In this document: piece by piece, positions 1 to 64,000 of the stretch | Numbering within the stretch: position 1 is the first letter of the stretch | Layout: every line of letters starts with the position of its first letter | Assembly: GCA_963668695.2 (NCBI GenBank) | Contig: CAXXLQ010000004.1 | Location: 1,344,001-1,408,000 of the forward strand | Reading direction: 5' to 3' | Length of the DNA stretch: 64,000 bases | From: Vicinamibacteria bacterium | GTDB lineage: Bacteria > Acidobacteriota > Vicinamibacteria > Marinacidobacterales > Marinacidobacteraceae | Notes under the pieces: model-generated | Database searches by the model: none | What the model saw: the letters and a program-made list of their open reading frames with translations, nothing else | Told to the model about the DNA's origin: nothing | Made by a program: the position numbers and the translations under genes

Positions 1-2069
1 CCTGGAGTTCGGAAGGCTCCCTGTACGTGTGGACTGCGGACGGCGGAACACGCGCGGTGTACGCGGTCGCCGGGCGGCTCGGCCAGCTCCGCCTGCGCCC
101 GGACGGGAGCCCAAACGGGAAGAGGGTCCTCTTCGCTACCAAGGGACTCTCGGCGAACTCCGAGGAGAGCGGCGACCTCTGGGAACATGACCTCGCGTCC
201 GGAACCACCCGCCAGATTGCGGCGGTGGTCCCTGAGAAGGAGAAGGACACCAAGCAGCAGGAATGGCTGAAGGCCCAGCAGAACGAACTGGTCCGGGTGG
301 TGCGCGAACGAAAGGAGCGGGAGGAACGCCGCGACCAGCTTCGCCGCGACCACAACGATCTGTTGCCGCAGGAGATCCCGGTCCCCAAGGGCGAGAAAGC
401 GGTGGACATCCGGATGTCCACCGACGGCAAATACCTCGTTTTCCGGTCGCGGAAGGACCCCTCGGAACCGAAGCGCACGAGCTTCATGGAGTTCGTGAAC
501 GAGAGCGGGCAGGCCACCGAGAAGGACGCCCGCCCGAAGGTCGGAGAAGCACTCCCCTCATCGCGCCTCGGCATCGTGGCGGTGGACCAGACCGTCCGCA
601 CGGAGGACATCGAGATCCGTTGGGTGGAGGATGGAATCGAGAAGGACACCGTCATGCACGGCCCCTGGTGGAGCCCTGATGGGAAACAGGCGGCGGTTCA
701 GGTGCTCTCCATGGACCATAAGGAGCGTTGGATCGCGCTGCTGGACATCGAGGCCGGGACCCTGCGCCACCTCGACCACCAGCAGGAGGAGGCCTGGGTC
801 GGCGGACCGCTGGTGGTCGGCCGCTGGTCGCCGGGCTATCTCGAATGGCTCCCGGACAGCCAGGCCTTCGCCTTCGGCTCCACGGCGAGCGGCTGGGCGA
901 TGCTGCTGCTCGCGAATCTCGAAGGCGAGGTGACGGCCCTGACCGAAGGGCAATTCGAGGTGCGGCGGGCGGAACTCGCCCCCGGAGGGGACTCCTTCCT
1001 CGTCACCACCAGCCAGGAGCATCCCGGTGAGGAACACCTCTACCGGTTGCCGGCTCGCGGCGGCGCGCTGGAACAGGTTACGAGCGGCGAGGGGATGCAC
1101 TCCTGGGCGGTGTCCCCGGACGGGAGCCGGGTCGCTGCGGTCAGTCAGTCGCTCACTGAGTTCGGCGACCTCTATCTGATGGATGCGGTAGCCGCGGCCG
1201 AGCCCATGCGGATCACGAAGAGCGGGACCGATGCGTTCTACCGGACTGCCTGGGCGGGCAGCGAGATCGTGGAGTACGACCTGCCCGACGGGACGACTGC
1301 GTGGGCGCGGATCTGGGATGCACCTGCGGGTGCGACCCCCGGAGCGACGCCGGCGGTGGTCTATGCCCACGGCTGCGGCGAATGCGCCCAGGCGGTCGTG
1401 AAGGGTTGGGCCCGAGCCGGGAGCATCGTCTACGCCAACTACCTGCTCCAAAACGGCTACGCCGCAGCGTCGGTGGACTACCGGGGCAGCTCGGGTTACG
1501 GACACCGGAACCGCACCTACGCCTACCGGCAGATGGGGATCTCGGACATCGACAGCGCGCTGCCGCTGCTCGACATCCTGGTGGACCAGTACGGGGTGGC
1601 GCGCGACCGGATCGGAGTCTACGGCGGCTCCTACGGGGGCTTCTTCACCCTCATGTCCCTCTTCCGGAACCCGGGGAAATACGCCGCCGGGGTGGCGCTC
1701 TACCCGGTTACCGACTGGGTCCACTACAACCAGGGATACACGAGCCGGATCCTGAACGGCAGCCAGCTCGACGACGAGGAGGCCTACCGGGTCTCGAGTC
1801 CGGTGTACTACGCCGATGGGCTACAGGACGCGCTGCAGATTCAGCACGGGCTGGTGGACAACAACGTCCAGATTCAGGACTCCTTCCGGCTGGCGCAGAT
1901 CCTCATCGAGAAGCAGAAGGACTTCGATCTGGTCGTCTACCCCGTCGAGGACCACGGCTGGGACGAGATCCCCACCCGCCGCGACAGCTACCGCCGCATG
2001 ACGGACTTCTTCGACCGGCACCTGGGTGGCGGATCGGGTGGGATAAACCCGACCACGGATCCGCGTTAA
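1..2069 (+). CDS. S9 family (prolyl oligopeptidase/dipeptidyl aminopeptidase-like) serine peptidase, 5'-truncated by the window edge
   Basis: Frame open from the window start; beta-propeller-like segments (WSPDG, VSPDG), DYRGSSGYG, nucleophile motif GGSYGG, HGLVDNNV (Asp) and EDHG (His). Confidence 0.9.
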   Translation, partial: WSSEGSLYVWTADGGTRAVYAVAGRLGQLRLRPDGSPNGKRVLFATKGLSANSEESGDLWEHDLASGTTRQIAAVVPEKEKDTKQQEWLKAQQNELVRVVRERKEREERRDQLRRDHNDLLPQEIPVPKGEKAVDIRMSTDGKYLVFRSRKDPSEPKRTSFMEFVNESGQATEKDARPKVGEALPSSRLGIVAVDQTVRTEDIEIRWVEDGIEKDTVMHGPWWSPDGKQAAVQVLSMDHKERWIALLDIEAGTLRHLDHQQEEAWVGGPLVVGRWSPGYLEWLPDSQAFAFGSTASGWAMLLLANLEGEVTALTEGQFEVRRAELAPGGDSFLVTTSQEHPGEEHLYRLPARGGALEQVTSGEGMHSWAVSPDGSRVAAVSQSLTEFGDLYLMDAVAAAEPMRITKSGTDAFYRTAWAGSEIVEYDLPDGTTAWARIWDAPAGATPGATPAVVYAHGCGECAQAVVKGWARAGSIVYANYLLQNGYAAASVDYRGSSGYGHRNRTYAYRQMGISDIDSALPLLDILVDQYGVARDRIGVYGGSYGGFFTLMSLFRNPGKYAAGVALYPVTDWVHYNQGYTSRILNGSQLDDEEAYRVSSPVYYADGLQDALQIQHGLVDNNVQIQDSFRLAQILIEKQKDFDLVVYPVEDHGWDEIPTRRDSYRRMTDFFDRHLGGGSGGINPTTDPR

Positions 2070-2084
2070 GGAGCGCTTAGGAAC

Positions 2085-2213
2085 GGGACCGCCGGCCAGT
2101 TCTCCCGGTGGGGGCCTCCAGACCGGCATCGCTCCCCGCAGGGGAGCGAAACCGCACCCCGCCGACGAGAAGAATGCTCGGCAATGACCGGGACTGCCGG
2201 CCTCCGGCCGGTA
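2085..2213 (+). repeat. REP-like cluster (GGGANCGCCGNCCTCCGGCCGGCA family); first copy carries an 18-bp insert
   Basis: gggaccgccgg[18-mer]gcctccagaccggca at 2085-2128 and gggactgccggcctccggccggta at 2190-2213. Confidence 0.7.
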
Positions 2214-2266
2214 TCGCGGCCCGCAGGGCGGCGATACCGGGGACCGCTGATCGGGGTGACGGTGCG

Positions 2267-2623
2267 CTAGGGCAACGCGGGGGTGGCCGCCTGCGCATCC
2301 CGGCAGGCATTCGTCCGCCGGTAGCCGATCCACGCAGAGATCGCGGCCGCCGCCGAAGCCAACTGCCGTCGATCTGATCGTCCCGCTCGTCATAGGTCAT
2401 CGTCACCGCGAGGGCCCACAGCATGAAACCCAGGTCCACGAGGGGCCACATCCGGCTGCTTGTGCACGGGACGCCGCCCGGGTAGACGCCGGTAGCGTCG
2501 TAGTCGGATTCGCTTGGCTTCGGTGGACCTTGCGTCAGGACGATCGAGCAGCCTCCGGCCAGGATCGTGAAGAACGGGGCCTACCGCCGGAAGGCGACGC
2601 AGTTGAGCGTTTCTGGTGCGCAC
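2267..2623 (-). pseudogene. Frameshifted small membrane lipoprotein
   Basis: Three frames join to give MRTRNAQLRRLPAV / FFTILAGG-C-SIVLTQGPP...CTSSRMWPLVDLGFMLWALAV... / LASAAAAISAWIGYRRTNACRDAQAATPALP*; lipobox-like LAGGC and two hydrophobic helices; shifts near 2580 and 2365. Confidence 0.5.
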
Positions 2624-2641
2624 GGCGGGCTGCTTCAGCTT

Positions 2642-4360
2642 TCAGGTCGACCTGCGGAGCACGCGACCCGGGAGCGCGCCGGTGAAGCGGCCGTCCCGGC
2701 TCACGGGCTGGCCGTTCACGAAGGTGGCGCGGATTCCGGTGGCCCGGGCCCGGGGATTCTCGAGGGTGGCGTGGTCGGCGATCTCCTCTTTGTCGAACAG
2801 AACGAGATCGGCGGGAAAGCCGTTCGCGATCCGGCCGCGGTGCCTCAGTCCGACGATGTCGGCCGGCAGCGAGGTCATGCGCCGGACGGCCTCTTCCAGT
2901 GACAGGAGCCCTTCCTCCCGCACGTAGCGGCCGAGCACCCGCGGGAACGCACCGTAGGCGGCCGGGTGAGAGGAGCCCTTCCCGTAATCGTTCGCGTCGG
3001 TGATGAACGCGACCTCGGGATCGGAGACGAGCGTCCTGAGTCCGTCTTCGCCGCTGATGTCCAGCACGAACTGCCCCACTGCGCCGTCCTCCTCCAGCAT
3101 GAGGTCGGAAATCGCCTCGAAGGGGAGTGTGGTGCGCCGATTCCCGAGTTCGGCGAGAGACAGACCCACGTCGCCGCGCGAGCCGGCGCTTTCCACGCTC
3201 GAAACCTGAATGCCGTCCCAACCGACCGCCGACACGAGGTTGTGGGGCCAGCCTCCCGGCTCCCAGGGAGGCCACTCGGGAGTTCGCTCCTCGATGTCCC
3301 TCCCGATCCGAGCCCGGACTTCCGGATCACGGAGCCGTGCGAGAAGCTCGCCCGGGCCGCCTTCGAGCGCCCAGGGGGGGTAGATGGCGTACATCATGGT
3401 CGCCGCCACCGGATAGGGGAACATGTCCGCCGAGACGCGCACACCTTCCGCCCGGGCTTCACGCTCGATCTCGAGAAAGGTCGCGAGCTTCGACCAGTGA
3501 TCCCGACCCACCGCTTCGGCGTGGCTGTGGTGCACCCGGATCTCGGCACCCCGCCCGATCTCGATGAGCTCTCCGACCGCCGGGAGCAGGGTTTCGCTCG
3601 AACCCCGGACGTGGGCAGTGAACACCCCGTCCGATTCCCGCAGCGAGCGGGCGAGTCCGAGGAGTTCTTCGGTGGCGCTGAACATTCCCGGCGGGTAGAT
3701 GAGCCCGCAGGAAAGACCGTAGGCGCCTTCTTCCAGGCTTTGTTCGAGGGCCCGCGCCATCGCGGCCCGCTCCCCGCCCTCCGGAGCCCCCGGCCGAAGT
3801 CCCATCGCCCCGAGGCGCAGGAGGCCGTGGGGAACGAGCGCCGCCACGTTGACCGGCAGACCCCGGGTTTCCAGCGTCGAGAAGTAGTCGGCAAGCGACG
3901 ACCATCGCCAGGAAGCGCCCTCCGGTGTCATCCAGGCGTGCACCGCCGGGGCGAGGTCCCGGGCTTCCCCGAAGAGCGGCGCCGCTCCGAGCCCGCAGTT
4001 TCCGATCACCTCGGTGGTGATGCCTTGGGCCAACCGGCCCGCGAGAAGCGTGTCCCGATCCGGTCGGCCGCTCGCGAGCAGCAGATCGCCATGGGAATGG
4101 ATGTCTACGAAACCGGGAGCGGCGACGAGGCCATCAGCATCTACTTCGCGAAGCGCCTCTCCCTCGGGAGAGACAAAGCGGCCGTTACGGATTCCGAGGT
4201 CCCCGTGCCGCGCGGGCGCCCCGGTACCGTCCACGACCAGTGCGTTCCGGATCCGGTAGTCGAGCGTGGCGGGGTGCGCCGGGCGCGCCTGGCCGCAAGC
4301 CGCGCCGAAAAGACCGGCGGCGAGGGCGCCGCCGAACTCCCGCCGGTTCATTTCACCCAT
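2642..4360 (-). CDS. N-acyl-D-amino-acid deacylase (D-aminoacylase) family amidohydrolase with Tat-type signal
   Basis: PGFVDIHSH, QGITTEVIGNCG, HPAAYGAFPRVLGRYVRE, ADLVLFD motifs; N-terminus MGEMNRREFGGALAAGLFGAAC. Confidence 0.88.
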   Translation of the reverse strand: MGEMNRREFGGALAAGLFGAACGQARPAHPATLDYRIRNALVVDGTGAPARHGDLGIRNGRFVSPEGEALREVDADGLVAAPGFVDIHSHGDLLLASGRPDRDTLLAGRLAQGITTEVIGNCGLGAAPLFGEARDLAPAVHAWMTPEGASWRWSSLADYFSTLETRGLPVNVAALVPHGLLRLGAMGLRPGAPEGGERAAMARALEQSLEEGAYGLSCGLIYPPGMFSATEELLGLARSLRESDGVFTAHVRGSSETLLPAVGELIEIGRGAEIRVHHSHAEAVGRDHWSKLATFLEIEREARAEGVRVSADMFPYPVAATMMYAIYPPWALEGGPGELLARLRDPEVRARIGRDIEERTPEWPPWEPGGWPHNLVSAVGWDGIQVSSVESAGSRGDVGLSLAELGNRRTTLPFEAISDLMLEEDGAVGQFVLDISGEDGLRTLVSDPEVAFITDANDYGKGSSHPAAYGAFPRVLGRYVREEGLLSLEEAVRRMTSLPADIVGLRHRGRIANGFPADLVLFDKEEIADHATLENPRARATGIRATFVNGQPVSRDGRFTGALPGRVLRRST

Positions 4361-4540
4361 CGGACGGTTCCGGTATATCGGGCGCCCGCCTTGCGAGGGC
4401 CGACGCGGGGGGTCCAAAAGCGACCGAATCGTCACCATCGCCCATATGATGCACCCTGTGCTGAAAATCGGGTGGGTCGCTGGCGCCATCGACGTGATGC
4501 TCCAGAGACACGCGGCGGGCGGCGCAGACGAGGCGCGACC

Positions 4541-5515
4541 GTGACATCCCTGGGCAATCGACTTCGCGTCGCGACGGTCTGGTTGGACAGTTGGGCGTAC
4601 ACGCCTGACCCCAACAAGGACGCCATGCGCGTCGACTGGGCCCGGGTGGCGCCCTTCATCGGCATCCACCTGATGTGCCTGGGCCCGATCTGGGTGGGAT
4701 GGAGCTGGACGGCGGTGGGCGTGGCGGTGGCGCTCTACTGGATCCGCGCGTTCGCCATCACCGCCTTCTATCACCGGTATTTCTCGCACCGCACGTTCCG
4801 CACGTCGCGATTCCTGCAGTTTCTCTACGCAGTGCTTGGCGCGTCGGCCGTGCAGCGGGGCCCGTTGTGGTGGGCGGCGCACCACCGGCTGCACCACCGC
4901 AACTCGGACGGCCCGAAGGATGTCCACTCACCCCACCAGCACGGCTTCTGGTGGAGCCATATGGGTTGGATCACCGCCCCGGCCAACTTTCCCACGCGGC
5001 TCGACGCGGTGCCCGACCTCGTGCGCTACCCGGAGTTGCGGCTGCTGGATCGGTTCGACCTGGTGGTGCCCGCGTTCCTGGCCACCGGACTCTTCCTCCT
5101 CGGCGCGGTCCTCGAGGGTGCCGGGGTGAACACCAGCGGCGCGCAGTTGCTCGTGTGGGGTTTCTTCATCTCCACGGTGGCCCTCTTTCACGGCACCAGC
5201 ACGATCAACTCGCTGGCGCATCAGATGGGGCGGCGCCGGTACGCGACCCGCGACGACAGCCGCAACAGCCTGCTGCTGGCCCTGCTGACGATGGGCGAGG
5301 GCTGGCACAACAATCACCATCGCTACCCCGCCGCCACGCGGCAGGGCTTCTTCTGGTGGGAGATCGACATGACCTACTACCTGCTGGTCGTCATGTCGTG
5401 GCTCGGGCTCGTCCGGAATCTGCACCCCGTACCGGCGCGCGTGAAGCTCGGCGCCACCGACGCGGCGAGCGGCGGGAGCCGTCTTGGCGGTCAGGGGCCG
5501 GCCGCGCCGGGATAA
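4541..5515 (+). CDS. Acyl-CoA (delta-9-like) fatty acid desaturase
   Basis: Three His boxes HRYFSH, HHRLHH, HNNHH; transmembrane segments; GTG start at 4541 inferred. Confidence 0.92.
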   Translation: MTSLGNRLRVATVWLDSWAYTPDPNKDAMRVDWARVAPFIGIHLMCLGPIWVGWSWTAVGVAVALYWIRAFAITAFYHRYFSHRTFRTSRFLQFLYAVLGASAVQRGPLWWAAHHRLHHRNSDGPKDVHSPHQHGFWWSHMGWITAPANFPTRLDAVPDLVRYPELRLLDRFDLVVPAFLATGLFLLGAVLEGAGVNTSGAQLLVWGFFISTVALFHGTSTINSLAHQMGRRRYATRDDSRNSLLLALLTMGEGWHNNHHRYPAATRQGFFWWEIDMTYYLLVVMSWLGLVRNLHPVPARVKLGATDAASGGSRLGGQGPAAPG

Positions 5516-5659
5516 AGCCGCCACCGGGCGAAACGCACGCGATCGAAACCGAAGGGGCACGCCCGGGGTTCCCGCGCGGAGCCTTCGAACCGGTTGGGGC
5601 GAACCGGTTGCGGGCTGCCCCCGACGGACGGCGGGAGGACCGGTGCGGGCGGAAGGATC

Positions 5660-6331
5660 TCACTTGGTGCTCACTACCTCGTCGAGCGGGAGGCGCCGGA
5701 TATCCGGCACCTCCGCCCCGGGTTTCGGGTAGCCGACCACGAGGAGCAGGAACGGAACCTCGTTCGCGGGGCGGTCGAGCAACTCGTTCAGGAATCGCAT
5801 CGGGCTCGGGGTGTGGGTGAGCGTCGCGAGTCCGGCGTGGTGGAGCGCCGCGATCAGGAACCCGGTGGCGATTCCCACCGATTCGGAGTGGTAGTAGTTC
5901 CGGATCCGGTTCCCGTCCGCGCCGACGGTGTAGCGCTGCATGAAAATGGCGATCAGCACCGGAGCTTCGGTGAGGAACGGTTTGCTGGCGTCGGTGCCCA
6001 GGGGTTCGAGGGCCGCAAGCCACTCCGGCGGCGCCCTGCCGCCGTAGAACGCCCGCTCCTCGGCCTCCGCCGCCTCGCGGAGCCGCGCCTTGATCGCGGC
6101 GTCCTGCACCACCACGAATCGCCAGGGCTGCAGGTTGGCCCCGCTCGGAGCCGAGGCCGCGGTGCGGAGCGCCGCCTCGATCACACCGTGGGGCACCGGA
6201 CGGGAGTCGAACTCCCGGACCGTGCGCCGCCGGACCATGTGCTCGAGGAACCGCCGGGCCCGCTCGACCATCTCCTCCGGAGGGAAGGCGGGGAAGTCAA
6301 GCTCCACGGCGCCCCGCGGGTTTTCCGACAC
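5660..6331 (-). CDS. Nitroreductase superfamily, iodotyrosine deiodinase (IYD)-like
   Basis: [62 protein letters not shown]; start set at GTG just outside the upstream MITE. Confidence 0.85.
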
Positions 6332-6337
6332 GGTTAG

Positions 6338-6643
6338 CAGCCTGTGGACAAAGTCACGCGGCATTCCCGAGCCAGAAGAGATGGGGGTCGGGTGCCCCGT
6401 CCCCCGCCTCTTCCGCTCCGGGGTCTCCGCGGTGCTGGCGCCCCGCTCCGGAAGCGACCGGGCGATGCATCCCGGCTGAACCGCCCCCCCACCGGGAGAA
6501 CTGGCGCTTCGCGTCGCTCATCGTTGCGCTTCGGTCGAAATACACTCGGTATTCCTCCCTCGCGGGCCTCGTCAGCCGGCCGCCTCACCGGCCAGTTCTC
6601 CCGGTGGGGGCCTCGGTCCTCACGTCACTCTGTCCACAGGCTG
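6338..6643. mobile_element. MITE-like element copy 1 (one 90-bp-type module, two 18-bp inserts)
   Basis: TIRs cagcctgtggacaaagt / actctgtccacaggctg, flanked by TAG and CTA; body homologous to six other copies. Confidence 0.85.
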
Positions 6644-6710
6644 CTAGCTCGCCCGTCGTTTGCGCGCGTTGGGGCTGGCGTGCACGAGAGATGGCTGGGG
6701 CCCTCGCGCC

Positions 6711-7721
6711 TCAGCGCGCCCGGCAGATGTGGCGGATGATGGCCTCACCGTGGAAGCGGCCGTTCTCGATGAACACCATGTTGGTGCGGCGGCCGGCCAC
6801 CACCCCGCCGGCGAGGTAGAGCCCGGGCACCTCGGTAGCGAGGGTTTCGGGATCGGTGACCGGCCTCCCGTCCGGGCCTTCGCTGCGGACGCCCAGCGAT
6901 TCGAGGAACCCGTAGTTCGGCCGGTAACCGAGGAGCGCCAACACGAAGTCGTTCGGAAGCTCGTGCCTCCCGCCCTGGCGGTCCCGCAGGGTCAGGGAGT
7001 CCATTCGGATCTCCTCGACCACCGAACCGAGAAAGCCGGTGATCTCGCGCCGCGCCAGACGGTTCTGAATGTCCGGCCGTACCCAGTACTTGAGGTGCGA
7101 CGAGAGAGTCTCGCCGCGATGGATCAGGGTGACCTCGACGCCCGCCCGGAAAAGCTCGAGCGCGGCCTCGGCCGCCGAGTTTCCCCCGCCGATCACCGCG
7201 ACCCGCGATCCGAAATAGGGGTGGGTTTCGACGTACCGGTAGGAGACCTTGTCGAGTTCCGCCCCCGGAACGTCGAGACGGTTCGGATTGTCGTAATAGC
7301 CAATCGCCATGACCACGTTCCGGGCCCGCACCGGTTCCGGATCGGGGATACCCTGCCGCTCGCTCTTCAGGTGGAGCGTGAAGATGTCCCCATTCGCCCT
7401 ACTGTCGCGCGCGACTCGCACGACCTTCGTGAAAAGCCGCGGATGTAGGTCGTAGCGCTGGGCGACCTTCCGGTAGTAGACGAGCGCTTCGTAGCGCGAC
7501 GGCTTCTCGCGGTGGCAGACGAGAGGAAGTCCGCCGATCTCAAGCAACTCCGGGGTGGTGAAGAACACCATGTTGATCGGGAAACGGCGGATGGCGTCCA
7601 CGAGGCCGCCCTTTTCGATGACCTCGTAGGAGAGTCCCGCGCGCTGACACTCGATTGCCGTCGCGAGCCCCGAGGGCCCGCCCCCGACGATCGCTACATC
7701 GAGGACGCCGTCAGTCTTCAT
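6711..7721 (-). CDS. YpdA-family FAD/NAD(P)-dependent disulfide reductase
   Basis: GGGPSG, FFTTPELLEIGG, IGYYDNPN, GGGNSA, FIENGRFHG; lacks the TrxB CxxC. Confidence 0.85.
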   Translation of the reverse strand: MKTDGVLDVAIVGGGPSGLATAIECQRAGLSYEVIEKGGLVDAIRRFPINMVFFTTPELLEIGGLPLVCHREKPSRYEALVYYRKVAQRYDLHPRLFTKVVRVARDSRANGDIFTLHLKSERQGIPDPEPVRARNVVMAIGYYDNPNRLDVPGAELDKVSYRYVETHPYFGSRVAVIGGGNSAAEAALELFRAGVEVTLIHRGETLSSHLKYWVRPDIQNRLARREITGFLGSVVEEIRMDSLTLRDRQGGRHELPNDFVLALLGYRPNYGFLESLGVRSEGPDGRPVTDPETLATEVPGLYLAGGVVAGRRTNMVFIENGRFHGEAIIRHICRAR

Positions 7722-8842
7722 TCAATCCGCTCTACCCGGGCCCGAACGATCTCGACGCGCTCGAGCGGGGCTTCGTCGGCGCCGGCAGGCAGCGCTTCAA
7801 TCGCTTCGACGATTTCGTATCCGGAGATCACCCTCCCGAACACCGAGTACTGGCCGTCGAGAGCGGAAGCCCGTCCGGTCACGATGAAGAAACTGGTCAT
7901 GGCGCTGTCGAGCGCCTCCAGCCGGGCCATCGAGATGATGCCGGGTTCGTGGGGAATGTCACTGAACTCCGGCGCCAGGTTCGTGATGTGTTTTTCGATG
8001 CTCTCGGGAACCGGCGGTACGCGGGTGTCCATCCAACCGGTCTGGACGACGAACCCGGGGACGACCCGGTGGAACGCGGTTCCGTCGTAAGCCCCGATCT
8101 CGGCCAATCGGAGGAAGTTCCGAACGTGGTTGGGAGCCGTTTCCGGAAGTAGCTCGATCTGGACTTCCCCGAACCGCGTCTCCAGAATCACGCGGAACTC
8201 CGCCAGCTCCGCATCGGTTTCCTCGGAAAACGGCGGGGGACGCTCCGGAGGACGGTCGCGGACGGTGGCGCGGAGCACCTCTACGCGCTCGAGCGGCATT
8301 CCCCTTTCGTCGGCCGGAAGCTCCGAGATCACGGTGACCTCGTGGATCCCCTCCACGACCCGCGCGAACACGGTGTACGCCCCGTCGAGCGGAGGCTGAT
8401 CGGTGACGACAATGAAGAACTGGGAGCCGGCGCTGTCCGGTTGGCCGGGAACCTGGACGGCGGAGACGGCGCCCCGCACATGGAGCTCGTCGTTCGCCTC
8501 GCGGGCGAGTCGCAGTAGACCCCCGGTCCCGTACGCGTCCGTCGCTTCCGGATCCTGCGAAAGCGGATCCCCGCCCTGAACGATTCCGCGCGCGATAACC
8601 CGGTGGAACGCCGTCCCGTCGTAGTTGCCCGCTTCAGCCTGCTGCAGGAAGAAGGCGGCGTGGTTCGGAGCCTCTTCGGGGAGGACTTCGATGATGAAGT
8701 TCCCTTGGGTGGTTTCAAAGACCACCTGCTTGCCGATCATCGCTTCGACCGGCTGGTCGGCGGTGAAGAGGCCCTCGGTCTGGGTGCTCGCCATCGCCAC
8801 GGGAAGAAGGCTGAGAACGAAGAGCGCAAACGCCCCCATCAT
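7718..8842 (-). CDS. Secreted peptidyl-prolyl isomerase with two tandem cyclophilin domains
   Basis: Signal peptide; YDGTAFHRV twice, SAGSQFFIV / SAMTSFFIV, LDGAYTVF / LDGQYSVFG. Confidence 0.9.
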   Translation of the reverse strand: MMGAFALFVLSLLPVAMASTQTEGLFTADQPVEAMIGKQVVFETTQGNFIIEVLPEEAPNHAAFFLQQAEAGNYDGTAFHRVIARGIVQGGDPLSQDPEATDAYGTGGLLRLAREANDELHVRGAVSAVQVPGQPDSAGSQFFIVVTDQPPLDGAYTVFARVVEGIHEVTVISELPADERGMPLERVEVLRATVRDRPPERPPPFSEETDAELAEFRVILETRFGEVQIELLPETAPNHVRNFLRLAEIGAYDGTAFHRVVPGFVVQTGWMDTRVPPVPESIEKHITNLAPEFSDIPHEPGIISMARLEALDSAMTSFFIVTGRASALDGQYSVFGRVISGYEIVEAIEALPAGADEAPLERVEIVRARVERIE

Positions 8843-8985
8843 CCGGGGGTTTAGGAAGAACACTCGACCGGCTATCTGCAAGGACTGGGAGAAAGGTCGC
8901 GCCAAACGGAGGGGCAGTATATTCCCGGGCCTTGTTGCCTGAATCACCTCCCTCTGCTGTTTCCGGCGGGCCCGCTGCTGCCGAA

Positions 8986-11793
8986 ATGGCCCCCGAAATC
9001 TCGGTCCCCGTCAAGGTCCGGACCCTGGGCAACGGCCTCCGGGTGCTGCTCCACGAGGACCGCCGTCTCCCCGTCGTGCACGTGGCGCTTTGGTACCACG
9101 TCGGTTCAAAGAACGAGCAGCCGTGGCGCACCGGGTTCGCCCACCTCTTCGAGCACCTCATGTTCGAGGGCTCCCGCCACAACAGCAGCCACTTCATCCG
9201 GCTGATGGAGCGGGCCGGCGCGAGCCTGTCGGCCGGCGGGGTGAACGGGACGACGAGCCACGACCGGACGAACTACTACGAGACCGTGCCGAAGGAGGCT
9301 CTCGGGCTCGCGCTCTGGGCCGAATCGGACCGGATGGCGTATCTCCTCGATGTCCTCGACCAGACCAAACTGGACACCCAGCGCGAGGTCGTGAGAAACG
9401 AGCGCTTGCAGCGCATGGACAACGTGCCCTACGGAACGGCGTGGGAAAAGATGTTCCACGCGCTCTTTCCCCCGGGTCATCCGTATTCGTGGGACGTCAT
9501 CGGGGACATGGCCCACCTGGCCGCCGCCGACCTCTCCGAGGTCCACGAGTTCTTCCGCACCTGGTACGCACCGAACAACGCAGTGCTGGTAGTCGCCGGC
9601 GACTACGACGAGCGACGGGCGCTGGAGTTGGTCCGGCGCTACTTCGGGTCGATTCCGCCGGGCCGGGTTCCCGGCCGTCCGGTGTTCCCCCCCGTGAACC
9701 GGGCTGTCCATCGCCGCATCGTGGTGCCCGAAGAGGTGCCCCACGCGCGGCTCTACTGCGGGTGGTCCACGGTGCCGTTCTTCCACCAAGACGAGCCCGC
9801 GCTCGACATGCTGTCCGATGTCCTCTCGGACGGGCTGAACTCTCGGCTCTATCGCCGGATGGTCTATGAGGACCGGACCGCGTCCGATGTCAGCGCGTTT
9901 CATTACTCGCTCGAATCGGGCGGACTCACGGGCGTGGTGGCCACCGCCCGCCCGGAAGTGTCGCTCTCGCGCCTTCGCGATCAAATGGACGAGGAACTCA
10001 CCCGGATGGCGGACGAGGGACCGACCGAGGACGAGTTGCTGCGGGTGAAGGCGGCGACCCAGGTGGCCTTTGTGGGCGCCCTGGAGCGGCTCGCGACCAA
10101 GGCGGACCTTCTCGCCCGCTACGCGACCTTCGCCGGCGACCCCGGCAAGCTATCGGAGCACTGGGTCCGCTACCGGGAAGTCAGCCGGGAAGATCTGCAG
10201 CGCGCCGCGCGCAAGTATCTGCTCGGCCCCCGGGTGGAATTGCTCTACGGAGAGTCGGAAGCGGAAGGCGAGCCGCCGGTCGTTCCCGTAGCCATCGGAC
10301 CCGGCGAGTGGCAAACCCCCGCCGCGTCGCCCGCGCCCCGGGATCCGAAGCTCCGGGCCGAGCCGGACCGTTCTCGAGCTCCCCGCCGCGGACGACGGGG
10401 ACACGTCGAGCCTCCTTGTCCCGCGACTCGCGAGCTCGGGAATGGCATCCGCCTGTCCGTCGCGCCGCGCCACAATCTTCCCAAGATCATCGGAACGATC
10501 ATGATCCCCGCGGGGAAGCGCGACGAGCCCCGGAGGCTCGCTGGACTGGCGAGTCTCACCGCGGCGATGCTGAGTCGCGGAACGAAAAACCGCACCGCCA
10601 GCGAGTTTGAAGCCGAGGCGGACCGGGTCGGCGCCGAAGTCGGAGCGGGGGCCGGCACGGAGTTCGTGTCCGTTTCCTTCTCTTGCCTTTCCGAGCATCT
10701 GCGGGCGACGCTCGATCTGACCGCCGATCTCCTCCTGAATCCGGCATTCCCCGATGTGGAGCTGGAACGAATCGTTCCGCTCCGGCTCGACGACCTGAAG
10801 CAATCCCGCGCCGATCCGACCTCGGTGCTCCGCCGCATCGTTCGCCGCACGGCGTTTTCCGACGGGCATCCCTATGGCTGGCGCGGGGACGAGGCGACGC
10901 TGCCAGGCATTTCCACCGCCGATCTGGCGACCTTCCACGAAACGCATTTCCTGCCCGGTGGCGCGCAGGCCGTGGTGTGCGGGGATCTGGATCCGGATCG
11001 CGCGGCGGCAATCTTCGAGGAATTCTTCGGCGACTGGGCAGCGGCTCGTGCGGCTGAGCGGGAAGCGCCAACCGATCCTCCCGACGCGGAGACCGGGGTC
11101 CTGCTCCACCCGACCGGAAAGGAGAGTCCGCAGGCGGTGGTCGCCTGGCGGAAGCAGGGGCCGGGCCGGGACTCCGAAGACCGCCACGCGCTGCGGCTGG
11201 CGCTGCACATCCTGGGGGGCGGTTTTTCCAGCCGCCTCAATCTGAACCTGCGGGAACGGATGGGCGCCACCTACGGGGCCTTCACGGGAGCGCGGCAGCT
11301 CCTCCGTCGGTCCCTTCTCACGGCTTCCGCCTCCCTGAATATCGAGCAGGCGGCGCCCGCCATCCGGGAACTCCTGTCCGAGGTGGACGGCCTCGCTTCC
11401 GGGAAGCGGCCGATAAGGATGTGGGAGTTGCGGGAAGCGAAGCTGGCCGTCACGCGCACCTACGCGCAGCGGTTCGAGACCCTGGGAGGAGTGTGCGGCG
11501 TCATCGCCGCGATCCTCCAACGGGGTGCTGCGCTCTCCGATATCCGGGACTTCCCGGCCCGGGTCGAGGCCGTTACCCGTGGCGAGGTTGCCGAAGCCGC
11601 CTTCCGCTACCTCGGAAGCGACGGGAGCGCTCTGGTGGCGGTCGGTGACGAAGAGCGGCTGGGGCCGGCGCTCGAAGGTCTCGGCGCCGTGCGCCGGGTG
11701 GACGCCGAGGGAGCGCCCCTATCTGGAGCGCCCCTATCTGGAGCGCCCCTGTCTGGAGCGCCCCTGTCTGGAGCGCCCCTGTCTGCCGACTAG
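8986..11793 (+). CDS. M16 (pitrilysin/PqqL-like) zinc peptidase, fused two-subunit type
   Basis: Inverted zincin motif HLFEH, NGTTSHDRTNYYE, second half with SRLNLNLRE; start uncertain (8932 or 8986). Confidence 0.9.
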   Translation: MAPEISVPVKVRTLGNGLRVLLHEDRRLPVVHVALWYHVGSKNEQPWRTGFAHLFEHLMFEGSRHNSSHFIRLMERAGASLSAGGVNGTTSHDRTNYYETVPKEALGLALWAESDRMAYLLDVLDQTKLDTQREVVRNERLQRMDNVPYGTAWEKMFHALFPPGHPYSWDVIGDMAHLAAADLSEVHEFFRTWYAPNNAVLVVAGDYDERRALELVRRYFGSIPPGRVPGRPVFPPVNRAVHRRIVVPEEVPHARLYCGWSTVPFFHQDEPALDMLSDVLSDGLNSRLYRRMVYEDRTASDVSAFHYSLESGGLTGVVATARPEVSLSRLRDQMDEELTRMADEGPTEDELLRVKAATQVAFVGALERLATKADLLARYATFAGDPGKLSEHWVRYREVSREDLQRAARKYLLGPRVELLYGESEAEGEPPVVPVAIGPGEWQTPAASPAPRDPKLRAEPDRSRAPRRGRRGHVEPPCPATRELGNGIRLSVAPRHNLPKIIGTIMIPAGKRDEPRRLAGLASLTAAMLSRGTKNRTASEFEAEADRVGAEVGAGAGTEFVSVSFSCLSEHLRATLDLTADLLLNPAFPDVELERIVPLRLDDLKQSRADPTSVLRRIVRRTAFSDGHPYGWRGDEATLPGISTADLATFHETHFLPGGAQAVVCGDLDPDRAAAIFEEFFGDWAAARAAEREAPTDPPDAETGVLLHPTGKESPQAVVAWRKQGPGRDSEDRHALRLALHILGGGFSSRLNLNLRERMGATYGAFTGARQLLRRSLLTASASLNIEQAAPAIRELLSEVDGLASGKRPIRMWELREAKLAVTRTYAQRFETLGGVCGVIAAILQRGAALSDIRDFPARVEAVTRGEVAEAAFRYLGSDGSALVAVGDEERLGPALEGLGAVRRVDAEGAPLSGAPLSGAPLSGAPLSGAPLSAD
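11710..11784 (+). repeat. 15-bp tandem repeat x5 encoding GAPLS at the M16 C-terminus
   Basis: ggagcgcccct(a/g)tct repeated five times in frame. Confidence 0.95.
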
Positions 11794-11915
11794 CTAGTGG
11801 CCGGCGGCGGCGTAGTTCGATTTACCGGAGCCCGCGGCGCGGAGCGCCGCGGGGGAGGGGTGCGGAGAGGGGTTTCCCCTCCCCGCGAAAGAAGGTGGAG
11901 CGAATCGCTCCACCA
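11794..11915. repeat. Multi-hairpin intergenic element between convergent M16 and purF (terminator or MITE remnant)
   Basis: Stems cccgcggcgc-gga-gcgccgcggg, ggggagggg...cccctcccc, ggtggagcga-a-tcgctccacc. Confidence 0.55.
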
Positions 11916-12005
11916 CCCCGGGGAGTGAGCGCCCCCATCCGGAGGAGCCGGCGGACTGTGCCTGTTCGCGATTGTCGGCGGGCACGCCGCTCTCTCCCCG
12001 GGAGG

Positions 12006-13469
12006 TCAGTTCCGGTCTTTTCCGAAGAGGCTGCGCGCGCGGTCGGGTTCCGGAACCGGTAGCGGGTAGTTGCCCGAGAAGCACGCCGTGCAGTAACGGT
12101 CCCGGTCCTCTTCCACCGAGTCTTCGAGGGCCTCGAGGGGCAAGTAGGCGAGGCTGTCCGCGTCCAGGTACTGCCGGATCTCTTCCACCGACTGCTGGGC
12201 CGCGATCAGCTCCGAGCGGAGCGGGGTGTCGATGCCGTAGTGGCAGGGCCCGGTGGTCGGGGGCGAGGAGACCCGGAAATGGACCTCGGTGGCGCCGGCG
12301 TTCCGCGCCATCTGCACCAGCTTGCGGCTCGTGGTGCCCCGTACGATGGAATCGTCGACGAGGATGACCCGGCGGCCGTTGAGGACCGCCGGGACCGGGT
12401 TCAACTTCACCCTCACCCCGAAGTTCCGGATGGACTGCCGCGGCTCGATGAAGGTCCGTCCGACGTAGTGGTTGCGGATGAGCCCCATCTCCAGGGGAAT
12501 CCCGGTGGCTTGCGAGTAGCCGATCGCCGCGATCAGCCCCGAGTCCGGAACCGGGACCACGACGTCGGCGTCCACTCCGGTGTGTTTCGCGAGGCTCTCG
12601 CCCAGCTTGATCCGGGTCTTGTAGACGTCCCGGCCGAACACCCGGCTGTCGGGGCGGGCGAAATAGACGTGCTCGAAGATGCACTGGGAAATCGGCGCCT
12701 CGTCGAAGACCTTCAGCGAGTGGACGCCGTCTCCGTCGATCCGGATCATCTCCCCGGCGTCGATATCCCGGATGTACTCCCCGTCCACCAGGTCGAGCGC
12801 GCAGGTTTCCGAGCAGACCACGTACCCGTCACCCGCTTTGCCGAGCAGCAGCGGCCGGAACCCCCGGGGGTCTCTAACCGCGTAGAGCGCGTCTTCGGTC
12901 AGGAACAGGAGTGAAAAGGCGCCCTCGGCCTGGCGAACCGCCTCGGCTACCGCTTCGATCTCCTCGGTCTGCCCGGACTTGGCGAACAGGTGAACGAGCA
13001 CTTCGGTGTCGCTCGTCGTGCGGAAGATGGAGCCGCGCTGGACCAGCGCGTGCCGGAGGATGTGGGCGTTCACCAGGTTGCCGTTGTGACAGACCGCGAG
13101 GTGACCGAACTTGCACTCGATCTGGATGGGCTGGATGTTCTTGGGGCTGCTGTCACCGGACGTCGAGTAGCGCGTGTGCCCGATCGCCGCCCGCCCGACG
13201 AGGGTGTCGAGCGCTTCCATGTCGAAGACATCCGCCACAAGCCCCGGGCCGTTCACTCCGACGAGGCCATTCCGGTCCGGGGATGCGGCCACGATCCCCG
13301 CGGCTTCCTGCCCGCGGTGTTGGAGCGCGTAGAGCCCCAGATAGGCGAGGCGCGCGGCCTCCGGGTGGTTCCAGACCCCCACCACCCCGCACTCTTCGTG
13401 GAACCGGTCCGAAGAATCCCTGCCGGGAGGACCGGGGTGATCTACTACCGGGAGTTCGATCTGGCTCAC
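12006..13469 (-). CDS. purF: Amidophosphoribosyltransferase
   Basis: Propeptide then EECGVVG, LQHRGQE, GHTRYST, HNGNLVN, VDDSIVRGTT; Fe-S cysteines CIFE, PCHYG, CTAC. Confidence 0.97.
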   Translation of the reverse strand: MSQIELPVVDHPGPPGRDSSDRFHEECGVVGVWNHPEAARLAYLGLYALQHRGQEAAGIVAASPDRNGLVGVNGPGLVADVFDMEALDTLVGRAAIGHTRYSTSGDSSPKNIQPIQIECKFGHLAVCHNGNLVNAHILRHALVQRGSIFRTTSDTEVLVHLFAKSGQTEEIEAVAEAVRQAEGAFSLLFLTEDALYAVRDPRGFRPLLLGKAGDGYVVCSETCALDLVDGEYIRDIDAGEMIRIDGDGVHSLKVFDEAPISQCIFEHVYFARPDSRVFGRDVYKTRIKLGESLAKHTGVDADVVVPVPDSGLIAAIGYSQATGIPLEMGLIRNHYVGRTFIEPRQSIRNFGVRVKLNPVPAVLNGRRVILVDDSIVRGTTSRKLVQMARNAGATEVHFRVSSPPTTGPCHYGIDTPLRSELIAAQQSVEEIRQYLDADSLAYLPLEALEDSVEEDRDRYCTACFSGNYPLPVPEPDRARSLFGKDRN

Positions 13470-13488
13470 CCGCGCATCCTACCCGGAC

Positions 13489-13508
13489 GTGACTTTGTCC
13501 ACCGGCTG
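13489..13508. mobile_element. Solo MITE terminal repeat
   Basis: gtgactttgtccaccggctg immediately followed by cta (purL stop codon on the minus strand). Confidence 0.65.
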
Positions 13509-15731
13509 CTACGCGGTGGCCAGCCGGCCGAGGCTGTTCCGGAACGTGTCGGCAAGACTCTGGATCTCCAGATCCACCGTGCGCACCCCGTTCACCCGCG
13601 TCCGGAGCGAGCCGCCGCCGACCACCCCGATCGGCGCGAGAGGGACGCCCTCGCGGGAGGCGAGCGCCGCGAGAGCGTCCGCGTCCCGCGGTCGGACGCT
13701 GACGAGCGCCCGGGCCGGCGATTCTCCGAACAGGACTCCCTCCAGCCGCTGAGCGCATTCGATCTCAAGTTCCGCGCCAAGGACCGAGCTGTCCGGGGCG
13801 AAGAGACTCTCCACCACGGCCGCAGCGAGCCCCCCCTCGGAGAGATCGCGCGCGGAGGCGGCCAACCCCTCCGCTCCGGCCGCCCGCAGGAAGGCCCCGA
13901 GCCGGACTTCCGCGTCCAGGTCGGGTTTCGGCGGCCGTCCGTCGGTGCGGCCGTGGCGTACTTTCAGGTAGGCGCTCGCACCGAGCGAGTCCGTTCCCTC
14001 GGGTCCCGCCAGGAAGATTCGGTCTCCCGGCTCGGCAAAGTGCTGGGGGATCCGTTTCGCCACGTCGGGAAGCACTCCCACCACTCCGACCACCGGCGTG
14101 GAAAAAATGCCCTTTCCCTCGGTCTCGTTGTAGAAGCTGACGTTGCCTCCGGTAATGGGAACGCCCAGCGCCCTGAGGGCTTCGCCCATCCCGGCGATGG
14201 CCTCGGTGAACTCCCACATGATCTCGGGCCGCTCGGGGTTCCCGAAGTTGAGGCAGTTGGTCGCCCCCACCGGGGTGGCGCCCACCGCGGCCAGATTCCG
14301 GCACGCCTCGGCAACCGCAAGCGCTCCGCCCCGCCGGGGGTCCCGGGCGGTGTAGCGGCCGTTCCCGTCGAGGGTCATGGCGAGGCCCAGCGGCAATCCC
14401 TTGATCCGCACCACCCCGGCGTCGCCCCCCGGGCGGACGATGGTGTCGCTGCGGACCATGTGGTCGTACTGCTCGTAGACGAACCGGCGGCTCGCGAGTT
14501 CCGCCGATCCGGCCATCTCCCGAACCGCGCCGTTCCAGTCGGAGGGCTCGGGGAGATCCTTCGGGGTGACCTCGGGGGTGGGCCACCATGCCGGCTGCTC
14601 GACCGGGCGGTCGAGCGCCGGGGCGTCCTCGGTCAGCGCCCGGCAGGGAACTTCCGCGGCGACCTTCCCCTGGTGCCGCACCCGGAGCAGACCGTCGCCA
14701 CTCACCGTTCCAATGGCGGCCGCGTCGAGGTCCCACTTGTCGAACGCCCGCTCCACCTCCGCCTCGTGGCCGTCGCGGACCACCAGGAGCATCCGCTCCT
14801 GGGATTCCGAGAGCATGATCTCGTAGGCGTTCATGCCGGTCTCGCGCTGGGCGACCATGTCGAGATCGATATCCGCTCCCGCGCCGCCCCGCGCCGCCAC
14901 TTCCGCGGTTGAGCAGGTGAGTCCCGCCGCTCCCATGTCCTGGACGGCGATCAACGCGTCGCCCCGCATGAGCTCGAGGCACGCCTCCATGAGCAGTTTT
15001 TCGAGGAACGGATCGCCCACCTGCACCGTCGGCCGTTTCGCCTCGGCCTCCTCGTCGAAGGCCGCCGACGCCATGGACGCGCCGTGGATGCCGTCGCGTC
15101 CCGTCTTGCTGCCCACGCACCAGATCGGGCTGCCCGGTGAGTCGGCGCGAGCCCGGAAGATCCGGTCCGCGGGCGCGATTCCGAGCGCGAAGGCGTTGAC
15201 CAGGGGATTCAGGGAGTAGCAGTCCTCGAAGAAGACCTCCCCGCCCACCGTCGGGATCCCCATGCTGTTCCCGTAGTTGGCGATCCCGGCGACGGCGCCG
15301 GTGAAAAGGGCGCGGTTCTTCGGAACCGTCAGCGGTCCGAAGCGGAGGGAGTTCATCAGGGCCACGGGACGGGCGCCCATCGTGAAGATGTCGCGCAGGA
15401 TGCCGCCGACGCCGGTGGCGGCGCCCTGGAACGGTTCGATGAAGGTCGGATGGTTGTGCGATTCGACCTTGAACACGGCCGCGAGTCCCTCGCCGATAGC
15501 GACCGCGCCCGCGTTTTCTCCCGGCCCCTCGAGGACCTGCGGCGACTCGGTAGGGAAGCGTGCGAGGTGGCGCCGCGAGGACTTGTAGGAGCAGTGCTCC
15601 GACCACATCGCGGAGAACATGCCGAGTTCCGTGACGTTGGGGGTGCGTCCCAGTCGTTCGGAGATCTGCTCGAACTCCCCGGCGGACAGTCCGGAGGCGA
15701 GCGCCGCCTCGACGGTCGCGGGTGCGCTCAT
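13509..15731 (-). CDS. purL: Phosphoribosylformylglycinamidine synthase subunit PurL
   Basis: [51 protein letters not shown]; ATG at 15731 overlaps purQ stop. Confidence 0.97.
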
Positions 15732-16423
15732 CCTTGGGTGAACCGCTGCAGGCTCTCGAAGAGATAGCGTCCGTCGGCGCCGCCGAGCGCCGTTTCGTAG
15801 GCCCGGTCCGGATGGGGCATGAGCGCGGCGACGTTCCCCCGGCGGTTCCGCACCCCGGCGATGTTGTTTCTCGATCCGTTGGGGTTCGCGGCTTCGGTGA
15901 TCTCCCCGTCCTGCTCGCAGTAGCGGAAGATCACCTGCTCCCCGGCTTCCAGCGTGTCGAGGACATCGTCGTCGGCGCGGAAGTTCCCCTCCGCGTGTCC
16001 TACCGGGAGGCGGAGCGTGGCGCCGGGTTCCAGCCCGCAGGTGAGCGCGGACGGGCCGCCTTCGACCCGGACCTCCACGTCGCGGCATACGTAGGTGAGC
16101 GAGCGGTTGCGCAGCATCGCCCCCGGGAGCAGTCCGGCTTCCTGGAGGATCTGGAAGCCGTTGCAAATCCCTACCACCGCCCGTCCGCTCTCCGCCATCC
16201 GCGCGAGCGGCTCCATCACCGGTGAGAAGCGGGCGAGACCGCCTGCCCGCAGGTAGTCGCCGTGGGCGAAGCCGCCGGGAACCACTGCGGCGTCGAAGCC
16301 GTCGAGCGAGCCCTCCTTGTGCCAGACGAGTTCGGCTGGCTGGCCGGTCACCGTCCGGAGCCCGTGGAGTACGTCGCCTTCGCAGTTCGTCCCGGGGAAG
16401 ACGAGGACCGCGAAGCGCGCCAT
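15728..16423 (-). CDS. purQ: FGAM synthase glutaminase subunit PurQ
   Basis: [34 protein letters not shown]. Confidence 0.97.
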
Positions 16424-16674
16424 CAGTCGAGCAGGACCCGGACGCTGAAGTCCTCGAGCACCGGGTTCGCGAGCACCTTCGAGGCGATCTCCTCCGCGCG
16501 GGTTCTCGCTTCGGTGGCCGAATCGGCGGTCACTTCCAAGTCGAACATCTTCCCCTGGCGCACCGAATCCGCGCTGAGGCGCGGGTCCGTGGCGATCGCC
16601 CGGCGGATCGCTTCGCCCTGCGGGTCATAAACCGAGGGGCGCAGGCGCACCAGTACCCGGATCCGGAACTTCAT
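16423..16674 (-). CDS. purS: FGAM synthase subunit PurS
   Basis: [21 protein letters not shown]. Confidence 0.95.
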
Positions 16675-17978
16675 CCGTCGTTCTCCGCGAAGACCCGCTC
16701 GAACACCAGGTCGAGGTGCCTGAGGTGCACGTCCAGATCGAACGCCGCATCGAGTTCCTCCGGTTTGAGGATCTTCGTGATCCGCTCGTCCTCGTCGAGC
16801 CGTTCGCGCAGCGAACCGCCGCCCTCCCAGAGGCGCATCGCCGCTCCCTGCACCATCCGGTAGGCGTCCTCGCGGGAGATCCCCCGGGCGGCGAGGTCGA
16901 GCAGCACCTGGCCGCTGAAGACCATGCCGTTCATCCGGTTCAGGTTATCGAGCATGGATTCGGCGCGGACCACCAGCCCGTCGAGGATCCGGGTCATCCG
17001 CAGCAGGATGTGATCGGCGAGCAGGAAGCTCTGGGGAATCGCCATCCGTTCCGCCGAGGAGTGGGAGATGTCCCGCTCGTTCCAGAGCGCGATGTTCTCG
17101 AGCGCCGGAAGCACATTCGCGCGGATGATCCGGGCCAGGCCGCAGACCTGTTCGCAGCCGACCGGGTTGCGCTTGTGGGGCATCGCCGAGGAACCTTTCT
17201 GGCCCCGGCCGAAGGGCTCCTCCAGTTCCCGGATCTCGGTGCGCTGGAGATTCCGGACCTCGGTGGCGATCTTCTCGAGCGTGCCGGCGAGGATGGCCAG
17301 CGCGGCCGCGAGTTCGGCGTGCCGGTCGCGCTGGATGACCTGGGTGGAGATGGGGGCGGGACGAATTCCCAGGGAGTCACAGACTCTTTTTTCTACGCTC
17401 GGGGGCAGGTGGGCGAAGGTGCCCACGGCGCCGCTCAGCTTTCCCACCGCTACCGCTTCGCGCGCCGCCGAGAGACGGCGGTGGTTCCGTCCCATCTCCG
17501 CCCACCAGAGCGCGAGCTTCATCCCGAACGTCATCGGCTCGGCGTGGACCCCGTGGGTGCGCCCGACCATGACCGTGTGGCGGTGCTCCGCCGCCCGGCG
17601 CTTCAGGACCTCGCGCAGGTTCTCGATGCGGCTCAGGATCAGGTCCGCGGAGCGGGAGAGGCGGGTGGCCAGCGCGGTGTCCACCACGTCGGAGCTGGTG
17701 AGTCCGAAGTGGATCCAGCGTCCCTCGGCGCCCACGTGTTCGGCCATGGACTGGGTGAAGGCGACCACGTCGTGCTGGACCGTCTTCTCGATCTCGTGGA
17801 TGCGGGCGATGTCGAAACCGGCCCGCTCCCGGATCGCGGCGGCGGCCGCAGCGGGGACGATCCCTTCGGCCGCCATCGCCTGGGCGGCGGCGATCTCAAC
17901 CTCCATCCAGGATGTGAACTGGGCTTCGTCGGTCCAGATCGCCCCCATCTCGGGGCGAACGTAGCGGTCGGTCAGCAC
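16671..17978 (-). CDS. purB: Adenylosuccinate lyase
   Basis: HFGLTSSDV, GRTHGVHAEP, GSSAMPHKRNP; GTG start (LTDRYVRPEM) inferred. Confidence 0.97.
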   Translation of the reverse strand: MLTDRYVRPEMGAIWTDEAQFTSWMEVEIAAAQAMAAEGIVPAAAAAAIRERAGFDIARIHEIEKTVQHDVVAFTQSMAEHVGAEGRWIHFGLTSSDVVDTALATRLSRSADLILSRIENLREVLKRRAAEHRHTVMVGRTHGVHAEPMTFGMKLALWWAEMGRNHRRLSAAREAVAVGKLSGAVGTFAHLPPSVEKRVCDSLGIRPAPISTQVIQRDRHAELAAALAILAGTLEKIATEVRNLQRTEIRELEEPFGRGQKGSSAMPHKRNPVGCEQVCGLARIIRANVLPALENIALWNERDISHSSAERMAIPQSFLLADHILLRMTRILDGLVVRAESMLDNLNRMNGMVFSGQVLLDLAARGISREDAYRMVQGAAMRLWEGGGSLRERLDEDERITKILKPEELDAAFDLDVHLRHLDLVFERVFAENDG

Positions 17979-17982
17979 CGAC

Positions 17983-18837
17983 TCAGACGGGGCGGAACAG
18001 GGGGGCCGCGTATCCGACCCACGCCCGAGGGGTGGTGCCGGAATCGTCGTCCCGCCGGGCGCGAATCTCGTCGGTGAGCGCGTGCCGGCTGGCGGCAAGG
18101 AGGCGCACTTCCTCGCGGCCGCCGGCGTCCAGCGCGACACGGGCCGTCTCGAGCGCCAGCTCGGGCGAGTTCGTGTTCTCCGAGAGATGGGCGAGCACCA
18201 CGGTCTTCACCGAGGACGGGAGCTGTCTCCGCAGGTACAGAGCCAGGGCGCCGTTCGACAGGTGACCCCGCGTCGAGGCGATCCGTTGCCGAATGGAGAA
18301 GGGGTAGCGGCTCTCGAAGAGCTGCTGCTCGTCGTAGTTCGACTCGATCAGCAACACTGAGGCGCCCTCGATGGCGTCTTCCATGTCCCGCGAGATGTGG
18401 CCGAAATCCGTGACGTGCACGAGCGCCGCGCCGCCGCGTTCGAACCGGAAGCCGATCGGCTCCCGGGCGTCGTGGGGCGTCCGGAACGGGCTGACGGTTA
18501 CGGTGCCGATGCGTCGCGGTTCGCCGGAGACAAGCGGGATCCAGGAAGGGGGCTCGGCTCCGTTCCTGGTCTCGAGGCAACTCCAGGTCCCCTCGGTGCA
18601 GGCCACCGGAAGGCCGTGGCGGGTGGCGAACATCACCGCGCTCCGGGAGTGGTCCCCGTGCTCGTGCGAGACGAGCACCGCAGCGATTTCCGAGGGTGTG
18701 CGTCCGGCCGCCGCGATCCGCTTCTCCAGTTCCCGGCAGGAAAGCCCGGCCTCGACCAGCAGGGTGGTGGGTCCCGACGAGATCAGCCCCGCGTTGCCGG
18801 AACTCCCGGAGCCGAGGACGCGCAGGCTGATTTCCAT
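17983..18837 (-). CDS. MBL-fold metallo-hydrolase (YycJ/WalJ-like)
   Basis: LGSGSSGN, SHEHGDH, TPHDA, IESNYD, GHLSN, LAHLSENTN. Confidence 0.88.
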   Translation of the reverse strand: MEISLRVLGSGSSGNAGLISSGPTTLLVEAGLSCRELEKRIAAAGRTPSEIAAVLVSHEHGDHSRSAVMFATRHGLPVACTEGTWSCLETRNGAEPPSWIPLVSGEPRRIGTVTVSPFRTPHDAREPIGFRFERGGAALVHVTDFGHISRDMEDAIEGASVLLIESNYDEQQLFESRYPFSIRQRIASTRGHLSNGALALYLRRQLPSSVKTVVLAHLSENTNSPELALETARVALDAGGREEVRLLAASRHALTDEIRARRDDDSGTTPRAWVGYAAPLFRPV

Positions 18838-18996
18838 GGGAAGGAGCCTCAGAAAAGAGCGGAGAACAGGGGTTTCGGAGGCGGGCAGACTACCACCCGT
18901 ACGCGCGACCCGTCAACGCCCGGACCCCAACATATTGGGGTCCTGTTCCGAGCCAACCACAACCGGTTGTGGAAAGCAGGGAACGCCGTCTCCCGT

Positions 18997-19204
18997 TGTG
19001 GCGTCAAGGCTGGGAACGCCGATCTTCAGACCGGCACCGCGGCCCGCAGGGCCGCGAGACCGCGTACTGCCGATCTGCGTCAAGGACGATCCGCAAGGGA
19101 ACGCCGACCTCCGGCCGGCACGCGCTGGCCGGAGGCCAGCGCACGGCGCATCGCCGCTCCCTCTCGCGGGATGCAGGCAAGGGAAGGCCGACCTCCGGCC
19201 CGCA
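18997..19204 (+). repeat. REP-like cluster (three copies) within a longer ~80-bp repeat
   Basis: Copies at 19012-19036, 19097-19120 and 19181-19204; 18997-19075 is homologous (inverted) to 21780-21853. Confidence 0.75.
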
Positions 19205-19297
19205 CAGCCAGCCGAAGGCTGGCGAACTGCGTACAGCCACCCTACCCGAGGCGCGCACAAAAGCGTGCACCCCCACCCGGCGTTATCGTGGCCCCCA

Positions 19298-20491
19298 ATG
19301 GAGAACCTCTACGGCCGCTCCCGCGCCGAGCTGGTCCAACTCGCCGAGGATCTCGGTCTCCCGCCCTACCGCGGCCGCCAGCTCTTCCGCCATCTCTACC
19401 TGCACGGTCAGACGGACTTCCAGGAGATGACGGATCTCTCCGCCTCGCTCCGCACCGAACTCGCCGCCCGCTTCCGGGTGACCCATCCCCGGCTGGTCGA
19501 CTCCTCGGAGTCCGGCGACGGCGCGGTGAAGCTGCTCGTGGAACTGGAAGACGGTCTGCTGGTCGAAACGGTGGCGATCGGAAGCCGGCGTGACGCGGCC
19601 GGTGGCAGATCTGGCAGGGCGCAAGGCGCCGGCGGAGATCCTTCCGACCTGACGGTCTGCGTGTCCACCCAGGTCGGCTGCCCCCTCGCCTGCACCTTCT
19701 GCCGCTCCGGCGCGATCGAGTTCCGCCGCAATCTCACGCCCGGCGAGATCGCGGCCCAGGTTCTGATGGCGGAGCGCGCCAACCCCTCCGCCGCAAAGGG
19801 ACGGCGGAACGTCGTCTACATGGGGATGGGGGAGCCCCTCCTCAACACCGACGGGGTGATTGCTTCGCTCGATCTGCTAACGGACCTGGACGGCTTCGGT
19901 ATTCCGCCGCGCCGGATCACGGTGTCCACCGTCGGGCTGCCGGAGGAGATGGGAAAACTGGGGAGCGCCGCCCCGCAGGTCGGAATCGCCATCAGCCTCC
20001 ACGCCGGCGACGACGAGACACGGGAGAAGTTCATGCCGATCGGCCGGCGCCACCGGATGCCCGAGATCTTCGCGGCGCTCGAGAATCTGCCACCTTCGAA
20101 CCGCCGAATCACGATCGAGTACGTGCTCCTCGGCGGTGAAAACGATCGCCCGGAAGACGCCCGCGCGTTGATCCGTCAGCTACAGCGCCTGGTGGCTTCG
20201 AGCATCCGCCCCCACGTAAACCTGATCGCCTTTAACCCGTGGGACGACCCGGCTCCCGGTCCGCCCCATCGGCCGGGGACAGAGGAGGACGCGGAACGCT
20301 TTCTCGGGATGGTTTCAGCCGCGGGCTTCGTTGCCACTCTCCGCCGCAGTCGTGGACGGGACGTTCTGGCCGCCTGCGGCCAACTCGCAGCGACCCCGAT
20401 CCGGGGAGAACGTGCCTCGATCCGAGACCTGCCCCTCTCGCAGAGTGGTGCCACTAGTTCCGATCCGCCTCCGGCCAGTCGCCGTCGATGA
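19298..20491 (+). CDS. rlmN: Dual-specificity RNA methyltransferase RlmN (radical SAM)
   Basis: CVSTQVGCPLACTFC, RNLTPGEI, NVVYMGMGEP, ISLHA, AACGQL. Confidence 0.95.
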   Translation: MENLYGRSRAELVQLAEDLGLPPYRGRQLFRHLYLHGQTDFQEMTDLSASLRTELAARFRVTHPRLVDSSESGDGAVKLLVELEDGLLVETVAIGSRRDAAGGRSGRAQGAGGDPSDLTVCVSTQVGCPLACTFCRSGAIEFRRNLTPGEIAAQVLMAERANPSAAKGRRNVVYMGMGEPLLNTDGVIASLDLLTDLDGFGIPPRRITVSTVGLPEEMGKLGSAAPQVGIAISLHAGDDETREKFMPIGRRHRMPEIFAALENLPPSNRRITIEYVLLGGENDRPEDARALIRQLQRLVASSIRPHVNLIAFNPWDDPAPGPPHRPGTEEDAERFLGMVSAAGFVATLRRSRGRDVLAACGQLAATPIRGERASIRDLPLSQSGATSSDPPPASRRR

Positions 20492-21632
20492 GTTTCGGAA
20501 GCCCATGGACCGGTACTACTGACAGCCGTTCGTCCAGCGTGTACGGGACGTCACCCGGATAGACCACCCAGAGGTGTTCCAGCTGTAGGTCCTCCAGCGC
20601 GATCCGCATCGAGCGCGTCGAACGCGGGGCGTCCGAGTACTTGAACTCGAACCCGTACCGCCGGCCGTGGCGGGTGACCAGCAGGTCCAGTTCCGCACCG
20701 CTGTGAGACCGCCAGAAAAAGGCGTTGCGGGTGTCCAGGCACGAGAGGGCCTGCTCTATCGCAAACCCCTCGAAGGACGCTCCTACTTTGGTGTGTCCCG
20801 CCAGCGTCCGTGCAGTCGTGACTTCGAGCAGCGAGTGGAGGATCCCCGAGTCGCGCACGTAGATCCGGGGCGCGCGGACCTGCCGCTTCTTCAGGTTCTC
20901 GTACCACGCCGGCAGGATGCGCACCATGTAGGCGCCAGCGAGTAGTTCGAGGTAACGCCGTGCGGTGGCTTCGCTGCTCCCCATCGAACGGGCGAATTCG
21001 GCGGAGTTCCAGATCTGGCCGTGGTAGTGAGCCACCATCTCCCAGAAGCGGCGGAGCGCTACGGCGGAGATGTTGAAGCCGAGTTGCGGCACGTCGCGCT
21101 CCAGAAAGGTTCTCACCTGGTTCTCGCGCCAGCGTGCCGAACCCGCATCGTTAGGGGCCAAGTAGCTGGGGGGCAGGCCGCCCCGAAGCCATAGCCGGCG
21201 CCAATCCGCAGGGGCCTCGGCCACGTCGTCGAGATCGAATCCACCGAGGTCCACGAATCCGACGCGACCGGCGAGGCTCTCGGATACACCCCGAACCACG
21301 GTCGGGGAAGCGCTGCCGAGCAGCAGCCAGCGCGTTTCCGACCCGGGCCGGTCCATCAGCGGACGAAGGGTGGTGAACAGGCCCGGCATCCGCTGGATCT
21401 CGTCAATCACCACGAGGCCGGTCAGCGGCGCCAGGGTCGTCTCGGCCGCTTCCAGACTGCGGCGGTCCACCGCGCGCTCGAGGTCGAAATAGGTGTGGTC
21501 CGGCTCCGCGGCGATGAACGCTCGCGCCAGTGTGGTCTTGCCGCACTGGCGGGGACCGAGCAGCGCGACTCCGCGATGGAGGGCGAAGGTCTCCCGGACG
21601 CGGCGGAGCGGGCGGCGGCGCTCAACGATCAT
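20454..21632 (-). CDS. AAA family ATPase (AAA_14 + DUF4143 type) with C-terminal PD-(D/E)xK-like motif
   Basis: GPRQCGKTT, IDEIQR, LLGSAS, ESLAGR, RGGLP, IYVRDSG, ELDLL...FEFK. Confidence 0.9.
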   Translation of the reverse strand: MIVERRRPLRRVRETFALHRGVALLGPRQCGKTTLARAFIAAEPDHTYFDLERAVDRRSLEAAETTLAPLTGLVVIDEIQRMPGLFTTLRPLMDRPGSETRWLLLGSASPTVVRGVSESLAGRVGFVDLGGFDLDDVAEAPADWRRLWLRGGLPPSYLAPNDAGSARWRENQVRTFLERDVPQLGFNISAVALRRFWEMVAHYHGQIWNSAEFARSMGSSEATARRYLELLAGAYMVRILPAWYENLKKRQVRAPRIYVRDSGILHSLLEVTTARTLAGHTKVGASFEGFAIEQALSCLDTRNAFFWRSHSGAELDLLVTRHGRRYGFEFKYSDAPRSTRSMRIALEDLQLEHLWVVYPGDVPYTLDERLSVVPVHGLPKLIDGDWPEADRN

Positions 21633-21727
21633 GAGTTGTTATTCCTGAAAATCAGTATATTCCATGGCGGATCTTCAGGGTTATTGCCGCGGGGTAACCC
21701 TCGCGTTTCGCCCGCCTCCGGCGGGTA

Positions 21728-21899
21728 TGCCGACCTGGGGGTCGGCGGTCCAAGCCGTACCCGCGCTCTTCCTCGGTCGGTAGTACGTGGTTTCGCGAGC
21801 CTGCGGCTCGCGGTGCCGGTCTGAACACCGGCGTTCCCAGCCTGCGCGCCACGATCCCGGCCGGAAGGCCCCCACCGGGAGAACTGGCCGGCGGGCCCT
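21728..21899 (-). repeat. REP-like cluster (three copies, one with an 18-bp insert)
   Basis: Reverse-strand copies at ~21728-21752, 21814-21838 and 21857-21899 (insert at 21870-21887). Confidence 0.72.
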
Positions 21900-21916
21900 G
21901 GCCTCCGCGCCCCCCG

Positions 21917-22423
21917 TCAGTCTTCGGCTTCGAGTTCGTCCGACGCGGCTTCGGCGGCGGCCGCCTTGGCGCGGCGCCAGGTGTTGATGTTCTCGGCGAC
22001 CGCGGGATCGCTGAGCGCCACGATCTGCGCTGCGAAATGGGCAGCGTTTTGGGCGCCCGCTTTTCCGACCGCGACGGTTCCCACCGGGAACCCCGGAGGC
22101 ATCTGGACGGTGGCAAGCAATGCGTCGAGCCCGCTGAGCGACGCTGCCAGTGGAACGCCGATCACCGGGAGGATGGTCCGTGCAGCCATCGCCCCCGCGA
22201 GATGGGCGGCCATGCCGGCCCCGGCAATGATCGCTACAACTCCGTTGTCGCGGGCGCTCTCTGCGAGGCGTGCGGCGCGTTCCGGCGTGCGGTGGGCGGA
22301 ATAGATGCCCATCCGGCAGGAGACGCCCAATGACTGCAGAACCTTCTTGGCCTCGCGCATGACCTCGGTGTCCGAGGGGCTGCCCATCACGATGAGGACC
22401 TTGGGGTTGGTGGCGGAACTCAT
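21917..22423 (-). CDS. purE: N5-carboxyaminoimidazole ribonucleotide mutase
   Basis: MGSPSD, SAHRTP, AGMAAHLAG, PVIGVP, VQMPPGFPV. Confidence 0.97.
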   Translation of the reverse strand: MSSATNPKVLIVMGSPSDTEVMREAKKVLQSLGVSCRMGIYSAHRTPERAARLAESARDNGVVAIIAGAGMAAHLAGAMAARTILPVIGVPLAASLSGLDALLATVQMPPGFPVGTVAVGKAGAQNAAHFAAQIVALSDPAVAENINTWRRAKAAAAEAASDELEAED

Positions 22424-22438
22424 GTTGACTCCTTCTAA

Positions 22439-22617
22439 CAGTCTGTGGTGGAACTCGCGTGAGCGCCGAGAGTGGCGAGGCGCCCGGCTGACAAGGCGCG
22501 CGAGGGAGGAATACCGAGTGTATTTCGACCGAAGCGCAACGCAGAGCGCCGCAAAGCGGCGCGGTTCAGCCGGGATGCATCGCCGCTCGAACGCCGCGTG
22601 AGTTTCACCACAGGCTG
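22439..22617. mobile_element. MITE-like element copy 2 (no inserts; reference 'empty' copy)
   Basis: cagtctgtggtggaact...agtttcaccacaggctg, flanked by TAA/TTA; right end abuts the purD stop. Confidence 0.85.
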
Positions 22618-23889
22618 TTAAGTGCCGATGGCTGCAATGTCCCGGCGGTATGCCTTCTTTTCCCAGGTGATCGAATCGGCGCAGCGATAGGCGGTGCTTC
22701 GCGCGCTCCCCCAGTCCGCGCCCAGTCCCGTGACCGCGATCACCCGCCCGCCCGCGGTCTCGATCCCGTCCGCGCCGACGCGCGTCCCGGCGTGGAACAC
22801 GTAGGCCGAACCGTCCGTCTCGACCGCATCAGGCAGCCCTTCGATCGGAACGCCCTTCTGGTAGGCCCCCGGATATCCGTCCGAGGCGAGGATCACGGTG
22901 ACGGCGCGTTCGGGCCGGAAACGCACCTTATCCCCGGGGAGACGGCCGTTGGCGGCCCCGAAGAGGAACGGGAGCAGGTCGCAGTCCAGTTGCGGCATGA
23001 GGGTTTGCGCCTCGGGATCGCCGAACCGGACGTTGAACTCCAGCACCTTGGGACCATCGGGCGTGAGCATCAGGCCCGCGTAGAGCACGCCCCGATACTC
23101 GCGCCCCTCGGCGCGCAGTCCCGCGATGGTTGGCTCCACGATCTCCTGACGCACCCGCACCATGGTCGCATCGTCGGCGCCGAGCCCCGGGCTCAGGCTC
23201 CCCATGCCACCGGTGTTCGGACCCTGGTCGTTCTCGAAGCGGCGCTTGTAGTCCTGGGCCGTACCGCAGGCAACGACCCGGGTCCCGTCGCTGATGGCGA
23301 AGACGCTCAACTCCGGGCCCTCGAGCCGTTCCTCGATGACAACGGCCTTGCCCGCCTCGCCGAATCGCCCTTCAAGCAACGACGCCGCGTCGCGTTCGGC
23401 AGCCTCCAGGTCCCCTGGAAGAAAGACGCCTTTCCCCGCGGCGAGTCCGCTCGCCTTGACCACCGGCTGCCGGCCGTATTTCCCGGAGCGAAGCGCTCTC
23501 CGCGCCGAATCCGCGTCGCGGACCACCGTGTGGCGGGCCGTCGGAATCCCGTGACGGTTGCAGAAGTCCTTCGAGAACTCCTTGGATGCCTCGAGGAGCG
23601 CGGCATTTTGCCGGGGCCCGAAGCACGGGATATCCCGCTCGGCGAGCCGGTCGGCGAGCCCCGCGGCCAGCGGCGCCTCCGGTCCGGCGACCACCAGATC
23701 CACGCCCTCCGCGGACGCGAGATCCGCCAACTCCGCGACATCCTCCGCTCCTACCGGAGCGAGCCGGGCCAGCCGGCCGATCCCGGGGTTCCCGGGAGCA
23801 GCGATCAGCTCCGTTAACTCAGGACTCCGCGAAATCACCCACGCCAGCGCGTGTTCGCGGCCGCCGCCGCCGACCAGCAGAACCCGCAC
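22618..23889 (-). CDS. purD: Phosphoribosylamine--glycine ligase
   Basis: GGGGREHAL, PGNPG, GPEAPL, KASGLAAGKGV, GPNTGGMG, EFNVRFGDPE. Confidence 0.97.
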   Translation of the reverse strand: MRVLLVGGGGREHALAWVISRSPELTELIAAPGNPGIGRLARLAPVGAEDVAELADLASAEGVDLVVAGPEAPLAAGLADRLAERDIPCFGPRQNAALLEASKEFSKDFCNRHGIPTARHTVVRDADSARRALRSGKYGRQPVVKASGLAAGKGVFLPGDLEAAERDAASLLEGRFGEAGKAVVIEERLEGPELSVFAISDGTRVVACGTAQDYKRRFENDQGPNTGGMGSLSPGLGADDATMVRVRQEIVEPTIAGLRAEGREYRGVLYAGLMLTPDGPKVLEFNVRFGDPEAQTLMPQLDCDLLPFLFGAANGRLPGDKVRFRPERAVTVILASDGYPGAYQKGVPIEGLPDAVETDGSAYVFHAGTRVGADGIETAGGRVIAVTGLGADWGSARSTAYRCADSITWEKKAYRRDIAAIGT

Positions 23890-23901
23890 AGCGGCGTGCT
23901 G

Positions 23902-24105
23902 CTAGGTGGGGCGGGGGGTACGACGCCGACGCTTGCGAGCCCGCTTGCGTGCCGCGGCCCGTTTGGCGCGCAGCTTGTCGCCGGGCTTCACATAGAAGGA
24001 GTGGCGCTTGATTTCCTTGATGATGTCTTCGGCCTGAACCCGCCGCTTGAAGCGACGGAGCGCCACATCAATCGCTTCGCCTTCCTGGACGACAATTTCC
24101 GCCAA
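23902..24105 (-). CDS. rpsU: 30S ribosomal protein S21
   Basis: EGEAIDVALRRFKR, KRHSFYVKPG; TTG start. Confidence 0.95.
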   Translation of the reverse strand: MAEIVVQEGEAIDVALRRFKRRVQAEDIIKEIKRHSFYVKPGDKLRAKRAAARKRARKRRRRTPRPT

Positions 24106-24246
24106 GAGATTCTCTATGTGACTTCCGCTAGTGCTTTATGAAAAGGGTAAACCCCGGGCCACTGTGGCCCGGGGAGGAGCGGGAACGCTATTCCCCGCGG
24201 CCCTCCATGTCAAGGAGGGCCGCCGAGCCCGGGATGCGAGGCCGCG

Positions 24247-25911
24247 TCAGGGCGAGTCGTCCAGGAGCCCGGCGTACGAATAGAGCACGGTCGCCACCGA
24301 CTTCTCGCCGCCGGCCATCCCGTACACCTCGCCCGCCCCCTCGATGACCCAGAACTCGTTGGCCGCATGGGCGCCGCCGCCGTGTCCGACGGCTCCGCCC
24401 ACGATCGGCATCGCGAGGTCCGTCCCGTCGGGAAGCGAACCATCCCGGCCGCTGAACAGGTAGGCCGGCCAGTAGCCGCCACCCAGGATGGAGTCTTCCG
24501 CGATCGGGTCGCGGTAGCGAACTCCGAAGATGTCGAACATCTGGGTGACCGACTCCGCCAGCGGGTTGTTGTAGTTGCTCTTCGACCAGGGCACATCCCC
24601 GATGATCGTCATCTCGACATCCTCATAGCCCTGCGCGTCGAGGTAGTCGCGGATCTTCTGGACCATATCCAGCCCGTCCATGGTCGGGACGTAGCGAATG
24701 TTGTGTTTCGACGTGACCCGGTTCGGCAGGATCGCGCCAGCGCCGCCGGGATACATGTTGCCGGACCAGATGCCGTCCATGTTGAAGGAGATTCCGTAGC
24801 GGGCGTTCATCAGGTGCTGTAGCGGATCGTCCGTCATGAAGCGGGCTACCCCGAGGTTCTCGGCGGCAATCGCCAGATCGAGGTTCTCTGCCGAAGTGCG
24901 GAACATCTCCTCCTCCGCCGGCGAGAGTGGTGCGGCCCCGTCGTAGAAGCCGGGTACCAGAACCCGGTTCCCGTCGTCGGTGATCAGGGTGTCCAGCATT
25001 TTCATGTGGCGAAGGAGGGGGGCATCCGTCGATCGTTTGTGGATGCCGTGGATGTTCGACGCGACCGGTCCACGCCCCCAGCTCTCACCGCTGGTGGTCA
25101 GCTCGATGTAAACGCAGCCCTCGGATCCTCCGGAAAAGCCTGCCGCCCCGCTACGCGCCTGGCGGCCGGTGCGGTACATCGCCTCGGCGTCGCGGAAGAG
25201 TTCCGGGTTCTCCCGGACGAACTGGCGGAGGCCGATGGACATCCGCTCCTCGTCGCCTTCCGCGATGAAGATCAGGTTCACCGGCATGGACCCGGTCACT
25301 TCGTAAATGGAGTGCAAACCGTTCCACATGGTCATCTGGGGACCCTTGGAGTTCGTGGTGCCCCGTCCGATCATCACCTTCTTGAAGGGGCCGAACTCGG
25401 TGAACTCGCCATCGAACGGCGGGAAGACCCAGGCCTCCGGCTGGGTGATCGGCATGGTGTCGTACATCCAATAGATGAGCAGGGTCTGCTCCCTGCCGTA
25501 GTCGCAGTTGGCGTACACCACCGGGTTGCCGGGCTGCCCCCACTCGGTCATCGGGACCTCGTACACCTGTGAGTGCTGGCAGCCGAGCTGGTCGAAAAAG
25601 CCCTTCACCATCTGGGCGGATTCGGGGATCCCCTCGCCGGAGTTGGAGATGCTCGGCTGCTGGATCCAGCGGCGGAGGTTCATCGTGTGCCGGTCCACGT
25701 TGTCGTCGATGTGCTGGAACACCTGCTGGAGTTCCTCGGGAATCCGGGACATGTCCGGACTCAACTCGGTATCCCCCTGAGGCCGGACTCCGAGTTCCGT
25801 GGTGGTCGGGGCGGGCTCCGCATCCATATCGGGGCCGCCGCCGCAGTCAGTCAGCAGGAGTCCTGCCATCAGCAACGGGAACAAGGTCCAGACTCTCCGG
25901 TTACGCATCAT
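24247..25911 (-). CDS. M20/M25/M40-family metallohydrolase lipoprotein, paralogue 1
   Basis: Lipobox-like LLTDC; QPSISNSGEG, YWMYDTMP, GRGTTNSKGP, EGDEE, HAANE; GGAGG RBS before MMRNRR. Confidence 0.85.
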   Translation of the reverse strand: MMRNRRVWTLFPLLMAGLLLTDCGGGPDMDAEPAPTTTELGVRPQGDTELSPDMSRIPEELQQVFQHIDDNVDRHTMNLRRWIQQPSISNSGEGIPESAQMVKGFFDQLGCQHSQVYEVPMTEWGQPGNPVVYANCDYGREQTLLIYWMYDTMPITQPEAWVFPPFDGEFTEFGPFKKVMIGRGTTNSKGPQMTMWNGLHSIYEVTGSMPVNLIFIAEGDEERMSIGLRQFVRENPELFRDAEAMYRTGRQARSGAAGFSGGSEGCVYIELTTSGESWGRGPVASNIHGIHKRSTDAPLLRHMKMLDTLITDDGNRVLVPGFYDGAAPLSPAEEEMFRTSAENLDLAIAAENLGVARFMTDDPLQHLMNARYGISFNMDGIWSGNMYPGGAGAILPNRVTSKHNIRYVPTMDGLDMVQKIRDYLDAQGYEDVEMTIIGDVPWSKSNYNNPLAESVTQMFDIFGVRYRDPIAEDSILGGGYWPAYLFSGRDGSLPDGTDLAMPIVGGAVGHGGGAHAANEFWVIEGAGEVYGMAGGEKSVATVLYSYAGLLDDSP

Positions 25912-25974
25912 CTTCGTCTCCTCCGCCGTCGCCCGGGCCGTTGGCGCACCAACCCCGTCGGGACAGCACTTCGG

Positions 25975-26004
25975 AACATACGCGCGCGGCTCGGGGGCTG
26001 TCAA
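25975..26004 (-). promoter_or_regulatory. Sigma70-type promoter of M20 paralogue 1
   Basis: TTGACA-N18-TATGTT; same architecture upstream of all three paralogues. Confidence 0.65.
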
Positions 26005-26033
26005 AGGGAGGCTCCGGGAGGGTCGGCTGAACG

Positions 26034-27014
26034 CTACGACGACGCTCGATTCCGTGCCGCCCGCGCCGTCAGCCGTGCCAGTCGGATGATGTCCGGGACG
26101 CTCGCCCCTCGCGAGAGATCGTTCACGGGGGCCGCGAGCCCCTGGAGGATCGGTCCCGTTGCGGTGGCTCCCGCGAGCCGCTCGACAAGCTTGTAGGCAA
26201 TGTTCCCGGAGGCCAGGTCGGGGAAGATGAGTACGTTCGCCCGCCCCGCTACCGGACTCCCGGGCGCCTTGCTCTCCGCTACCGAGCGGACCAGAGCCGC
26301 GTCCACTTGAAGCTCGCCGTCCACGGCCAGGTCGGGGCGGAGTTCCTGGACCCGCTCCGCCGCATCCGCCATCCGCCGTGCGTCCGGGTCATCGGCGCTG
26401 CCCTTCGTCGAAAACGACAAGAAGGCCAGGCGGGGCTCCATTTCGAGCAGTTCCCGCGCGGTCTCCGCGGACAAGAGCGCAATCTCCACCAGCTCCGACA
26501 GGTCGGGCCGCGGAATCACGGCGCCGTCCGCAAACAGCAGAGGGGGACGACCGTCGGGGAATTCCATCACGAAGGCCCCCGATACGCGGGAGACGCCCGG
26601 CCGGGTTCCCACGGCGAGCAGTCCCGCGCGGATCACGTCAGCGGTGGTCGTGGCCGCGCCCGCCACCGAGCCGTGCGCCTCCCCGGCGGCCACCAGCAGA
26701 TTGGCGAATACCAGGGGGTTCTGCGCAGCCTTCAGAGCATCGGACATCGCCATCCCCCGGTCGCGGCGCCGGGACCAGAGCAGATCGGCAGCACGCCGCA
26801 GGGCGGCGCCCCGGGGCTCCACGATCCGGAGCGCGGAGAGTTCCCCGGCGGATATTCCTTTCTCACCCGGGCCGCCTTGACCCGGAGTTGGGTGGCCGAC
26901 GAGCAGCGGTTCCACGTCCGTGTCCCGTCCCAGACGGACCGCCGCCTCGATCACGCGTGGATCGCCCGATTCCGGGAAAACGATCGTCGCTCGCTTTGCC
27001 CGCTGCCGCGTCAA
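26034..27014 (-). CDS. pta: Phosphate acetyltransferase (short PTA/PTB type)
   Basis: [65 protein letters not shown]. Confidence 0.88.
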
Positions 27015-27249
27015 AATGATGGTCCGAGTAGGTCGAACACGATAGGATACCGGTGATAGTGACGCTCGCAGTACTCAGGCTCTGCCACCCCGGAGAAGGG
27101 AGACGCGGCAGGCTTCGGAACGAGCGTCGGGACGGTTTCTGCTAGAGACCCGAATCCGGTCGAATCGGTGATTCGTCAGCGCCAAACGAAGGCGCTCTTG
27201 ACAAGGGGACGGCGGCAACCACAGAAGACCCGAAAGAGGGAGGAAGCAA

Positions 27250-27585
27250 ATGCAAATAACGGAACGTAGCAACAACGGTGTCACTGTGCTGGATCTGAAC
27301 GGCAAGATCCTGCTCGGCGAGGGCGACGATGTCGTCCGGGACCAAGTGCGTGGCGTGATCGCGGCCGGCGGCCGCAAGCTTCTGCTGAATCTGGCGAATG
27401 TCCCCTACGTGGACAGCGCCGGGCTCGGCGAACTGGTCCGCTGCCACACGCGTATGGTGCAGGCCGGGGGAAGCGTCAAGCTGCTCAACCTGACGGCCCG
27501 CCTGCAGGATCTGCTTCAGATCACGAAGCTGGTCACCGTATTCGAAACCTTCGAGTCGGAAGACTCCGCAGTCGGGAGCTTCTGA
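27250..27585 (+). CDS. STAS-domain anti-sigma factor antagonist
   Basis: VPYVDSAGLGEL (phospho-Ser motif), LLQITKL; GGAGG RBS. Confidence 0.93.
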   Translation: MQITERSNNGVTVLDLNGKILLGEGDDVVRDQVRGVIAAGGRKLLLNLANVPYVDSAGLGELVRCHTRMVQAGGSVKLLNLTARLQDLLQITKLVTVFETFESEDSAVGSF

Positions 27586-27618
27586 GGGGCGACGCGGGAG
27601 GCTTTCGCGCAGGTGAGA

Positions 27619-27648
27619 GGACGGCCGATCTCTACGGCCGTTTCCTTC
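27619..27648 (+). terminator. Putative intrinsic terminator after the STAS gene
   Basis: acggccg...cggccgt hairpin followed by ttccttct. Confidence 0.45.
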
Positions 27649-27892
27649 TGAAATCGCCTGACGGGGCCTGCCCGCGCGCTCCGGCTCTTCGTATGCGCTG
27701 CTCCTGGCAGCGTCATCGTGGAAGGGATCGGCTTCTGGTGAAGGTAAGCGTGCGACGCCACTTGGTTCTCGGGTGAGTTATGCCCGAGGCATCCCCGACC
27801 GACTTCCGGTCGGGGATCCTGTACCGCCGAATCTGCTGATTCCCTCTGCGCTCAACAAAGTCCCGCCACTCGGGCGGGCGCGAAGGAGACAC

Positions 27893-28738
27893 ATGGCGAT
27901 TTCCATGGCCAACGAAAACGAAACAGCCGGAAAGGGGGCCTCCGAGAAGGTCCTGTCCGGCGCCAAACCCGATGTTGAAAAGATCATGGGCGACATCCGC
28001 AGAGTTGCCCGCGAACGGACGGAAGAGGGGACGAAGAGCGAACGCGACTTCAAGGCGGACGTGAAGAAACGGATGCTGATGCCGTTGAGTTCGCGCGGCT
28101 TCACCGAGGAGTTCGCGGAGCGGATCCGTTCCCGCGATACCGCCCGCTGGAACATCCAGCTGACGAAAAAGGCGTTTCGCGGATCCTCCTTCGCGCTGGT
28201 GAGGATCCTGCGCTGGTTCTTGACGCCCCTCACCCGCTTGCTCGTCAACCTTCAACCCGCCGTGGAACAGGCTGCCCGGCAGGCCGAGATCAACGAGTAC
28301 CACCGCCGGCTCCTGTGGGCGACGAATCGGGACCTTGAACTCACGCGTCTCGAAATCAATCTGATCAAATCCGAACTCCGCCGGCTTGGAGTCAACGCCG
28401 AGTTCTCCTTCAGTCCGGGATCAGCGAGCGCCGACGCGCCGCAGCGGAGTGGCCAGTCCGGACGCGGGCGGTCTGACAGCCGGGGTGGCCGTTCGGATCG
28501 GGGCCGTGGCGACCGGCGCCGGAGTGATGCCGGGCGTTCGGATCGGGACGGCGGTCGTCGGGACCGGGACAGCGGTCGTCGGGACCGGGACAGCGGTCGT
28601 CGGGACCGGCAAGGCTCCGGGCAGGGGTCCCGCCAGACGGGAGATCAGCCCGCCCGTCAGACCTCGCAACAGGGAACTCGCCCGAATCGCAGCGGGAGCC
28701 GCCGACCTACGAATGGCGGCGCCTCGGGAGACAAGTGA
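27893..28738 (+). CDS. Hypothetical protein: helical/coiled-coil N-part and Arg/Gly/Asp low-complexity tail
   Basis: AAGGAG RBS before ATG 27893; PDVEKIMGDIRR motif; adjoins the downstream glycosyltransferase. Confidence 0.75.
   Translation: MAISMANENETAGKGASEKVLSGAKPDVEKIMGDIRRVARERTEEGTKSERDFKADVKKRMLMPLSSRGFTEEFAERIRSRDTARWNIQLTKKAFRGSSFALVRILRWFLTPLTRLLVNLQPAVEQAARQAEINEYHRRLLWATNRDLELTRLEINLIKSELRRLGVNAEFSFSPGSASADAPQRSGQSGRGRSDSRGGRSDRGRGDRRRSDAGRSDRDGGRRDRDSGRRDRDSGRRDRQGSGQGSRQTGDQPARQTSQQGTRPNRSGSRRPTNGGASGDK
28551..28609 (+). repeat. 21-bp tandem repeat (~2.8 copies) encoding GRRDRDS
   Basis: gcggtcgtcgggaccgggaca repeated. Confidence 0.9.
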
Positions 28739-28739
28739 A

Positions 28740-30305
28740 GTGCGGCTCGTATTCGTAACCCCCCGCTTTCGGGCGAGGGACGCGACCTTGCCGGAATTGC
28801 TCGCGGCCGAGTTGGCCGACCGGGCGCCGGGTGGTTGGCGGACCACCGTCCTTACAACCACGGCGGCCGGCAATTCCCGGGAACCCTTTCGCGACGGAGA
28901 AATCCAGGAGAAGGGAGTCCGGGTGGTGCGCTTCCCGGCGGAGATTCCTTCGCCGTCCGGATCCGACGGCCAAGCCGCGCCCGACCTGCTGAGGTCTTCC
29001 GACCTCGTCGAGCATCTGCGGGATCGATCGAACGACTACGACCTGGTGGTGTTGTTCGGGTCGTCGCTCGTTTGCCTGGAAGCGGCGAAGGTCGATCCCG
29101 GACGTACGGTCCTGCTGCCGTTTATCGACGAGGAGGCGGTCGCCTCCAGCGATTCGCAGATCTTCCGCCATCCCGCCGCGTTCGTCTTCGGCAGCGAAGC
29201 GGAGGAAGTCCTGATTCTGAAGCGCTACCAGGTCCACCGTCGTATGCGGGAAACCATCGCGGGGGCCCTCCTGCTCCCGCGTACTGCCGATGGGTCGGCG
29301 TTCCGTCAGCGGACCGGTCTGACCGGGCACTATCTGTTGTCGGCTGGCCCGCTCGAGCCGGGCCGTGGCGTAGAGGAACTGCTGCGGTTCTTCTCCACGT
29401 TCAGAGACCGCCATCCGGATTCAGCTCTGGAACTCGTGTTACTGGGACCCGCGGCGTTGCGCATTCCGAAACGCCCGGACATCCGGGTGGTAAGCCCCAA
29501 AAACACGCCGGAACGTCTGGATGTTGTCGGCGGGGCCCTCGTGGCCGTGATCCCGGAGCGGCTTGCCGCATTTTCTACGACGGCAGCCGAGCCATTTTCC
29601 CTCGGCGTACCGATCCTGGTGAACGCGTCCGCGACGGGGCTTGCCGAGGATTGCCGGGCCTCGGGCGGCGGTCTCTACTACCAGAACTACGACGAGTTCG
29701 AGCTCATTCTCGAGCTCGGTCTGCGGGATCCGTCCCTGTTTGCCCGGATGGGCAAGGCCGGCCGCGGGTTCCTGCAATCCCGGCACGATTGGGATCTGGT
29801 GCTGGCGCGCTACGACGGGGCTTTCCGCAGCTTCGCCCGGCCCTCGCGCACGTCCGTGGACGCGTCGTCAGGCGAGCCGATCCCCGTCCGGGCAACACCG
29901 GACACCCGGGTCCCGGAGCAGGAGGTGGAAGCGCCGGCCCCGACCTCTTTCTTCGAGGCCAGCGCCCGGCGGCCACACCCCGCGGGGCGCGCCTTCCTGG
30001 TTTCGGAGGGAGAATCGGCCGAGGGGGACTCGGACGAGAGCCCACCGCAGCCCGGATCGGGCAGCGAATCGGAGCCGGCCACCGAGCCGTCCGAGGGATC
30101 ACGAGCAGAGGCTTCGCCTCCCGATGAATCCGCGGAAACTTCCGAGCTGCAGGCGGCGCCGGAGGTCGAGTCGGAGACGGAAGAGCCTGCGGCTTCCGAT
30201 CAGGACCCGGGACTGTCCGCATCTGAGGATGCTGACGCCGAGCACGAAACCCGAACCGGAGACGCCTCCCTTCCCAATTTCTTCCGTAGTTCCCTCCGGG
30301 ACTGA
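28740..30305 (+). CDS. Glycosyltransferase family 4-like protein with long acidic disordered tail
   Basis: VRLVFVTPRF, GVRVVRFP, AGPLEPGRGVEEL, AEPFSLGVPILVN, GGGLYY; GTG start 1 nt after the upstream stop. Confidence 0.75.
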   Translation: MRLVFVTPRFRARDATLPELLAAELADRAPGGWRTTVLTTTAAGNSREPFRDGEIQEKGVRVVRFPAEIPSPSGSDGQAAPDLLRSSDLVEHLRDRSNDYDLVVLFGSSLVCLEAAKVDPGRTVLLPFIDEEAVASSDSQIFRHPAAFVFGSEAEEVLILKRYQVHRRMRETIAGALLLPRTADGSAFRQRTGLTGHYLLSAGPLEPGRGVEELLRFFSTFRDRHPDSALELVLLGPAALRIPKRPDIRVVSPKNTPERLDVVGGALVAVIPERLAAFSTTAAEPFSLGVPILVNASATGLAEDCRASGGGLYYQNYDEFELILELGLRDPSLFARMGKAGRGFLQSRHDWDLVLARYDGAFRSFARPSRTSVDASSGEPIPVRATPDTRVPEQEVEAPAPTSFFEASARRPHPAGRAFLVSEGESAEGDSDESPPQPGSGSESEPATEPSEGSRAEASPPDESAETSELQAAPEVESETEEPAASDQDPGLSASEDADAEHETRTGDASLPNFFRSSLRD

Positions 30306-30329
30306 GGGTCCGCCTCCGCGCGGACTCAG

Positions 30330-30439
30330 CAGCCGGTAGTGAAACCCACGCGGCCCAGTTCTCCCGGTGGGGGCTCGAGCGGCGATTCAGCCGGGCGCCT
30401 CCCCGCTCTCGGCGCTCACCCGGGTTCCACCACAGGCTG
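30330..30439. mobile_element. MITE-like element copy 3 (internally deleted, one 18-bp insert)
   Basis: cagccggtagtgaaacccacgcgg...ccaccacaggctg followed by cta (GH20 stop). Confidence 0.8.
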
Positions 30440-32293
30440 CTAGGGAGCGAGAGAACGGGACGCTCTCCGGAGCGCCGTTACCGCGCCCTGAAAGAGCTTC
30501 CGGGCCGTTCCGACGCCTTCTGGCCGATTCGTCCGTAACCACAGGTGGCGGAACCGCCTGGCGAGCTCGAGTTGCCGCTCCGCGAGCGAGGTCAACTCTT
30601 CTGCCAGTCGGCGGTCTTCCGGCGTTCCCCCCCGTGCGGCCTGACGGAGGCGGATGGTGGCGAGCCCGCGTTCGGCGCCGAGCAGCGAGGCGTCCAGTGC
30701 GAATCGCCATTCCGCGCCCGATGGGCCCGAGGGCAGACCGTGCGCATTTGCCTCCTCCGCCAGGCGGTGCAGTTCCTCCAGGGTCTTTTCCAGCGCTTCC
30801 CGGGTAGGAGCGCGGGAGCTCCTCGTGAGCCGGGTTTCAAAGAAGACCGTCTTCAACGGCGAATGATTGAAATGCCGGAACCCCGCGTTGTGGAGCCGTC
30901 CGAGCCGCGCGGCGAAATCACCGGAGAACCCGGACGCATCCCCCGCGACGTGCTCCGAGAACGCGGCGGCGAGTTCGCTCTCGGGCCGGTCCTCGTCGCC
31001 CCAGGCGGCTTGGGCGCCGGCCGCGATCGGGAAGAGTGAGCCGCCAAACAGGTTGAAGTGGCCGCCGTCTCCCCAGTCGGTAACGATGAGCCCCGAAGCC
31101 CCGAAGCGTTTCGCGGCACGCGCGTGTCCCCGGATGTTGGGCAAAGAGGTATCGAATCTCGGGAACAGACTGCTCCAGGAAGAAGTTCCGGCCACCGTCA
31201 GGAAGTCGCGGCCCGCGTCCCGGAAGCGCTCCACCCGGTCGAACTCGTGGTCCGGTTCGTACCACCAGTCGGCGAGCGTGATGTCCGGATCGAGGAGGTC
31301 CAGGGCTTCCGGATGATCCGCGAGCACGTCCGCCCAGATCATCGGGCGCTTCCCGAGGTCGCGCGCCATTCCCGCGACGCGGTTCACGTGTCCCGCGAAT
31401 ACCGCCGCGGGTCCCTCGCGCTCGGCGCGCTCCCGCGAGAGCCCCTTCCCGAGGTCCACCGGTTCGTCGCAGTTGATGTGAGCCCACTGCGAGGCAAAGT
31501 TGGGGAGGTATTCCTCCAGCAGGTCGCGGAGCAGCGGGTAGGTTCCCGCGGCCTCCGGCGAAACGGACCAGAGCCGGTCCGATTCCGCGAGGTGGCGATA
31601 GCGAGCTTTCTCCAGGATCCGCCGGAAATGGCCGAACGTCTGAAGACAGGGGACGAGGTCTACGCCCCAGCGGCGGGCGTAAGCGTCGAGCTCCCGGATT
31701 TCGGGTGCCGAATAGCCCCCCGATCCCGCGCCGATCTCGGGGTGCTTCTCGAACTGGAAGGTGTGCTCGGTGTAGAGCAGGAGTTCGTTGTAGCGGAGGC
31801 GGGCGAGGACTTCGATGAGCCAGCGGATGGTTTCCGGGCGGGGGACCTTCCCCCGGGAGATGTCGAGCAGGAAACCGCGCCGCCGGAGGGCGGGAGCGTC
31901 CTGGATGAGGACGGCCGGAATCCTGCCGTCCGGGCAGGCGAGCTGCGCGAGCGCCTCCGCCCCGTAGCGGAGTCCGGCAGAATCTCCCTGGAGCAGGACG
32001 CCCGCCGCATCCACCCGGAGCTCGAAGCTCTCCGGCGCCGAGTCCCGGCTGGTTTCGGACAGAATGAGGTTTCCGGCGGGCCCTGGCGCCCCTTGCGAAG
32101 CGGCGAGGCGCGCATGAAATCCGGCGCGTTGCCCGAGCCGTTCTGCCAGGAACGCCGCCGCCGCCCCCTCCGCCGGGGACCCGGCGTCAAGAACCAACCG
32201 GCAGCGGCGGTCCAGGCGAAAGGACCCCGGCAGGTGCTCGATCCGGCGCGGCGCGGGCAGCAGCCGCGCGGCAGGATGGTCCGGACGGGTCAT
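30440..32293 (-). CDS. Glycoside hydrolase family 20 (beta-N-acetylhexosaminidase-like)
   Basis: RGFLLDISRGKVP, LYTEHTF, PCLQTFGH, catalytic HINCDE, MIWAD, TDWGDGGH. Confidence 0.88.
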   Translation of the reverse strand: MTRPDHPAARLLPAPRRIEHLPGSFRLDRRCRLVLDAGSPAEGAAAAFLAERLGQRAGFHARLAASQGAPGPAGNLILSETSRDSAPESFELRVDAAGVLLQGDSAGLRYGAEALAQLACPDGRIPAVLIQDAPALRRRGFLLDISRGKVPRPETIRWLIEVLARLRYNELLLYTEHTFQFEKHPEIGAGSGGYSAPEIRELDAYARRWGVDLVPCLQTFGHFRRILEKARYRHLAESDRLWSVSPEAAGTYPLLRDLLEEYLPNFASQWAHINCDEPVDLGKGLSRERAEREGPAAVFAGHVNRVAGMARDLGKRPMIWADVLADHPEALDLLDPDITLADWWYEPDHEFDRVERFRDAGRDFLTVAGTSSWSSLFPRFDTSLPNIRGHARAAKRFGASGLIVTDWGDGGHFNLFGGSLFPIAAGAQAAWGDEDRPESELAAAFSEHVAGDASGFSGDFAARLGRLHNAGFRHFNHSPLKTVFFETRLTRSSRAPTREALEKTLEELHRLAEEANAHGLPSGPSGAEWRFALDASLLGAERGLATIRLRQAARGGTPEDRRLAEELTSLAERQLELARRFRHLWLRTNRPEGVGTARKLFQGAVTALRRASRSLAP

Positions 32294-32329
32294 TCATCCC
32301 ACTCTACCGTTGGTATCTTTTCCAGCGAG

Positions 32330-33013
32330 TTGAACACTTGGGAAATCGCGGTGCGGGCCGCCTCGTGGGCGAAACCCGGCATGGTGATCGGTCTCGGGAC
32401 CGGCCGGGCGGCGGCCGGATTTGTGCGCGTTCTCGGAGAACGCGTGCGTGCCGGCTTGGAAGTGCGGGGGATCCCAACCTCCCGAGCCACCGAAGCGCTG
32501 GCCCGCTCGCTCGGGATCCCGTTGGTGGGGTTCGCGGAAGTTGCCGCGCTGGATCTCGCGGTGGACGGCGCCGACGAGGTGGATCCCGACCACAATCTCA
32601 TCAAGGGGCATGGCGGGGCGCTCGTGCGGGAGCGGGTCGTCGCCGCGGCGGCCACCCGATTCGTGGTGCTGGTGGGTCCCGAGAAGCTCTCGCACCGGTT
32701 GGGCGCCAAGCGATCCGTCCCGGTGGAGGCGATCCCGTTTGCCGCGCCGCAGGTGCGAAGGGCGCTCGAGCGGATGGGCGCCGAGGCCCAAATCCGAATG
32801 GAATCCGATGAGAGCCCCTTCGTAACCGACAACGGGAATCTGCTGGTGAACGCCTCCTTCGGCGAAATCTCCGATCCCGCGACGCTGCACGCGAAGATCC
32901 TGGGGATTCCCGGGGTCCTCGATTCCGGCCTCTTTGCGGGGATGGCGGACGACGTGCTGGTCGAGGGACGGCCGGCAAGCGCCCTGCCGCCTTGCGGCTC
33001 CTCCGCCGCGTGA
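32330..33013 (+). CDS. rpiA: Ribose-5-phosphate isomerase A
   Basis: IGLGTG, DGADEVD, IKGHGGAL, VTDNGN, IPGVLDSGLF; start (TTG 32330) approximate. Confidence 0.93.
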   Translation: MNTWEIAVRAASWAKPGMVIGLGTGRAAAGFVRVLGERVRAGLEVRGIPTSRATEALARSLGIPLVGFAEVAALDLAVDGADEVDPDHNLIKGHGGALVRERVVAAAATRFVVLVGPEKLSHRLGAKRSVPVEAIPFAAPQVRRALERMGAEAQIRMESDESPFVTDNGNLLVNASFGEISDPATLHAKILGIPGVLDSGLFAGMADDVLVEGRPASALPPCGSSAA

Positions 33014-33759
33014 AGGGTGTCGCAATCTCGTTTCGCGAGATCGTAAAGAGCTTCGACGAAAAGCTCGTTCTGGACCGGGTATCGCTTGAGGTGTCTCCCG
33101 GGGAGGTTCTGGTCCTGCTCGGCAGGAGCGGTTGCGGCAAAACGACCCTGCTCCGTCTCGTGAACCGGCTGGTCAGCGCCGACTCGGGAGAGGTGTACGT
33201 GGGTGGCCGCGAAGTCACGGACTGGGATCCGGTCGCACTGAGGCGGGGCATCGGGTATGCCATCCAGGGGGTGGGACTGCTGCCCCATCTCAGCGTGGGC
33301 GACAACGTTTCCCTCGTGCCCCGGTTGCTCGGCTGGAACCCGGAGCGCCGCCGCGAGCGGGCCGCGGAGATGCTGCGACTCGTCGGCCTCGACCCCCGGG
33401 AGCACGGGGGTCGCCGTCCGGATCAGCTCTCGGGCGGACAGCGCCAGCGCGTCGGCGTCGCCCGCGCGCTGGCCGCCGATCCGGGGGCGCTCCTCATGGA
33501 CGAGCCCTTCGGCGCGGTGGATCCGATCGGCCGACGAAGTCTCCAGGAGGAGTTCCGGTCCCTTTCCCGCGAACTCGGGAAGACCGTTCTCTTCGTTACC
33601 CACGACGTGACCGAGGCGTTCCGGCTGGCGGATCGGATCGCGGTGGTGGCTGACGGCGGAATCCGCCAGTTGGGCACTCCGCGAGAAATCCGGGACACAC
33701 CGGCCGACGAGTTGGTCCAGGGCCTCATCGAGGGCGCCGCGATCCCGAGCAGCCTGTGA
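33010..33759 (+). CDS. Osmoprotectant (glycine betaine/choline) ABC transporter ATP-binding subunit
   Basis: GRSGCGKTT, LRRGIGYAIQ, LSGGQRQR, MDEPFGAVDP; stop codon lies inside the MITE TIR. Confidence 0.92.
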   Translation: MKGVAISFREIVKSFDEKLVLDRVSLEVSPGEVLVLLGRSGCGKTTLLRLVNRLVSADSGEVYVGGREVTDWDPVALRRGIGYAIQGVGLLPHLSVGDNVSLVPRLLGWNPERRRERAAEMLRLVGLDPREHGGRRPDQLSGGQRQRVGVARALAADPGALLMDEPFGAVDPIGRRSLQEEFRSLSRELGKTVLFVTHDVTEAFRLADRIAVVADGGIRQLGTPREIRDTPADELVQGLIEGAAIPSSL

Positions 33760-34383
33760 ATAAAGTCACGCGGCATTCCCGAGCCAGAAGAGATGGTGGT
33801 CGGGTGACCCCGCCCCCCGTCCCTTCCGCTCCGGGGTCTCCGCGGTGCTTGGGCCCCGCTCCGGAAGCCCGAGCCAGAAGAGATGGTGGTCGGGTGACCC
33901 CGCCCCCCGTCCCTTCCGCTCCGGGGTCTCCGCGGTGCTTGGGCCCCGCTCCGGAAGCCCGAGCCAGAAGGGATGGTGGTCGGGTGACCCCGCCCCCCGT
34001 CCCTTCCGCTCCGGGGTCTCCGCGGTGCTTGGGCCCCGCTCCGGAAGCCCGAGCCAGAAGGGATGGTGGTCGGGTGACCCCGCCCCCCGTCCCTTCCGCT
34101 CCGGGGTCTCCGCGGTGCTTGGGGCTCCGGAAGCCCGAGCCAGAAGGGATGGTGGTCGGGTGACCCCGCCCCCCGTCCCTTCCGCTCCGGGGTCTCCGCG
34201 GTGCTTGGGCCCCGCTCCGGAAGCGACCGGCGATGCATCCCGGCTGAACCGCTACGCTCGGCGTTCCGATTGGGTCGGAATACACCCGGTATTCCTCCCG
34301 AATCGCGCCTTGTCAGCCGGGCGCCTCACCGCCAGTTCTCCCGGTGGGGGCCTCGGTGCTCACGTCACTTTACCCACAGGCTG
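33750..34383. mobile_element. MITE-like element copy 4 (five 90-bp modules, one 18-bp insert)
   Basis: cagcctgtgaataaagtcacgcgg...cccacaggctg then cta. Confidence 0.85.
33778..34223. repeat. 90-bp tandem repeat x5 (fourth unit 86 bp)
   Basis: gagccagaag recurs at 33781, 33871, 33961, 34051 and 34137; units near identical, no spacers. Confidence 0.97.
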
Positions 34384-34393
34384 CTAACGGCGG

Positions 34394-35035
34394 ATGAGTT
34401 TTCTCGAGTTTGTGGCCGGGCGCTGGACCGAGATCCTGACCCTCACGCTCGAACACGTGGTGCTGGTCGTGATCTCCACGGTAGCCGGGGTGCTGATCGC
34501 GGTGCCGCTCGGGCTCGCCATCACCCGGGTACCCGCGCTCAGTCGGCCGGTACTGGGATTTGCCGGAGTCATCCAGACCGTGCCGTCCCTCGCGCTTTTC
34601 GGCCTGCTGATCCCGCTGCCCTTCATCGGGGGCATCGGCAGCCGGACCGCCATCATCGCGCTCGTTCTCTACGCGCTGCTGCCGATCCTCCGCAATACGG
34701 TGACCGGCGTGCGGCAGGTCGATCCGGCGATTCTGGATGCCGCGAACGGGATGGGAATGACCGACTGGCAACGGCTGACCCTCGTGGAGGTTCCCCTCGC
34801 GCTGCCCTCCATCTTCTCGGGCATCCGGATCGCGACGGTGGTCGGGATAGGCCTCGTGACGATTGCGGCCGCGGTCGGCGCTGGCGGTCTCGGATCGCTG
34901 ATCTTCCGCGGGCTGGCGATGCTTGATTCCCGGCTGCTCTTCGCCGGAGCGATACCCTCCGCGATCCTGGCGTTGATCGCGGACGGCGGGCTCGCGCTGC
35001 TCGAATCCCGTCTGGTTGCCTCGCGCGGTCCGTGA
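34394..35035 (+). CDS. Osmoprotectant ABC transporter permease
   Basis: QTVPSLALFG, LYALLPILRNT, DAANGMGMT (EAA loop), GAGGLG. Confidence 0.93.
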   Translation: MSFLEFVAGRWTEILTLTLEHVVLVVISTVAGVLIAVPLGLAITRVPALSRPVLGFAGVIQTVPSLALFGLLIPLPFIGGIGSRTAIIALVLYALLPILRNTVTGVRQVDPAILDAANGMGMTDWQRLTLVEVPLALPSIFSGIRIATVVGIGLVTIAAAVGAGGLGSLIFRGLAMLDSRLLFAGAIPSAILALIADGGLALLESRLVASRGP

Positions 35036-35949
35036 CAAATCGAACTTCCGTGAACGAAGCCATCCGGCGCCGCAGTTTCCTTCGGCGTCTCGGGGCCACG
35101 GGCGCCCTGCTTGCGCCCGGACTCTTCGGAACGCGTTGCGGTCCCGGGGGTCCGTCGGCGGTGCTCGGGGCGAAGACGTATTCGGAACAGATCATCCTCG
35201 GCGAGCTGCTTTCGCGGTTTCTCCGGGCGGCCGGGCTCGCGGTTACCGAGCGGTTCCAGATGCAGACGTTCGTCCTTCACACAGCAATTGCCAACGGGGA
35301 TCTCGACTGCTACATCGAATACACCGGAACGTCCTATTCCGCGATCATGCACGAGACCTTCGTCGCCGGGCAGACCGCCGAGGAGATCTACCAGCGGGTG
35401 AAGGAGCTCTACCGGGAGCGCTTCGACCTTCGTCTCGGCCCGCCGATCGGTTTTTCGAACGACTACGTCCTTGCCGTTCCCCGGGACTTTGCGAGGGAGC
35501 GGGGCCTGCGGACGATTTCCGACCTGGCCCGTATTTCGGGGTATCTCTTCGTCGCTGGCTACGCGTTCTTCGAGAGGGCCGATGGCCTCCGCGGGATGAT
35601 GGACCACTACGGATTCGCCGAGATGCCGGAGTCCATCGAGGTCGAGGTGGACATGGTCTTCCAGGTGATGGAGGCGGGTCAGGCCGACGTGGCGGTGGGT
35701 AACTCCACCGACGGCCGGGTTGCCAAGCTCGACCTGCTCGTCCTCGAGGATGACCTCGGCTGGTTCCCGCCCTACGAATCCGCCCTGGTCTACCGCCCGG
35801 ACGCCCATCCCGCCGTGGCCGAGCTGGCCGAGCGCCTCGGCGGCGCCATCAGCACCGAGACGATGCGTGCGCTCAACCGCCGGGTGGACGTGGACGGCGA
35901 ACAGCCGGCGGAGGTCGCCGCCGAGTTCTTCGAGACGCTGACCGGCTGA
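35032..35949 (+). CDS. Osmoprotectant ABC transporter substrate-binding protein (Tat-like signal)
   Basis: RRRSFLRR, GAKTYSEQIILGE, YIEYTGT, LEDDLGWFPPY. Confidence 0.92.
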   Translation: MTNRTSVNEAIRRRSFLRRLGATGALLAPGLFGTRCGPGGPSAVLGAKTYSEQIILGELLSRFLRAAGLAVTERFQMQTFVLHTAIANGDLDCYIEYTGTSYSAIMHETFVAGQTAEEIYQRVKELYRERFDLRLGPPIGFSNDYVLAVPRDFARERGLRTISDLARISGYLFVAGYAFFERADGLRGMMDHYGFAEMPESIEVEVDMVFQVMEAGQADVAVGNSTDGRVAKLDLLVLEDDLGWFPPYESALVYRPDAHPAVAELAERLGGAISTETMRALNRRVDVDGEQPAEVAAEFFETLTG

Positions 35950-36079
35950 GAGCCGCCCGCCCGCTTTCCGGGTTCGGGAGCGTCATCTCCTGGAGATCGT
36001 CTGGGTCGGCCGCGGCTTCCCTCGTCCGGCGTCCGACCTCCAATCGTCCGGCGGGGGCCGATCACGCTAAAATGGCTAT

Positions 36080-36379
36080 ATGGAAAGCGCCAGTATTAGC
36101 GAAGCGAGGAACAAGTTGAGCGGCCTGCTCCGACGGGTCCGGCTCGGCGAGACGGTTCTGATTACGGATCGCGGTAAGCCGGTGGCCAGGATCGAGCCCT
36201 GCCTTTCTACGGGCGCCGAGGACCCCCAAGTCGCGGCGCTGCTCGCCCGGCCGGGGGTCGCCACGCCCGCGCGGGAGACGCTGGATCTCGCTGCCTTCTT
36301 GAAAACTCCCCTGCCGCGTCTGCCGGAGGGGGTCCGGGCCAGCGATGCGGTCTCGGCGGATCGGGACGAAGGCTGGTGA
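36080..36379 (+). CDS. Phd/YefM-family antitoxin
   Basis: SISEARNKLSGLLRRVRLGETVLITDRGKPVARI; overlaps the toxin gene (GTGA). Confidence 0.9.
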   Translation: MESASISEARNKLSGLLRRVRLGETVLITDRGKPVARIEPCLSTGAEDPQVAALLARPGVATPARETLDLAAFLKTPLPRLPEGVRASDAVSADRDEGW

Positions 36380-36795
36380 GGTACTGGGATTCGTCGGCGC
36401 TCGTCGCGCTGTTGGTTGCCGAACCGGCGACGCCGAACCGCCAGTCCTTGCTGGACGACGATCCACAGATCGCCACATGGTGGGGAAGTTCGCTGGAATG
36501 CGCCTCGGCGCTCCATCGGCTTGACCGGCAGTATGGGTCCGGCGAATCCCGGATTCTCCGGTCCATCGGGCTACTCGGGAAGCTCGAAGCCTCTTGGCAC
36601 GAGGTCGAGCCCTCCGAGCGGCTCCGCCGCCGGGCGCGGCGGCTGCTGGGGGTTCACGCGCTGCGGGCGGCCGACGCCCTGCAACTGGCTGCCGCGCTCG
36701 TCGCCGCAGACGAGGATCCGACCACCCTGGACTTCGCCTCGAGTGACATCCGACTCTCCGAAGCTGCCCGGCGCGAGGGCTTCACCGTCCGTTAG
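36376..36795 (+). CDS. vapC: VapC-family PIN-domain toxin
   Basis: YWDSSALV, LECASAL, LRAADALQLAAA, SSDIRLSEAARREGF. Confidence 0.9.
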   Translation: MRYWDSSALVALLVAEPATPNRQSLLDDDPQIATWWGSSLECASALHRLDRQYGSGESRILRSIGLLGKLEASWHEVEPSERLRRRARRLLGVHALRAADALQLAAALVAADEDPTTLDFASSDIRLSEAARREGFTVR

Positions 36796-36823
36796 CTCGC
36801 AGGGGCCGAGCGCGGCCTTCGCG

Positions 36824-37480
36824 TCACGCCCGCCTGAGGCGCCGTCGCCCCTCAAGCACCAAGAGTGCCAGACCGATCGTCACGATGCCGACCGCGATCA
36901 GCGCGCTCCGCAGCACGATGCGCGTGGTGGCGGCGAAGACGCTCGTTCCTTCCGTTCGGATCTGGAGTTCAAGCCCCTCGCCGAGGAACTGGTCGAGAGG
37001 ACGGACCCAGGAGAGCACGTTTCCCCGCTGCAGCGGGCCGTCGCTGTTGTGTGCGGTGATCCTCCCCTCGGGCCGCACCCGGATCTCGGCGCCTTCCTGG
37101 GGTCGCGGGCTCGCGCTCGACCGCGGCCCGATCGTCATGGCGAAGTCGAACCCTCCGTCGCCGGTCGGCCGGTAGCTGCATTCGCGCCGGAGAAGTGGTG
37201 CGTCGCAGAGCGCCGCAACCGAGTCGAACGTCACATCCGCCTCAATCCGTCCGCCGCGCGGCGACCGGGTGCTCGCGACGGTCAGGCCCGGCCCGGAAAG
37301 CCCTGCGCGGAGCATCCCGGAAGCGTCTCCTCCCGGATCCCCGGCGAGAAGCTCGGGCGCTAGCCGGATCGTGGACTGGCCGGATCCGTCGAGTGCGAGC
37401 CGGTGTTGCTCTTCCCATGCCGCTGGCGCGCACGCGGGCCCGGCTCCGAAGATGAGGGTGGCGGCGGTCGCTGCGTAGAA
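36824..37480 (-). CDS. Hypothetical exported protein with C-terminal membrane anchor (start unresolved)
   Basis: Hydrophobic N-region (AATAATLIFGAGPAC), soluble domain, C-terminal TM IVLRSALIAVGIVTIGLALLVL plus RRRLRR; no canonical start before the polA ATG. Confidence 0.5.
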   Translation of the reverse strand, partial: FYAATAATLIFGAGPACAPAAWEEQHRLALDGSGQSTIRLAPELLAGDPGGDASGMLRAGLSGPGLTVASTRSPRGGRIEADVTFDSVAALCDAPLLRRECSYRPTGDGGFDFAMTIGPRSSASPRPQEGAEIRVRPEGRITAHNSDGPLQRGNVLSWVRPLDQFLGEGLELQIRTEGTSVFAATTRIVLRSALIAVGIVTIGLALLVLEGRRRLRRA

Positions 37481-37498
37481 TCCAGCCGTTCTTTCTCG

Positions 37499-40126
37499 AT
37501 GGCCGACGCGACGCTCCTGCTGGTGGACGGCAACAACCTGCTGTTCCGTTCGTTCTTCGCCATGCCCCGGCTGACCCGTTCGGACGGCCTGCCGAACGGC
37601 GCCCTGCACGGCTTCGTCGCCACCCTCCGGAAGATCCTGCGCGAGGAGGCGCCTGAGTTCGCGGCGGTGGCCTTCGACGCGCCGGGCCCCACCTTCCGTC
37701 ACGAGGCCTACCCGAAATACAAGGCCAACCGGCCGGAAATGCCCGTCGAACTGGCGCAGCAGGTTCCGTTCACGCGGGATCTTGCGCGGGTGCTGGGAGT
37801 GACGGTGGTCGAGGTCACCGGGGTCGAAGCGGACGATGTGATCGGGACTCTGGCGCGGGCCGGGAGCGGCAGAGGGTATCGGGTGTTGGTTGTTTCCGGC
37901 GACAAGGACCTGCTCCAGCTCGTGGACGACCGGGTCAGCGTCGTGCTGCCGGGCGATACCGCAAAGCGGCTCGATGCCGCCGGCGTCGAAGCAAAGTTGA
38001 AAGTCCCTCCGGACCGGGTGCCCGACTATCTCGGACTCGTCGGGGACTCGGTCGACAACATTCCCGGCGTTCCCGGCATCGGCCCCAAGACCGCGGCATC
38101 TCTGATCGCCTCGTTTGGCGGAGTCGACGAAATTCTCGCCCACACCGGGGAGATCACACGCAAACGCACCGCTTCCCTCCTGGAGGAGCACGCCGCCGCG
38201 GCGCGCCTCTCGCGGGAACTCGCCCGCCTCCGTCTGGATGTCCCGGTCCCGGAGGCGGGCGAGACTCTGGAGGGGCTTCGCTACCAGGGACCCCGGATGG
38301 AAGACGCTCGCGAGTTGCTCGAGGAGCTCGAACTGCGGACCCACGCCCGGGACCTGGCGCCGGCCGCTCCCTCGCGGGTGCCTCCCGTGAAGACGGCCTC
38401 CGGGATTCCCGACGTCGTCCGCGTTCTGGAACGCGCTCGAGAATCGGGACGGCTCTCGGTGCATGCGATGTTCGGACCCTCGCGAGACCGGAACCCCGCG
38501 CCGCTCGCCGCGCTCGGGGTCGCCTCCTCGGCCGGGGACGGGCTGCTGGTAGCGGTCGGCCCCCGTCTTGGTGAAAAGGACCTTGCCGAGACGTTCCGGC
38601 CGGCGCTGTCGAACGGGGTAGCGCTGATCGGACACGAGGTGCAGCCGTTCGTTCGGTGGTGGCTCGAACAAGGCGGCAAGCTACCCGAGGTCGCCCATGA
38701 CTCGCAGGTGGCGGCCTGGCTGCTCAACACCACCCGCCGAGCCCAGGGGTTTGGCGACGTGCTCCGGGACTATGTGGGCCTCGCGCTCCCGGAGCCGCGC
38801 CCCGCGCAGACGAGCCTTTTCGGCAGCGCTGCGCCCGACGAGCGACTGGCGATCGCGGCGGCCTGGCAGCACCGGCTCGCGGAAAAGCTGGAAGGCCTTC
38901 TCGATGCCGAGGGGCTTTCCAGTGTCTTCCGGGACATCGAGATGCCACTCCTGCCGGTGCTGGCCCGCATCGAAACCCGCGGCATCTGCCTCGACAGCGA
39001 GACCCTGCGCGAACTCGGCAAAGATCTCGAGGCGCGGCTCGAGGAGTTGACCGGGCAGATCCACGAACTGGCGGGAATCACGTTCGATATCCAGAGCCCC
39101 AAACAGCTCGGAGAGGTCCTTTTCGACAAACTGAACCTCCCGCAGACCGCGAAGACCCAAAAACTCAAGCGCGCCTCCACCCGCGCGGACGTACTCGAGG
39201 AACTGGGGCTCTACCACGAGGTGCCGCGTCTCGTTCTCGAGTACCGCGAGGTCGCCAAGCTGAAGAGCACCTATGTGGATCCGCTGCCGGAACTCGTTGC
39301 TCCGGGGACCGGGAGGCTCCACACCCGACTGCACCAGGCGGTGGCGGCGACCGGACGGCTCTCGAGTTCGGATCCCAATCTGCAGAACATCCCGGTCCGC
39401 TCCGACCTCGGCCGCCAGGTCCGGAAGACCTTTGTCGCCGCCCCCGGGAAGCGCCTGTTGTCGGCGGACTACTCCCAGATCGAGCTCCGCATCCTGGCCC
39501 ACCTGAGCGGCGATCCGGTGCTCATCGAGGCGTTCCGGTCGGGGGAAGACGTCCACGCCCGCACCGCGGAGGAAGTCTTCGGCGGGGTGGGACTGAGTCC
39601 CGCGGAGGCGCGCCGGCGGGCCAAGATCGTGAACTTCTCGATCATCTACGGCAAGACAGCGTTCACCCTGGCGAAGGAAATCGGTGTTTCCACAGGGGAC
39701 GCGAAGGCCTTCATCGACGCCTACTTCAACCGCTACGCCCGGGTGCGGGATCTGATCGAAGCGATCCGCGAGGAAGCTCGCGCGACGGGTCGCGTTACCA
39801 CCCTGTTCGGCCGGCAGCGACACATCCCCGAGATCCGCACCACCCAGCGCGCCCGGCGGGAGGCTGCCGAGCGGATGGCCGTGAATGCTCCGATACAGGG
39901 GACCGCCGCCGATCTGATCAAGATCGCGATGCTCGGCGTGGACCGGGCGCTCGAGCCCACTTCGGGAGTCTTGTTGCTGCAGGTCCACGACGAACTGCTG
40001 ATCGAGGTGGATTCCGCCGAGGCGGAAGCGGTCGGCGAATTGGTCCGCCACGAAATGGAATCGGTCGCAGAACTCCAGGTCCCCCTGGTGGCCGACGTCA
40101 CTATCGCGGATTCCTGGGAACACTGA
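37499..40126 (+). CDS. polA: DNA polymerase I
   Basis: 5'-3' exonuclease LLVDG, EADDVIGTL, GDKDLLQL, GDSVDNIPGVPGIG; polymerase TGRLSSSDPNLQNIP, DYSQIELR, KIVNFSIIYG, QVHDEL. Confidence 0.97.
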   Translation: MADATLLLVDGNNLLFRSFFAMPRLTRSDGLPNGALHGFVATLRKILREEAPEFAAVAFDAPGPTFRHEAYPKYKANRPEMPVELAQQVPFTRDLARVLGVTVVEVTGVEADDVIGTLARAGSGRGYRVLVVSGDKDLLQLVDDRVSVVLPGDTAKRLDAAGVEAKLKVPPDRVPDYLGLVGDSVDNIPGVPGIGPKTAASLIASFGGVDEILAHTGEITRKRTASLLEEHAAAARLSRELARLRLDVPVPEAGETLEGLRYQGPRMEDARELLEELELRTHARDLAPAAPSRVPPVKTASGIPDVVRVLERARESGRLSVHAMFGPSRDRNPAPLAALGVASSAGDGLLVAVGPRLGEKDLAETFRPALSNGVALIGHEVQPFVRWWLEQGGKLPEVAHDSQVAAWLLNTTRRAQGFGDVLRDYVGLALPEPRPAQTSLFGSAAPDERLAIAAAWQHRLAEKLEGLLDAEGLSSVFRDIEMPLLPVLARIETRGICLDSETLRELGKDLEARLEELTGQIHELAGITFDIQSPKQLGEVLFDKLNLPQTAKTQKLKRASTRADVLEELGLYHEVPRLVLEYREVAKLKSTYVDPLPELVAPGTGRLHTRLHQAVAATGRLSSSDPNLQNIPVRSDLGRQVRKTFVAAPGKRLLSADYSQIELRILAHLSGDPVLIEAFRSGEDVHARTAEEVFGGVGLSPAEARRRAKIVNFSIIYGKTAFTLAKEIGVSTGDAKAFIDAYFNRYARVRDLIEAIREEARATGRVTTLFGRQRHIPEIRTTQRARREAAERMAVNAPIQGTAADLIKIAMLGVDRALEPTSGVLLLQVHDELLIEVDSAEAEAVGELVRHEMESVAELQVPLVADVTIADSWEH

Positions 40127-40151
40127 CGGGGTTCCCGAACCGAACGCTCCG

Positions 40152-40922
40152 CTACCTGTACATCGCTCGGATGACCTCCAGGATGTCCGGCGCCTCCCGC
40201 AGGATTTCGGTCTCGGCGAACGAGATGAAGTCGGCAGGAATGCCGTGGAGCGCCTCGGCGACGGGTCCCGCGATCGCCGCGAGGGTGTCGGCGTCCCCGC
40301 CGAGGGAAACAGCGTTCCGGATGGCCTGCTCGAAGTCCTGCGCCTCGAGAGCGCATACCAGCGCTTCGGGCACGGTGCGCTGACACGTCTCGTTGTACTC
40401 GTAGGTCTCGCGGATGGTCGCGACGTCCCGGGAAAGGTCGTACCCGTAGGTCCTGGTAATCGCGGTCGTTATCGATCGCGGGACCTCTCCCTGAAATGCC
40501 AGCCAGATCGCGTGGGTCGCGGCGCGGGCGCCCTTCATCCCCTCCGGGTGATCGTGGGTGATCCTCGTGACCCGATCGGCGGCGGCGAGGGCCTTGGCCA
40601 GCGGCCGTTCGCGATTCAGGAACGCGGCCGGTGAAACCCGCATCGCCGCCCCGTTGCCGTAGCTGCCGTAGGGGGTTGGCGTTTCCTCGTGGATCCAGCC
40701 GCCGAAGCGCGCGCCCCAACTGCAGTCCGGGTAGCGGCGGCACCACGCCTGCATCGTCTCGGCGGGGCGTCGCCCTTTCAGCAGGATGTCCGCTACGGCG
40801 GCGGTGCAGACGGTGTCGTCGGTGAAATTGCACCCGGGGCCGAAGAACTCGAACCGGGTGGAGCGGAAACCCCCGAACTCGTGGCGCGAACCCACGTAGT
40901 CGCCGATGACCGCGCCGTACAT
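40152..40922 (-). CDS. ADP-ribosylglycohydrolase family protein
   Basis: GAVIGDYVGS, FTDDT, SYGNGAAMRVSP, THDHPEG, GGDADT. Confidence 0.92.
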   Translation of the reverse strand: MYGAVIGDYVGSRHEFGGFRSTRFEFFGPGCNFTDDTVCTAAVADILLKGRRPAETMQAWCRRYPDCSWGARFGGWIHEETPTPYGSYGNGAAMRVSPAAFLNRERPLAKALAAADRVTRITHDHPEGMKGARAATHAIWLAFQGEVPRSITTAITRTYGYDLSRDVATIRETYEYNETCQRTVPEALVCALEAQDFEQAIRNAVSLGGDADTLAAIAGPVAEALHGIPADFISFAETEILREAPDILEVIRAMYR

Positions 40923-41704
40923 CAGCCCTTCAGGTAGATCCGATCCGGATCGAGTTCCTCCCGCAGCAGGCGGAGCACCGCGGCGTCCGGCACCTCGGTG
41001 GCGCCAAGCGGGGAGGACACCTTGAGATCCCAGCCCGTCGCTTCCAACACCTGATCCAGGCTCACGCCGGGATGGACCGATTCGAGGGTCATCTCTCGTG
41101 TCTCCCCGTCGAAGCCATAGACCCCGAGATCGGTGATCACTCGGGAGGGACCGCCTCCCCGCGCGCCCAGTGCCGCGCGACTCTCGCCGCCTTCGGCCCA
41201 ACCGACGGTGGTGCGGAAGTCGAGTTCCTCGACGAACCTCCTGGGGTCCTGGCGGGCGATGATCACGGTCCGGTGCGCGTTCAAGGCGATGTCGGGGGCG
41301 CCCCCGGCCCCCGGAAGGCGCACTTTGGGTTTGTGGTAGTCGCGCCCCACCACCGTCGTGTTGAGGTTCCCGTAGCGGTCAATCTGCGCGGCGCCCAGAA
41401 AACCCAGATCGGTGCGTCCGCCTTGCAGGAAGTACAGGAACGTCTCCGCCATGGGGAGCACCTGCGCCGCCCCGCTCACGAGGCAGGGGTCTCCGATCGA
41501 GATCGGCAGCCGGACGGGACGGGCCCCGAACACGCCGGACTCGTAGATGAGGTGGCAGCGCGGCGCATGGAGCCGGAGCGCGAGCTGCACCGCGAGGTTG
41601 GGAAGCCCTACCCCAACGAACACGGAATCGCGGTCCCGCACCTCGCGGCACGCGGCGAAGACCATGATTTCCGATCGCGTCGGCGCCCCCGGCTGCTTCG
41701 TCAC
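40922..41704 (-). CDS. CoA-transferase beta subunit (glutaconate/3-oxoadipate type)
   Basis: VFVGVGLP, LIYESG, FLGAAQIDRYGNLNTT, RLPGAGG, VITDLG. Confidence 0.9.
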   Translation of the reverse strand: MTKQPGAPTRSEIMVFAACREVRDRDSVFVGVGLPNLAVQLALRLHAPRCHLIYESGVFGARPVRLPISIGDPCLVSGAAQVLPMAETFLYFLQGGRTDLGFLGAAQIDRYGNLNTTVVGRDYHKPKVRLPGAGGAPDIALNAHRTVIIARQDPRRFVEELDFRTTVGWAEGGESRAALGARGGGPSRVITDLGVYGFDGETREMTLESVHPGVSLDQVLEATGWDLKVSSPLGATEVPDAAVLRLLREELDPDRIYLKG

Positions 41705-42597
41705 CGATAGTCCCCGTAGTCCACCGGTCCGGCGAGACGCGGCCCCGGTCGCAGGCGGTTCGTTGTCGCTTCGCCGAGGTGGGCGAGATAGGCGGCGCGG
41801 TCCGGGAGGCCACGCACCCACTCGTCCAGATACCGCTCGAGTTCCGCCGGGTCGCGGGTGATCCGGTCCCACGCGAGATAGGCGGCGTTGTCGCGGTCGT
41901 AGTACCCCTGAGCGAAGCTCGGATGGGCGCTCCACGGCTCCTCCACGACGGCGTCCACCACGACGGAAGGAATCTGGGTGCGGTTCGGGTCGGCTCGCAC
42001 CACGTCCTCCGGAACCACCTCCTCGACCACCACGATCACCCGGCGGGCGGCGAAGGCGGCTTCCCGCTGAGCGCCGACCAGGCCCCAGATCTGGGTGTTG
42101 CCCTCTGCATCGGCGCGTTGCGCGTTCAGGATGGCGACGTCGGGGTGAAGCGCCGAGACGGCGTCGAGCGTTTCGCCGGTGAAGGGGCAGGTGACCTGCT
42201 TCAGGTTGGGATTCACCCGGGGCAGGTCGGTTCCCCGGTAGCCGCGGAGCGGAAAGAAGGGGAGGCCCGACGCGGCGGCCTTGTAGCGGCACAAGAGCCC
42301 GAAGTGCGAGTACTCCTCGATTTCGAGCGGCGCCGGGTAGCCGCGCTCCACCGCGCGCCGGATCGCGTGGAGTGAACCCACGCCCGGGTTGCCGAGCCAG
42401 CCGAAGATCAGCTTCCGGGCGGTTCCCGCGGCGACCATTTGGTCCATCAGAAGGTCCGGCGTCAGGCGGACGAGCGTGAGGTCCCGCCGCCGCTGGCGGA
42501 TGATTTCGTGGCCAGCCGCAAAAGGGATCAGGTGGGTGAACCCCTCGAGCACCACGGTGTCCCCGTCCCGCACGAAGCGGGACACCGCCTCGCGCAT
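41701..42597 (-). CDS. CoA-transferase alpha subunit (glutaconate/3-oxoadipate type)
   Basis: EGFTHLIPFAAGHEIIRQ, WLGNPGVGSL, QRADAEGN, HPSFAQGYYDRDN; start may lie a few codons upstream. Confidence 0.9.
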   Translation of the reverse strand: MREAVSRFVRDGDTVVLEGFTHLIPFAAGHEIIRQRRRDLTLVRLTPDLLMDQMVAAGTARKLIFGWLGNPGVGSLHAIRRAVERGYPAPLEIEEYSHFGLLCRYKAAASGLPFFPLRGYRGTDLPRVNPNLKQVTCPFTGETLDAVSALHPDVAILNAQRADAEGNTQIWGLVGAQREAAFAARRVIVVVEEVVPEDVVRADPNRTQIPSVVVDAVVEEPWSAHPSFAQGYYDRDNAAYLAWDRITRDPAELERYLDEWVRGLPDRAAYLAHLGEATTNRLRPGPRLAGPVDYGDYR

Positions 42598-42774
42598 AGT
42601 GAGAACCTTGGACTCGGACAGGATGGGGGCGCCTCCGGGAAGGATTATCAGCCCGGGTGGTTGGTCGTTTCCCGCCGTTCGCCGCGGCGAGTGCGCCATG
42701 TCGGGGAATCGCGTTGCGCCGGCTGCCGCTCTGTCGGGCGGCAATGCCGACCAGAGGTTGGCGTTCCCTTCCCC

Positions 42775-42911
42775 GCCGCAAAAGGGATCAGGTGGGTGAA
42801 CCCCTCGAGCACCACGGTGTCCCCGTCCCGCACGAAGCGGGACACCGCCTCGCGCATGGTGAGAACCTTGGACTCGGACAGGATGGGGGATGCTTCTCCG
42901 GACGGATTATC
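42775..42911 (-). pseudogene. Duplicated 5' fragment of the CoA-transferase alpha gene
   Basis: Near-identical direct repeat of 42515-42649 (offset 260 bp), truncated next to a REP copy at 42745-42768. Confidence 0.9.
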
Positions 42912-43950
42912 CGTTCCCCTCGCGGAGTCCCTGCGGGCGGCGCACCTCGTGCCGCTCGAGCCATTCACGCAGTTGAGCGGACACTTCGGCGCCGGTGGGG
43001 TCGAGTTCCGTCTGCCAGAGCCGCGTCTGGACCACAAAGCGGTCGAAGTCGCTCGGGGTTGTGTCCCGTTCGACGATCTCCCCGATCTTGCGCTGAAAGA
43101 TGCTGCCCCAATCGGGCCGGCGTCCGTCGAGGTCGGTGAAGCCGTACTCCTTCGCCAGCCCCCAGCTCGAAAACAATCGGCCGCTCTTCTCGTTGACGTT
43201 GGGATCCGCGGCCAGCGACGCCACCGCGAGGCCGAGGAAACAGGGGGTTTCAGATTCGGCGAAATACGGATCCTTCTCGATGGCGTCCCGCCAGTTCGCC
43301 TCGGCCACTCCGAAGTGGTCGAGGACTGCTTCGGAGCGGAGGAATCCGGGCGTGATCGCGAGCGCCGTTACCTGATGGGCCTTCAGGTCGGCCGCCATGG
43401 CGTAGGCGAGCCGGATGACGGCGTTCTTGGCCAGGTCGTAGAACAGATTGCCGCGGTACCCGAGGGTGTCGCCGTCGGTGACCTCGACAATCAATCCGGC
43501 GTCTTGTTTGACCATGAGCGGTGCTCCGTGCCGGCTGGTGATGATGTGGCTGTGGACCGCCCGCTCGAGCAGCTCGAACCCCTGGGCGCTGGAGAGCTCC
43601 CAAAAGGGCGATCCCCACTCGGTGAGTGCGTCGCCACCCCAGATGTCGTTCACCAGGATGTCCAGCCGGCCGTGGTCCGAGCGGATGCGCGCGAAAAGTC
43701 CCTCGACCTCCGGTTCCTTTGTGTGGTCGGTGCGGACCGCGATGCCGCGGCCGCCCGCCGCGGTGACCATCTCCGCGGTTTCCTCGATCGTTTCGGGCCG
43801 TCCGGCGGTGGCGGGACGCCCGCGCACGCTCCGGCCCGTGCAGTAGACGGTGGCGCCAGCGGCCCCCAGCATACGGGCGATCCCGCGGCCGGCGCCGCGG
43901 GTGGCCCCCGCGACCACGGCCACCTGGCGGCGCAGCGGCCTGTTCGACAT
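42907..43950 (-). CDS. SDR family oxidoreductase
   Basis: AGATRGAGRG, LVNDIWGG, YDLAK, TPGFLRSE, SETP. Confidence 0.92.
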   Translation of the reverse strand: MSNRPLRRQVAVVAGATRGAGRGIARMLGAAGATVYCTGRSVRGRPATAGRPETIEETAEMVTAAGGRGIAVRTDHTKEPEVEGLFARIRSDHGRLDILVNDIWGGDALTEWGSPFWELSSAQGFELLERAVHSHIITSRHGAPLMVKQDAGLIVEVTDGDTLGYRGNLFYDLAKNAVIRLAYAMAADLKAHQVTALAITPGFLRSEAVLDHFGVAEANWRDAIEKDPYFAESETPCFLGLAVASLAADPNVNEKSGRLFSSWGLAKEYGFTDLDGRRPDWGSIFQRKIGEIVERDTTPSDFDRFVVQTRLWQTELDPTGAEVSAQLREWLERHEVRRPQGLREGNG

Positions 43951-43965
43951 GGTGATTGGACTCCC

Positions 43966-45282
43966 TCAGCCGAACGCGGCGATCAGGCGACGGCCGATCT
44001 CGGCGAGTTCCTCGCTGGTTACGGTCAGCGGCGGGGCGAGCAGAACCATGTCGCCCTGTCCCTCCGGTCCCCGGACCGGGTACACGAGCAGGCCCTCGTC
44101 CCAGGCTGCGGCGGCGAACTCCCGGGCGGAGCGTCCCCCGCCGTCCGGTGGATGGAACGCGATTCCCGCGAGCAAGCCGCGGACCCACGAACCCTCGACC
44201 GCCGAATTCCCGGCGACGGGCTCGAGTGCGGCCCGGAGTTCTTTCTCCAGGGACGCCGCGCGGCCGACCAGGCCTTCGTCGCGAATCACCCGCAGAACCT
44301 CCCGGACCACCGCGGCGACGACGGGATGGTGCGAAAAGGTGAATCCGTGCCGGAAGTCGGGCGCTACCGCCTCGACCACCTCAGGCTTCGCGACGACCGC
44401 CCCGCCCGGAACGAAGCCGGAGGTCAGCCCCTTGCCGAGGACCACGATGTCCGCGTCCACGCCGGCGTGTTCGGAAGCGAGGAAGCGCCCGGTCCGGCCG
44501 CAGCCGCTGAGCACTTCGTCCGCGATGAGCAAAACGCCCCGTTCGGCGGTGGTGCGGCGGACGGATCGCAGATAGTCCTCGGGAGGTGCGAATCCACCCG
44601 CGGAGGCGCCGAGCACCGGCTCCACCAGGACCGCCGCGATGCTTCCCTTCGCGTCCTCGACCGCCTGGTCTATCTCGCCCGCGCAGGCGACCTCGCACCT
44701 CGGATAGTGGAGGTTCAGCGGGCAGCGCGGACACCAGGGCGCGGCCACGAGCGGCATTTCTGCAAGCAGTGGGAGATAGGGAGCCCGGAGGGCGTCCCGC
44801 CCCGAGACCGCGAGCGCTCCGAGGGTGTTGCCGTGGTAGCCCGGCCGCTGGGAGACGATCTGCCACCGCTCGGGGTGGCCGAGCGCGACCGCGTACGCGC
44901 GGGCCAGTTTGATCGCGGTTTCCACGGCCTCGGCGCCTCCGGGGGTGAGGTACACCTTGGCGTTTTTGAAACCGGAGGGAAGCGATTCCACGAGAAGCGC
45001 CGCGGCCTCTTCCATCGCCCGGGTGGTGAACTGCGCGCCGTGCACGTAGTCGGCCGATTCGAGCTGGCGGGTCGCGGCGCGGACGACTTCCTTCCGGCCG
45101 TGCCCGACGCTGATCGTGAGGGCGCCGCCGCAGGCATCCAGCCAGCGGGTCCCGTCTTCCGCCTCGATCCAGGCGCCGGTCGCGCGCGTCGCGATGCGGT
45201 AGGTGCGCTCGAGGTCCCGGTAGAAGACCGGACTCTCCGGATACCTGCGCGGTTCGGTCGACCGGTCCTGGAACCGGCTCAT
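43966..45282 (-). CDS. Class III PLP-dependent aminotransferase
   Basis: GGAEAVETAIKLA, YHGNT, EPVLGAS, LIADEVLSGCGRTG, LGKGLTSG. Confidence 0.92.
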   Translation of the reverse strand: MSRFQDRSTEPRRYPESPVFYRDLERTYRIATRATGAWIEAEDGTRWLDACGGALTISVGHGRKEVVRAATRQLESADYVHGAQFTTRAMEEAAALLVESLPSGFKNAKVYLTPGGAEAVETAIKLARAYAVALGHPERWQIVSQRPGYHGNTLGALAVSGRDALRAPYLPLLAEMPLVAAPWCPRCPLNLHYPRCEVACAGEIDQAVEDAKGSIAAVLVEPVLGASAGGFAPPEDYLRSVRRTTAERGVLLIADEVLSGCGRTGRFLASEHAGVDADIVVLGKGLTSGFVPGGAVVAKPEVVEAVAPDFRHGFTFSHHPVVAAVVREVLRVIRDEGLVGRAASLEKELRAALEPVAGNSAVEGSWVRGLLAGIAFHPPDGGGRSAREFAAAAWDEGLLVYPVRGPEGQGDMVLLAPPLTVTSEELAEIGRRLIAAFG

Positions 45283-45944
45283 GGTTCCGCAGCAGTTCCC
45301 AGGAGCGCGCCGGGAAGATCGCCGAGCGCGTCGAGCAGGAGATCCGGCTCCGCCGCCCGGAGCATCTCCTCGCTGCTGAAATTGCTCACGAGGGCGGCAG
45401 TAAGGGTGCCGGCCCTTTTCCCCATGGCGATGTCTTCCGGCCGGTCTCCCACGTAGAGCGCGTCCCGCGGTTCAACGCCGAGGCGGGAAAGGGCGAGCAG
45501 GAGCCCCTCGGGGTGGGGTTTCTTGTTCCGGGCGTCCTCGAACGCCACGAGGGCCTCGAAGCGATCAGCAAGTGCAAGCCGGTCCAGGTCGTCGAGCAAT
45601 CGCAGCCGATCGGCGCTCGTAACCACGCCGAGCCGCAGTTCCCGGTCAGAGAGCGCGCTGAGCGCGCCGAGGACATCCGGGAACAGGTTCACCGCGTGGC
45701 TACGCTCGAGGTATTTCTCCCGCCAGATGGTTCCGGCCTCGTCCCAGCGGGTCTCGGGAATGCCGAGCTGCCGGTAGGTCTCGTGCCAATCGGGCCGGTA
45801 GGTGGCCTGGTACCGCGCCTCGTTCATCCGGATTCCGAAGTGCCCGAACACCGAAAGCGAGGCATAACGGGTGGTGGCGAAGCTGTCCGCCAGGGTTCCG
45901 TCCCAGTCAAAGAGGACGGCGGAGACGGAAGGCACACAACGCAA
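45279..45944 (-). CDS. HAD family hydrolase (phosphoglycolate phosphatase-like)
   Basis: LFDWDGTLADS, VVTS, KPHPE, YVGDRPEDI. Confidence 0.9.
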   Translation of the reverse strand: MRCVPSVSAVLFDWDGTLADSFATTRYASLSVFGHFGIRMNEARYQATYRPDWHETYRQLGIPETRWDEAGTIWREKYLERSHAVNLFPDVLGALSALSDRELRLGVVTSADRLRLLDDLDRLALADRFEALVAFEDARNKKPHPEGLLLALSRLGVEPRDALYVGDRPEDIAMGKRAGTLTAALVSNFSSEEMLRAAEPDLLLDALGDLPGALLGTAAEP

Positions 45945-45967
45945 GAGGCGGTGGCAGCCTACCTGAG

Positions 45968-46217
45968 CAGCCGGTGGACAAAGTCACGCGGCCCAGTTCT
46001 CCGGTGGGGGCTCGAGCGGCGATCCATCCCGGCTGAAACAGTCCGCTTCGCGTCGTTCATCGTTGCGCTTCGGCCGAAATGCGCTCGGGCCAGTTCTCCC
46101 GGTGGGGGCTCCTCCCTCGCGCGCCTTGTCAGCCGGGCCCCCACCGGGAGGACTGGCCCCACCGGGAGAACTGGGCCTCCCCGCTCTCGGCGCTCACGCC
46201 ACTTTGTCCACCGGCTG
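45968..46217. mobile_element. MITE-like element copy 5 (four 18-bp inserts at three sites)
   Basis: cagccggtggacaaagt...actttgtccaccggctg perfect 17-bp TIR; inserts at 45993, 46090, 46139 and 46157. Confidence 0.88.
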
Positions 46218-46266
46218 CACCTGCCGAGCCCGCAATTGCCACTTCCGGACGGATAGAATTCCGGGG

Positions 46267-46797
46267 ATGTTGATGTGTCGATCCTCCTTCATGGAGACCG
46301 GAATTCCCGAGATCGGTCGCCTGGAATTGCTCAGTACCGATCAGGGTCTGGCCGCCATCCTGTTCTGTGATGAGCGGCGTTCCCGGGCTTCCGCCGCCTG
46401 GCGCGCAAGGAACGTGGGGTCCGTAGTCCCGGCGTCGCCTGGAGAGCACGATGTCTACGCGCGCCAGATTCGGGAGTTTCTGACCGGTGACCGCCGCGAA
46501 TTCACGATTCCGCTGCAGCGGACCGGTACTCCCTTCCAGCGGGCCGTTCTCGATGCGGTGGCGGGAGTGCCGTACGGCGCCCGGGTCAGCTACCAGGACA
46601 TCGCCCGCTCAGTCGGGAACCCAGCGGCCTGCCGGGCGGTCGGTGCGGCGAACGGCGCGAATCCCCTGCCGCTCGTCATCCCCTGTCACCGGATCGTAGG
46701 CGCCTCGAAGAAACTGACCGGATACGGCGGCGGCCTCGACGCCAAGCGCTGGCTGCTCTCCCTTGAATCCCCGGCCCTGCTCGCGTTGGCATCTTGA
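46267..46797 (+). CDS. ogt: Methylated-DNA--protein-cysteine methyltransferase
   Basis: GTPFQRAV, VPYG, RAVGAANGANP, active site IPCHRIV, GYGGGL; TAGAAT -10-like box at 46254. Confidence 0.93.
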   Translation: MLMCRSSFMETGIPEIGRLELLSTDQGLAAILFCDERRSRASAAWRARNVGSVVPASPGEHDVYARQIREFLTGDRREFTIPLQRTGTPFQRAVLDAVAGVPYGARVSYQDIARSVGNPAACRAVGAANGANPLPLVIPCHRIVGASKKLTGYGGGLDAKRWLLSLESPALLALAS

Positions 46798-46831
46798 GCG
46801 AGCGGCTCCCTCTTTTCTCAGGCAAACCGAC

Positions 46832-47557
46832 ATGACATCCCCAGGAATTTCCCGCGCTCCGGCACGCTGGCCGTATTGGTGCGCGACCCTTCTGCTCGCC
46901 GCTTGGCTCCCGTCCTGCGGGGGTGGCGACGATTCGGATTCGGCCGGTTCCGAATCCGCCGCTGGCGAGACCTCTCCCGCCGAAACCGAGACGAGTTCCA
47001 TGGAAACCGAAACATCCGTTCCCGAAAGCCCATCCGATCTGGCCACGCCCGGCGCGCCGGTGGTGCTGATGCGCACCAGCGTGGGGGACATCCAGATCGA
47101 GTTCTACCCGCAGGAGGCCCCCGAGAGCGTCGATAACTTCATCCGCTACGTGGAGGATGGCCACTTCGACGGCACCATCTTCCACCGGGTCGTCCGCGGT
47201 TTCGTGATCCAGGGTGGCGGCTTCACCGCTGAAATGGAAGAAAAGGACACGCGCGAGCCGATCCCGAACGAGGCTCAGAACGGTCTGCGGAACATGAGAG
47301 GCACGCTCTCGATGGCCCGCACCAGCGATCCCCACAGCGCGACGTCGCAGTTTTTCGTCAACACCAAGGACAACGCGATTCTCGACCACACCGGGACCAC
47401 GATGGACGGTTGGGGTTACGCCGTCTTCGGCAAAGTCATCTCGGGGATGGATGCCGTGGACCGGATCGAAGCCAGTCCGGTGGTCAGCCGCGCCGGCCAC
47501 AACGACGTGCCGGAGACTCCGATCGTCGTTGAGTCGGCGGCCGTCGTTTCGCGCTGA
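46832..47557 (+). CDS. Cyclophilin-type peptidyl-prolyl isomerase, lipoprotein
   Basis: Lipobox-like LPSC, acidic linker, FHRVVRGFVIQGGG, MARTSDPHSATSQFFVN, GYAVFG. Confidence 0.93.
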   Translation: MTSPGISRAPARWPYWCATLLLAAWLPSCGGGDDSDSAGSESAAGETSPAETETSSMETETSVPESPSDLATPGAPVVLMRTSVGDIQIEFYPQEAPESVDNFIRYVEDGHFDGTIFHRVVRGFVIQGGGFTAEMEEKDTREPIPNEAQNGLRNMRGTLSMARTSDPHSATSQFFVNTKDNAILDHTGTTMDGWGYAVFGKVISGMDAVDRIEASPVVSRAGHNDVPETPIVVESAAVVSR

Positions 47558-47561
47558 GCTC

Positions 47562-48293
47562 CTAACCGATCGGTCCGCAGACCGCGATCAGGACTTCGGG
47601 CCAGCCGCTGGCGCCCCGAAGCGGATAAGGGGCATGGCGCGTTTCGCCTTCACGGGGAAGACGGAGAATGTTGCGCACCTGATGCAGTTTGCGGGCCGCC
47701 AGCGGAGACATCCCGGCGAGCGCTTCGAGCCGCCGTTTGTGCCGATCGGAAGCGGGCGTCTGCCCGTACCACTCCAGACGATCGAACCCGGTCCGGAGCA
47801 GGGTCTCGAACTCGGAGCGCGAGTATTCCCGGACGTGGAAAGGATTGTCCGGTCGGGCCTCCAGCGTCCGCCCGGGGCTGATCACTTCCCGTTCCGGTGT
47901 CGAACAGATGAAGACGCCCCCGGGCGCGAGGATCCGCCGCGCCTCCCGAACCACGGCGTGGTCGTCGGCAACGTGTTCGATCGTCTCGAACGACACGTAA
48001 AGATCGAAGCTTCTGTCCCCGAAGGGAAGGCGCGAAGCGTCGGCGAGCACCCCCCGGAGCGCGCCGGCTCCGGAAGCAGGAAGCTCGGCCTCCTGGAACG
48101 CTTCCGGAGAGAGGTCGGCGGACACAACCCAGCGTGCGTCCCGGGCCTTGAGGATCTCCGATCCGTACCCGGCCCCGGAGGCGAGGTCGAGCACCCGCTT
48201 GCCGGCTGCGTAGCCCGCGGCCCAGCGGTAGCGCGCCACGTGTTGGTTCCGGAGCCAGGGCGAGGCGAATCGGTGCAGCGCGAGTCGTTCCAT
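47562..48293 (-). CDS. Class I SAM-dependent methyltransferase
   Basis: HVARY, VLDLASGAGYG, VSFETIEH, LAPGG, STP, NPFHVREY. Confidence 0.9.
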   Translation of the reverse strand: MERLALHRFASPWLRNQHVARYRWAAGYAAGKRVLDLASGAGYGSEILKARDARWVVSADLSPEAFQEAELPASGAGALRGVLADASRLPFGDRSFDLYVSFETIEHVADDHAVVREARRILAPGGVFICSTPEREVISPGRTLEARPDNPFHVREYSRSEFETLLRTGFDRLEWYGQTPASDRHKRRLEALAGMSPLAARKLHQVRNILRLPREGETRHAPYPLRGASGWPEVLIAVCGPIG

Positions 48294-48371
48294 GGAAGAT
48301 AGGAATAGGCCAGACCGATCTGGCGTTTCCTGTTCTATCTTCGCCCAGACGGCGATGTTCCCGGTGGCCCA

Positions 48372-49130
48372 GTGATTCCTCGCGAATCCGGGGTGAGTGC
48401 CTGTTTCCCCGCCTTCAACGACGCCGGGTCCATCGGCTGGGTGGCTCATCGGGCACGCGAGGCCTTGCGGGGTACCGGTCGTGACTTCGAGATTCTGATC
48501 CTGAATGATGGAAGCGCTGACCGGACCGCCGAGGTCCTGGAGGTGCTCAGGGCCGAGATCCCGGAACTCAGGACGCTCCGGCACGCACAAAACCGGGGCT
48601 ACGGAGCCACCCTTCGGGATCTCTTCGCCGCGGCCCGGTTCCCGCTCGTCGCCTACACCGATGGCGATGGGCAGTTCGATCCCTTCGAACTCATCCGCCT
48701 GCTGGATGCTCTGAGTCCGGAAATCCAGTTGGTGAACGGCTACCGGGGGAGCCGCGCGGACGGCATGCTGCGGCGGTTTCTCGGCCCCCGCTTCCATCGG
48801 GTGGTGGCGGGGACCTTCGGGCTTCCGGATCTGCGCGATTGGGACTGCGACTTCCGGCTCTTCCGCCGGGACCTGCGCCTCGACGCTTCCATGACCTTCG
48901 ATGACGGGACCGCGGTGGTGGAATTCCTAGCCACGCTCGGCGATTCTGGTGTCCGCTACGCCGAGGTTGAAGTGAGCCACCGTGAACGCCGGGCGGGCGA
49001 TAGCCAATACTTCCGGCCCCGCTCCGTCGTTTCCGGCCACCGCAACCTCTTCCGGTTGTGGCGCAGGCGGGGATCCCCTCCGATCCGCTGGCGGGCATGG
49101 TTCCGAAGAAGCCGGCGCCGACCCGCTTAA
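48372..49130 (+). CDS. Glycosyltransferase family 2 (DPM synthase-like)
   Basis: FPAFND, NDGSADRT, NRGYG, TDGDGQFD, DWDCDFRL; stop TAA abuts a MITE. Confidence 0.9.
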   Translation: MIPRESGVSACFPAFNDAGSIGWVAHRAREALRGTGRDFEILILNDGSADRTAEVLEVLRAEIPELRTLRHAQNRGYGATLRDLFAAARFPLVAYTDGDGQFDPFELIRLLDALSPEIQLVNGYRGSRADGMLRRFLGPRFHRVVAGTFGLPDLRDWDCDFRLFRRDLRLDASMTFDDGTAVVEFLATLGDSGVRYAEVEVSHRERRAGDSQYFRPRSVVSGHRNLFRLWRRRGSPPIRWRAWFRRSRRRPA

Positions 49131-49327
49131 CAGCCTGTGGTGAAACCCGCGTGAGCGCCGAGAGCGGTGAGGCGCCCGGCTGACAAGGCGCGTGAGGGAG
49201 GAATACCGGGTGTATTTCGACCGAAACGCAACGCAGAGCGCCGCGAAGCGCCAGTTCTCCCGGTGGGGGGGCGGTTCAGCCGGGATGCATCGCCGGTCGA
49301 ACGCCGCGTGGGTTTTGCCACAGGCTG
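49131..49327. mobile_element. MITE-like element copy 6 (one 18-bp insert)
   Basis: cagcctgtggtgaaaccc...gggttttgccacaggctg. Confidence 0.85.
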
Positions 49328-49332
49328 TTTAC

Positions 49333-51036
49333 CTACGGGCGCGGACTGACCACGCCCACGCCCTCGCGAACGACGACGACCCCACCTCCCGCGTCGAGGT
49401 CTCCGACGCGCTGCTCCTCCCCACCCGGCCAGCGGATCACCACGTCCCGGATCTTGCCCGCGCCGGCTCCGAGATGGACCCGGACGTCGTTCGAGGACAA
49501 AAAGCTGCCACTGCGGTGCGCTTCGCGCACCCGCCGCACGCCGTCGGCCGTCGAAAAGAGCACCCTTGACCCGCTCCCGTCCCGCGGTGCCCGGGTTCCC
49601 ACGAGCTGCAGGGTGACGCTGCGACCGTCGCTGCGGTTGCGGAACAGCGCCGCCTCGTCGTCCACGTTCACCACCACCAGATCGGGAAGCGCGTCGCCGT
49701 CGAGGTCCCCGAACGCCACCCCGCGGCTGGAGCGCTCGGGACTATCCCAGGATTCCTCGACGAAAGCGCCACCGCCAGTGTTTCTGAAGATCTGGTTTTT
49801 CATCCGGTAGCGCGTCGCGCTCCCGGCCGCTTCCGCGTCGGGATACACGTGTCCGTTGGCGACGAAGAGGTCCAGCCAACCGTCGGCGTCCAGATCGACG
49901 AACCGGGTCCCCCAGCCCAGATAGAACCATCCCGGCATCCGTAGTTCGTTCCGGGTGGTGCTGTCCTCGAAAAAGCCGCTCCCGGCGTTCCGGTAGGCGG
50001 TGTTCGTGTCGTGCGAGAAGTTCGTCACGAAGAGATCGAGCGCGCCGTCCTCGTCGAAGTCGCCGGCGTCCACCCCCATGCCCGCCTGGGCCAACCCGTC
50101 CACGTTGTAGGCGGTTCCGGCCAGGAGCGCCTGCTCGCTGAACCTCCCCTGGCCGTCGTTGACGAAGAGGTGGTTCGGGACCGAATCGTTCGCGACGTAG
50201 AAGTCGGTGTCTCCGTCGCCGTCGAGGTCCCCGGTGACCACCCCGAGCCCGTACCCGGGATCGACGCCCGTCAGGCCAGCGGCTTCGGTGGCGTCCTCGA
50301 AGGTGCCATTCCCCCGGTTCCGGAAGAAACCGTCCGCCGCCGGGATCAGACCCGACGGGCCGCAGAAGACCGGGAGCCCGAACCAGACGCAGCTTGCCCC
50401 GGCCCCCGGGGGTGGTAGGGAATCGATGGAGTCGGCGGTATAGCCGAGTACCACCAGGTCGGGGTCACCGTCGTTTTCCGCGTCGAGGAAAGCCGCGGAA
50501 GTTGAGTGTCCGGGATGGGAGGCGCCGCCGGCCGCCGCCACCCGCTCGAACGTGCCGTCTCCGCGGTTCCGGTAGAGGACGTTCTCTCCGCGATTCGTGA
50601 CGTAGAGGTCCGGGAAGCCGTCGTTTTCGATATCGGCCACCGCGACCCCGAAGCCCCAACCGGTGTCACCGACGCCCGCGGCTTTCGTCTGATCGGTGAA
50701 CTGGAGCTCCCCTTCGTTGCGGAAGAGCTGGTTCGGGAGGCCCGGGCCGGGAGTCCGGTCTTCGAGGGGCGCCCCGTTGACGAAGTAGATGTCCAGATCG
50801 CCGTCCTGGTCGTAGTCGAGCAGACCCACACCCGCGCCGAGCGAGGAGACGATGAATCTCTTTTCCGGCTCCCCGCTTACGTTCCGGTAGTGGATTCCGC
50901 TCGCCTCCGTCACCTCTTCGAGGCGGATGTGCTGCGCGCCGGCCACGGGGGAGACCCCGGGCCCCGGCAGGAAGGACAGGACCGCGAGCGCGATGGGGAT
51001 CGCCGCCGAGGCGGCGCCTGGTCGGCCGAACGTCAC
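49333..51036 (-). CDS. CRTAC1-family protein (FG-GAP/VCBS repeats plus ASPIC/UnbV domain)
   Basis: Signal peptide; repeated DxDxDGxxDxxVxN and RNxGxGxF motifs; C-terminal GSFLSSNDVRVHLG...IRWPGG. Confidence 0.9.
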   Translation of the reverse strand: MTFGRPGAASAAIPIALAVLSFLPGPGVSPVAGAQHIRLEEVTEASGIHYRNVSGEPEKRFIVSSLGAGVGLLDYDQDGDLDIYFVNGAPLEDRTPGPGLPNQLFRNEGELQFTDQTKAAGVGDTGWGFGVAVADIENDGFPDLYVTNRGENVLYRNRGDGTFERVAAAGGASHPGHSTSAAFLDAENDGDPDLVVLGYTADSIDSLPPPGAGASCVWFGLPVFCGPSGLIPAADGFFRNRGNGTFEDATEAAGLTGVDPGYGLGVVTGDLDGDGDTDFYVANDSVPNHLFVNDGQGRFSEQALLAGTAYNVDGLAQAGMGVDAGDFDEDGALDLFVTNFSHDTNTAYRNAGSGFFEDSTTRNELRMPGWFYLGWGTRFVDLDADGWLDLFVANGHVYPDAEAAGSATRYRMKNQIFRNTGGGAFVEESWDSPERSSRGVAFGDLDGDALPDLVVVNVDDEAALFRNRSDGRSVTLQLVGTRAPRDGSGSRVLFSTADGVRRVREAHRSGSFLSSNDVRVHLGAGAGKIRDVVIRWPGGEEQRVGDLDAGGGVVVVREGVGVVSPRP

Positions 51037-52589
51037 CGGCTCCGGCCGAGGCGCGTCGCGGCCTCCTGGAGTTCGGCGTTGGCCGGCCAGTTGGAGAGCG
51101 CCGCTTCGAGTGCGCCGAGCGCCTCTTCCACGCGGCCGGCGGCCGCCAGCGACTCGGCGTAGAGCAGGTGGTGCATGGGCTCCGCGGAAGCGAGGGTCAG
51201 CAGCCGCCCGGATTCCTGGAGCGCCTGGCCCGGGTCGCCGCCGCCGATGAGGTGAGCGATCAGGGCCATCTTGGGCTCGCTGGCGCCGGGATTCGCATTG
51301 ACCGCCGCCTTGAGTTCGTTCGTCCGGTCCGAAAAGCGCTTGAGTTCGGCGAAGCGTTGAAGGTGTCCGCGTCCCTTTTCCACCTGTGCAGAGTCGCCGC
51401 TTCGCACGAGGAGGTTGCCGAGGTGCAGGTGCGGTTCCGGCAGAGTGGGAGCGGCCGTGATCGCCGCTTCCAATCTCCGGGCGGCTTCGCTCGGATCGGA
51501 CGTGGCCGCGAGAGCCTGCCCGAGCGTCGTCAGGCCTCCGGCGAGTTGTTCGGCGCTCACGCCCGCCCCGTCACCGTCCACTGCTGGCGTCAGGACGGGG
51601 ATCGCCTCGTCGCTCCGACCGGCCTCGAAGAGCAGGAGGGCTAGCCGAAAACGGGCGCGCGAATGGTCCGAATCCAGTCGGATGGCCTCCCGGTACGCCC
51701 GTTCGGCTGCCTCTTCTTTCTGGAGAACGTGAAGCACGTCGCCGTTTGTGTATTGGGCTTCGGCGTTTCCGGGAGCGGCGGTGGCCGCCCGCGCGCACGC
51801 TTCCCGGGCGTCCTCGAGTCTCTCTTCGCGGGACCGCAGGAGGCAGATTTCGAATAGGGTTTCGGCGTCCTCCGGGCGGAGCGCCAGCGCTGCCTCGAGG
51901 CGCCGCGCGGCCGGTTCGAACTGTCCGAGGTCGGAGTAGAGGGCGCCCAGATGATGCTGTGCCTCGAAGGAAGCTGGATCCGCCTGCGCCGCAGCGACCA
52001 GCGCCGCCAGTCCGTCGGCTCCCTGCCCCTGCTGCACGTAGAGGACGCCCAGAGGAGCCAGCACCTCGGGTCGCCCCGGATATTCGGCGCCGAGAGCCTC
52101 GAGGCGGGCGATCGCCTCGTCCCGCTCCCCCATCCGCCCGAGCAGGATGGCGAGATCCCGCCGGGCCTCGGGATGACCGGGCTCCCGCCGGAGCGCTTCC
52201 CGCAGCGCAGCCGCGGCTCCATCGAGGCGGCCGAGGGCGGTGAGTGCGCTCGCCTGGAGCAAGGGGCCGTTCGCGCTCTCCGGAACGCGGCGTCCGAACT
52301 CTTCAGCCAGCGCCATGGCCTCGGGGAAATCGGCGAGTCGCAGCCGGGCTACCGCAAGCATCCAGAGCGGTTCCGGATCGCCTGGGTCGGCGCTCCGGGC
52401 GCCCTCGAGATAGGGAATCGCCTCCTCAAGCCGTCCGGCTGCGATCAGTTGCCGTGCGGATTCGATGGGGTCGGTCTGGGCATCCGCCGCGCTGCTGAGG
52501 ACGGACGCAAGCAGCAGCGCGCCAGTGACGAGGCGGCGGGGAGGGCAGCCCTCAGGGGGTTGGCGAATTGCTTCCCGTCCGTCCGTCAT
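51033..52589 (-). CDS. Secreted tetratricopeptide repeat protein
   Basis: Signal-like N-terminus, many TPR-like helical repeats; overlaps the CRTAC1 start. Confidence 0.85.
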   Translation of the reverse strand: MTDGREAIRQPPEGCPPRRLVTGALLLASVLSSAADAQTDPIESARQLIAAGRLEEAIPYLEGARSADPGDPEPLWMLAVARLRLADFPEAMALAEEFGRRVPESANGPLLQASALTALGRLDGAAAALREALRREPGHPEARRDLAILLGRMGERDEAIARLEALGAEYPGRPEVLAPLGVLYVQQGQGADGLAALVAAAQADPASFEAQHHLGALYSDLGQFEPAARRLEAALALRPEDAETLFEICLLRSREERLEDAREACARAATAAPGNAEAQYTNGDVLHVLQKEEAAERAYREAIRLDSDHSRARFRLALLLFEAGRSDEAIPVLTPAVDGDGAGVSAEQLAGGLTTLGQALAATSDPSEAARRLEAAITAAPTLPEPHLHLGNLLVRSGDSAQVEKGRGHLQRFAELKRFSDRTNELKAAVNANPGASEPKMALIAHLIGGGDPGQALQESGRLLTLASAEPMHHLLYAESLAAAGRVEEALGALEAALSNWPANAELQEAATRLGRSR

Positions 52590-52731
52590 GGGCTGAGGAT
52601 CGGGAGTATCGCAAGATCGGCGGCGCGCGGTGGAGTTCCACGAACGCCGTCGACCGCGTTGACCATGCCGGCCTGGTGTTTGCTCGGCCAGTTTTGCGCG
52701 GCGGTTTCGCGGGGACTACCATCATCCGGCC

Positions 52732-54936
52732 ATGTCTTCGAGCTTTTTTCGGGTTCAGCCGATCCTCTTGGCCGTCTTTGTCTCGGCATTGCTCGGCACC
52801 GGCCCGGCGGCGTCCCAGGACGAGCCGAGCGAAAAGGAACGCATCGAAGCGCTTCCCGAGCGCCACCGGATCTGGCTCACCGAAGAGGTGCCTTACCTCA
52901 TCACTGATCGAGAGAAGCGGGTCTTTCTGACCCTGACTTCCGAGCGGCAGCGCAAAGCGTTCGTGGATGCCTTCTGGCGTAAACGGGATCTCAACCCATC
53001 GACACCGGAGAACGAATTCAAGGACGAGCACTACGCCCGGTTCGACTACGTGAACAAGTGGTTCGGGCGCTCCACCTTTCGTGAGGGGTGGCAGACCGAC
53101 CGGGGCCGCTACTACATCCTGGTCGGACCGCCTCGCTCCATCCAGAACTACGAGGCCCGGGACGAGATCTACCCCACCGAACTCTGGTTCTACAACAATT
53201 CAGAGCTGAAGCGCTTCGGGCTGCCGGCCTTCTTCTACCTGCTCTTCTGGCGGCGTCACGGCATCGGTGAACTACAGCTCTACGACCCCATTTCGGACGG
53301 CCCGCAGGCGCTGCTGACCGGCTACCAGCCCGAACGGCAGGACTTCCGCGACGAGGTCGAGCGCGCGTACGAATTCCTCTACGAGTTCGACCCCGAAATC
53401 GCCAACGCGGCCATGTCGTTCCGGACCGACGAGCAGGACATCACGCGCTTCCAGGCGGTGCCCTTCGGAAGCCTGGCTCTGCTGGCGGACATCCACGAGG
53501 TGCCTTTCCGGGGCCTCGACGACAGCTACGCGGACCGCCTCGACTTCGAGCGGGGCGCCATCGAAGCCGACTACCTCTTTACCTACGTCCCGGGCCACGG
53601 CGCAGTGGCTGTGTTGCCGGGGCCGGAGGGCGCTTCGTTTCTGCACTGGGTCCTTCAGGTGGACGCCCAATACATCGCCTTCATCCGTAACGAGGACCGC
53701 GCCACCTTCGACACCTCCTTCACCGGCAGCGTCGAGGTCGTGCTCCGCGACGACCCGGAGCAGGTCGTCACCGAATTCCGGAAGGAATCCTTCGTCTCGC
53801 TGACCGAAGCACAGTCGCGCGGCACGCTCCAGCGCCCGTTCTCCTGGTCTGGCATCCTGCCCCTCATCCCGGGGGACCACACGGTCAGGATCGTGCTCCG
53901 GAACCGCGCTTGCGGTTCACGCTCCGAAGAAGACTGCGCGAAGAGCTACACGCTCGTCGAATCGGACGTCAGCGTGCCCTTCCGCGACGGGACCCCGCGC
54001 CTCAGCGACCTGGTGCTCGGGCGGCGCATCGAAGCGCAGCGGCCGTTGTACCGGCCTTTCTTGATCGCTTCCGCGGGAGTGGTTCCCAACCCCCAGGCGG
54101 TGTACGCGATCGGCGACCACTTCGTCGCCGCGGTGGCGCCGGACAGCGCCCCCGAGGGAGCCTCGGTCCGGTTCCGGATTCTGAGCCGGGAACCGCTCAC
54201 CGACGGGGAGTTGACCTACGAGAGCGAGATGCCCGCGGTGGCGGATGCGGGGAGCGGTTTCGTGGCGCTCGACTTCTCCCTTCTGGACATCGGGGCGGGT
54301 CGTTATGAACTCCAGGCCGACCTCCTCGACCGCGCCGGTGGCGCTCTCTCTGCACGACGCGCCGAGTTCTCGGTGTCGCCTCGCGGGAACTTACTCGAAG
54401 CCGGTTTCCACGGCACCATGCTCCCCTTCGGGCCGGAGAATGCCGGGTTCACGAGCCTCGCCCTCGGCGAGCAGTTGATGGCGCTCGACCGGAAGGAGGA
54501 AGCCCGGCCGGTGGTCGAAAACGCGGTGGCGATGGCGCCGCGCCTCGGACGGGCGCGGGAACTCCTCGCGCGGCTCGAAATCGAAGCGGGCAACCCGGCC
54601 AAAGTCGTGGACCTGCTGGAGCCGGTCTATGCCGAGGTTCAGGACCGGTACGACCTGATCCGCGTTCTCGGAGAGGCGTACTTCCATCTGGGACGCTACG
54701 AAGACGCCGAGGAACTGCTTGCGAGGGCCATCCTGCTCGAAAACCCGGACACCCAAGGCCTCAACCTGCTGGGGCTCGCGCGGTTCCAGGTTTCTGACTT
54801 TGAAGGAGCCCGGGAGGCGTTCCAGCGGTCGCTCACGCTTGACGCGGAGCAACCGCAGGTCGAAGAGGCGCTGACCCGGATCACGGAAGCGGAACGCGGC
54901 GCCCAGCCGCGCCCCCAGCAGGAACGGCAACACTGA
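52732..54936 (+). CDS. GWxTD-domain protein with C-terminal TPRs
   Basis: WLTEEVPYLIT, FWRKRD, NEFKDEHYAR, GWQTDRGRYYI; signal peptide; TPR tail. Confidence 0.88.
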   Translation: MSSSFFRVQPILLAVFVSALLGTGPAASQDEPSEKERIEALPERHRIWLTEEVPYLITDREKRVFLTLTSERQRKAFVDAFWRKRDLNPSTPENEFKDEHYARFDYVNKWFGRSTFREGWQTDRGRYYILVGPPRSIQNYEARDEIYPTELWFYNNSELKRFGLPAFFYLLFWRRHGIGELQLYDPISDGPQALLTGYQPERQDFRDEVERAYEFLYEFDPEIANAAMSFRTDEQDITRFQAVPFGSLALLADIHEVPFRGLDDSYADRLDFERGAIEADYLFTYVPGHGAVAVLPGPEGASFLHWVLQVDAQYIAFIRNEDRATFDTSFTGSVEVVLRDDPEQVVTEFRKESFVSLTEAQSRGTLQRPFSWSGILPLIPGDHTVRIVLRNRACGSRSEEDCAKSYTLVESDVSVPFRDGTPRLSDLVLGRRIEAQRPLYRPFLIASAGVVPNPQAVYAIGDHFVAAVAPDSAPEGASVRFRILSREPLTDGELTYESEMPAVADAGSGFVALDFSLLDIGAGRYELQADLLDRAGGALSARRAEFSVSPRGNLLEAGFHGTMLPFGPENAGFTSLALGEQLMALDRKEEARPVVENAVAMAPRLGRARELLARLEIEAGNPAKVVDLLEPVYAEVQDRYDLIRVLGEAYFHLGRYEDAEELLARAILLENPDTQGLNLLGLARFQVSDFEGAREAFQRSLTLDAEQPQVEEALTRITEAERGAQPRPQQERQH

Positions 54937-54982
54937 GAGGCGCGGCCAGTCGCCCCGGCCCATCCCGGCGGGGCGTCGGCCG

Positions 54983-55150
54983 TTGATCGGCAATCGGCCC
55001 CGGCGACTCGCTGAGTTTGGTTTGATCGGTTTGGTGCTTTGGTCGGGGGGCCACGGCTACATCTGGATTCAGTGGCGGCTCGAGCGCATCTTCGCCCGGA
55101 ATGACCCCTCCGGCCTGACCACCCCGCTCATCCCGTTCCCGCCTGACTGA
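54983..55150 (+). CDS. Possible 55-aa single-pass membrane peptide or gene fragment
   Basis: TTG start; MIGNRPRRLAEFGLIGLVLWSGGHGYIWIQWRLERIFARNDPSGLTTPLIPFPPD*; below the ORF-track cut-off. Confidence 0.3.
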   Translation: MIGNRPRRLAEFGLIGLVLWSGGHGYIWIQWRLERIFARNDPSGLTTPLIPFPPD

Positions 55151-55183
55151 CGTCGGGAGCGCGACGAATACGCCGATCGGGCG

Positions 55184-56806
55184 TTACTCCGAACCCAGCG
55201 CGACGATCGGGTCGAGGCGGGCTGCCCGGCGGGCCGGGCTCACCCCGGCGATCACTCCGGTGAGCAAGGCCACGAGGAACGAGATCAGGCCGGCCACCAC
55301 CGACACCTCGACCGCCAGTCCGAACGAACTCTCGACCACCACGGCGGCCGCCACGCCGATCAGGACGCCCAAAACTCCGCCGGCGGCGCCGAGCAGCACC
55401 GATTCGGTAAGGAACTGGTTGCCGATGTCCGCGGCTTGCGCCCCTACCGCCATCCGGAGTCCGATCTCGCGGATCCGCTCGCGCACCGAGAGCAACATGA
55501 CGTTCGAGATCCCGATCGCGCCCACGATCAGCGAAACGAGCGCGATGGCGAGCAACAGCGCGGACATGGTCCGACTGGATCGTTCAAGCGTCGCCGCGAG
55601 TTGCCGCAGGGTCGTGCGTTCGAGGTTCGGGATGTTGCCGGCGAGGGTTTCGGCCACCTTCGGGTGAAGGCCCTTCCCGAGCACTTCCGATGCCTGGGTG
55701 GTGACGGTGAAATCGTCGGCCTGGGTTTCGCCGATCCCGTGCCGCGTGCGGAGCAGGTCGGAGATTTCCCGGGCCACCTCGGTGACTCTCCCGGACGAGG
55801 CCGCGGTCACGGTGATGGTGTTCAGATTCGTGGCGTTGAGCAGCCGGTGGACGGTGGTGAACGGTGTGTACACCGCGTCGAACTCGTCATCGCCGAGGGA
55901 GCCGGGGTTCATCCAGTTGGAGCTCACCACCACTCCGACCACTTCGAAGGTCTGGTTCCAGATCGTGACCTCCCGGCCCACCGGGTCCTCGTCCTGGCCG
56001 AAGAGCTGATCCCGCGCCACCCTGCCGAGCACCACCACCTGTGAGGCGCGCCGGAGTTCCCCGGAACTGAAGAACCGGCCGTGTTGCATCGCGAAGGAAC
56101 GGCGGATTTGAACGAGATCCACATCGGTGCCGTGGAGACGAGTGAACCACCGCCGCTGGTCCGCGAAGACCCGGACGCTCTCGTGAATCCCGGAGGCGAC
56201 GTGGGCCACCCCGGGCAATCCCCCGATCGCGCCGGCGTCGTCGCTGGTCAGGGTCGCCGCCGCACCCACTCCCGCCGCCGAGTCTCCGAGCCGCTCGGCT
56301 GCCGTCGGATGGTCGTGCTTCTCCATGGGGTCGTTTTCCGGATGCGCGAGCGCGACCGGCTCGATCTTCCGCAGGAACCGCTCGAAAACGCCGGGAGGCA
56401 GCATTTCGGGGGACAGCCTTTCCGGGGACGACAGCCCTTCCGGGGACAACAGCCCTTCCGGGAACAAGGCCGCCCCGTGCCGGGCGGGCGCCTCGGTGCC
56501 CCCGATGGGCCTCTCCCCGCGGGTCCGGTAGTTGCCCGCGGTTATCTGGATGACGTTGAGACCCGCTGCGCGCACCTGGTCGCGGATCGCCCCCTGGGCG
56601 CCGCGCCCGAGCGCGATGGTGGCCATGAGGGCGGCCACGCCGAAAGCGAGTCCGAGCAGGGTCAGCACCGTGCGGAGCGGATAGCGCCGGAGGCTCTGGA
56701 GGGCGGTCTCCACCGCGGTGCGCCACTCCGCGGGAAGTTCGCGGAGCAGCCGCTGGATTCGCGCGCCGTTTCCGTGCGTTTGCTCAGGCATCGGGGCTTG
56801 CTCCAT
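55184..56806 (-). CDS. MacB/FtsX-type ABC transporter permease with periplasmic insertions
   Basis: LRTVLTLLGLAFGVAA, GRFF, VGAIGISNVMLLSVRERIREIGLRMAVGA, PARRAARLDPI. Confidence 0.92.
   Translation of the reverse strand: MEQAPMPEQTHGNGARIQRLLRELPAEWRTAVETALQSLRRYPLRTVLTLLGLAFGVAALMATIALGRGAQGAIRDQVRAAGLNVIQITAGNYRTRGERPIGGTEAPARHGAALFPEGLLSPEGLSSPERLSPEMLPPGVFERFLRKIEPVALAHPENDPMEKHDHPTAAERLGDSAAGVGAAATLTSDDAGAIGGLPGVAHVASGIHESVRVFADQRRWFTRLHGTDVDLVQIRRSFAMQHGRFFSSGELRRASQVVVLGRVARDQLFGQDEDPVGREVTIWNQTFEVVGVVVSSNWMNPGSLGDDEFDAVYTPFTTVHRLLNATNLNTITVTAASSGRVTEVAREISDLLRTRHGIGETQADDFTVTTQASEVLGKGLHPKVAETLAGNIPNLERTTLRQLAATLERSSRTMSALLLAIALVSLIVGAIGISNVMLLSVRERIREIGLRMAVGAQAADIGNQFLTESVLLGAAGGVLGVLIGVAAAVVVESSFGLAVEVSVVAGLISFLVALLTGVIAGVSPARRAARLDPIVALGSE
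56413..56467. repeat. 18-bp in-frame tandem repeat (~3 copies) inside the MacB-type permease
   Basis: acagcccttccggggac(g/a) repeated; encodes PEGLLS/PEGLSS/PERLS; unrelated to the intergenic 18-mer. Confidence 0.8.
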
Positions 56807-57509
56807 TGGTCGAGATTGCTTCGTCGGTGAGGATCCGCCCGTCCCGCAGTTCGACGCTCCGGGACGCGTATTGCGCCACCTGGCGATCGTGGGTGATCAT
56901 GATCACGGTCAGTCCACGTTCGGAATTCAGCCGGGCGAAGGTGTCGAGGATTTCGCGTCCGGTTCGGGTATCGAGGTTTCCCGTGGGTTCATCGGCGAGC
57001 AGGAGCCGGGGCCGGTTGGCCAGGGCCCGGGCGATCGCCACCCGCTGCTGCTGTCCTCCCGAGAGCTGGCTGGGAGCATGGGTCGCGCGATCCGAGAGCC
57101 CGACGGCAGCCAGCGCCTCGGAAGCTTGTTGCCGCCGCTCTTCCCGTCCGGGGCGCTTCGCTCCGTAGAGCATGGGGAGCTCCACGTTTTCGAGGGCGCT
57201 GGCCCGTGCGAGCAGATGGAAGCTCTGGAAGACGAAGCCGATCTCCTCGTTGCGAATGCGCGCCCGTTCGTCGTTCCCGAGCCGGGACACGTCGCGCCCC
57301 ATGAGCTGGTATTCCCCGGAGGTCGGTTGGTCAAGGCAACCGAGAATGTGCATCAGCGTGCTCTTCCCGGAACCCGACGGGCCGAGAACCGACAGGAATT
57401 CGCCCTTGTCGACCGAAAGAGTGAGCCCCCGGAGAGCCTCGACCCGGTGGGTCTCGCTCAGGACATAGGTCTTGACGAGATCATGGACCTCGATGGCAGC
57501 CAAAGGCAA
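56784..57509 (-). CDS. ABC transporter ATP-binding protein (LolD/MacB-type)
   Basis: GPSGSGKST, IGFVFQSF, LSGGQQQR, LADEPTGNLD. Confidence 0.95.
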   Translation of the reverse strand: MPLAAIEVHDLVKTYVLSETHRVEALRGLTLSVDKGEFLSVLGPSGSGKSTLMHILGCLDQPTSGEYQLMGRDVSRLGNDERARIRNEEIGFVFQSFHLLARASALENVELPMLYGAKRPGREERRQQASEALAAVGLSDRATHAPSQLSGGQQQRVAIARALANRPRLLLADEPTGNLDTRTGREILDTFARLNSERGLTVIMITHDRQVAQYASRSVELRDGRILTDEAISTNGASPDA

Positions 57510-57550
57510 TTCCTCCGGGATGTCGTTGTCTTGCTTCAGGGGTCGGTGGA

Positions 57551-57607
57551 TCGTCCCACCGGCGGCTCCGGCGCGGACGAGCCGCGCTGGATCCCCCGGT
57601 GGGACGA
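57551..57607 (-). terminator. Long hairpin downstream of M20 paralogue 2
   Basis: tcgtcccaccgg...ccggtgggacga enclosing a second stem; decayed homolog near 59645-59685. Confidence 0.5.
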
Positions 57608-57617
57608 ACGCGGGCTG

Positions 57618-59300
57618 TCAGTCCTGGTCCATCTCCGTTGCGGCAGGGGCGTCCGGCAACAGTCCGGCGTACGCATAGAGGAAGGTCGCCACGGTCTTCT
57701 CGCCGCCGGCCATCCCGTAGACCTCGCCGGCGCCCTCGATCACCCAGAACTCGTTGGCCGCGTGGGCGCCGCCCCCGTGACCGCCGGCTCCGCCGACGAT
57801 CGGCATCGCCAGGTCGGTCCCGTCCGGCAGCGCGGCGTCGCGGCCGCTGAACAGGTAAGCCGGCCAGTAGCCGCCGAGGATGGACTCCTCTTCAAGGGGC
57901 TGGCGGTAGCGGATGCCGAAAATGTCATAGGCGCGCAGCAGGGAGTGCGCCGCCCGGTTGTCGTAGCTGGACTTCGACCACGGCACATCGCCGACAATCG
58001 TCATCTCGACATCCTCGTAGCCCTGCTCGTCCAGGTAGTCGCGGATCTTCTGAACCATCTCAAGCCCATCCATGCTCGGGACGTAGCGCATGTTGTGCTT
58101 GGACGTGATGCGGTTCGGCAGGATCGCGCCGGCTCCGCCGGGATACATGTTCCCGGCCCACACGCCGTCCATGTTGAAGGAAATCCCGTAGCGCGCGCTC
58201 TTCAGGTACGTGAGGGGGTCGTCGCTGATGAAGCGGGCCACGCCGATGTTCTCGGCGGCGACGGCCATGTCGATGTTCTCGGCGGCGGTTCGAAACATCG
58301 CCTCTTCCTCTTCGCTCAAGGGGTCGGCGCCGTCATAGAAGCCGGGAACCAGCGCCCGGTTGCCGTCATCGGAGACCAACGAGGCGAGCATCTTCACGTG
58401 CCGAAGCGCGGGAGCGTCGGTAGAGCGCTTGTTCGCGCCGTGGATGTTGGAGGCCACCGGGCCCCGCCCCCAGCTCGCTCCGCTGGTGGTGAGCTCGATG
58501 TAGACGCATCCTTCGGAGCCGCCGCCAATGCCGGCGGCGCCGGAGCGGGACTGGGAGCCGAAGCGGTACATCGCCTCCGCGTCGCGGAAGAGTTCCGGGT
58601 TCTCCCGGACGAACTGCCGGAGGCCGATGGACATCCGCTCCTCGTCGCCTTCGGCGACGAAGATCAGGTTCACCGGCATGGAGCCGGTCTCCTCGTAGAT
58701 GGAGTGGAAGGCGTTCCACTGGGTCATCTGGGGACCCTTGGAGTTGGTCGCGCCCCGGCCGATCATCACCTTCTTGAAGGGGCCGAACTCGGTGAACTCG
58801 CCGTCGAACGGCGGGAGCACCCACGCCTCGGGCTGGGTGATCGGCATCGTGTCGTACATCCAATAGATGAGGATCGTGTGCTCCTTGCCGTAGTCACAGT
58901 TCGCATACACGACCGGGTTGCCGGGCTGGCCCCATTCGGTCATCGGGATTTCGTACACCTGGCTCTGTTGGCAGCCGAGCTGATCGAAGAAGCCCTTGAC
59001 CATCTGGGCGGATTCGGGGATCCCTTCCCCGGAGTTCGAGATGCTCGGCTGTTGGATCCAACGGCGGAGGTTCATCGTGTGCCGATCGACGTTGTCGTCG
59101 ATGTGCTGGAACACCCGCTGGAGTTCCTCGGGAATCTGGGCCATGTCCGGAGCGATTTCGGTATCGCCGGCAGCGCGGATACCGAGCGCCTCGGTTGCCG
59201 GGGCCGTCTGGTCCTCCATCTCGGGGGCACCGCAAGCCAGCAAGCCGAGTCCGGAAATGAGCAGCAGGAACAGGCCGCATCGGATTGCGTTTCGCGTCAT
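57618..59300 (-). CDS. M20/M25/M40-family metallohydrolase lipoprotein, paralogue 2
   Basis: Lipobox LLAC; YWMYDTMP, GRGATNSKGP, EGDEE, HAANE; AAGGAG RBS. Confidence 0.85.
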   Translation of the reverse strand: MTRNAIRCGLFLLLISGLGLLACGAPEMEDQTAPATEALGIRAAGDTEIAPDMAQIPEELQRVFQHIDDNVDRHTMNLRRWIQQPSISNSGEGIPESAQMVKGFFDQLGCQQSQVYEIPMTEWGQPGNPVVYANCDYGKEHTILIYWMYDTMPITQPEAWVLPPFDGEFTEFGPFKKVMIGRGATNSKGPQMTQWNAFHSIYEETGSMPVNLIFVAEGDEERMSIGLRQFVRENPELFRDAEAMYRFGSQSRSGAAGIGGGSEGCVYIELTTSGASWGRGPVASNIHGANKRSTDAPALRHVKMLASLVSDDGNRALVPGFYDGADPLSEEEEAMFRTAAENIDMAVAAENIGVARFISDDPLTYLKSARYGISFNMDGVWAGNMYPGGAGAILPNRITSKHNMRYVPSMDGLEMVQKIRDYLDEQGYEDVEMTIVGDVPWSKSSYDNRAAHSLLRAYDIFGIRYRQPLEEESILGGYWPAYLFSGRDAALPDGTDLAMPIVGGAGGHGGGAHAANEFWVIEGAGEVYGMAGGEKTVATFLYAYAGLLPDAPAATEMDQD

Positions 59301-59369
59301 CAGGATCTCCTTCTTGAATCGAACGGGGTGCTGGCCGCACCGACGTTTTCGGGGAACGGCCAACTCCAG

Positions 59370-59399
59370 AAGATATGCCCCGGCCCTCCGGCCTGTCAA
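59370..59399 (-). promoter_or_regulatory. Sigma70-type promoter of M20 paralogue 2
   Basis: TTGACA-N18-TATCTT. Confidence 0.65.
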
Positions 59400-59512
59400 A
59401 GGGCGAGGAGTGCCGCTCTGCAGGGCGGGATCGTTGGCCGCGGCCCAGCGCAACTCCCAGACCCTGCCTGCGGCGCCAACGAAGAGCAACAACGGCGGGG
59501 ACCCGACCCTGA

Positions 59513-59645
59513 TGCTCTCGTCCTACACCTCCAACGTTCCCCGCATACGCTTCCCGACACCGCCCTTCCCGCATCTGCTCCCGCCTTCCGCCGCTGGTTT
59601 CGGCGGCCCTCATCTCCTGGGCGACCTGTACTCTGACAGCGCCGC
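59513..59645 (+). pseudogene. Decayed duplicate of the 5' region of the 61926..63161 gene
   Basis: Aligns with ~61835-61960 (ctctcgtcct, ccccgcatacgcttccc); encodes RICSRLPPLVSAALISWATC versus RVRSRLPQLVRAVPILWGAC. Confidence 0.65.
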
Positions 59646-59698
59646 CCGCGGCGCGGACTCAACCGCGCCGGATCCGTGGGACGGACGAAACGCTCTCT

Positions 59699-61381
59699 TT
59701 ATTCCTCGTCCATGCCGGTGTCGGCCGGGGCATCCGGGAGCAGTCCGGCGTAGGCGTAGAGGAAGGTCGCCACCGTCTTCTCGCCGCCGGCCATCCCATA
59801 GACGTCGCCGGCGCCCTCGATCACCCAGAACTCGTTGGCCGCGTGGGAGCCGCCTCCGTGACCGCCTGCCCCGCCGACGATCGGCATCGCGAGGTCGGTT
59901 CCGTCCGTGAAGTCTCCGTCCCGGCCGCTGAAGAGATAGGCGGGCCAGTAGCCGCCGAGGATGGTTTCCCCTTCGATGGGGTCCCGGTAGGGGATCCCGA
60001 AAATGTCATAGGTGCGCAGCAGGGAGTGCGCCGCCCGGTTGTCGTAGCTGGACTTCGACCACGGGACGTCCCCGATGATCGTCATCTCGACGTCTTCATA
60101 GCCCTGCTCATCCAGGTAGTCCCGGATCTTCTGGACCATGTCCAACCCGTCCATGCTGGGGACGTAGCGCATGTTGTGCTTGGAGGTAATCCGGTTCGGC
60201 AGAATGGCGCCGGCGCCGCCCGGATACATGTTGCCGGCCCAGACGCCGTCCATGTTGAAGGAAATCCCGTAGCGGGCGCTCTTCAGATACGTCAGGGGAT
60301 CGTCGCTGATGAAGCGGGCCACGCCGATGTTCTCGGCGGCGACGGCCAAGTCGATGTTCTCGGCGGCGGTTCGAAACATCGCCTCTTCCTCCTCGCTCAA
60401 GGCGTCGGCGCCGTCGTAGAAGCCGGGAACCAGCGCCCGGTTGCCGTCATCGGAGACCAACGAAGCGAGCATCTTCACGTGCCGAAGCGCCGGGGCGTCG
60501 ACGGAACGCTTTCTGGACCCGTGGATGTTGGAGGCCACCGGGCCCCGTCCCCAGCTCGCTCCGCTGGTGGTGAGTTCAATGTAGACGCAGCCTTCCGACC
60601 CGCCCCCAATGCCCGCGGCGCCGGAGCGTGACTGCCGCCCGAAGCGGTACATCGCCTCGGCCTCACGGAATAGATCCGGGTTTTCCCGGACGAACTGGCG
60701 AAGGCCGATGGACATCCGCTCCTCGTCGCCCTCGGCGATGAAGATCAGGTTCACCGGCATGGAGCCGGTCTCCTCGTAGATGGAGTGGAAGGCGTTCCAC
60801 TGGGTCATCTGAGGGCCCTTCGAGTTGGTCGCGCCGCGACCGATCATCACCTTCTTGAAGGGGCCGAATTCGCTGAACTCGCCGTCGAACGGCGGAAGCA
60901 CCCAGGCCTCGGGCTGGGTGATGGGCATGGTGTCGTACATCCAGTAGATGAGCAGGGTGCGTTCCGCGCCGTAGTTGCAGTTCGCGTACACCACCGGGTT
61001 ACCGGGCTGGCCCCATTCGGTCATCGGGATTTCGTAGACCTGGGACTGCTGGCAACCGAGCTGATCGAAAAAGCCCTTCACCATCTGGGCTGACTCGGGG
61101 ATGCCCTCCCCGGAGTTCGAGATGCTCGGCTGCTGGATCCAGCGGCGGAGGTTCGTGGTGTGCCGGTCCACGTTGTCGTCGATGTGCTGGAAGACCTGCT
61201 GGAGTTCCTCGGGTATCTGGGCCATGTCCGGAGCGATTTCGGTATCGCCGGCAGCGCGGATACCGAGCGCCTCGGTTGCCGGGGCCGTCTGGTCCTCCAT
61301 CTCGGGGGCACCGCAAGCCAGCAAGCCGAGTCCGGAAATGAGCAGCAGGAACAGGCCGCATCGGATTGCGTTTCGCGTCAT
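59699..61381 (-). CDS. M20/M25/M40-family metallohydrolase lipoprotein, paralogue 3
   Basis: Same length and motifs as paralogue 2; tandem duplicate offset by 2081 bp. Confidence 0.85.
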   Translation of the reverse strand: MTRNAIRCGLFLLLISGLGLLACGAPEMEDQTAPATEALGIRAAGDTEIAPDMAQIPEELQQVFQHIDDNVDRHTTNLRRWIQQPSISNSGEGIPESAQMVKGFFDQLGCQQSQVYEIPMTEWGQPGNPVVYANCNYGAERTLLIYWMYDTMPITQPEAWVLPPFDGEFSEFGPFKKVMIGRGATNSKGPQMTQWNAFHSIYEETGSMPVNLIFIAEGDEERMSIGLRQFVRENPDLFREAEAMYRFGRQSRSGAAGIGGGSEGCVYIELTTSGASWGRGPVASNIHGSRKRSVDAPALRHVKMLASLVSDDGNRALVPGFYDGADALSEEEEAMFRTAAENIDLAVAAENIGVARFISDDPLTYLKSARYGISFNMDGVWAGNMYPGGAGAILPNRITSKHNMRYVPSMDGLDMVQKIRDYLDEQGYEDVEMTIIGDVPWSKSSYDNRAAHSLLRTYDIFGIPYRDPIEGETILGGYWPAYLFSGRDGDFTDGTDLAMPIVGGAGGHGGGSHAANEFWVIEGAGDVYGMAGGEKTVATFLYAYAGLLPDAPADTGMDEE

Positions 61382-61450
61382 CAGGATCTCCTTCTCGAAT
61401 CGAACGGAGCGCTGGCCGCACCGACGTTTTCGGGGAACGGCCAACTTCGG

Positions 61451-61480
61451 AAGATATGCCCGGATGCTCCGACCTGTCAA
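61451..61480 (-). promoter_or_regulatory. Sigma70-type promoter of M20 paralogue 3
   Basis: TTGACA-N18-TATCTT. Confidence 0.65.
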
Positions 61481-61925
61481 AGGGCGAGGAGCGCCGCTCT
61501 TCGTCGAGCGGTTCGGAAACGGGGCGCTCCCAGGGCAACATCCGAAATCCGAGGTCACTCGGCGAAAGAGCCCCGCGTCCGAACCGCCCGGCGCTTCGCG
61601 CCGCGAACCGAAACTCCCTGGCGCGCCTGCGGCGCGCGGCGGCGAGTTCCGGCTCGTTGTTTCTTTTTTGTGAACGGGGGGCAGTGGCCCCCCTTTCACA
61701 CTTTCCCCCCGGTTACGCGGGCAACGAACCGGAGGTTCGCTGCCACTGTTTTCGCTGGCTCAGGGCAGCGCCCGAGGGGCCGGAGCGCCAGGTCGGCGGC
61801 GAACGACAACCGTAACGTCAACCTCACGCCCAGCCTCTCGTCCTGCATCTCCAACTTGCCCCGCATACGCTTCCCCGATCTGCCGCTCCCGCGTTCGTTC
61901 CCGCCTCCCGCAGCTTGTCCGGGCG

Positions 61926-63161
61926 GTGCCCATCCTATGGGGCGCCTGTAGCCCGGCCCCGCCGGCGGCGGAGGAGTCTGTCCAGCCGCCGGCGGAGGAG
62001 TCTGTCCCCCGGACGGCCGATGAGCTCGCCAGCCGCTACGTGCGGCTCGCCTTCGCCCTCCACGAACGCGATCCGCTGTTCCTGGATCTGGTGTTCACGG
62101 ATGGGAGTCCGGAGTCCGCGGGCCTCGAGCTCCCGGAAATCGCCGAAGAGGCCGCGCGCCTTGCCGATAGCGCCCGCGCGATGGCGCGCACCGGGGAAGA
62201 ATTCCGGGTCCTCCGCATCGAAGCGTCGGTGCGCGCGCTGGCCTTCCGCGCCCGGTCGCTGCTCGGGGAACGCCAGCCTGTCGCAGAGGAACTTCGCGTG
62301 GTCTTCGGGCTTTCCTGGGGCGATCCCGAGGCGGATCTCGAGCGTCTTCATTTTCGGGTCGATCGCGCTCTGTCCGGAGTGGCTCCTCTCAAGGTCCGGG
62401 TGCGGCGCCACTACGAGCGCTCCGACGTGCCCGGGGAATCGGCGGAGGTCCGTTTGCGGGAGGCATTCGCCGCCTGTCGCGGACTGGCGCCCACTGAGGC
62501 TGCGGGTGTCGCCCTCGAACCGCTGGGTGTTCGCTGGATGGAACCCGCGGAAGCGCTCAGTCTCCCCACCGGCCCCTCGCCCTTCTATCGATACGCCGGG
62601 GACGGGCGCGGGGCGCTGTGGCTCCCGTTGGGCCTCCCGTTGCGATCTACCGAATTGAACCGTCTCGCCTGTCACGAAGGAGTCCCCGGCCATCATTTGC
62701 AGGCAGTGGTCGCCGATCAGGAATTCCGTGCGACCGGATGGCCGGAACTCGGAATCGTTCCGCTCTACGGTCCCCGGACCGCGGTGTTCGAGGGGCTCGC
62801 GGCAACGCTTGAGGATCTCGCACCCGCCACTCCCGCCGACGAGTCACTCCGCGCTCTGGAGCCTGTCGTGTCGCGCATCCTCGCCGGATACCTGGATGGG
62901 GACCTGAGTCGCCTGGAGGCGTTGCGCGCTCTCGATTTCGAGGCCCTGGTTCCCGACCCTCACGGCCTCCTCGCACACGCCGACCGCTTCGGCGGATACG
63001 CTCTTGTCCGCCCTTCCGTAGATCCCGCGTTCCGCGCCGCCCTGGAGAACCTCATCGATCCACGAATCTCTCCGGACGACCGGCTCTCCAGAATCCTGCG
63101 AGCGATCCGCGAAGCCATGAGTCCGACCGAACTCGTTTGCCTCTTTGCAGCCTGTGGATAA
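61926..63161 (+). CDS. Hypothetical lipoprotein with DUF885-like HExxxxHH metallopeptidase motif
   Basis: Lipobox-like WGAC; ACHEGVPGHHLQ followed by FEGLA; stop supplied by the MITE TIR; true start may be upstream. Confidence 0.7.
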   Translation: MPILWGACSPAPPAAEESVQPPAEESVPRTADELASRYVRLAFALHERDPLFLDLVFTDGSPESAGLELPEIAEEAARLADSARAMARTGEEFRVLRIEASVRALAFRARSLLGERQPVAEELRVVFGLSWGDPEADLERLHFRVDRALSGVAPLKVRVRRHYERSDVPGESAEVRLREAFAACRGLAPTEAAGVALEPLGVRWMEPAEALSLPTGPSPFYRYAGDGRGALWLPLGLPLRSTELNRLACHEGVPGHHLQAVVADQEFRATGWPELGIVPLYGPRTAVFEGLAATLEDLAPATPADESLRALEPVVSRILAGYLDGDLSRLEALRALDFEALVPDPHGLLAHADRFGGYALVRPSVDPAFRAALENLIDPRISPDDRLSRILRAIREAMSPTELVCLFAACG

Positions 63162-63344
63162 AGTGGCGTGAGCGCCGAGGCTGGCGAGGCGCCCGGCTGA
63201 CAAGGCGCGCGAGGGAGGAATACCTGGTGTATTTCGAGCGAAGCGCAACGATGAGCGCCTCACAGAGGCGCGGTTCAGCCGGGATGCATCGCCAGCCGAG
63301 CCCCCACCGGGAGAACTGGGCCGCGTGACTTTGTCCGCAGGCTG
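63148..63344. mobile_element. MITE-like element copy 7 (one 18-bp insert)
   Basis: cagcctgtggataaagt...actttgtccgcaggctg then cta. Confidence 0.85.
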
Positions 63345-63386
63345 CTAACGCCTTCTCTTCATAATTGATCACCGATTGAGGTCTTG

Positions 63387-63923
63387 ATGATTCGCCCGTC
63401 GCACCTCCTGGTGTTCGCAACGTTCGTCCTCGTCGGCTGCGGGGCTCCCGAGGCGGAGCCGCCCTCCGAGGAAATGGACGGAATGGATGGGATGGCGGGG
63501 ACGATGATGGCGCACGGCGACCACTCTGCCCGCTACGGGGGCTATGTCTTCATGCACGGCGATCTGCACTTTGAGGTCGTACTCACCGCCGGGGGCGAGC
63601 ATCGGCTGTACTTCTCGGACGCCACGCGGAGTGAACTTCCCGCCGCGGTTGCGGAGGACGTGCGGATGACCATCCGGCGCGTCGGGGACGCGGGAGAAGA
63701 GCTCGAACCCCTTGAGCCCCGGATCGACGAGTTCGGCGAAGCGTGGATGGCGAGCGGTCGTCCCATCGACAGCGAGGACACGGTGGCGATCGTGTACTTC
63801 CGGTTCGAGGGTTTTCCTTACGAAATTGAGGTTCCCTTCATCATGGAACCACCGGCGGTGGATCCCCACACCGGCATGCCGCTTCCCGGTGCGCAGCCCG
63901 AGGCGGAAGAGCCCCGAAGCTAG
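63387..63923 (+). CDS. Hypothetical Met/His-rich lipoprotein (possible metal-binding)
   Basis: Lipobox LVGC; MDGMDGMAGTMMAHGDHSARYGG...MHGDLHFEVV; DPHTGMP. Confidence 0.75.
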   Translation: MIRPSHLLVFATFVLVGCGAPEAEPPSEEMDGMDGMAGTMMAHGDHSARYGGYVFMHGDLHFEVVLTAGGEHRLYFSDATRSELPAAVAEDVRMTIRRVGDAGEELEPLEPRIDEFGEAWMASGRPIDSEDTVAIVYFRFEGFPYEIEVPFIMEPPAVDPHTGMPLPGAQPEAEEPRS

Positions 63924-63936
63924 GAGACGCAGCGTT

Positions 63937-63959
63937 GGGGCGCCGGCCTCCGGCCGGCA
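63937..63959 (+). repeat. REP-like copy
   Basis: ggggcgccggcctccggccggca. Confidence 0.7.
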
Positions 63960-64000
63960 TCGCCCGCCGCTATTCGGGCCCGCTGCTATTCGGAGCGAAG

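What the first reader, a model, noticed from the sequence alone, without database searches (positions are those of the whole stretch)
45993..46174. An 18-bp 'micro-insert' (CCAGTTCTCCCGGTGGGG) that colonises MITE and REP elements
Seen: 12 copies at 2096-2113, 6487-6504, 6592-6609, 21870-21887, 30355-30372, 34332-34349, 45993-46009 (1-bp short), 46090-46107, 46139-46156 (one mismatch), 46157-46174, 49251-49268 and 63302-63319. By eye, all lie inside MITE or REP-like copies and none in a CDS. They occupy five distinct sites in the MITE body plus the REP GG^CC site, in both orientations relative to the MITE. Sister copies show empty sites: copy 3 agccgggc|gcctcccc versus copy 5 with two tandem units at that junction, and REP cgccgg|cctcc versus the filled 2085 copy. 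Net gain is 18-19 bp. The unit is non-palindromic, lacks its own TIRs and is more conserved than its hosts. Inference: repeated, independent addition of a fixed sequence to hairpin DNA. Candidate mechanisms are a minimal mobile unit, an excision scar of a repeat-targeting IS (IS110-type recombinase or HUH/RAYT), or RNA-templated addition by a reverse transcriptase. I know of no described element this small with this behaviour.
Basis: partly seen in the sequence, partly recalled or inferred. Interest (0 to 1): 0.9.

Follow-up and report, generated by a model that had tools for sequence, protein, structure and literature searches.

The report
Eighteen-base insert spreading through repeats
A fixed 18-letter DNA word has been pasted again and again into small repeats, into itself and even in-frame into ordinary genes of a family of sponge-associated Acidobacteria, making it one of the smallest insert-like elements seen in bacteria, with no known enzyme to explain it.

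Summary
The 18-mer X (CCAGTTCTCCCGGTGGGG) occurs 11 times plus one 17-nt copy in the window and 1,566 times (up to 1 mismatch) in the 4.1-Mb genome. It was found in 20 of 24 sampled genomes of the same family and in 0 of 16 from two sister families.

It sits at about 10 fixed positions of an IS5-like MITE, in a REP hairpin, and inside other X copies. Three cases are clean in-frame +18-nt insertions in single-copy genes (RND transporter, coaBC, mfd) whose orthologues lack it. There are no terminal inverted repeats and no target duplication. Typically X+GC replaces 1-3 target letters.

Most copies are passengers of MITE amplification, tandem repetition and exchange between MITE copies. Orthologous MITEs in genomes about 95% identical differ by whole X units.

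Reverse transcriptase and RAYT were not found in this genome, and IS110 ends do not carry X. The mechanism stays unknown. My best guess is pasting of a short X fragment at breaks in hairpin-prone DNA.

The closest precedent is the 21-27-nt cyanobacterial small dispersed repeats, so I rate this a new variant of a known but unexplained kind.

The parts
2096..2113 (+). X copy in a REP-type hairpin (..ggaccgccgg|X|gcctccagaccggc..)
6487..6504 (-). X copy at MITE site E (gcgaagcg|X|gggcggttcagccgg)
6592..6609 (+). X copy at the site on the opposite strand of the MITE D region (cctcaccgg|X|gcctcgg)
21870..21887 (-). X copy in a REP-like hairpin variant
30327..30444 (+). Short (internally deleted) MITE hosting the X copy at 30355-30372 (site B)
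34332..34349 (+). X copy at the opposite-strand D-region site of a MITE whose left part carries another ~90-nt insert
45966..46219 (+). Full MITE (inverted ends CAGCCGGTGGACAAAGT...) that holds four and a bit X units; folds as one long hairpin in which each left-arm X pairs with one right-arm X
   Evidence: dG -81.5 kcal/mol, z -7.8
45993..46009 (+). X copy at site B, one C missing (17 nt)
   Evidence: the G001 orthologue has no X here but a ~95-nt other insert
46090..46107 (+). X copy at site A
46139..46156 (-). Variant X' (T6C), inner unit of the tandem at site C
46157..46174 (-). X copy, outer unit of the tandem at site C; absent from the G001 orthologue
49127..49331 (-). MITE with only site E filled (X at 49251-49268, + strand); sites A, B, C, D empty
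63143..63348 (-). MITE with only site B filled (X at 63302-63319, - strand); sites A, C, D, E empty

Best explanation
What it is. X is a real, lineage-specific micro-insert: an 18-nt core, usually arriving as the 20-nt cassette X+GC. It has been pasted de novo many times into unrelated places. It is not a module inherited from one ancestral position.

How each insertion looks. There is no target duplication and no inverted ends. Usually 1-3 target letters are replaced, giving a net +18 or +19 nt. The insertion often lies beside CCGG or after GG, in or next to hairpins.

Why tandems and nesting arise. The cassette ends in GGGG+GC, so it recreates a usable target. That would give tandem units of period 18 and X nested inside X.

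Where the copy number comes from. After insertion, copy number grows mostly passively. The drivers are bursts of the host IS5-like MITE, duplication of MITE parts, and exchange between the hundreds of MITE copies.

Shown versus inferred. Shown: the insertions, their junctions, their polarity in three genes, and the decoupling from the MITE. Inferred: the enzymology.

My preferred mechanism (about one chance in three) needs no element-encoded enzyme. Perfect 20-24-bp X/X-reverse stems form in single-stranded MITE DNA. They would be cut out by structure-specific nucleases, which would set the constant boundaries. The short duplex would then be ligated in either orientation into breaks at other hairpin-prone sites by the Ku-dependent end-joining that every genome of the family encodes, with loss of a few target letters. 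A dedicated but unidentified enzyme is nearly as likely.
For: 1. Clean insertions in single-copy genes, where no paralogous donor with matching flanks exists.
- RND transporter: G000 and G001 carry X; G008, G004, G010 and G014 do not (6 orthologues aligned). The junction is CCCG|CG|CGGG -> CCCG|X GC|CGGG. This is a derived gain in frame (PHRENW).
- coaBC: 1 of 10 aligned orthologues (G010) carries X, net +18.
- mfd: G012 carries X, G010 has a 12-nt remnant at the same spot, and 8 of 10 aligned orthologues have nothing.

2. The same junction rule holds in repeats.
- Site B: GT -> X GC.
- Site H: AT -> X GC.
- Site F: TT -> X GC.
- REP: T -> X GC.
- Nested copies: CCCGG|TG|GGG -> CCCGG X GC GGG. 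This reproduces the nested sequence letter for letter against its un-nested paralogue (L040 versus L026).

3. Many contexts. Flank clustering in G000 gave 53 left and 64 right classes, forming 138 pairs.

4. X and the MITE are separable (MITE marker count versus X count).
- G020: 52 versus 1.
- G010: 93 versus 15.
- G018: 21 versus 259.
- G016: 0 versus 7.
In G020, 20 of 21 sampled MITE copies are X-free and nearly identical. So X is not needed for MITE movement.

5. Empty sites look ancestral. Empty A sites are intact hairpins with compensatory differences between genera (GGAATAC..GTATTCC versus AATAG..CTATT), and X destroys the 3' arm.

6. Fast turnover. In 343 kb of synteny with G001 (about 95-96% identity), 17 indels of 18, 19 or 36 nt lie in 10 of 57 aligned loci. 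I inspected 13 of them; all are X units or X with one indel. With outgroups, site H at locus 50 is a gain in the G000/G001 ancestor.

7. For the break-capture idea.
- X alone does not fold (z +0.63), whereas X..X-reverse gives a 24-bp stem that includes the flanking G and GC (z -5.2).
- X20 abuts CCGG with either of its ends (sites A, D, G, J versus C, H), as expected for random orientation at a break.
- Ku is present in 26 of 26 family genomes.
Against: - No enzyme, template or source of free X fragments has been identified.
- Ku is also present in the X-free genomes, so it explains nothing by itself.
- In X-poor genomes most copies are single units in REP hairpins, not inverted pairs. That weakens the hairpin-stem source.
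- Junctions are not uniform. Site E has X GG, single C has X GT, site A also changes the letter before X, and coaBC and mfd have A X GG.
- Some differences at orthologous sites are better read as conversion tracts. At locus 41 site B carries a cluster of linked substitutions, and at site A the TAT allele is restored by parsimony. So the rate of true de novo insertion is lower than the indel count suggests.
- I could not test orientation randomness or truncated captures statistically, because the script machine was lost.
- The identity of X across genera may reflect transfer between co-resident symbionts rather than any property of the mechanism.
Confidence: 0.6

Rival explanations
1. A dedicated, still unidentified enzyme inserts X site-specifically into single-stranded hairpin DNA next to GG/CCGG motifs, in the manner of peel-and-paste elements. 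It could be an HUH/RAYT-type nuclease, a recombinase or a nuclease-ligase. On this view X is a true non-autonomous mobile element.
For: - Constant cassette boundaries and a left-flank preference: G at -2 in 92% of copies, and CCGG abutting at sites A, D, G and J.
- Hairpin targets, with no duplication and no inverted ends, as in IS200/IS605-type transposition (recalled).
- In X-poor genomes X sits mainly at one fixed position of the REP, GCCGG^T. That REP flanks RAYT-like genes in 3 of 4 loci examined.
- RAYT-like genes occur in 12 of 13 other genomes of the genus.
Against: - RAYT was not found in G000 (1,566 X), G004 (776), G018 (259) or G019 (70), but it is present in X-poor G010 and G012.
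- X lacks the hairpin such enzymes recognise.
- X does not flank RAYT genes.
- Two of the three in-gene targets have no CCGG and no obvious hairpin.
- Both cassette orientations occur beside CCGG.
Confidence: 0.25
2. X is not mobile at all. It is an old, conserved module (a protein-binding or structural site) of mosaic repeats such as BIMEs or neisserial NIMEs. All presence/absence differences come from recombination, gene conversion and deletion among repeat copies.
For: - Each MITE site toggles between the same two alleles in paralogues and orthologues.
- Linked substitutions lie around some changes (locus 41).
- Chimeras exist, such as B-left/A-right, and 71-nt tandem arrays show recombination at or between X copies.
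- The A-site filled allele is shared by two genera.
Against: - Three in-frame insertions lie in single-copy genes that have no homologous donor.
- X is nested in X.
- X numbers are decoupled from MITE numbers.
- The X-free MITE burst in G020 shows that X is dispensable for the host element.
Confidence: 0.06
3. X is a DNA-uptake-type signal. Fragments carrying it are taken up and recombined preferentially, so X-bearing alleles replace X-less ones at orthologous loci (a molecular drive).
For: - Equal numbers on both strands: 791 versus 775.
- About one copy per 2.6 kb, with family-wide conservation and 'dialect' variants.
- Frequent inverted pairs.
- Orthologous allele replacement, sometimes with linked substitutions.
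Against: - Known uptake sequences are 9-12 nt, arise by point mutation and are common inside genes (recalled). X is nearly confined to repeats.
- X enters as a whole 18-nt block.
- Copy number ranges from 0 or 1 to 1,566 within one family.
- This idea does not explain how new copies are created.
Confidence: 0.05
4. X is added by a reverse transcriptase copying a fixed RNA template, telomerase-like. The tandem units would come from repeated rounds of copying.
For: - Tandem units of exact period 18 (147 adjacent pairs).
- The left flank GG equals the last letters of X, which would allow re-alignment.
- Very high uniformity of X.
Against: - RVT_1 was not found in G000 (0 first-look candidates).
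- It occurs in only 3 of 26 family genomes, one of them X-rich (G001) and two X-free.
- The GC that follows the last unit is missing between tandem units.
Confidence: 0.03
5. Adapter, assembly or chimera artefact.
For: None found.
Against: - X is present in long-read chromosomes and in short-read bins of many records.
- Independent runs from 7 studies hold the stretch, with repeat bins at roughly 85-350 times single-copy depth in three of the four laid runs.
- X lies in frame within conserved genes in two genomes at 99% identity.
Confidence: 0.01

Closest known systems
Small dispersed repeats (SDR4-6, e.g. the 21-nt SDR5) of Nostocaceae; Elhai et al. 2008, Genome Res 18:1484
   Same: Very short dispersed units, about 20 nt. 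They appear as precise insertions inside other repeats and short motifs (SDR5 sits between the 3rd and 4th letter of HIP1). No known enzyme, and function unknown. Sources: passages in PMC4390886, PMC13756078 and PMC5861425. The nesting in mini-transposons and the lack of target duplication are recalled from the original paper, which is not held.
   Different: - A different phylum (Acidobacteriota, class Vicinamibacteria by record titles).
- Shorter: 18 to 20 nt.
- No hairpin of its own, whereas SDR4-6 are said to share one (recalled).
- About 1,500 copies in one genome.
- In-frame insertions in genes.
- A defined rule of replacing 1-3 letters with X+GC.
- SDR-like repeats were reported as not found outside Nostocaceae among HIP1-rich cyanobacteria (PMC5861425 passage).
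REP / REPIN elements mobilised by RAYT (Y1 HUH) transposases
   Same: Over-represented, extragenic short words found as inverted doublets that form long hairpins (PMC3116915 abstract and passages). A REP/RAYT system exists in this genus, and its REP is one host of X.
   Different: - X is not palindromic.
- X does not flank RAYT genes.
- X thrives in genomes where RAYT was not found.
- X inserts as a single unit into other elements and into genes.
Neisserial intergenic mosaic elements (20-bp dRS3 repeats flanking RS segments)
   Same: A roughly 20-bp repeat in hundreds of copies that bounds short segments in dynamic arrays, thought to be a recombinase site and targeted by an IS110-type phage recombinase (PMC1797815 passages). 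Here, arrays of X plus a 53-nt segment exist. IS110 elements are more numerous in X-rich closed genomes.
   Different: - dRS3 has a 6-bp inverted repeat with variable centre; X has none.
- IS110 copies here sit in REPs, and their ends do not contain X.
- X shows clean filled and empty sites, including in genes.
MITEs
   Same: Non-coding, high copy, non-autonomous.
   Different: - X has no inverted ends and no target duplication, and is about ten times shorter.
- The true MITE here is the host, 183-250 bp, with YTA flanks like IS5/Harbinger-type elements.
Rickettsia palindromic elements (recalled, no call)
   Same: Short repeats that can sit in frame inside protein-coding genes.
   Different: RPEs are 100-150 nt palindromic elements. 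X is 18 nt and non-palindromic.

Membership tests
Small dispersed repeats (SDR, Elhai 2008) | Dispersed unit of about 21-27 nt in many copies | tested here: inconclusive
   The core is 18 nt and the cassette 20 nt, just below the published range. There are 1,566 copies. The range is taken from PMC13756078 (21 nt for SDR5) and from recall.
Small dispersed repeats (SDR, Elhai 2008) | Appears as a precise insertion inside other repeats, shown by filled versus empty sites, without target duplication | tested here: met
   Filled and empty pairs at sites A-H and J, in REP, nested in X, and in three genes. No duplication at any junction.
Small dispersed repeats (SDR, Elhai 2008) | Conserved hairpin secondary structure of the unit (SDR4-6; recalled) | tested here: not met
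   The 22-nt X with flanks gives dG -1.9 kcal/mol and z +0.63; 150 of 200 shuffles fold at least as well.
Small dispersed repeats (SDR, Elhai 2008) | Sequence relationship to the cyanobacterial SDR families | not testable with these tools
   The original paper and its sequences are not held. Neither the 18-mer nor its core occurs in any searched paper.
REP/REPIN with RAYT | Unit is an imperfect palindrome forming its own hairpin | tested here: not met
REP/REPIN with RAYT | Cognate RAYT gene present and flanked by the repeat | tested here: not met
   PF01797 was not found in G000. The G001 RAYT protein finds nothing in G000 at E up to 10. RAYT loci L200-L203 hold no X core. Three of the four hold the other REP.
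REP/REPIN with RAYT | Extragenic, highly over-represented, often as inverted doublets | tested here: met
   Inverted pairs at spacing 49 (143 pairs), 56 (60) and 52 (28).
MITE | Terminal inverted repeats and target-site duplication | tested here: not met
   The ends CCAG.. and ..GGGG are not complementary. No duplication at junctions.
NIME / dRS3 | 20-bp unit with 6-bp terminal inverted repeat bounding RS segments in arrays | tested here: not met
   No inverted repeat in X. Arrays of X plus a 53-nt segment exist but are duplications of a MITE end.
IS110 excision or integration scar | X or its halves at the ends of IS110 elements, or IS110 inserted in X | tested here: not met
   The G000 copy sits in a REP and its ends lack X. 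Of 14 IS110 loci fetched, only L244 has X nearby, in a REP about 60 nt outside the element.
DNA uptake sequence | Spread through coding and non-coding DNA alike; arises by point mutation | tested here: not met
   96 of 1,566 copies fall in a mask covering 51% of the genome, and 20 of 20 of those sampled are repeat contexts. X enters as a block.

The most novel reading that the evidence does not exclude
X is a mobile element with no gene and no dedicated enzyme, in effect a parasitic oligonucleotide. A 20-bp hairpin-stem fragment would be released by host structure-specific nucleases. It would then be re-ligated by host end joining wherever hairpin-prone DNA breaks. Each insertion recreates a target and, together with a partner copy, a new source stem, so the process feeds itself. 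That would be a new way for DNA to be selfish. It would also be a natural system that writes a defined 18-nt (6-codon, stop-free in all six frames) tag into genomes.
Probability: 0.3. Interest if true: 0.9.

Novelty: new variant of a known kind. Interest (0 to 1): 0.78.

Why it matters
How DNA units of about 20 nt can multiply without inverted ends, target duplication or a transposase has been open since the cyanobacterial small dispersed repeats were described. Those remained confined to one family.

This is an independent and far more abundant case in another phylum. Several closed genomes at 80-96% identity let single events be polarised. The junction rule is simple. There are insertions into ordinary genes, adding six residues to an RND pump, CoaBC and Mfd.

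That makes the question tractable. Gains can be counted branch by branch and matched to gene content. The break-capture idea can be tested at the bench.

Practically, the element inflates and reshapes intergenic hairpins in sponge symbionts. It breaks short-read assemblies at every host repeat. It is also a sharp marker for this bacterial family.

Tried and rejected
Ideas tested and dropped.
- Reverse transcriptase: PF00078 was not found in G000 and occurs in 3 of 26 family genomes.
- RAYT as the engine: not found in G000 by family or by the G001 protein. Its presence across 26 genomes does not follow X numbers.
- IS110 scar or attachment site: rejected from the element ends. IS110 counts are higher in X-rich closed genomes, but draft assemblies confound this and kin are not independent.
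- Vsr-type nicking at CCGG-like sites: Vsr was not found in G000, G001, G004 or G018, and is present in X-free genomes.
- Ku: present in all 26 genomes, so permissive only.
- Transposase-binding site of the MITE: rejected, because the X-free MITE has recently multiplied in G020.
- Quasi-palindrome correction or fold-back copying from the partner arm: rejected, because the flanks outside A/C pairs are not complementary.
- Simple deletion between the two CCCGG repeats as the origin of empty A sites: the predicted product does not match the observed one.
- An autonomous parent of the MITE: no size peak among end pairs 0.6-6 kb apart.

Searches that gave nothing.
- Rfam: no family at gathering score in the window, and only sub-threshold hairpin look-alikes on the MITE.
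- Literature: the 18-mer, its reverse complement and 16-nt cores occur in no paper. 'Marinacidobacterium' is in no paper. 'sponge + Acidobacteria + MITE + symbiont' gave one irrelevant paper.

Limits.
- Reads: only short-read contigs were served. They stop at the MITE (45995 / 46189), so the X state and within-population variation could not be read.
- Per-position conservation profiles of X versus flanks were not obtained (the script did not run).
- Supplements of papers were not consulted. Elhai et al. 2008 is not held, so SDR features rest on citing papers and on recall.
Full report
**Observation.** The 18-mer X (CCAGTTCTCCCGGTGGGG) is at all the stated coordinates. One search found 11 matches at up to 2 mismatches. 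Chance expectation was 0.03, and 0 of 100 shuffles reached that number. One search shows a 17-nt copy at 45993.

The window copies lie at five positions of one MITE family and in two REP-type hairpins, in both orientations. Two MITEs in the window show most of these positions empty.

In the whole 4.1-Mb assembly there are 1,566 copies at up to 1 mismatch, 791 on one strand and 775 on the other. The reversed-pattern control gave none. Of these, 1,288 are exact and 156 carry one shared change, T6C, here called X'.

The word is not an artefact. The stretch is held by 14 runs from 7 studies of sponge metagenomes. I laid contigs from four of those runs, each from a different study. In three of them (X9, X11, X6) the repeat bins reach roughly 85-350 times the single-copy depth.

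**Where it occurs.** X was found in 20 of 24 sampled genomes of the same family and in 0 of 16 from two sister families. A scan of one genome per species returned almost only records titled Candidatus Marinacidobacterium, Vicinamibacteria or Acidobacteria bacterium. There were four single hits elsewhere.

Copy number ranges from 0 or 1 to 1,566. No paper in the library holds the word.

**Anatomy.** Around X the letters are nearly fixed: G at -2 in 92% of copies, then G (87%) and C (88%) after it.

Most copies fall in a few contexts. I named these:
- sites A, B, C, D, E, F, H and J of a 183-250-bp MITE;
- one position of a REP hairpin (GCCGG^T);
- the end of another X, giving tandems.

At each site the genome also holds the empty form:
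- A: TAT versus G X GC (181 empty, 241 filled).
- B: GT versus X GC (107+13 empty, 165+20 filled).
- H: AT versus X GC (482 empty, 3 filled).
- E: GC versus X GG.
- REP: T versus X GC.
- D and C, five letters apart, occur in every combination.

So a 20-nt cassette, X+GC, replaces one to three letters. There is no duplication and there are no inverted ends.

The rule also predicts the nested form exactly. CCCGG|TG|GGG becomes CCCGG X GC GGG (L040 against L026). It also predicts tandems, because the cassette ends in GGGG+GC.

X alone has no structure (z +0.63). Two inverted copies make a 24-bp stem (z -5.2). The window MITE folds with each left-arm X paired to a right-arm X.

**X is separable from its hosts.** The host MITE ends in TAGCAGGCTGTGG...CCACAGCCTGCTA and is flanked by YTA, as IS5/Harbinger-type elements are.

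In G020, 20 of 21 sampled copies are X-free and nearly identical. So the MITE moves without X.

Counts of a MITE marker and of X diverge widely between genomes:

| Genome | MITE marker | X |
|---|---|---|
| G020 | 52 | 1 |
| G010 | 93 | 15 |
| G018 | 21 | 259 |
| G016 | 0 | 7 |
| G000 | 630 | 1,566 |

Empty A sites are perfect hairpins whose arms differ in a compensatory way between genera, and X removes the 3' arm. So the empty state is the older one.

In X-poor genomes most copies sit in the REP. By my reading of alignment A1, that is about 11 of 15 in G010 and 3 of 8 in G012.

**Insertions in unique DNA.** Three cases settle that X enters new places as a unit.

1. *RND-type transporter gene, G000:C1.* X is present in G000 and G001 (99% identical there). 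It is absent from G008, G004, G010 and G014. The junction is CG -> X GC, in frame. It is a derived gain of the G000/G001 ancestor.

2. *coaBC.* X is present in G010 only, of 10 aligned orthologues, net +18.

3. *mfd.* X is present in G012, and a 12-nt remnant lies at the same spot in G010. The other 8 aligned orthologues have nothing, including G007, which is 91% identical to G012 in the 321-nt query stretch.

These genes have no paralogous donor with matching flanks, so gene conversion cannot explain them.

X has no stop codon in any of its six frames (read directly from the sequence), and +18 keeps the reading frame.

Such cases are rare. Of 96 copies inside a crude ORF mask, 20 of 20 that I inspected are repeat contexts.

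**Turnover.** I compared 343 kb of G000 with the syntenic part of G001, about 95-96% identical.

Of 57 aligned X-bearing loci, many differ by whole MITEs. Ten differ by 17 indels of 18, 19 or 36 nt. The 13 I inspected are X units or X with one indel, at sites A-E.

With G004 and G008 as outgroups, site H at locus 50 is a gain of the G000/G001 ancestor. Site C there lacks both units in G004 only. At locus 41 site A is empty in G000 but filled in G001 and G004, while site B of G001 is filled and surrounded by a cluster of linked substitutions.

Hence part of the turnover is exchange between MITE copies or strains, not fresh insertion. I cannot give the proportions.

**Mechanism.**

*Candidates checked.*
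- Reverse transcriptase was not found in G000 and occurs in only 3 of 26 family genomes.
- RAYT-like genes exist in 12 of 13 other genomes of the genus. In three of four examined loci they lie next to the REP.
- They were not found in G000, G004, G018 or G019. They are present in X-poor genomes, and they are not flanked by X.
- IS110 elements target the REP within a letter of the X position in G000, but their ends hold no X.
- Vsr was not found in the X-richest genomes.
- Ku is in all 26.

*What the sequence data constrain.* Four features stand out:
- the cassette boundaries are constant;
- a few target letters are lost;
- either cassette end can abut CCGG;
- targets are enriched in hairpin-forming repeats but include ordinary genes.

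*My best guess (inference).* A short X fragment is pasted at DNA breaks. The fragment could be the stem of an X/X-reverse hairpin cut out by structure-specific nucleases. Its limits are exactly G-X-GC. Host end joining would then ligate it in.

*Alternative.* A dedicated unknown enzyme is almost as likely.

*Against the fragment idea.* Single X units in REPs predominate in X-poor genomes, and the junctions vary.

**Comparison with what is known.** The nearest precedent is the small dispersed repeats of Nostocaceae. SDR5 is 21 nt and is inserted precisely into HIP1. Its function is unknown. SDR-like repeats were reported as not found outside that family among HIP1-rich cyanobacteria. These points come from passages in PMC4390886, PMC13756078 and PMC5861425. 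The original paper is not held.

X shares the behaviour. It differs in being shorter, having no hairpin of its own, occurring in another phylum, being far more numerous, and showing in-gene insertions.

- It is not a REP/REPIN: no palindrome and no flanking of RAYT.
- It is not a MITE.
- It is not a dRS3-type repeat (PMC1797815).
- It is not an uptake sequence.

**Verdict.** X is a real micro-insert of unknown enzymology, a new variant of a known but unexplained kind. Interest is 0.78.

The script machine was lost, so later work used alignments and searches only.

Noticed in passing
window 6380-6470 and 34140-34235; G001 orthologue of the MITE at window 45966-46219 (L109): A second, ~90-95-nt insert (..gatgggggtcgggtg..ccgctccggaagcga..) occupies the left part or the B site of several MITE copies. 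At the orthologous MITE, G001 has this insert where G000 has X.
   Followed up: no
G020 loci L180-L199; window 45966-46219: The host MITE is 183-250 bp, ends TAGCAGGCTGTGG..CCACAGCCTGCTA and is flanked by CTA/TTA, like IS5/Harbinger-type elements. No autonomous parent was seen in G000.
   Followed up: partly
G000:C4 ~1,301,200 (locus 12): At one orthologous position the MITE lies in opposite orientation in G000 and G001. This is either in-place inversion or independent insertion at the same spot.
   Followed up: no
L200, L201, L202 (relatives G013, G014, G001): RAYT-like genes (HUH motif NHVHVL, 12 of 13 other genomes of the genus) lie within ~300 nt of a REP, GCCGGNCTNNAGNCCGGC. No such gene was found in G000 or G004.
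   Followed up: partly
G000:C4:481900-484100 (L107): The single IS110-family element of the genome is inserted in a REP (..ccgaccggaggtc | element | cggcgttccc..). That is within a letter of the position where X enters REPs.
   Followed up: partly
MITE site D, genome-wide: The letters just left of X at site D vary as GCCGG / GCTGG / GTTGG / GTCGG. These C-to-T differences at a CCGG might reflect cytosine methylation and deamination.
   Followed up: no
G000:C1:82285-82515, C1:144111-144341, C4:196642-196871: Tandem arrays of a 71-nt unit (X plus 53 nt of the MITE left end), up to four or five units. There are 109 adjacent pairs at this spacing.
   Followed up: partly
G000:C4:2098507-2098917 (L264): The coaBC loop that holds X in G010 carries an unrelated proline-rich expansion of about 36 nt in G000. 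The loop seems to tolerate insertions.
   Followed up: no
whole assembly: The assembly is rated 91.7% complete with 9.3% contamination. Contig C2 (5.8 kb) has no X.
   Followed up: no
G001:C10:20331-20993 (L204): The only strong reverse-transcriptase match in the genus (open frame 823 aa) lies on a small contig of G001, which also carries IS110 copies. It may be a plasmid or another mobile region.
   Followed up: no
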